A stretch of 25,511 nucleotides of DNA from an uncultured Nitrososphaerales archaeon (GTDB taxonomy: Archaea > Thermoproteota > Nitrososphaeria > Conexivisphaerales > CALBHZ01). The notes beneath the pieces were generated by a model. The model was not told where the DNA came from and ran no database searches. It saw only the letters and a program-made list of their open reading frames with translations. The stretch lies in contig CAYQTV010000001.1 of the NCBI GenBank assembly GCA_964420525.1, forward strand, positions 1 to 25,511. The letters are read 5' to 3'. Below, one piece after another: positions 1 to 25,511 of the stretch (its first letter is position 1; every line of letters begins with the position of its first letter). Both the position numbers and the translations under genes were made by a program.

Positions 1-1087
1 CAGCAACTATTTGATCAGCGGGTATATCCCTCTGTATCCTCATAATCCTAACCCAAGGAGGAACTATCATCTTAACTTTAGCGATTAAATCTACAATTTC
101 GTCTAAAGATGGAGGGACGTATTCTCCTCTCTTATACATCTGATAAAGTGGAGCCGATTCAACTACAAGTGTAGGGTAAATCTTTATCATGTCGGGCTTA
201 AATCTATCGTCGTAAAATAGCTTATAGAACGATTCGTAATCCTTCCTTAGATCAGAGTAAGGCAATCCAGGCATCATATGAGCCACGATTTTAAATCCCG
301 CATCTTTCGCTATTCTAAATGCTTCAATAGTATCCTTAACTGTATGCCCTCTTCGCACCTTTCTCAAAATATCATCGTTTAAGGTTTGAACGCCGATCTC
401 AACCCTCGTACCGCCATAATACAGCATTCTATCGACGTGTTCCTCCTTACAGAAGTCCGGTCTGGTCTCAAAGGTTAAGCCTACACATCTTCTCTCGGCT
501 GTTTCGTTATGGCGTATCGCCTCCTCCAAACTGCTTGCCTTAAATCCATTTAAAGCGTCGTAACATCCCTTAACAAACTCTTCTTGATACTTTATAGGAA
601 AACTGAGAAATGTCCCTCCCATTATTATTAGCTCGATTTTTGAAGTAGGATGCCCTATAGCTTCTAATTGTCTAATCCTAGCGGTTACCTGCTTGAAAGG
701 ATCGTAATCGTATTCCATTCCTCTTCTTGCTGCAGGTTCTTTACCCGTGTAAGATTGAGGCGTATTCACTTTAACTCCTCCAGGACAGTAGATACAGTTA
801 GCTTGTGGAGGACAGGGCATTGGTCTACTCATAGCAGCTATTACCGCTATTCCGGAAAGGCTTCTAGCAGGCTTAATAATTAAGAGCTTCCTTACTTTTT
901 TATCTCTTATCCTCGATAAAATTTCGGAATTCTTAGGAATCCTTTGTAACCTATGCTTTCTAGCCACCTCCATTTTAATATGTAAAATGTCTTTCTTCGT
1001 TATTTCCTCCCTTCTGGATAGTATAGTTTGAGCTATCTCATCTAGCGCTTTCTCCCACTCTTGTTCCACGCTGTTCTGAACGATCAT
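1..1087 (-). CDS. elp3: Elp3-type tRNA uridine(34) acetyltransferase (radical SAM + KAT), C-terminus runs off the window
   Basis: Missing from the ORF track; translated by hand from ATG at 1087 (MIVQNSVEQEWEKALDEIAQ...). Contains KPARSLSGIAVIAAMSRPMPCPPQANCIYCPGG (Fe-S cysteines), PQSYTGKEPAARRG, KIELIIMGGTF and QRDIP at the window edge. Confidence 0.93.
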   Translation of the reverse strand, partial: MIVQNSVEQEWEKALDEIAQTILSRREEITKKDILHIKMEVARKHRLQRIPKNSEILSRIRDKKVRKLLIIKPARSLSGIAVIAAMSRPMPCPPQANCIYCPGGVKVNTPQSYTGKEPAARRGMEYDYDPFKQVTARIRQLEAIGHPTSKIELIIMGGTFLSFPIKYQEEFVKGCYDALNGFKASSLEEAIRHNETAERRCVGLTFETRPDFCKEEHVDRMLYYGGTRVEIGVQTLNDDILRKVRRGHTVKDTIEAFRIAKDAGFKIVAHMMPGLPYSDLRKDYESFYKLFYDDRFKPDMIKIYPTLVVESAPLYQMYKRGEYVPPSLDEIVDLIAKVKMIVPPWVRIMRIQRDIPADQIVA

Positions 1088-1111
1088 TAACTAGGGAAGC
1101 ACTTGCCTAGG

Positions 1112-1122
1112 TTAAATATAAA
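1112..1122 (-). promoter_or_regulatory. Putative TATA box for elp3
   Basis: TTTATATTTAA on the minus strand, 25-35 nt upstream of the elp3 ATG. Confidence 0.4.
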
Positions 1123-1123
1123 A

Positions 1124-1438
1124 TCATTGCTCGATCCATTTTAGAAAATGAACGTATATTATCGAGTCTTCATCGAGATCCTTATAGTGTTTCCTCAACG
1201 CTCTCTTAAGCTCTTTAATATTCCTAAAGCCGTCTCTTCTAGCGTCTACATTTGAAAGCTCGCTAACCTTCTTTTCAATGATTTTTTCAATCATCGCCCT
1301 TCCTACCATCTCTTCCCCAGCATATACATCTACATATTCTCCTGGAGAAGCCAAAGGCCTTCTTCTTATAGTCGTAACCTTACCTCTTTTAAGTAATACT
1401 TCTCTGTATTCCTTTGAGAAAACAAGTCTCTTAACCAA
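1124..1438 (-). CDS. ASCH-domain protein (YqfB-like, PUA-related fold)
   Basis: 104 aa with the ASCH signature GKVTTIRR, later DARRDGF and a C-terminal HY...YVHF. TTG start with GAGGGAG 7 nt upstream. Overlaps the tmcA stop by 8 nt. Confidence 0.85.
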   Translation of the reverse strand: MVKRLVFSKEYREVLLKRGKVTTIRRRPLASPGEYVDVYAGEEMVGRAMIEKIIEKKVSELSNVDARRDGFRNIKELKRALRKHYKDLDEDSIIYVHFLKWIEQ

Positions 1439-3626
1439 CGTAGTACTCCCTCATTTTTTCAACAAACCTTCTAAACGTAGGATGCGGATCTCTAGTTCCA
1501 AGTATTTCCCTGACCTTCTCCCAGCTCCTGCCCTGTAAACATTTCGCGCATAGCGCTTTCTCTACTTTTTCGGGTATTCCAACCCGTTTATTAACACCGG
1601 TGAATAGATGGGCTCTTACGAGCTCCTTAATTACATCGCTTACCGACTCATAAGATAGATCTCCTCTCACGTATCCCTTTAACCTAGCTTTTTGCGATTC
1701 GGTTAACTTCGCTCTTTCTATTCTCTTCGTTTCAAAACCTTTGAACAACATCAAAGCCGTATCTATAAGTAATCCATAATAAGTATCGTGAAGGGAATTG
1801 AACAATCTATTTCGAAAGTCCATATTTATGCTTTCAATATAACTCTTAGCTTTACTAGTTAGAGGTTTAACGAATATAACGCTATACTCTCCTGATGCGG
1901 CGTTTCTCATAGGACTTATGTGGACCGGCACGTATCCGTTCTTAAGCCAAAAGTTAACTAGCTCCTTACTAGCGCCAAAGCTCGCCCCTAACCAGTCCAC
2001 CTTCCCCTCCATTTCCTCCTCGAGACATTTTAAGGCTAAGCTCCCTAACCCCCTGTTAAATAAAGATGGATTAGTTGCGATTCTAACTATCCTAACGCCC
2101 TTCAACATACCGAAGTTCTTGTAAACAGGATGGTGTTTTAGTAATACACCGGGAATGAGGTGGCCAGGAGGCTGCTCTCCCTCGCTAATTTTCTCCACTT
2201 CTTCTCTCGTCAAGGATCCCTCTCTTGCAAGATGCATGGCTACAACTATTCTACCATCTGGTAACGTTAAAGTTCTTGCAAAATGATGAGGCGCATCACC
2301 TAGTAAGACGAGGTCATCCGGCCTATTCCTGTAATGAGCCGTTACGTAGGTACCTATGAAGGCCCTCAATCTATTTTCTCCTCTTCCAAAATAGTAATCC
2401 CTATCTACCTTCTGATAATCAACCACCTTTACCTCCTCCGGCCTAATTTCATCTGGTTCGGAATCCAACAGGAGAACGTCGTAAAGCCACTTTTCAATGG
2501 GATCGTCTTTCGCGTATCTTATAGGTTCTGTCATTTCAATTTCCATTATCTTTAACTTTTCAAATTCTCTCAATCTCTTTCTAAATCTCAATCCAAAACC
2601 TCTACCGGATCCCTCATATCCGTGAACTGTTGAAGAATAGATCAATTTATCAAAGAAATAGGGATAGCGTAAAAGAAGAGGAAGAGGTATACCGGCTGCC
2701 TCGTCTACTATAGCTATGGCTCCCTTCTTATGTGATAAAACGTAAGGAGAAACAAACTTAACCCTTACTTTATTCGCTCTTAACTCAAAACCTTCTCGCT
2801 CATACCTCACGTCCTTTGCCTTTAAACCTCTTTCCAAGAACTCGAATATTTGGGAAATTCCTAAAGGGGACGGAGCGGTTAGTAGAAGATCACCTTTCAC
2901 CAATCCCTCTGAGATTAATGTGGCCATTCCTAATCCAAGCGCTACGCTCTTTCCCCTCCCCCTATCTGCCCTTATTACTAAGGCAGCCCTCCCTCTTTCC
3001 TCCCCCAAACTCCTTATAGCTCTCAGAACTCTTAATTGATCCCTCGATCTCACCAAAGCCTCTACTCCACTAGTTATAGAAGGTCTGAACTCATCAGATA
3101 CCTTCTTATCCTCTAAAGCTTCATATATCACCCTATCGTTATGAATTATCACTATTCCTTTATGCTCAAACATCTTCCTCTTCAATCTAAAGGTAAACCT
3201 CCTCTTTACATCATCTAACGTGTAGGGAGGGCTAACTATCCTCTTGTGGTAATCAGCTACTCTCTTACCCCAATCCTCGATGGATTTAGTTATAAAGAAT
3301 AAAATACCTCCTCCTCTAACAGTTTCAACTACTCTTCCTAAGGCATTAGGAGAAAGATCCTGTGGCTCCTCTGCTACCAACAAATCCCACGTAGTACCTA
3401 ATATTTTATCGGTCTCATTCGGCTTTATCCATTCAAACTCACCTAAGATTTTCTCTATTTTCGGATTCGGTTCCCAGGTAACGTATAGAGAGCCAAATTT
3501 ATCGACTACGGAGCTTTTAACTAAGTCTAAGACATCAGCTAAGTTCTTAACGTTAGATAACACGATTATGCGCCTGTGTCTAACCTTTTTAGCTTCCGCT
3601 ATTGCTTTCTTTATAACTTCTAACAC
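1431..3626 (-). CDS. tmcA: TmcA/Nat10 family RNA cytidine N4-acetyltransferase
   Basis: N-terminal domain (HRRIIVL, LGTTWDLLV, GRVVETVRGGG), helicase part ADRGRGKS, VDEAA and STVHGYEGSGRGF, GNAT part RIVRIATNP...GLGS and SFGAS. GTG start. Confidence 0.93.
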   Translation of the reverse strand: MLEVIKKAIAEAKKVRHRRIIVLSNVKNLADVLDLVKSSVVDKFGSLYVTWEPNPKIEKILGEFEWIKPNETDKILGTTWDLLVAEEPQDLSPNALGRVVETVRGGGILFFITKSIEDWGKRVADYHKRIVSPPYTLDDVKRRFTFRLKRKMFEHKGIVIIHNDRVIYEALEDKKVSDEFRPSITSGVEALVRSRDQLRVLRAIRSLGEERGRAALVIRADRGRGKSVALGLGMATLISEGLVKGDLLLTAPSPLGISQIFEFLERGLKAKDVRYEREGFELRANKVRVKFVSPYVLSHKKGAIAIVDEAAGIPLPLLLRYPYFFDKLIYSSTVHGYEGSGRGFGLRFRKRLREFEKLKIMEIEMTEPIRYAKDDPIEKWLYDVLLLDSEPDEIRPEEVKVVDYQKVDRDYYFGRGENRLRAFIGTYVTAHYRNRPDDLVLLGDAPHHFARTLTLPDGRIVVAMHLAREGSLTREEVEKISEGEQPPGHLIPGVLLKHHPVYKNFGMLKGVRIVRIATNPSLFNRGLGSLALKCLEEEMEGKVDWLGASFGASKELVNFWLKNGYVPVHISPMRNAASGEYSVIFVKPLTSKAKSYIESINMDFRNRLFNSLHDTYYGLLIDTALMLFKGFETKRIERAKLTESQKARLKGYVRGDLSYESVSDVIKELVRAHLFTGVNKRVGIPEKVEKALCAKCLQGRSWEKVREILGTRDPHPTFRRFVEKMREYYVG

Positions 3627-3678
3627 ATAGCCCCTTCTTTCTTAAAGCTTAATATTTTTTCTTAGCTTACGTTATGTC

Positions 3679-4977
3679 GTGCAAATAAGAAGTTATAGAG
3701 GAAAAGGGAGAAGGGTACTAGACGCTTTTAACGTAGAGGTCGGAGATCGGATCATCGTTAAAACCGATAAAGATGAATTTGAAGGGATTTTAATGCCTAG
3801 ATATGAATTTGCTGATGAGGAACATATAGTAATTAAATTAAAAAATGGGTATAACATCGGAATTAAAGTAGATGAAATAAGGTCGATAACCGTAGTTGAG
3901 AAGGCTAAGGTCATAGAAAGGAGGAGGGAAACGGTAGGAGAGGTCAAGGGCCTTCCTAAAGTTAAGTTAATTGGCACTGGCGGAACGATAGCTAGCAGAG
4001 TTGATTATAGAACTGGAGGAGTCTCGCCAGCTATGTCGGTTGAAGACCTTTATACACTAGTGCCGGAGCTGAAAGACATCGCATCATTATCTGTAGAGAA
4101 CTTATTTAATGTTTACAGCGAGAATATGACGGTTAGACATTGGGAAGAAATTGCTAAAGCGGTTTACAGAGCTTTTAAATCCGGCTTTAACGGCATCGTT
4201 ATTGCCCATGGAACCGATACTATGCACTATACCGCATCAGCTCTCTCTTTCGCCTTAGAAAATCCACCAGGTCCGGTAGTATTAGTTGGTGCGCAGAGAT
4301 CCTCTGATAGACCCTCTAGTGACGCGGCTACGAACTTAATTTCAGCCGTTAAAGTCGCAAGCCACAAAGATATTTCGGGGGTTTTTGTATCAATGCATTT
4401 AGGCTTAGATGATGATATTATAGCGTTACATCGAGGGGTTAGAGTTAGGAAAAATCACACAAGTAGAAGAGACGCTTTTAAATCCATAGACGAAGAACCT
4501 CCTATAATCGTTCAAAATGGAAAGGTGATAATAAGAAGAAAAATCCCAAGGACGAATGGAGAGTTTAAAGTGATACCGAAGTTTTCAAGTAAGGCCTATC
4601 TCTTAAAGTTCTTCCCTAATCAGAATCCGGAGATCATAAGCTATCTAGTTGATAAAGGGTATGAGGCCATAATACTTGAAGGAACGGGTCTAGGACACGT
4701 ATCGACTGAGATGATACCATATCTAAAGGAAGCTATAGATAAAGGGATCTTCATAGGTATGACCTCTCAATGTATATGGGGAAGCGTAAGAATGACGGTT
4801 TATGAAACAGGAAGAGAACTCCTAAAGATAGGCGTAACTCCACTTGGAAGCATGCTTGCAGAAACTGCCTTAGTTAAAGCGATGTGGCTCTTAGGGCAGG
4901 GATTTAGAGGAGAGAAGCTCGAGAAGTTAATGGTTCAGAACTTGAGGGGAGAGATGGTAGATAGGAGGCTGGTATGA
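3679..4977 (+). CDS. gatD: Glutamyl-tRNA(Gln) amidotransferase subunit D
   Basis: N-terminal GatD domain (KLKNGYNIG), asparaginase motifs GTGGTIASR and HGTDTM, plus QRSSDRPSSD and SRRDAF. ATGA overlap with gatE. Confidence 0.96.
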   Translation: MQIRSYRGKGRRVLDAFNVEVGDRIIVKTDKDEFEGILMPRYEFADEEHIVIKLKNGYNIGIKVDEIRSITVVEKAKVIERRRETVGEVKGLPKVKLIGTGGTIASRVDYRTGGVSPAMSVEDLYTLVPELKDIASLSVENLFNVYSENMTVRHWEEIAKAVYRAFKSGFNGIVIAHGTDTMHYTASALSFALENPPGPVVLVGAQRSSDRPSSDAATNLISAVKVASHKDISGVFVSMHLGLDDDIIALHRGVRVRKNHTSRRDAFKSIDEEPPIIVQNGKVIIRRKIPRTNGEFKVIPKFSSKAYLLKFFPNQNPEIISYLVDKGYEAIILEGTGLGHVSTEMIPYLKEAIDKGIFIGMTSQCIWGSVRMTVYETGRELLKIGVTPLGSMLAETALVKAMWLLGQGFRGEKLEKLMVQNLRGEMVDRRLV

Positions 4978-6878
4978 TGTCCTTCGATCCGTATGCAATA
5001 GGTCTAAAGGTAGGAATAGAGCTTCATAGACAGCTTAATACGAAGGAGAAGCTGTTTTGTAAATGTCCAACTAGGAAACCTGAGGAAGAAAGGGAAAGGA
5101 AATTCTATAGAATGCTTAGGGTAGCTGAAAGCGAATTGGGAGAAATAGATCCAGCGGCTAAATTTGAAGCTGAAAAGGGAATACATATAGAGTACATAGC
5201 GGGCGAGAAAAGCAGCTGTTTAGTAGAAGCAGATGAAGAACCTCCTCATGATTTAAATCAAGAAGCTTTAGATTCCGCCTTAATAATAGCGCTTGCTCTC
5301 CACTCTAACATAGTAAATGAGGTACATGTGATGAGAAAGATAGTTATAGACGGTAGCAATACGACGGGCTTTCAGAGAACAATGGTTGTCGGGATAGGAG
5401 GATATTTAGAGGCAGCGGGAAGAAAGATAGGAGTTCAAACCATTTGTTTAGAAGAAGATGCTGCAAGACTTATGGAGAAAAGGGAGAATCTTAAGGTATA
5501 CCATTTAGATAGGCTAGGAGTTCCTCTTGTAGAAATCTCGTTAGAGCCTGTAACCGCAACACCAGAGGAAATAGAGGAAATAGCCTTAACTTTAGGAAGA
5601 CTTCTAAAGGCTAGCAGAAGAGTTGCGAGAGGTCTAGGAACCGTTAGACAGGACGTAAATATATCGATAGAAGGAGGAGGTATAGTAGAGGTTAAGGGCG
5701 TTCAAAAACCCGACTTAGTTAGAAAGGTAGTTTATTTTGAAGTTAAGAGACAGCTTTGGCTTAAAGAACTTGCCTCTATATTAAGACAAAGAGGGGTTAA
5801 AGAAGAGGACTTAAATGTCGAACCGATTGACGTGACCCATGTATTTAAAGAAACTAAATCGACCATAATTCAAAAGGCTATAAGGAAAGGAGGGAAGATA
5901 TTAGCGTTAAAAGCGAAGGGGTTTAAAGGTCTGCTAATTGAAGAACCCATAGAGGGGGCCAGATTAGGTAAGGACCTAGCGGATCTCGCTAAATTATTCG
6001 GTTTTGCCGGCATTTTACACTCTGACGAACTTCCGGCGTTCGGCATATCTATTAGTGAAATCGAGGAAATAAGGAAAATACTGGAAATGGATGATAACGA
6101 TGCCTTCATTTTACTAGCTGGAGATTATGAGAAGGGAATGAAGTGTATGTTAGAGATAAGGGAGAGATTGAAAAAAGCACTCTACGGTCCTCCATCTGAG
6201 ACAAGAGCCCCTACGCCAGATGGGAAGACGAGGTTTTCTAGGCCCAGACCAGGATCAGCGAGAATGTACCCGGAAACAGACATCCCTCCGATTCCAATAA
6301 CTAAGGAAAGACTTGATAGGCTCTCTAAACTTGTTCCTAAACCTTGGAAGGAAATGGTAAAGGAATATGCCGAGAGGTACAGAATAAACTATAAGTTAGC
6401 AGAGCAACTCCTTGATTCGGAAAGGAACGTTCTATTTGAAGAAATTCTCGGCAAAGTGAAGTTAGCTCCAACATTTATAGCGGCTACTCTAACCGAAACG
6501 ATAACTATGCTGGAGAGGGAGGGATTAGACGTATCTAAGCTAAGTGATGAAGATATCGAAGAAATATTCCTCTCCGTAGATAAGGGAGAAGTAGCCAAAG
6601 AAGCCATACCTGAAATCATGAGAGCTATTCTTAGCGGAAAGGCTTCGTCGGTGAAAGAAGCTATTGAAGTATTAGGTATTAAGGGCATTAGTGATGACGA
6701 ACTTATTGAGATAGTTAAGGAAGTAATAAAAAGTAATGCTGAAGTGGTTAGAGAAAGAGGAATGGGAGCCTTTGGGTTAATTATGGGAAGGGTGATGGCT
6801 AAGGTTAGAGGTAAAGCAGATGGAGCGAAGGTAAGCAAGATAGTGAAGGAGATTTTACAAAACGAAAGTAAACGATAG
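4974..6878 (+). CDS. gatE: Glutamyl-tRNA(Gln) amidotransferase subunit E
   Basis: GLKVGIELHRQL, KLFCKCP, RKIVIDGSNTTGFQRT, LEEDAAR, RGLGTVRQDVNISI, RPRPGSARMYPETDIP and a C-terminal Yqey-like tail. Confidence 0.97.
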   Translation: MMSFDPYAIGLKVGIELHRQLNTKEKLFCKCPTRKPEEERERKFYRMLRVAESELGEIDPAAKFEAEKGIHIEYIAGEKSSCLVEADEEPPHDLNQEALDSALIIALALHSNIVNEVHVMRKIVIDGSNTTGFQRTMVVGIGGYLEAAGRKIGVQTICLEEDAARLMEKRENLKVYHLDRLGVPLVEISLEPVTATPEEIEEIALTLGRLLKASRRVARGLGTVRQDVNISIEGGGIVEVKGVQKPDLVRKVVYFEVKRQLWLKELASILRQRGVKEEDLNVEPIDVTHVFKETKSTIIQKAIRKGGKILALKAKGFKGLLIEEPIEGARLGKDLADLAKLFGFAGILHSDELPAFGISISEIEEIRKILEMDDNDAFILLAGDYEKGMKCMLEIRERLKKALYGPPSETRAPTPDGKTRFSRPRPGSARMYPETDIPPIPITKERLDRLSKLVPKPWKEMVKEYAERYRINYKLAEQLLDSERNVLFEEILGKVKLAPTFIAATLTETITMLEREGLDVSKLSDEDIEEIFLSVDKGEVAKEAIPEIMRAILSGKASSVKEAIEVLGIKGISDDELIEIVKEVIKSNAEVVRERGMGAFGLIMGRVMAKVRGKADGAKVSKIVKEILQNESKR

Positions 6879-6972
6879 ATCAATTATTGAAAAAGAGGGA
6901 AAACATTGTATATGTGTAAAGAAGGTATAAATTAGAAAAAGATATTTACATATTAAGTATATACGTTTGCAT

Positions 6973-7419
6973 ATGGAACAGGAAACTGTGAGGATTAGAC
7001 TTAAAGTTAATGCAAACGAGATTGAAATAGAAGCAACTAAGAACTCTTTGAAAGACGTAGTTCAAGTAATTCCAGATATACTTAGGAACATCTCTTCCCT
7101 CCCTCCTAAGCCGTCCATCGAGCCTGTAAAGAGAGAATCCCAAGTAGAAGAAAAGATGGAGGAACTTCCGGAAATTAAGATAGAGAAGGATGAATCGTTA
7201 CCGTCGGTTATAACTAAGCTATTTGCAACTGAATGGGGAAGAAAGCCTAGGAAGCTAATGGACGTTAAGGAAGCTCTAGAATCTTATGGTTTGATATATC
7301 CGAGACAATCAGTTGCCGTAGCTCTCTTAAGGCTCGCTAAGGATGGTAAATTGAGAAGGTTTAAAGGTCCTGATGAGGAATACGTTTATACGGCATCAAC
7401 GGTTTTATTAGCTAAGTAG
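6973..7419 (+). CDS. Hypothetical protein: N-terminal beta-hairpin/helix module, linker, C-terminal winged helix-turn-helix
   Basis: ATG at 6973, in frame with the TTG start at 6967. C-terminus EWGRKPRKLMDVKEALESYGLIYPRQSVAVALLRLAKDGKLRR...YVY has a wHTH pattern. AT-rich promoter-like sequence lies upstream. Confidence 0.75.
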   Translation: MEQETVRIRLKVNANEIEIEATKNSLKDVVQVIPDILRNISSLPPKPSIEPVKRESQVEEKMEELPEIKIEKDESLPSVITKLFATEWGRKPRKLMDVKEALESYGLIYPRQSVAVALLRLAKDGKLRRFKGPDEEYVYTASTVLLAK

Positions 7420-7427
7420 GTGGTAAG

Positions 7428-7922
7428 ATGGAGGAAGCTGTTAAAGTGGAGATAGCCTACGGAGATGTTAAGGCCCAGTTCACCGGAAAACCTGAGGAAG
7501 TTGCTGAGCTCGTGAATAGATTCTTAGCTCAAAATCTACCTACTTATGCTTTAGCTAAGAAGCTCTACTTAAACTACGATCTAAAGGACCTAACTGAAAT
7601 GTTTTCCGATTACATAAGAATAACGCCAGAAGGTCCCAGAGTTATAACTGAGAAGAAGCTAAGCGATAAATTAGTCATAGCTCTCCAATTAACTGCAAAT
7701 AGAATAGCGTATGAAACTGGATCGAGTAGCGCTGATCATATGACGGTACAGGAGCTTGAATCCGCTACCTCAATTAATCCTAAATCGATAAGCTCTAGGT
7801 TAAGCGAGTTAGTTAAAGCTGGACATGTAAAGAGGATAACGGGAAAGACGGGAACGTCGTATAAAATAACGACGTTAGGGATAAAATGGCTTTACGAAAC
7901 CCTGAAGACTAAAGGACGCTAG
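7428..7922 (+). CDS. Hypothetical protein with C-terminal winged helix-turn-helix
   Basis: GGTGGT RBS before the ATG. C-terminus MTVQELESATSINPKSISSRLSELVKAGHVKR...YKITTLG is ArsR/MarR-like wHTH. Confidence 0.8.
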   Translation: MEEAVKVEIAYGDVKAQFTGKPEEVAELVNRFLAQNLPTYALAKKLYLNYDLKDLTEMFSDYIRITPEGPRVITEKKLSDKLVIALQLTANRIAYETGSSSADHMTVQELESATSINPKSISSRLSELVKAGHVKRITGKTGTSYKITTLGIKWLYETLKTKGR

Positions 7923-8329
7923 GGAGGAGGTCTTTTCTGGACGTACCTGTAGTTTCTCGGACTTCCTTCTCTACTTAATATTCCCTCTCTTACTAAATCC
8001 GTAAGGGTATGGGAAATAGCGGATTTATCGTAGTGATATCCTCTTCTCCCCAATTCAGCATCTACCTCGGATAGCGTCCTATGCTCGGAAAACCAACCTT
8101 CCTTCCATAGATCTTCCAAAAGGCTTTTACACGTTACCCCCTTAGAAGTTATTGAGCGTTCAACAATTGGGACGGTTTGAGTACCTAAGCCGGCTAAGAC
8201 TTTAGAAATTACATCAGTGAGTCTACTTTCAGGACACTCTATCTCTATTTCCCAAGCCCCTCTTTTCAATTTGACCTTTACCTTCTCTTCCTTCTCATTT
8301 TTGTTGTTGTTATTGTTCAAGTTGAGCAA
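7919..8329 (-). CDS. Hypothetical protein: beta-hairpin/helix module plus C-terminal wHTH (probable paralog of 6973-7419)
   Basis: KVKVKLKRGAWEIEIEC N-module and GWFSEHRTLSEVDAELGRRGYHYDKSAISHTLTDLVREGILSREG...YRY wHTH. Start is uncertain (TTG 8329 or TTG 8320). Confidence 0.75.
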   Translation of the reverse strand: MLNLNNNNNKNEKEEKVKVKLKRGAWEIEIECPESRLTDVISKVLAGLGTQTVPIVERSITSKGVTCKSLLEDLWKEGWFSEHRTLSEVDAELGRRGYHYDKSAISHTLTDLVREGILSREGSPRNYRYVQKRPPP

Positions 8330-8377
8330 TATTTATAAGCCCCCTCCACCTACCCTATTGTTGATCAAGTTGAACAA
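8313..8377. promoter_or_regulatory. Two copies of a 17-bp pseudo-palindrome TTG(T/A)TCAAGTTGA(G/A)CAA flanking a TATA-like element; candidate operator
   Basis: TTGTTCAAGTTGAGCAA at 8313-8329 and TTGATCAAGTTGAACAA at 8361-8377 are 15/17 identical, with centres 48 bp apart. ATTTATAAG at 8331-8339 lies between them, in the divergent region between the third wHTH gene and nurA. Confidence 0.65.
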
Positions 8378-8435
8378 CCAATTAAATCTTCCTATTGTTA
8401 ACGGCCTTTCTAACCTTCTATCCGTATTTGATCGT

Positions 8436-9359
8436 ATGGACGTTAGAAAATTAGAGGGCAAAAAGGTATTATTCGTACCTTCAGAGGATCGGGAAGTCAG
8501 ACCTATCCAAGGATGGGATATAATATCGTTGGATGATCCGGTGATTATTAGCGAGGAAGGCGAGAGAGGTTCGATAGTTGCTATAGATTCCAGCGTCGTT
8601 CATATAGCTGAAACTGATGACGGTTCAGTGTACGGAGCGAAGGCAGCGCTCGTCGTCTATGATAGAGGAGAACGGGAAATACATAGAGTAGGACCTTTTC
8701 TATTATACCTTAATGAAGAAAATGCAAGGGAGATAGCTTCCTGTTTTAATAGCAATGTACATCCGATGTTGCTCCTATTAGATAGACAAGCAGCTATGAA
8801 GAGCATGAGGTTAATCATGGAAAGGTCCCTTGCCTCTTTCGCAATATCATACTTCAAGTCCAGGTTTATTTTGCTTGATGGTTCATTGAGGTTATCCGTC
8901 TTCGAACCTAAATGGGCGAGCTTAGATATACTGCTCTCGGAAAGCAAGGATGCTACATTAGTTGGAATAAGCAAAGCGAGTAGGATAAAGCTCGTGAACA
9001 GGCTCGCTTCCTCAATATCTAAAGTCGATTTACCTTGTTACATAGAAATAACGAAGCTTATAAAGTCCCTAATCAGGCCATCGCTAGGAAGAAGCTACTT
9101 AGTAAAACTAGATAGGGGAGGTCTCGTCTTCAGGATAGATCTACCATCTCATGTAGATCCAAGTAAAGCCTTTCCATCTCTCAGGAATAGCGATATACTG
9201 AACAATGGCTATCCGGAATCACTCAAAATTGCTCATCTAGTTTCAATATTTACGCAAGCCGAAATTGCGGGTGTAAAGGGGATAATAGCGTCTAAAGCTA
9301 GAGACGTATTAATGACCGAGGATATCAGAAGGCTCGTTCTTGGCTCACTAAGATTGTAG
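8436..9359 (+). CDS. nurA: NurA-family 5'-3' nuclease
   Basis: IVAIDSS, FILLDGSL, VGISK and GYPESLKIAH motifs. ATG at 8436 is preferred because the track start at 8217 overlaps the opposite-strand gene. Directly upstream of a HerA-like ATPase. Confidence 0.85.
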   Translation: MDVRKLEGKKVLFVPSEDREVRPIQGWDIISLDDPVIISEEGERGSIVAIDSSVVHIAETDDGSVYGAKAALVVYDRGEREIHRVGPFLLYLNEENAREIASCFNSNVHPMLLLLDRQAAMKSMRLIMERSLASFAISYFKSRFILLDGSLRLSVFEPKWASLDILLSESKDATLVGISKASRIKLVNRLASSISKVDLPCYIEITKLIKSLIRPSLGRSYLVKLDRGGLVFRIDLPSHVDPSKAFPSLRNSDILNNGYPESLKIAHLVSIFTQAEIAGVKGIIASKARDVLMTEDIRRLVLGSLRL

Positions 9360-9368
9360 GTGATAGTT

Positions 9369-10856
9369 ATGAAGATCTTAAGTAAACATGGAGATGAATT
9401 CAGGATCTTGCTCTTACCTAATGAAAAGATAGAGAGAGGAGATTACATATTAGTCGAAGATGTAAGAGAGAAAAGAGCGCTTATCTTACAAGTTTACGAT
9501 GAAACTTATCTAGACTCTCCCGGAATGGAAGAAGAAATGTTGAGGGATGAGTTATTTAGAGATGAGAAAGGACAGATGCTCGACCCTTATAACTTAAGAA
9601 GTATTTCTTACTTAATCAAGGATGCTAGGGTATTGAAATGCAAAGTAAGGGCTTCAGTTGAGAACGGAAAAATTTCCTCTAACGTAAGCTGGGTACCGAG
9701 TAGGGTTCATAGCAAGGTCACTAGAATGCCATATGAGGACTTATTTAAGATAATAGGCAAACGCGGTAGAAAAATCCGGATAGGTACTACTTCAACTGGA
9801 GATGAATTCGTTATAAACGCTGAGGATATCGATGGAAGGCTAACTATAATAACCGGTAAAAAGGAGGCTGGGAAATCCCATCTAGCGAAGCTCCTTGTAG
9901 CTGGCCTCTTGGATCACGGAGCTTACGTCATCGTGTTCGATATAAACGATGAATACTCGGGTCTCTCATTTTTAAAGGATGGAGGTCCAAGCCGCTATAT
10001 CTCTAAGATAAGGGTTCTGGAACCTGGGGTGAATTTAAAGTTTACGTTAAAGTATGTAGGTAAGATCGTATTTATGGATGTGTTACAACACGTCCTCGAC
10101 ACCCCAGGCGCGTCTTTCAGAGAATTTCTAAGAATTTGGGACTACTTGGAAAGCAGAGGACAGCTTAACATGAGATCTCTATATGAATGCATCTTGAGAT
10201 GGAAATGCAATGAAATGGTAAGAGATGCTTTACTCTCCAGATACTACACTTTAGCTTCCTCCTCTTTATTTACGGATATCGAGCCTAAGGGAACTAAAAT
10301 AGAAGAGCTGTATAGAGAATCTACCGAGGGGATAGCTTTTATTATCTCATTAGGAAAGACAAGCCCGATTACTAGAAGGATAGTAGTAGAAATAATACTA
10401 TCAAAGCTCTTGAGGCTTTTAGAAGAAAGGCTTATACCTCCGACCTTTTTAATAGCCGAAGAAGCCCACCTATACTTGAGAGAGACTTATTGGGAGGATC
10501 TTGTTACTAGAATGAGACATTTCGGTATATTTACTATTTTCGTAACTAATCAACCCGATGCGTTAGGAGCTAGTATTTACAGACAGGCGGATAATATCTT
10601 CCTATATAACTTCACTAATGAGAAAGATTTAGACATGATATCTCAAGCGTCTGTTACGGATTCCGAAACTATAAAAAGCATAGTAAAAATGCTTCCGCCG
10701 CACTACTGTCTAGTCATAGGGAAAGTGGTTTCCGATTTACCTATCGTCGTAAAGGTATCTGAAGCTCCCTTTGAAACGTTGGGTTATACGAAAAGGTTCT
10801 TTAAGCCCATTGAAAATAAGGTAATGGATTCGACAAATAAGTATTGTCAAATATAA
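9369..10856 (+). CDS. herA: HerA/FtsK-family ATPase (HerA-like, with N-terminal HAS-barrel-like region)
   Basis: Walker A GKKEAGKS, YVIVFDINDEY, Walker B LIAEEAH, RMRHFG and TNQP. AGGTGA RBS precedes the ATG at 9369. Confidence 0.85.
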   Translation: MKILSKHGDEFRILLLPNEKIERGDYILVEDVREKRALILQVYDETYLDSPGMEEEMLRDELFRDEKGQMLDPYNLRSISYLIKDARVLKCKVRASVENGKISSNVSWVPSRVHSKVTRMPYEDLFKIIGKRGRKIRIGTTSTGDEFVINAEDIDGRLTIITGKKEAGKSHLAKLLVAGLLDHGAYVIVFDINDEYSGLSFLKDGGPSRYISKIRVLEPGVNLKFTLKYVGKIVFMDVLQHVLDTPGASFREFLRIWDYLESRGQLNMRSLYECILRWKCNEMVRDALLSRYYTLASSSLFTDIEPKGTKIEELYRESTEGIAFIISLGKTSPITRRIVVEIILSKLLRLLEERLIPPTFLIAEEAHLYLRETYWEDLVTRMRHFGIFTIFVTNQPDALGASIYRQADNIFLYNFTNEKDLDMISQASVTDSETIKSIVKMLPPHYCLVIGKVVSDLPIVVKVSEAPFETLGYTKRFFKPIENKVMDSTNKYCQI

Positions 10857-10868
10857 ATTCGGCAAGTG

Positions 10869-10876
10869 TTATATAT
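10869..10876 (+). promoter_or_regulatory. Putative TATA box for the HTH regulator (probably leaderless mRNA)
   Basis: TTATATAT, 23-30 nt upstream of the in-frame ATG at 10899. Confidence 0.4.
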
Positions 10877-10898
10877 GCGTTCGACGAACGATTTTACG

Positions 10899-11597
10899 AT
10901 GAGCATAGAAGAAGATGAACTAGCTATAAAGATAGCGGGCCAGCTCGTTTTAAGTTCTAATCCTGGTAGAGAGATGAGGTTGTGGAGAGAGAGGGCAAAG
11001 ATAAATCAGAGCGCTGTAGCGAGAGAGATGGGCGTCTCTCCTTCCGTATTAAGCGATTATGAAAACGGGAGGAGGAAATCTCCTGGGGTGGGCTTCATTA
11101 AAAGATACGTGATGGCATTGCTGAAGCTCGATAGACAAGGACAAAGGATACTGAAACAAGTTCCAACTGTTGAAACAATAGGAGCTATTTTAGCTATAAG
11201 GGAGTTTGAAAGAGCGGTAACGGCTAAGACTATAATCGATACTTTGGATGCAGAGGTGCTTGCAGGACACGATATGCTTGAGTGTCCAATATACGGATAC
11301 ACGGTCTTAGATAGTATAAAAACGATATATTCCTTAACCGGCAACGAGTACTATAAGATATTCGGAAGGACGTCTGAAAGAGCTTTAGTATTCACTAGAG
11401 TTGGATTAGGTAGAAGTCCTATGGTTGCTGTAAGGGTTTCCCAATTAAAGCCTAGATTGGTCGTGGTGCACGGTCCAAAAGACGTAGATCCCTTAGCCAT
11501 AAAGCTAGCTCAAATGGAGGAAGTCATCTTAGCTTTATCTAAATTGAAAACTGAGGAGGAGATAATTAAGAACCTATCAGAGATAGGAAAGGCTTAA
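10899..11597 (+). CDS. Archaeal XRE-family HTH transcriptional regulator (COG1709-like)
   Basis: LWRERAKINQSAVAREMGVSPSVLSDYENGRRKSPG HTH followed by the conserved C-domain (GYTVLDSIKTI, ERALVFTRVGLGRSPMVAVRV). Confidence 0.85.
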   Translation: MSIEEDELAIKIAGQLVLSSNPGREMRLWRERAKINQSAVAREMGVSPSVLSDYENGRRKSPGVGFIKRYVMALLKLDRQGQRILKQVPTVETIGAILAIREFERAVTAKTIIDTLDAEVLAGHDMLECPIYGYTVLDSIKTIYSLTGNEYYKIFGRTSERALVFTRVGLGRSPMVAVRVSQLKPRLVVVHGPKDVDPLAIKLAQMEEVILALSKLKTEEEIIKNLSEIGKA

Positions 11598-11624
11598 AAC
11601 TAAGTACTTTTTGCAAAGATCGGG

Positions 11625-12422
11625 ATGGTATTAGATATTGGAGAGATAACTAGTTTACTTTTCTTAGTAATTTTATCCTTTATATCTCATAAATTAAAAA
11701 TGACTACCTTAAGCGGCACGATATCTGGCATAATACTTGGCCTCGTAATCATCTTATTTGGTAGCTGGAAGTGGTTCATCGTCTTCATTTTGTTCTTCTT
11801 AATAGGATCAGCAGCAACTAAATTTAGATTATCTGAAAAGATAACGAAAGGCGTTATTGAGGAGAAAAGAGGGGCAAGAAATTGGAAAAATGCTGTTTCA
11901 AATGCCTTGCCGGCCGCTATAGCCGCTCTTCTATTTCATACACACCCACATGTCTCCATTTTCTTTTCCTCCTCTATATCATCCGCCTTGGCGGATACCC
12001 TAGCGACTGAAATAGGAGTACTAAGTAGAAGGGAGCCCAGATTAATTCTAGACTTAAGAAAGAAGGTAGATGTAGGTTATTCTGGCGGCGTTACTTTAGA
12101 GGGCTATATAGCCGCCTTTGCGGGGAGCATTATAATATCTTCGTCATCCTCAATTTTGGGAATTTCAAATGCAGGGTACAAGGGATTTCTAGCTATAACC
12201 GTAGCCGGTCTATTAGGATGTACCGTAGATAGTTTGGTAGGAGCGACTTTACAAGCTAGGTATAAATGTAGTATATGCGGTAAGGTGACGGAGTCACCTA
12301 ATCATTGCGGGGAAAGGGCTACGTTAATCGGAGGGTTTAAGTGGTTAGGCAATCACGCCACAAATTTAATAGCTAACTTAATAGCTGGTGCTCTGGGGTT
12401 ATCGATCTTCTACGGTATCTAA
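11625..12422 (+). CDS. DUF92 (TMEM19/VTE6-like) integral membrane protein
   Basis: Multiple hydrophobic segments with GARNWKNAVSN, ADTLATEIG, SGGVTLEG, DSLVGATLQ and N-terminally preceded NHATN. Contains a CSIC...HC insertion. Confidence 0.85.
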   Translation: MVLDIGEITSLLFLVILSFISHKLKMTTLSGTISGIILGLVIILFGSWKWFIVFILFFLIGSAATKFRLSEKITKGVIEEKRGARNWKNAVSNALPAAIAALLFHTHPHVSIFFSSSISSALADTLATEIGVLSRREPRLILDLRKKVDVGYSGGVTLEGYIAAFAGSIIISSSSSILGISNAGYKGFLAITVAGLLGCTVDSLVGATLQARYKCSICGKVTESPNHCGERATLIGGFKWLGNHATNLIANLIAGALGLSIFYGI

Positions 12423-12425
12423 AAT

Positions 12426-14086
12426 TTAAGAAAACTTCTTCTTCAAGTACTCTACTAATTCATCAATTCTAACTCTTTCCTGTTCCCAAGTATCTCTATC
12501 TCTGACAGTAACGGATTCGTCCTTTAAGGTTTGGTAATCCACTGTAACTGCGAATGGTACGCCTATTTCGTCAACTCTCGCATATCTCCTTCCTATTGAT
12601 CCTGATTCGTCATAAACCGTATAAAAACCCGCTTTATCTAACATTGCCTTAATCTCTAAGGCCTTTTCGGGAAGTCCATCTTTAGTTACCAATGGAAATA
12701 CAGCGACTTCTAATGGAGCGATCTCTCTAGGAAGCGATAGCACTACTCTATCTTCCTTAACTCGATATGCATAAGTAAGAGCCGTTAATATAAGGCGTTC
12801 AACTCCAAAACTCGGTTCAACTACATGGGGTATGAGCTTCTTCACTCTTTCCACGACTTCTTGTTTCTTTATTTCGTAAGTCCCCTTTTTTAGTTCCTCA
12901 TTATCGAGAAATGCCTTTCCATCTTTTATCTTAATCTTGGAACGATTCTTCAACACCTCCTTCCACCTATCGGGTATTCCGTCTTCACCTTATCTACTAT
13001 AAGCTCTACTTTTTCGACGATCTTTTTAATAGGCTTATCTAAAGGGATGCTAATCGTCAAATCTTCTCCGCTCTTCGCCATGTGAGATGACAAATCGTAA
13101 TCCGTTCTATATGCATGTCCCGCAACTTCAACCCATCCATAACCTTCTAAATAAACCTCATGATCGAAAGTTTGAGCAGAGTAGTGAGCTCTCTCCCCTT
13201 CCAACTTCGCCTTAAACCTCTGTTTATCATCTGGAACACCTAGCTTGTTGAGGAATATCTTCGAGAGAGCAAGGAAGTAAGCAAGCCATGGATGTTTAAC
13301 TAACCTTCTCTCAGCTGCTTCCTTAGCCGTCACCACAATAGGTTCCTCGGCTCCTTTCGCTACAAGCTCCTCCGTTAATAAAGGTAGCCTTACATCTTTA
13401 ACTCTATCTAGGTAAGGACAACCTTCTTCTGGATTCATAAACAACTCTACTTCCATCATGTTAAATTCTCTAAGCCTAACCATTGCCTGTCTAGGAGATA
13501 TCTCATTTCTAAAACCCTTTCCTATTTGAGCTACTCCCAATGGAAGTTTTCCCCTCGATATTTCGTAAAGCCTTTTAAATTCAACGAACATACCTTGGGC
13601 CGTTTCGGGTCTTAAAAATCCTTTATTTTCAGTATAAGGACCTATTTTAGTTTCAAACATAGTTAAAAACGGTCTAACGTTCCATTCCATAGATTTACAT
13701 TCAGGACATTTCACTTTTTCATTCAACATCTCTTTAATTTCATCTAGCGGAGTAGATTCAGGTATATCGATACCGACCTCTTTAAGCAAGTGATCAGCCC
13801 TATACTTCCTTTTACATTGTAAACATTCAGCCATAGGATCTTTAAAGCTCGCTACGTGACCAGAGGCTTCGAAGACTACATACGGAGCTATAACGGGAGA
13901 CTCTATTTCTATAAATCCATTTTCTTTAACGAATATCTTTCTCCATAGCTCAATTATCTTATCTCTGATCCTAACTCCCAAGGGACCTAAAACGTAAAAT
14001 CCCCCTACCCCACCATATATTTCGTAAGCTTGCCAAAAGAACCCTCTCCTTTTCGCTAAAAGCACTATCTTTTCCTGTAGGTTCAC
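12426..14086 (-). CDS. glyS: Glycyl-tRNA synthetase (homodimeric alpha2 type), interrupted by a one-base frameshift near 12950-12990
   Basis: 5' ORF 12950-14086 has AKRRGFFW, YEIYGG, LRPETAQGMF, FRNEISPRQ, RLREF and ERAHY. 3' ORF 12426-12956 has PHVVEPSFGVER plus the anticodon-binding domain SIGRRYARVDEIG. Adding one base in the CCC run at 12972-12974 gives a continuous EYPDRWKEVLKNRSK. Confidence 0.93.
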
Positions 14087-14174
14087 GTTTCATTTCCTTA
14101 TCAAGGAGCATTCTTAAACCTTTACCTCCATTGCTCTAAGTAATTTGACGGATAGCGTAAAAGATGCCTAGATC

Positions 14175-14185
14175 TTTTTATATAT
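14175..14185 (+). promoter_or_regulatory. Putative TATA box for RuBisCO
   Basis: TTTTTATATAT, about 28-38 nt upstream of an in-frame TTG at 14213. Confidence 0.4.
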
Positions 14186-14188
14186 GCC

Positions 14189-15505
14189 TTGGCCTCCTCT
14201 ACTTGGTTAGGATTGCATAGCGTAGATTGGTATCTCGATTTTGTCGACAAATCGTATAAACCGTCCGAAGATGAGCTTATCGTTCTGTACAGAATTGAAC
14301 CCGCTTTGGAGTTTACCGTTGAAGAAGCGGCTGGAAGGGTCGCGAGCGAAAGCAGCGTAGGGACTTGGACTACGTTGACCACGATAACGGAAAACGTCAA
14401 AAGGCTAATGGCAAAGGCCTTCCAATTTAAGGGAAAATACGTTAAGATTGCATATAAACCCGATTTATTCGAACCTGGGAATATCCCTCAAATCCTAAGC
14501 TCAATTGCCGGCAATGTGTTTGGAATGAAAGCTGTTCAGTACTTAAGACTAATGGACATAAGATGGCCTAGATCTATTATATCTCACTTTAAAGGTCCTC
14601 AGTTCGGTATAGATGGAATTAAGAAGATGTTAAAAATAGAAGATAGACCGATCCTTGCTACCGTTCCTAAACCTAAACTAGGCCTTACAAGCGAGGAACA
14701 TGCTAAGGTGGGATACGAAGTTTGGTTAGGAGGAATAGACCTCTTAAAGGACGACGAAAATTTGACCGACTTATCCTTTAATAAGTTTGAAGAGCGGTTA
14801 AGGCTCGTATTCAAGTATAGGGAGAAGGCAGAGAAGGAGACCGGAGAGAGGAAAAGCTACCTAGTAAATATAACGGGAGATGCGAGGAAAATGGAGAGGA
14901 GAGCGAAGTTGGTAAAGGAGTATGGAGGAGAATACGTTATGATCGACATTTTAACCGTTGGATGGGGAGCTTTACAAACGATGAGAGAGGTGTGTGAAGA
15001 TCTAAAGTTAGCTATTCACGCTCATAGAGCCTTCCACTCAGCCTTTACCAGAAATCCATACCACGGAATGTCGATGATAGTAGTTGGAGAACTCGCTAGA
15101 TTAGCCGGAGTCGACCAATTGCATATAGGAACGGTAGTTGGGAAACTCGATACTCCTAAGGAGGAGGTATTAACCCTAAAGGAGAAGCTAACTTCAGAAA
15201 AATTCGAAGAAAGGGAAGGTTATTTATCTACAGACTGGGGCTCTATAAAGCCCGTAGTTCCGGTTAGCTCTGGAGGCCTGCATCCTGGCTTAATACCCCA
15301 TTTGTTAAGCATTGTAGGAAACAACATTGTAATTCAGGTAGGAGGAGGAGTTCTTGGGCATCCAATGGGGCCGAGAGCTGGAGCTAAAGCAGTTAGAGAT
15401 GCTGTAGATGCGTACTTGAAGGGCATTTCTCTGAGAGAGTATAGTGAGAAGAGTAAAGAGTTGAAGGAAGCCTTAAAGAAGTGGGGAGAAGTATCCTATA
15501 AGTAA
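14189..15505 (+). CDS. rbcL: Form III ribulose-1,5-bisphosphate carboxylase (archaeal RuBisCO)
   Basis: ASESSVGTWT, TVPKPKLG, GGIDLLKDDENL (carbamylation motif), HAHRAFH, LHIGTVVGKL, SSGGLHP and QVGGGVLGHP are all intact. There is no in-frame ATG at the start, so the start is TTG 14189 or, more likely, TTG 14213. Confidence 0.96.
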   Translation: MASSTWLGLHSVDWYLDFVDKSYKPSEDELIVLYRIEPALEFTVEEAAGRVASESSVGTWTTLTTITENVKRLMAKAFQFKGKYVKIAYKPDLFEPGNIPQILSSIAGNVFGMKAVQYLRLMDIRWPRSIISHFKGPQFGIDGIKKMLKIEDRPILATVPKPKLGLTSEEHAKVGYEVWLGGIDLLKDDENLTDLSFNKFEERLRLVFKYREKAEKETGERKSYLVNITGDARKMERRAKLVKEYGGEYVMIDILTVGWGALQTMREVCEDLKLAIHAHRAFHSAFTRNPYHGMSMIVVGELARLAGVDQLHIGTVVGKLDTPKEEVLTLKEKLTSEKFEEREGYLSTDWGSIKPVVPVSSGGLHPGLIPHLLSIVGNNIVIQVGGGVLGHPMGPRAGAKAVRDAVDAYLKGISLREYSEKSKELKEALKKWGEVSYK

Positions 15506-15507
15506 GG

Positions 15508-16263
15508 TTACATTTCGAAACCCAACTGAACTCTTCCAATAAGCTTAGCGATTCTTTCTAATGGTCCTAAATTCAATATTCCAGCCTCCTCATCTATAGC
15601 TATTACTTCGATATTTCCCATTTCCTTAGTGATGGGAGAAAGGTTATTCTCCATTAAAACGTCATATCCGAGAGCGTAAGGAGAGAAGGCCGGCAAAACA
15701 TAGACTTTCGTACTTCCGATAAATCCCTTAATTAAGCATCTAAACTTCGTTTTCTCTCCAAATTCCCCCCTAATCGTTATCGCGGGATGTACGTGTCCAA
15801 TAAATAAAGTCTTCACGTTTTCAAGACGGACTTCTTTGTGTCCATGAGCTATCGCACACTCACCTATCTTTAAAAGAGGATCATCTAAAGGAACTTTCAA
15901 TCTCTTCAATATGGGGATCAAGAAGTTATCGTGATTACCTCTAACGATCCTGATTTCTTCAACCGATCCCTTCAGGGAATTGATAAGATCGGTTACCTCT
16001 TCCCATTCTTCGTAACTCGCCTTAGCAAATTCGTGTTTCACATCTCCAGCGATAATTAATCTTTTGGGATTGTAATGTTCAGTAGCTTTTAGAATCATTT
16101 CCTTTACCTTATGGTACTGACTGATCGGTACATGTATACCAGAGCTTTCTAAAGCCTCTTCAAATCCAAGATGAAGATCAGCAATAATGATTGCTTCTAT
16201 ATCCTCGGCATAAACGCCGTACGGGAAAGCATAGAGGTTTTCATCTACCCTTTCTCCAATCAT
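15508..16263 (-). CDS. Calcineurin-like metallophosphoesterase (Lhr-associated, COG1407-like)
   Basis: ADLHLG, GDVKH, RGNHD, AHGH and GHVHP motifs. ATGA overlap with lhr. Confidence 0.92.
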   Translation of the reverse strand: MIGERVDENLYAFPYGVYAEDIEAIIIADLHLGFEEALESSGIHVPISQYHKVKEMILKATEHYNPKRLIIAGDVKHEFAKASYEEWEEVTDLINSLKGSVEEIRIVRGNHDNFLIPILKRLKVPLDDPLLKIGECAIAHGHKEVRLENVKTLFIGHVHPAITIRGEFGEKTKFRCLIKGFIGSTKVYVLPAFSPYALGYDVLMENNLSPITKEMGNIEVIAIDEEAGILNLGPLERIAKLIGRVQLGFEM

Positions 16264-18875
16264 TTCTTGCTTACTATAACTTGATTAACCATCTCATATA
16301 ACCTTTCAAGTACGTACCTTTTATCTTCCATTAATATCACATCGCTAAGCCCTTCTAATACTATATTATGAGCGAATGGTGAAGGGACCGGTACTTGTCC
16401 TAAATCTAAAACCTTAACCTTCCCTTCAGATATCCACTTTACTACTTTTTTCGCGTTTTCTATATCCATGTGATCTTCTAAAATCTCTCTGTAAGTCTCC
16501 TTTAAAATGGGAAAGTTCGGTATATTTTTCACTACGTTCAAGAGTACTTGAGAGCTTAACTGTTGTTTATCGACGCTTATTTCGTGCCCCTTATAATTCC
16601 TCAATATCATAAGCCCTCTCGTAGCTACATGTCTAAACCTCCTTTTCATTAATTCGGTATTAGCTACCGCTTCTCTTAATACCTCTTCAAGGTTTACTTC
16701 TACGAGGTCATTTAAACTAGCGATAGGTCTCACTCCCTTCGGATATATTAGTAAAAATCCATTATCATGGATAGCTATTCCTATGTTTCTCTTAAGCTTC
16801 TTACTAACTAAATAGGCAAGTGCTTTAGATAGAGCTTCGTTTACTCTCCTTCCATATAAGGTGTGAAAGACCTGCTCAGCTCTTCCTTCTTCATTCCAAA
16901 ACCACTCTTGAAAGATAACTTTATGAGAAGGAGAAGCTTCTATTCCCAGTGATCTCAAAAACTCCATCTGTTGTTTTATATAGCTTGCTATACCTTTTGC
17001 TGTATTCAAATCCGTATTACAAGTATTCATTATATATTCTATTACGTCCTTTCCCTTCCTCAACATATCCATTATTTTTCCTCTAAATTTGGAGACTTCT
17101 ATAGCTAAATCGAAGCTTAAGGGGAGCATCTCACTAAACCAGCTTGGCACCGTTGGCTTTTTATCGAAAGCAGGTCTAACTCTAGCTTCTAAACCTCTAC
17201 TGTTTACGAATTCGTAAACCCTTCCTCCTAATAAGAACCTATCTCTTGGCATTAACCTTTCCAAGAAATCTTCCTCTATGCTTCCGACGAGCTTGCCATC
17301 GATAGTCCTTACTTTAATATCAACTTCATCCGGTATCGTCCCTATATTCAAAGAATAGATAACCCTAGCATATTTTCCTCTTCTGCCAAACATCTTACCG
17401 TCAAACCAAATCTTTCCATACACCTTGTTTTCCTCTAAATTGAAACCTCCAGATAGATACTTCAATAAAGTTAAGAAATCTTCTTTTTTCAATGTATGGA
17501 ATGAATACGACCTCCTTATGAGCTCTAGCGCTTCCTCTACCTTCCATTTCTTTTCTATAGCCATTCCTAATACGTGTTGAGCTAGCACGTCCAAAGGGTT
17601 CTTAGGAATGTGAACTACATCTAAATGTCCCTTTAACGCTTCCTTTACCATAACGGCTACTTCTACCATATCATCTCTATCTACGCAGATAAACCTCCCC
17701 TTGCTTACCTCGTGAAGTCTATGCCCTGCTCTTCCTACTCTCTGTAAAGCTCTAGTAACCGATTTAGGGGATCCTATCTGAACCACTAAATCGATGCACC
17801 CTATATCTATTCCAAGCTCTAAGGACGTACTAGAAACTATAGCCTTAAGTTGTCCGTTCTTAAGCTTCTCCTCTACCTCAAATCTAACCCATCTGGATAA
17901 GGAGCCGTGATGAGCAGCTATCTCATCTTCTCTGATCATTTTAGTTCCTAACACAGATTTCAAATGGAATACAACCCTTTCTGTTCCACTCCTAGTATTG
18001 GTAAATATTAGAGTAGTCCTATGTTTTTCAATTAGTTCTGAGATCAACTCATACATCCTCTTGTTTACTTCATCGCTAGGCGTATGGATCAAGTCATCGG
18101 TCGGAGATAACACCTTCAGATCCTTCCCTTTAGCGAAGTTCGTATCGATTATTAAGCACGATCTAGGCCTTCCCTTTTCAAAACCTACTAAAAACTTAGC
18201 AACTTCGACTAAGGGATTTATAGTAGCCGAAAGACCGATTCGAATGATGCGATTTTCAACCATTTCCTGTAGCCTTTCCAGCGATAAGCTCAAATGGGAA
18301 CCTCTCTTATTTTCAACTAGGCTATGTATTTCATCAACTATTACCCATCTCACCTCCTTTAAAGCCTTCCTGAATTTAGGAGCATTTAAAATAATAGCTA
18401 AGCTCTCAGGAGTAGTTATTAAGATATGGGGAGGTTTTCTCAACATTTTCTGCCTTTCGTTCTGGGTAGTATCACCGGTTCTTACTTGATGTCTTATCTC
18501 CTGAACTTCTCTACCTTCCTTCGAAGCTAAAGCGTATATTTCATTTAGCGGTTTCTTTAAGTTTCTGTAAATGTCGTTATTTAAAGCTCTAAGAGGAGAT
18601 ACGTAAACAGCGTACACCTTATCTTCTAACTCTCCCTTCTCAGCTAAATTCATCAACTCACTTATTATGCTTAAGAAAGCTGTGAGGGTTTTACCTGTAC
18701 CGGTAGGGCTGGATACTAGAACGTTTTTCCCCTCCATGATAGGGATGACGGCCATTTTTTGAGGAGGGGTTAGGTCTTTAAAGTTCGATCTAAACCATTT
18801 TGATACCAAGGGGTTTAAACGCGATAAAACCTCCTCTAACGTATACTCTCTCTTTGCGAACTCTATGGCCGCCAT
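16260..18875 (-). CDS. lhr: Lhr-family SF2 helicase (Lhr-core size)
   Basis: SPTGTGKT, YVSPLRALNNDI, ITTPESL, VDEIH, GLSAT, HHGSLS, LELGIDIG, QRVGRAGH and GTIPDE. Confidence 0.95.
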   Translation of the reverse strand: MAAIEFAKREYTLEEVLSRLNPLVSKWFRSNFKDLTPPQKMAVIPIMEGKNVLVSSPTGTGKTLTAFLSIISELMNLAEKGELEDKVYAVYVSPLRALNNDIYRNLKKPLNEIYALASKEGREVQEIRHQVRTGDTTQNERQKMLRKPPHILITTPESLAIILNAPKFRKALKEVRWVIVDEIHSLVENKRGSHLSLSLERLQEMVENRIIRIGLSATINPLVEVAKFLVGFEKGRPRSCLIIDTNFAKGKDLKVLSPTDDLIHTPSDEVNKRMYELISELIEKHRTTLIFTNTRSGTERVVFHLKSVLGTKMIREDEIAAHHGSLSRWVRFEVEEKLKNGQLKAIVSSTSLELGIDIGCIDLVVQIGSPKSVTRALQRVGRAGHRLHEVSKGRFICVDRDDMVEVAVMVKEALKGHLDVVHIPKNPLDVLAQHVLGMAIEKKWKVEEALELIRRSYSFHTLKKEDFLTLLKYLSGGFNLEENKVYGKIWFDGKMFGRRGKYARVIYSLNIGTIPDEVDIKVRTIDGKLVGSIEEDFLERLMPRDRFLLGGRVYEFVNSRGLEARVRPAFDKKPTVPSWFSEMLPLSFDLAIEVSKFRGKIMDMLRKGKDVIEYIMNTCNTDLNTAKGIASYIKQQMEFLRSLGIEASPSHKVIFQEWFWNEEGRAEQVFHTLYGRRVNEALSKALAYLVSKKLKRNIGIAIHDNGFLLIYPKGVRPIASLNDLVEVNLEEVLREAVANTELMKRRFRHVATRGLMILRNYKGHEISVDKQQLSSQVLLNVVKNIPNFPILKETYREILEDHMDIENAKKVVKWISEGKVKVLDLGQVPVPSPFAHNIVLEGLSDVILMEDKRYVLERLYEMVNQVIVSKK

Positions 18876-18929
18876 CCCTAGCTATTATGGTGCGTAGGGC
18901 TCTACTATTTTAATCTAGCTAAAGAATGT

Positions 18930-18942
18930 TTTAATATATAAA
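18930..18942 (+). promoter_or_regulatory. Putative TATA box for the aminotransferase
   Basis: TTTAATATATAAA, about 20-30 nt upstream of ATG 18961. Confidence 0.4.
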
Positions 18943-18960
18943 ATTCGTAAATAAGAGGCT

Positions 18961-20046
18961 ATGAGAAGCCCCCTCCTAATGATACCAGGGCCTACTAATC
19001 TAGATCCCCAAGTACTAGAGGCATTAAGCTGGCCCTCGATAGGCCATACAAGCCCCGAATTTCATGAAGAATTTACTGAGCTCCTCTACTTGACCGCTAA
19101 GCTCTATAAAACGAAGAAGGAGAACGTTATCGTATATTCCGGCTCTGGAACTTTAGGGATGGAGGGGGCTGTAGCGAGCTTAATAGAACCGGATGATAAA
19201 GTCCTAGCTTTAATAACGGGCTATTTTGGAGAGAGATTTGCGGAGATAGCCGAGATCTATGGAGCTAAGGTAAAAAGGCTGGTCTATCCCTCCGGACATG
19301 ACGTTAATCCAGAAGATGTAAAGGAGGCGTTGGAAAAAGATGAGTATAAGGCGATTTTAGTTACTCACATAGAAACTACAAATGGAGTATACAATAGGGT
19401 GGAGGAGATAGCTAAGGTAGCGAGAAGATACGGAGTTTTGATTTTCGTAGATGTAGTAAGTAGTTTAGGTGGCGCTCCTTTTTACTTCGATAATGATGGT
19501 TATGATGTAGCTTTTGCGGGTTCTCAAAAGTGTATAGCGGCTCCTCCAGGAGCTGCTTTAATAGCTATCTCGGATAGAGCTAAGGAATTTTTAGAGAATA
19601 GGAGAACTGAGATTAAAAGCTACTACTTTAACCTTAAACGCTGGTTAAAGGTTATGGAAAATCCAAGAATTTATTTAGCTACCCCTACTATACCAGTACT
19701 GAAAGCTACGAGAATAGCTCTAAAGCTGTTACATAAGGAAGGGCTTAAGAACAGATGGAGGAGACATGAACAAATGGCGAAGTTGGTTAGGAAGGAGCTT
19801 ACTGAGTTAGGTCTAGAATTAAAGACGAGAAGGAGCTCCCCAACTATAACTGTAGCTAAGCTAGGTAAACCTATAGCTGAGAAATTGCAAGAGTATGTTT
19901 TGAAAAAGCACAATGTACTGATATCGACGGGAATAGGCGGAGAATCCAAAGACGTCATCAGAATAGGACATATGGGTATTGTTAACAGAGAGATGGTGGA
20001 GCTTACTTTAAGCGCTATAGAAGATGCTTTGAAAAACCTCAATTAA
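18961..20046 (+). CDS. PLP-dependent class V aminotransferase (alanine-glyoxylate/serine-pyruvate type)
   Basis: LMIPGPT, GSGTLGMEGA, THIETTNG, VDVVSSLGG, GSQKCIAAPPG (PLP lysine) and IRIGHMG. Confidence 0.93.
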   Translation: MRSPLLMIPGPTNLDPQVLEALSWPSIGHTSPEFHEEFTELLYLTAKLYKTKKENVIVYSGSGTLGMEGAVASLIEPDDKVLALITGYFGERFAEIAEIYGAKVKRLVYPSGHDVNPEDVKEALEKDEYKAILVTHIETTNGVYNRVEEIAKVARRYGVLIFVDVVSSLGGAPFYFDNDGYDVAFAGSQKCIAAPPGAALIAISDRAKEFLENRRTEIKSYYFNLKRWLKVMENPRIYLATPTIPVLKATRIALKLLHKEGLKNRWRRHEQMAKLVRKELTELGLELKTRRSSPTITVAKLGKPIAEKLQEYVLKKHNVLISTGIGGESKDVIRIGHMGIVNREMVELTLSAIEDALKNLN

Positions 20047-20087
20047 CGATAAAGATTATTAGGAACCCTCAATTATGGAACAATGGT

Positions 20088-20202
20088 AGCCCGGTCGTCT
20101 AGCGGCCAAGGATGCCAGGCTCTGGATCTGCTGAGGAGTAGGGCGGGCTCCTTGGCGAGGAGAAACCTGGTGACGGGAGTTCGAATCTCCCCCGGGCTAC
20201 CA
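20088..20202 (+). tRNA. tRNA-Gln(CTG) with a 39-nt intron at 37/38 (20126-20164) and encoded CCA
   Basis: Acceptor stem AGCCCGG/CCGGGCT followed by ACCA. Anticodon arm CCAGG-CTCTGG|A-CCTGG. T arm GGGAG-TTCGAAT-CTCCC. BHB: CTCT (20120-23) pairs with GGAG (20159-62), with 3-nt bulges at both splice sites. Confidence 0.96.
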
Positions 20203-20514
20203 TTCGTTTTTAAGATAAGACTTTATCTGTGTAAAATTGGCCTGTTTTTCATTTGCTATCTCTAGATCTTTTCAGTATGGTTTAGTTAGACCGAATTCTA
20301 CCTAGGAGCTCATTCTTAAGTTTTTGAATTCAGGTAGGTTTTCAAAACCTTCCTCATTTCTATAGATATTACGTTTAAGCCCCTCTTATTTTTGGCATAT
20401 TTAAGCCGTGTGGAGTTTAGCTATTGTTGTTCTTTGGAAAGGTTAAGGAGCTAAACCTTAAAAGCTTTAGAAAGGTTTCAGACCTAGTAACTGTGAGTAG
20501 ACGAGCATAGCTTC

Positions 20515-22722
20515 TCAAATCTTACCAGATGACGGGGAAGCTATTCTACGCATAATATAGATCGTTATTAGCGCAGCGAATTCCACTATCGCGACTATAT
20601 AGTTTAAGCTTACACCGCAAATCCCTAGCACGCCAAGGATCACCCTTACGTACTTTGGCAAGGGGCCTGATAACCAACCTGTAATGCTAACGGCTAACAG
20701 GTATATAGCTAAAAGAGATGCTGCAAAACAATAGATTACATACAGTATTACTTCAATATTCCACTCACTTACGGTCACGAGTAGCATTTCTGGATGTGTA
20801 AAGAATATATATGGCCCAACGTATCCAGCTAAAGCGTACTTAGCCGCATTAATTGCAGTTCTCCAGAATTCCGATCTTGCAAGCGCTGAACCTGCATATG
20901 CCGCTAAAGCTACAGGTGGCGTGACATCAGCTAATATCCCGAAGTAAAATACGAACATGTGGGCTGCAAGCATTGCAACTTTTATATCGATTCCGTACCA
21001 TTGAGTAGCGGCAAGCACTACTGCAGGAGCACAAACTAGTGAGGTAATTACGTAGTTAGCCGTAGTAGGTACGCCCATTCCTAATATTAAGCTAAACGTC
21101 ATAGCAATTACTAATAGGGCGAGGAGATTACCTGCAACTAAATCAACCAACATGTATCCGAAGCTAGTAATGAGTCCCGTTAACGTTAAAACCCCCTGTA
21201 TCATTCCCGCTACAGTTGCAGCTAACATAACGCTAATACTAATTCGGCTTGCGTCAATAACGGCTTCAATGGTAGCTCTGGACATAAGCCTTGCTTCTTT
21301 AGCTAGCAACCCGATCAATACGCTCAATAAAATAGCTATTACACCGCTCAAGACCAAGATCTGTTCTAGCATGACGCCGGTAAAGTACATCCCTAGCATG
21401 AGCGCGCTAAATACGGATATGAATGTGAACTTTATCGTAGGCTTTATATCTTCCTGAGCGATCCAGGCAGCTAGTAAGGCAACGCTAAGTGATGAAATTG
21501 CTGCGTATTGAGGAGGTATGCCTATTAGGAGTTCGTAGGCGATGAGGGGGATTGGTACTAACATGTAAATCTTCTTTAAGAATTGTTTGAGAGGCGCTAC
21601 TTTCGGAATAGGTTTAAGGCCTAACCTTTTCGTCTCGAGGTCTATGAAGGCGTATACGCCTGAATAGTAGATGAGTGCGGGTATAACGCCGGCTATCATT
21701 ATATCTCTATAAGGCCTTCCCAAGAACTCTGCCATAATAAATGCAGCAGCACCCATGATTGGCGGCATTATCTGACCTCCAGTTGAAGCGGTTGGCTCGA
21801 TAGCTCCAGCTATTTCCGGCGGGTATCCGCTGCGCCTCATTAATGGTATTGTAAAAGTGCCTGTGGTTAGTACGTTAGCAACCGAGCTTCCAGAAACCGT
21901 ACCCATGAGTGCGCTAGCTACGACGGCGGACTTTGCGGGGCCGCCCGATCTCGATCCAAAGGCAGAGATCATAAACTCGGTGATGTACCTTCCAACGCCT
22001 ATTCTAAGTAGGAACGATCCAAAAAATACGAACGCAAAAACATACGTGACCATTACGAATAATGGTATTGAGAACAACCCTTCTTTAGCAAGATACATGT
22101 GATCTATAAACGCCTTAAGATCGAATTTAACGAATAGTAAACCGTAAAGGAGGAATGCCATAGCTATTATTGTTAAGGCTGGCCCGATAACCCTTCTCGT
22201 AGCCTCAAGCACTAAAACTATGCAAATGATACCGAATACTACGTCTAGAGGTTTCACTATACCCGCTCTAATTATGAGTTCCGGAAATATATAGAAAATG
22301 TAAAGAGTCGATACGGCTCCAAGGAATGCTAGAACTCCGTCATAAACAGGTATTTTCCTAAAATATGAAGGTTTACGTCGTGCTGGGTAAAGCAAAAACG
22401 CCATGATAAGGATCATAGCTAAAACAAATGCCTGGCCCTGTTGCGTGTCGAAGACCACGGATAAAGCTTCTATCACTATCCCGTACTTAGCCAATACGGA
22501 GTAAAGAGCGTAATTAAAGCCTAGTAAGAAACATATTTCGTAGACAGCAATTGCTACTGCTGCTACTACGAATACGTACCTAGCTATACCGTAGACCTCT
22601 CTCTCCCTTACAATTTTACTTTCATTAATCTCCTTGTCCTTCAAGCCATCCTTGAACATATATTCAATCACCTGTTCTATTTGTGTTTTCTCGAAAGGAT
22701 AATCTATAGCGAGAGTATCCAT
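20515..22722 (-). CDS. TRAP transporter fused 4TM/12TM permease (TAXI-type)
   Basis: LEATRRVIG, GGPAKSAVVASALMGTVSGSSVANV, ASTGGQIMPPIMGAAAF, LGMGVPTTANY and DVTPPVALAA. The true start may be ATG 22659, which has AGGTGA 8 nt upstream. Confidence 0.93.
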   Translation of the reverse strand: MDTLAIDYPFEKTQIEQVIEYMFKDGLKDKEINESKIVREREVYGIARYVFVVAAVAIAVYEICFLLGFNYALYSVLAKYGIVIEALSVVFDTQQGQAFVLAMILIMAFLLYPARRKPSYFRKIPVYDGVLAFLGAVSTLYIFYIFPELIIRAGIVKPLDVVFGIICIVLVLEATRRVIGPALTIIAMAFLLYGLLFVKFDLKAFIDHMYLAKEGLFSIPLFVMVTYVFAFVFFGSFLLRIGVGRYITEFMISAFGSRSGGPAKSAVVASALMGTVSGSSVANVLTTGTFTIPLMRRSGYPPEIAGAIEPTASTGGQIMPPIMGAAAFIMAEFLGRPYRDIMIAGVIPALIYYSGVYAFIDLETKRLGLKPIPKVAPLKQFLKKIYMLVPIPLIAYELLIGIPPQYAAISSLSVALLAAWIAQEDIKPTIKFTFISVFSALMLGMYFTGVMLEQILVLSGVIAILLSVLIGLLAKEARLMSRATIEAVIDASRISISVMLAATVAGMIQGVLTLTGLITSFGYMLVDLVAGNLLALLVIAMTFSLILGMGVPTTANYVITSLVCAPAVVLAATQWYGIDIKVAMLAAHMFVFYFGILADVTPPVALAAYAGSALARSEFWRTAINAAKYALAGYVGPYIFFTHPEMLLVTVSEWNIEVILYVIYCFAASLLAIYLLAVSITGWLSGPLPKYVRVILGVLGICGVSLNYIVAIVEFAALITIYIMRRIASPSSGKI

Positions 22723-22776
22723 GAATATCTTGCGAAAAATGACCTTTGAGAAGGAAAAAATTCATCTTCGTGCTGC

Positions 22777-23280
22777 CTAAGCTTTTGATGATAGACAGTT
22801 AAACACACCTCCAAACAACCATTTAAAGATGGCTTCATAGAGTGGAGTATGGATTAAACGGATAGTCAGCAGTCCTCCGTTATCCAACTTTACAACATGC
22901 TCATCGTCAATATGGATTTCGCATTTATTCTCAGGTATAAACCATGCTGTTATTTCATAACCTAAATTTTCTCCTATGTTATCCATACAGTAGAAATCTC
23001 CTACCTCGGTAATTCGTGCTTTAGCATTAATGGGTTCTAGTGGAAGACCTGCACCGAAGCTTTGCCATAGGAACTTCTCAAGGAAAATACCATCCTCTTT
23101 AACTTTAAATACTTCGATAACAGGCGTCCTTTCGACGCTGTGTATGTACCTTAATATTAACCTTAATTCTCCCCTTAACGGTTTTTCATATAGAACGTGA
23201 TCTCCGCAACTAATCACGATAATGGAGGATTCAAAAAGAAGTCCTATTATAATTGTTAATAAAAAAATAATTTTTATCAA
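22777..23280 (-). CDS. DUF1850-like TAXI-TRAP accessory protein
   Basis: N-terminal hydrophobic anchor and YIHSVERTPVIEVF and FGAGLP motifs. Lies between the TAXI receptor and the permease. Confidence 0.85.
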   Translation of the reverse strand: MIKIIFLLTIIIGLLFESSIIVISCGDHVLYEKPLRGELRLILRYIHSVERTPVIEVFKVKEDGIFLEKFLWQSFGAGLPLEPINAKARITEVGDFYCMDNIGENLGYEITAWFIPENKCEIHIDDEHVVKLDNGGLLTIRLIHTPLYEAIFKWLFGGVFNCLSSKA

Positions 23281-23289
23281 GGTACGTAT

Positions 23290-24291
23290 TTAGGGCTTTA
23301 GCGTCTCAGGGACCTTTATACCACTCTCTTCGTAGTATTTGATCGCACCTGGATGAAGAGGTATACTCATACCATCAATTGCCGTTTCTAAGCTAATGGC
23401 TTGAGCTTTCGCATGAACGGCTCTTAAGTCATCTACGTGGTCAAAAAGTACCTTAGTCAATGTATATACCGTCTGTTCTGGTAGGTCTGCGCGACAAGCG
23501 AGCATAGCGAGAACCGCTACCGTTGGTGTATCTTTGGTCATACCTGTATAGGTGTCCTTTGGCGCTATTTGACGGACGTAGAATACGTAACCTTCGTCAT
23601 GAAGCTTCGTGAGAATTTCATCTGGAACGGACAGTATGCGTACTGGTGTTGTCGTTGCAAGTTCGGTTATAGCTGGCGTCGGAATTCCTGCAACTAGCAT
23701 TGCGCAGTCCACTTCACCAAGCTTTAATGCTGTTGCTGCCTCTCTAAACGGAGCCCAGACCTTTTCTATTCCATCCCACACGCCAGCTGCTCTAAGTATC
23801 TGTTCACATGCGACCGCGGTACCGCTACCAGCTGCTCCGACAGCTACACGCTTACCGGCAAGATCATATAAGCTCTCAATCGGGCTATCGGCTCTAACAA
23901 CGAACTGTATGGTTTCTGGATAGAGTGTTGCAATTCCGCGCATTACATTGATTTTACCTGTTTCCTTAAACATATAGAGACCATTATATGCGTAGTACGC
24001 TATATCGTTTTGCAATAGAATCACGTTAGCCTTACCTTCAGATAAGGCTCTAGCATTAGCTACGCTTGCCCCGCTTGTCCTAGCACTAGCAGTTACTACG
24101 TCACCAGCATACTTATTTAATATCTCGGCATATTTCGATCCTAACGGGAAGTATACCCCGCCCGTACCTCCGGTAAATATCACTATTTCAGTTTTCGGTG
24201 CAGAAGGGGCTGTTAATAAGAAGGCAGCCGCACCGCCACATATGATGACAACAATAATTGCTATTAATATATAGAGGGTTTTTCTCGACAT
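23290..24291 (-). CDS. TAXI-family TRAP solute-binding protein
   Basis: TGGTGGVYFPLG, SGASVAN, LYPETIQFVV, GKRVAVGAAGSGT and IPLHPGAIKYY, with an N-terminal membrane anchor. ATG 24291 is preferred over TTG 24300. Confidence 0.94.
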   Translation of the reverse strand: MSRKTLYILIAIIVVIICGGAAAFLLTAPSAPKTEIVIFTGGTGGVYFPLGSKYAEILNKYAGDVVTASARTSGASVANARALSEGKANVILLQNDIAYYAYNGLYMFKETGKINVMRGIATLYPETIQFVVRADSPIESLYDLAGKRVAVGAAGSGTAVACEQILRAAGVWDGIEKVWAPFREAATALKLGEVDCAMLVAGIPTPAITELATTTPVRILSVPDEILTKLHDEGYVFYVRQIAPKDTYTGMTKDTPTVAVLAMLACRADLPEQTVYTLTKVLFDHVDDLRAVHAKAQAISLETAIDGMSIPLHPGAIKYYEESGIKVPETLKP

Positions 24292-24317
24292 TTTAACCAA
24301 TTAATAATTTGGTAATC

Positions 24318-24329
24318 TTTTAATATAAA
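24318..24329. promoter_or_regulatory. TATA-like element usable in both directions (TAXI operon and candidate ncRNA)
   Basis: TTTTAATATAAA on + and TTTATATTAAAA on -. About 27-38 nt from the TAXI ATG and about 17-28 nt from the predicted ncRNA 5' end near 24346. Confidence 0.5.
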
Positions 24330-24345
24330 CTTATCGATGAGATTT

Positions 24346-24792
24346 GGAGAGTTTAAAAGAGCAATAGAAGGGGCGAAATATCGGATCACGTTGGTTTAGA
24401 GCGGTCAATAATGATGATAGCTAGCGCTCTTGAGTAGAAGCTAGATAGGATAGAGGTGAAAGATGAAGGGCCCACAATGCCTGGGAAAACGGTGCAGAGC
24501 AACTGGGTAGAGGTCGAGCCGGTAAAGTAGCGGGAATGGGGGAGCAGTCGTCAAGGGTTCGTAGACGGTAAACCCCCTGATAGAGCTTGGGTTCACGGCC
24601 TGCGTAGGATGCGGAGGAATACGACCTTGTAGAGATAGATGGTACCCCTAAGATAGCTTCAGAGGTAAGCCTATGCGTCGCGGAGATTACTGAACGGCAA
24701 CGGCGTTGATCAACATGGTGCCGAAGGTGGATAAACGCTCCTCTGGCCTCTAATACAATGAAGGACTTGCCTCCGCCGGCTTCGGTGTTTTT
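24346..24792 (+). ncRNA. Candidate large structured non-coding RNA, family not identified (partly RNase P-like words)
   Basis: No ORF of 60 aa or more. GC is 230/450 = 51% over 24341-24790 versus 36/110 = 33% over 24791-24900 (hand counts). Many helices can be drawn by hand. Flanked by an upstream TATA-like element and a downstream hairpin plus T-tract. Confidence 0.6.
24774..24792 (+). terminator. Hairpin plus oligo-T, putative terminator of the candidate ncRNA
   Basis: CGCCG-GCTT-CGGTG followed by TTTTT, at the abrupt drop in GC. Confidence 0.5.
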
Positions 24793-24924
24793 CTAAACTA
24801 TAAATTTTTCAACTTAAAAACATGGTAGCCGTAAACTTCCACCAAAACCTAGGGTTCAAACCATATACGTCTACGCAAAAAACCAAAAACTACATTCCAA
24901 AATTATAATTATCATGCTCACTAG

Positions 24925-25225
24925 AAGGAACTTCCTACATAGGGAATCTTAGCTCAGGAGGATTTAAGCTACTCTTAGTGAAGCTCCTTACTGTATTACT
25001 TAAACGAAAAACTGGTTTAAGTAAAAATGTTAACGTTTTTGAGAGTCAGCTCTATAGGGATAGTTCCTGTTAAAGCTATAAGAGAAAGGCTGGGAGGTGG
25101 CAATATCTGCGTTAGTAGGAAAGATGACAAACCTTTTAATTTATCTATTAAAGCAAGAATTATACGGATGTAGCGTAATGATCACATAGTTGGGGAGAGT
25201 CTCGAGCTTGAAAAGCTATAAGGTT
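24925..25225 (+). pseudogene. Possible decayed type I phosphoribosyltransferase
   Basis: Joined across a frameshift in the T5 run at 25036-25040, it reads ...KLLTVLLKRKTGLSKNVNV/LRVSSIGIVPVKAIRERLGGGNICVSRKDDKPF...ARIIRM*RNDHIVGESL. This resembles the PRTase S-x-G-I...LG...RK..K segment and a degenerate PRPP-binding loop. Similarity judged by eye only. Confidence 0.3.
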
Positions 25226-25511
25226 CTTGACCTAGAGCTTAGGTATTGAAAAGCTTTAACAGGCTTTAGACTAATAGTCATATTATTTCATTTAACAGCC
25301 TACTTAAATACATTTTTCCAAAACTTAACATCCACGATGTTTAAGTGACGTACGATGGGGCTTTTAAAACTCTGAGCTTACAAACGACGTATTAAAAAAG
25401 AGTTGGTTAAGGAGTTATCTTATGAATTCAAATACCTAAAACAGGTAAAAATCGTACAGAATATCGTACAAATGTGGTAAAATAATGATAAAATCCCACC
25501 TCTAGTCTACC

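Follow-up and report, generated by a model that had tools for sequence, protein, structure and literature searches.

HerA-NurA is the motor of DNA-end resection in archaea. In the Sulfolobales, the damage response is controlled by Orc1-2; outside this lineage, we know of nothing on how HerA-NurA is regulated or targeted. Several described groups of winged-helix proteins offer points of comparison for a candidate regulator of this motor. MarR-, PadR- and ArsR/SmtB-type factors carry a winged-helix fold, and in the MarR family the dimer helices flank it. BlaI, MecI and CopY (PF03965) are small two-domain winged-helix repressors, which act on paired dyads in a divergent promoter and regulate their own genes. 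In archaea, a dyad flush against the TATA box is the classic site of action of repressors. AspA, the centromere-binding protein of pNOB8, and the Sso10a-type proteins are small archaeal winged-helix dimers with roles in spreading or partition. In FtsK, a motor of the FtsK/HerA superfamily, direction is set by the γ domain, a winged helix which recognises KOPS. H-NS, Lsr2 and Rok are bridging proteins with an oligomerising N-terminus, a linker and a DNA-binding domain, which in Rok is a winged helix.

The locus described here encodes three small proteins, A, B and C, between gatD-gatE and nurA-herA of an uncultured archaeon (Table 1). The window, meaning the whole stretch of DNA analysed, comprises 25,511 nucleotides and originates from a metagenome-assembled genome (MAG) of 1.14 Mb in 226 contigs with a completeness of 69%. 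The stop codon of gene A lies 8 nt from the start of gene B, and gene C converges on gene B, the two stop codons overlapping by 4 nt. An earlier reading, made from the sequence alone, had described the third gene as convergent on the other two, and this layout is correct. On its other side, gene C is transcribed divergently from nurA, across an intergenic space of 107 bp. The ATG at 6973 is probably the start of gene A, with a TATA-like box at about 40 nt on its 5' side. One metatranscriptome contained only two short contigs of a related strain, one of them covering the A/B junction; this is too thin to use, and if anything it points away from high abundance.

Table 1. Location of the genes and promoter elements discussed in the text (positions in the window).
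Feature	Position	Strand	Basis or remark
gatD-gatE	3679-6878	+	flank before gene A
TATA-like element GGTATAAATT, A-B promoter	6925-6932	+	~40 nt 5' of ATG 6973
Gene A, 148 aa	6973-7419	+	ORF list; alternative start 6967
Gene B, 164 aa	7428-7922	+	ORF list
Gene C, up to 136 aa	7919-8329	-	ORF list
Operator site 1, 17-bp dyad of two TTGnnCAA boxes	8313-8329	.	exact match to TTGNNCAANTTGNNCAA
TATA element 1, adjoining site 1	8331-8340	.	sequence; direction inferred
Operator site 2, second 17-bp dyad	8361-8377	.	exact pattern match
TATA-like element 2 (AATTAAAT), adjoining site 2	8381-8388	.	48 nt 5' of nurA ATG
nurA, 307 aa from ATG 8436	8436-9359	+	Pfam PF09376 NurA, 33.2 bits vs cut-off 21
herA, 498 aa	9360-10856	+	Pfam PF01935 DUF87/HerA, 34.8 bits vs 23.2; PADLOC HerA models
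XRE-type HTH gene, 3' of herA	10866-11597	+	Pfam HTH_31 and HTH_3

The three proteins share an N-terminal module, consisting of a β-hairpin and a helix, and a C-terminal winged helix. The sequence-only reading had proposed a common N-module, linker and winged helix for all three, and AF2 models of B and C together with alignments support this architecture, with the modification that a folded insert takes the place of the linker in B. In A, the alignment places the hairpin and helix at residues ~1-38 and the winged helix at residues 76-148, joined by a long, acidic and Pro-rich linker (39-75). The model of B, based on 48 homologs, reaches a pLDDT of 86.5 and contains strands 5-11 and 14-20, helix 22-36 and a winged helix at residues 80-163, within a C-terminal domain of residues 73-164. 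Its insert (38-72) adopts a small fold of helices and a hairpin, with an invariant ITPEGPRV. For C (58 homologs, pLDDT 71.7), strands 16-23 and 26-33 and helix 34-50 come first; residues 51-63 are disordered and lead into the winged helix (67-131 in the model). An alignment of its homologs reveals a near-invariant recognition region in the winged helix and a C-terminal YVQK-PP. In A and C, strand 2 also bears a conserved Glu ladder, and B has the invariant PEGPR loop. Despite the common N-module, the recognition helices of A, B and C differ from one another.

Judged by sequence comparison, A and C are clear paralogs. Their full-length alignment yields a BLASTP E-value of 3e-6 and an hhalign probability of 98% (E 2.9e-13), which confirms the close match between the first and third protein noted before. 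At full length, B matches A with 71% in hhalign (E 3.8e-5), and against C its N-terminal 35 residues alone match (E 2e-3, probability 12.5%). Intermediate sequences were also found, i.e. single ORFs in other genomes that match two family profiles at once. Taken together, these scores and the two-profile ORFs make one superfamily including B likely, with less firmness than for A and C, and B is likely to be its more distant member.

Scans of A, B and C against Pfam, NCBIfam and PADLOC returned winged-helix matches that all remained below the cut-off. MarR_2 scored 19.6 bits for B and 16.0 bits for C against a cut-off of 27 and did not match A, and PF03965 reached 17.6 bits for C against 22.6. 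When the three alignments were used as profiles against the PDB, no match was significant; weak ones to MecI (E 0.3) and to Alba (E 0.2) were rejected. The fold search for each domain, suggested by the sequence-only reading, succeeded for one domain and not for the other. The winged helices of B and C match solved structures. Residues 73-164 of B, and only these, align to MarR/PadR/ArsR-type chains (VIA-align Z 9-10.9, rmsd 2-3.5 Å) and to AspA (4rs8, TM 0.77 by target; 5k5o, Z 9.9), and residues 64-134 of C align to Fur, BlaI/MecI and other winged-helix domains. A similarity of B to ESCRT-II/SNF8 (TM ~0.3) was dismissed as generic to winged helices. The N-module, by contrast, matched no solved structure in a Foldseek search of the PDB or a wide VIA-align search. 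AFDB clusters and the ESM Atlas returned winged helices or uncharacterised relatives, and an ESM Atlas feature search with residues 14-52 of C gave no usable match. A literature search found no paper on the family or on the operator motif described below. We regard A, B and C as members of a single family of winged-helix proteins with two domains, so far undescribed. It defines a new small N-terminal module, a β-hairpin plus helix unmatched among solved structures. A role as a defence system was considered and rejected, as the genes are single-copy, show vertical conservation between housekeeping neighbours and match no PADLOC system.

In comparison with the known groups, the family shares the C-terminal winged-helix fold of the MarR, PadR and ArsR/SmtB factors and, presumably, a dimeric state on dyad operators over core promoters. 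It differs from them in that its presumed dimeriser is a separate N-terminal β-hairpin and helix on a flexible linker, and in the clustering of its paralogs. The models of B and C show no flanking helical dimer domain of the kind seen in the MarR family (PF01047/PF12802). C resembles BlaI, MecI and CopY in its size, its two domains, and the paired dyads in a divergent promoter, and BlaI/MecI provide its best, sub-threshold matches in both sequence and fold. However, the domain order is reversed, since these repressors carry the winged helix at the N-terminus and a helical dimeriser at the C-terminus. No gene for a partner sensor-protease is present at the A/B/C locus. The C-terminal domain of B has the fold of AspA, but AspA and the Sso10a-type proteins are devoid of the N-terminal β-hairpin module and are found in other genomic contexts.

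The sequence-only reading had taken the three proteins for an uncharacterised archaeal chromatin or DNA-bridging family in the manner of H-NS, Lsr2 and Rok, possibly forming hetero-oligomers or filaments. On such a reading, oligomers joined by the N-module would coat or bridge DNA throughout the genome. The uncharacterised archaeal family with its N-module, linker and winged helix holds, and so does the likeness in domain order to the three bacterial proteins, which place an oligomerisation-like module, a flexible linker and a DNA-binding domain in the same sequence. Several paralogs could co-polymerise, and the winged helices of A and B are basic (pI ~9.9). The role in chromatin is nevertheless very improbable. 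The whole proteins are near-neutral to mildly basic (pI 7.8-9.1), the N-modules are acidic, the winged helix of C has a pI of only 7.9, and each of A, B and C is single-copy. The N-module consists of only ~35 residues and gives no hint of head-to-tail polymerisation; nothing in the analysis points to filaments or genome-wide binding. No homology to H-NS, Lsr2 or Rok was detected in Pfam, NCBIfam, or PDB sequence or fold searches, and the comparison is one of domain order alone. Unlike H-NS, Lsr2 and Rok, the family is tied to a single locus and to a specific, conserved putative operator pair that is unique in the MAG. The distribution is also odd for a core chromatin protein: within the same class, 19 near-complete genomes of an amoA-positive family were sampled, and the queries used found none of the three proteins beside NurA/HerA in them, the matches elsewhere being generic winged helices. 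NurA is present in these 19 genomes, and their HerA is a different one (21-25% identity). A, B and C look like local regulators and not like general chromatin proteins, and the significance of the locus is lower than had been hoped, as it does not represent a new archaeal chromatin system.

Database searches yielded 271 homologs of A, 578 of B and 684 of C, nearly all of them annotated as hypothetical and derived from Nitrososphaerota; none of the 271 homologs of A has a Pfam family. Among 1.8 billion representatives, the C profile retrieved 753 clusters at 50% identity, with Calditenuaceae and archaeon HR01 among the named members. Nitrososphaeria and Aigarchaeota-type lineages both contain the family, and look-alikes of the B type extend to Bathyarchaeota. 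In a sample of 151 genomes spread evenly over the phylum, A was found in 48 genomes, C in 58 and B in 74. The genes are also co-located in relatives, as the sequence-only reading had anticipated, the C / B / A arrangement being exactly as here in 41 of 79 species loci of Nitrososphaeria. B mostly occurs as two or three tandem copies, and many loci have the gene order A, B', B, C. This order suggests an ancestral set of four paralogs (A+B+B'+C), of which the present lineage would have kept three.

The shared 107-bp promoter of C and nurA contains two exact copies of a 17-bp dyad, TTGnnCAAnTTGnnCAA, each abutting a TATA-like element. The dyad pattern matches twice in the window, where 0.02 matches are expected, and the 1.14-Mb MAG has no exact copy besides these two. 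Matches with one mismatch are as numerous as those of a reversed-pattern control, and a search for a regulon found no further operator copies in the MAG above chance. As the dyads are palindromic and unique, they cannot serve as polar, genome-wide guide signals, unlike the sites of FtsK γ. In 75 promoters of C orthologs, site 1 has the consensus TATAAATGTTGCGCAAnTTGAACAA, which recurs in the loci of other families, and the consensus immediately 5' of C is TATAAATGTTGCGCAAnTTGAACAACAACA. The palindrome TTGCGCAA is found in 55 of these promoters, always straight after TATAAAT, and in most of the 75, as well as in the loci of other families, TATAAAT is directly followed by TTGCGCAAnTTGAACAA. A purine-rich, BRE-like stretch lies on the C-distal side of TATAAAT and TTGCGCAA. 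Most loci of Nitrososphaeria have a homolog of site 2, TTGnTCAnnTTGAnCAACAATAG, at a distance of ~50 nt from site 1; it is less conserved in other classes. TTTAWTTG is conserved at the position equivalent to TATA-like element 2, which is taken to be the nurA promoter.

These observations favour a reading, to which we assign a probability of roughly 55%, in which C acts as a dimer on the promoter it shares with the divergent nurA-herA and thereby also regulates its own gene, A and B being its paralogous partners. The dyads are specific, unique, deeply conserved and flush with TATA boxes, and together with the near-invariant recognition region they make C the prime candidate for the autoregulator; a dyad that overlaps the gene's own core promoter is a trait of autoregulatory repressors and is present for C. 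C would dimerise through its N-terminal β-hairpin and helix, for which the N-module is the obvious candidate, and two hairpins could form a four-stranded sheet. The two flexibly tethered winged helices of the dimer would then sit on the 17-bp dyads, and C would control its own transcription together with that of nurA-herA (-xre). The domain architecture, paralogy and synteny are direct results, as are the presence of the operator, its uniqueness and its conservation; binding of the operator by C, the geometry of the dimer and the sign of regulation are inferred from these features, as is a hetero-oligomer of A, B and C. A and B, as co-transcribed paralogs, would probably act with C or with each other via the N-module, as co-regulators or signal-dependent partners; judged from sequence, the clustering of the paralogs fits such hetero-oligomers. 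The trio may be regarded as belonging to an ancient gene module centred on nurA-herA. The fold matches to DNA-binding repressors, which are MarR and AspA in the case of B and Fur and BlaI/MecI in that of C, are in line with C as autoregulator. If correct, this deeply conserved family of winged-helix proteins, whose operator at the nurA-herA promoter is defined, would offer a compact system in which a single protein acts through a 17-bp site on a single target operon, and would raise the question why three to five paralogs are retained together.

An alternative is that the adjacency reflects inherited gene order. A different factor, for instance the XRE protein, would then bind the dyads, and A, B and C would be ordinary winged-helix regulators of unrelated targets. 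An XRE-type HTH gene follows herA here and in ~30 of 78 related Nitrososphaeria loci, and gatD-gatE likewise keeps its place beside A and B across families, which shows how well gene order as such is preserved around the locus. Yet the operator is kept in 20 loci of other families in which no XRE homolog was detected. In all classes, loci with a C-type gene conserve the element of TATA and TTGCGCAA; it was not found 5' of five clusters without C (L103, L104, L125-L127). This co-occurrence is partly trivial, as the operator sits in the promoter of C itself. Furthermore, C moves with nurA-herA after rearrangements: where clusters have split (G045, G109), C stays with nurA-herA, and the B genes with gatE-gatD. 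Inherited gene order is a rather improbable explanation, and an operator that tracks C and persists without a detected XRE gene supports C as the local autoregulator.

The linkage of C to nurA-herA is widespread. All 16 informative loci from other families of the phylum have C and nurA-herA in head-to-head orientation. Among the 78 species loci of Nitrososphaeria, HerA lies divergently 5' of C in 65 and NurA in 61, and in nine of the remaining loci the flank is too short to tell. HerA of two lineages (f16 and f25) is diverged or intein-bearing and was recognised by Pfam on the neighbouring proteins. Wherever a locus was fetched, the family adjoins HerA orthologs of 36-51% identity, the corresponding value for NurA being ~25%. 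C orthologs are 40-52% identical across the sampled families, so C is conserved as strongly as HerA and more than NurA, which is unusual for a local regulator and counts against the autoregulator reading. The same applies to the three to five paralogs, which are kept together in a manner unusual for regulators.

Three properties of the promoters also speak against C as autoregulator. First, the dyads are spaced by 48 bp, which is not a whole number of helical turns. Second, the start codon of C is odd. The frame contains no ATG and no GTG before strand 1; the only candidates 5' of this strand are TTG 8329 and TTG 8320, both within site 1 and both upstream of the transcription start expected from TATA 1. 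Where some C orthologs have GTG, the Val codons here are GTA and GTC. Gene C is either transcribed from the distal TATA or has a non-canonical start codon. Third, the A-B promoter contains no such operator, and no common palindrome was found in 43 non-redundant upstream regions of A. The main recurring feature of these regions is a TATA-like box at the same distance, and 10 of the 43 contain the weak word TTTGCA near the start. As a separate observation, palindromes with an ACGT core occur 5' of a few B operons in other lineages.

In some lineages, members of the family lie within the nurA-herA operon itself. In f3, a gene of the A type directly precedes nurA-herA on the same strand with an overlap of 4 nt, and in f7, f15 and f21 one to three genes of the B type do so, without a C gene; in all four, stop and start codons touch or overlap. 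Such arrangements suit stoichiometric partners better than regulators. A, B and C might be DNA-binding subunits or loaders of HerA-NurA, assembled through the N-module and tethering the translocase-nuclease to DNA, similar to the winged-helix γ domain of FtsK; they might cap the hexamer of HerA or the dimer of NurA, or form a ring on it. In that case, C would bind the operator as a side activity or to regulate itself. The maintenance of a three-to-five-paralog set over phylum-scale time and the conservation of C suit this proposal, and the Glu ladder of A and C and the PEGPR loop of B look like interaction surfaces. On the other hand, C is transcribed divergently from nurA and not together with it, a specific and unique operator favours regulation, and, to our knowledge, HerA-NurA complexes as characterised from Sulfolobus and Pyrococcus work without subunits of this kind. 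Subunits of the motor are considered unlikely, if more plausible than inherited gene order. The same tentative standing is given to a hetero-oligomeric winged-helix adaptor, ancestrally A+B+B'+C, that docks on HerA-NurA and provides DNA targeting or licensing. Within the autoregulator reading, the conserved clustering and the operon membership in some lineages leave A and B as co-regulators or as physical partners of HerA-NurA.

A combination of winged helix and HerA/FtsK-family ATPase, comparable to FtsK with its γ domain, is encoded side by side in the cellular genomes and is found fused in two further sequences. In P0423 and P0428, HerA/FtsK-like ATPases end in a coiled coil followed by a fused winged helix of the C type (48% identical). 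These fusions recall the FtsK γ domain and add to the case for motor subunits, although as an analogy they say little about the cellular proteins. The ATPases are distant, with ~21-28% identity to HerA over short stretches, and their neighbours are small unknown ORFs, so that no clean Rosetta stone is available. If the adaptor were real, it would be a trans-acting counterpart of FtsK γ, borrowed in addition as a fused domain by HerA-like ATPases of mobile elements, and would constitute a previously unknown layer of control in the processing of archaeal double-strand breaks. A third sequence, P0449, is a long protein without a family match that ends in a C-like winged helix and is encoded near HNH and methylase genes. 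The contexts of P0449 and of the two fusions are typical of mobile elements or viruses.

The start region of C, the minus-strand winged-helix gene beside nurA-herA, is unusual. In the C frame (window 8269-8329, minus strand), ATG and GTG are absent before the first beta-strand. The only in-frame candidates are TTG 8329 and TTG 8320, both of which are boxes of operator site 1, one of the two dyads between C and nurA, and both precede the point at which the adjacent TATA element would be expected to start transcription. The position occupied by GTG or ATG in some C orthologs reads ATA or GTA in several others. These features suggest that C is either transcribed from a more distant promoter or translated from a non-canonical start.

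The C protein is further marked by two cysteines, C32 at the end of strand 2 and C67 at the opening of the winged helix, each more than 90% conserved among Nitrososphaeria C orthologs (alignment A1). They are missing in its paralogs A and B, and in some C orthologs of other families (Ala in L090/L091). The pair may constitute a redox or metal switch.

C-type winged helices also occur within longer proteins. Two matches of the C-family profile search, P0423 (from L118) and P0428, are HerA/FtsK-like P-loop ATPases that contain a coiled coil and end in a C-type winged helix sharing 48% identity with that of C. P0449 (from L120) likewise ends in a C-like winged helix, while its N-terminal part has no family match. 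Both loci contain many small unknown ORFs, with L120 additionally carrying HNH and DNA methylase genes, and they resemble mobile elements or viruses of thaumarchaea into which the winged-helix domain has been recruited. In P0472 (811 aa, no Pfam match), five separate stretches match the C-family profile; this protein may consist of C-type winged helices repeated in tandem.

Where a cluster lacks C or is split, palindromes with an ACGT core, for example TTTACGTAAA or ACGTTAACGT, are a recurring feature 5' of B-type operons. These palindromes may serve as the operator of B-type proteins.

Coordinates of the features discussed
Feature	Location	Strand
C-type winged helix in longer protein	L118:7001-8500	
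C-like winged helix in longer protein	L120:5684-7336	
ACGT-core palindromes	L125:5300-5510	
ACGT-core palindromes	L104:7160-7360	
ACGT-core palindromes	L102:5120-5325	
ACGT-core palindromes	L127:830-1035	
HerA gene with intein	L094:2842-5352	-
Class II aminoacyl-tRNA synthetase (tRNA-synt_2b + HGTP_anticodon)	window 12426-14086	-
RuBisCO large subunit (RuBisCO_large_N + RuBisCO_large)	window 14189-15505	+
Lhr-type helicase (DEAD, Helicase_C, WH_Lhr, DEAD_assoc), then metallophosphoesterase	window 15508-18875	-

An intein (Pfam Intein_splicing, located within DUF87) interrupts the HerA gene that adjoins the C-type gene in one family of the phylum, and for this reason a search with a plain HerA protein did not detect that gene.

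Elsewhere in the window, the Lhr-type helicase and metallophosphoesterase genes lie 5-8 kb from nurA-herA; in L108, from one other family, herA is directly followed by an Lhr gene. The class II aminoacyl-tRNA synthetase is encoded by a single gene of 554-560 aa in relatives, but in the window a frameshift near 12971-12975 breaks it in two, with tblastn matches in frames -1 and -3. Either the MAG was misassembled at this point or the gene is a pseudogene. The RuBisCO is probably of the form III/AMP-pathway type, and related contigs of soil thaumarchaea (L006-L008) likewise have its large-subunit gene close to the cluster.
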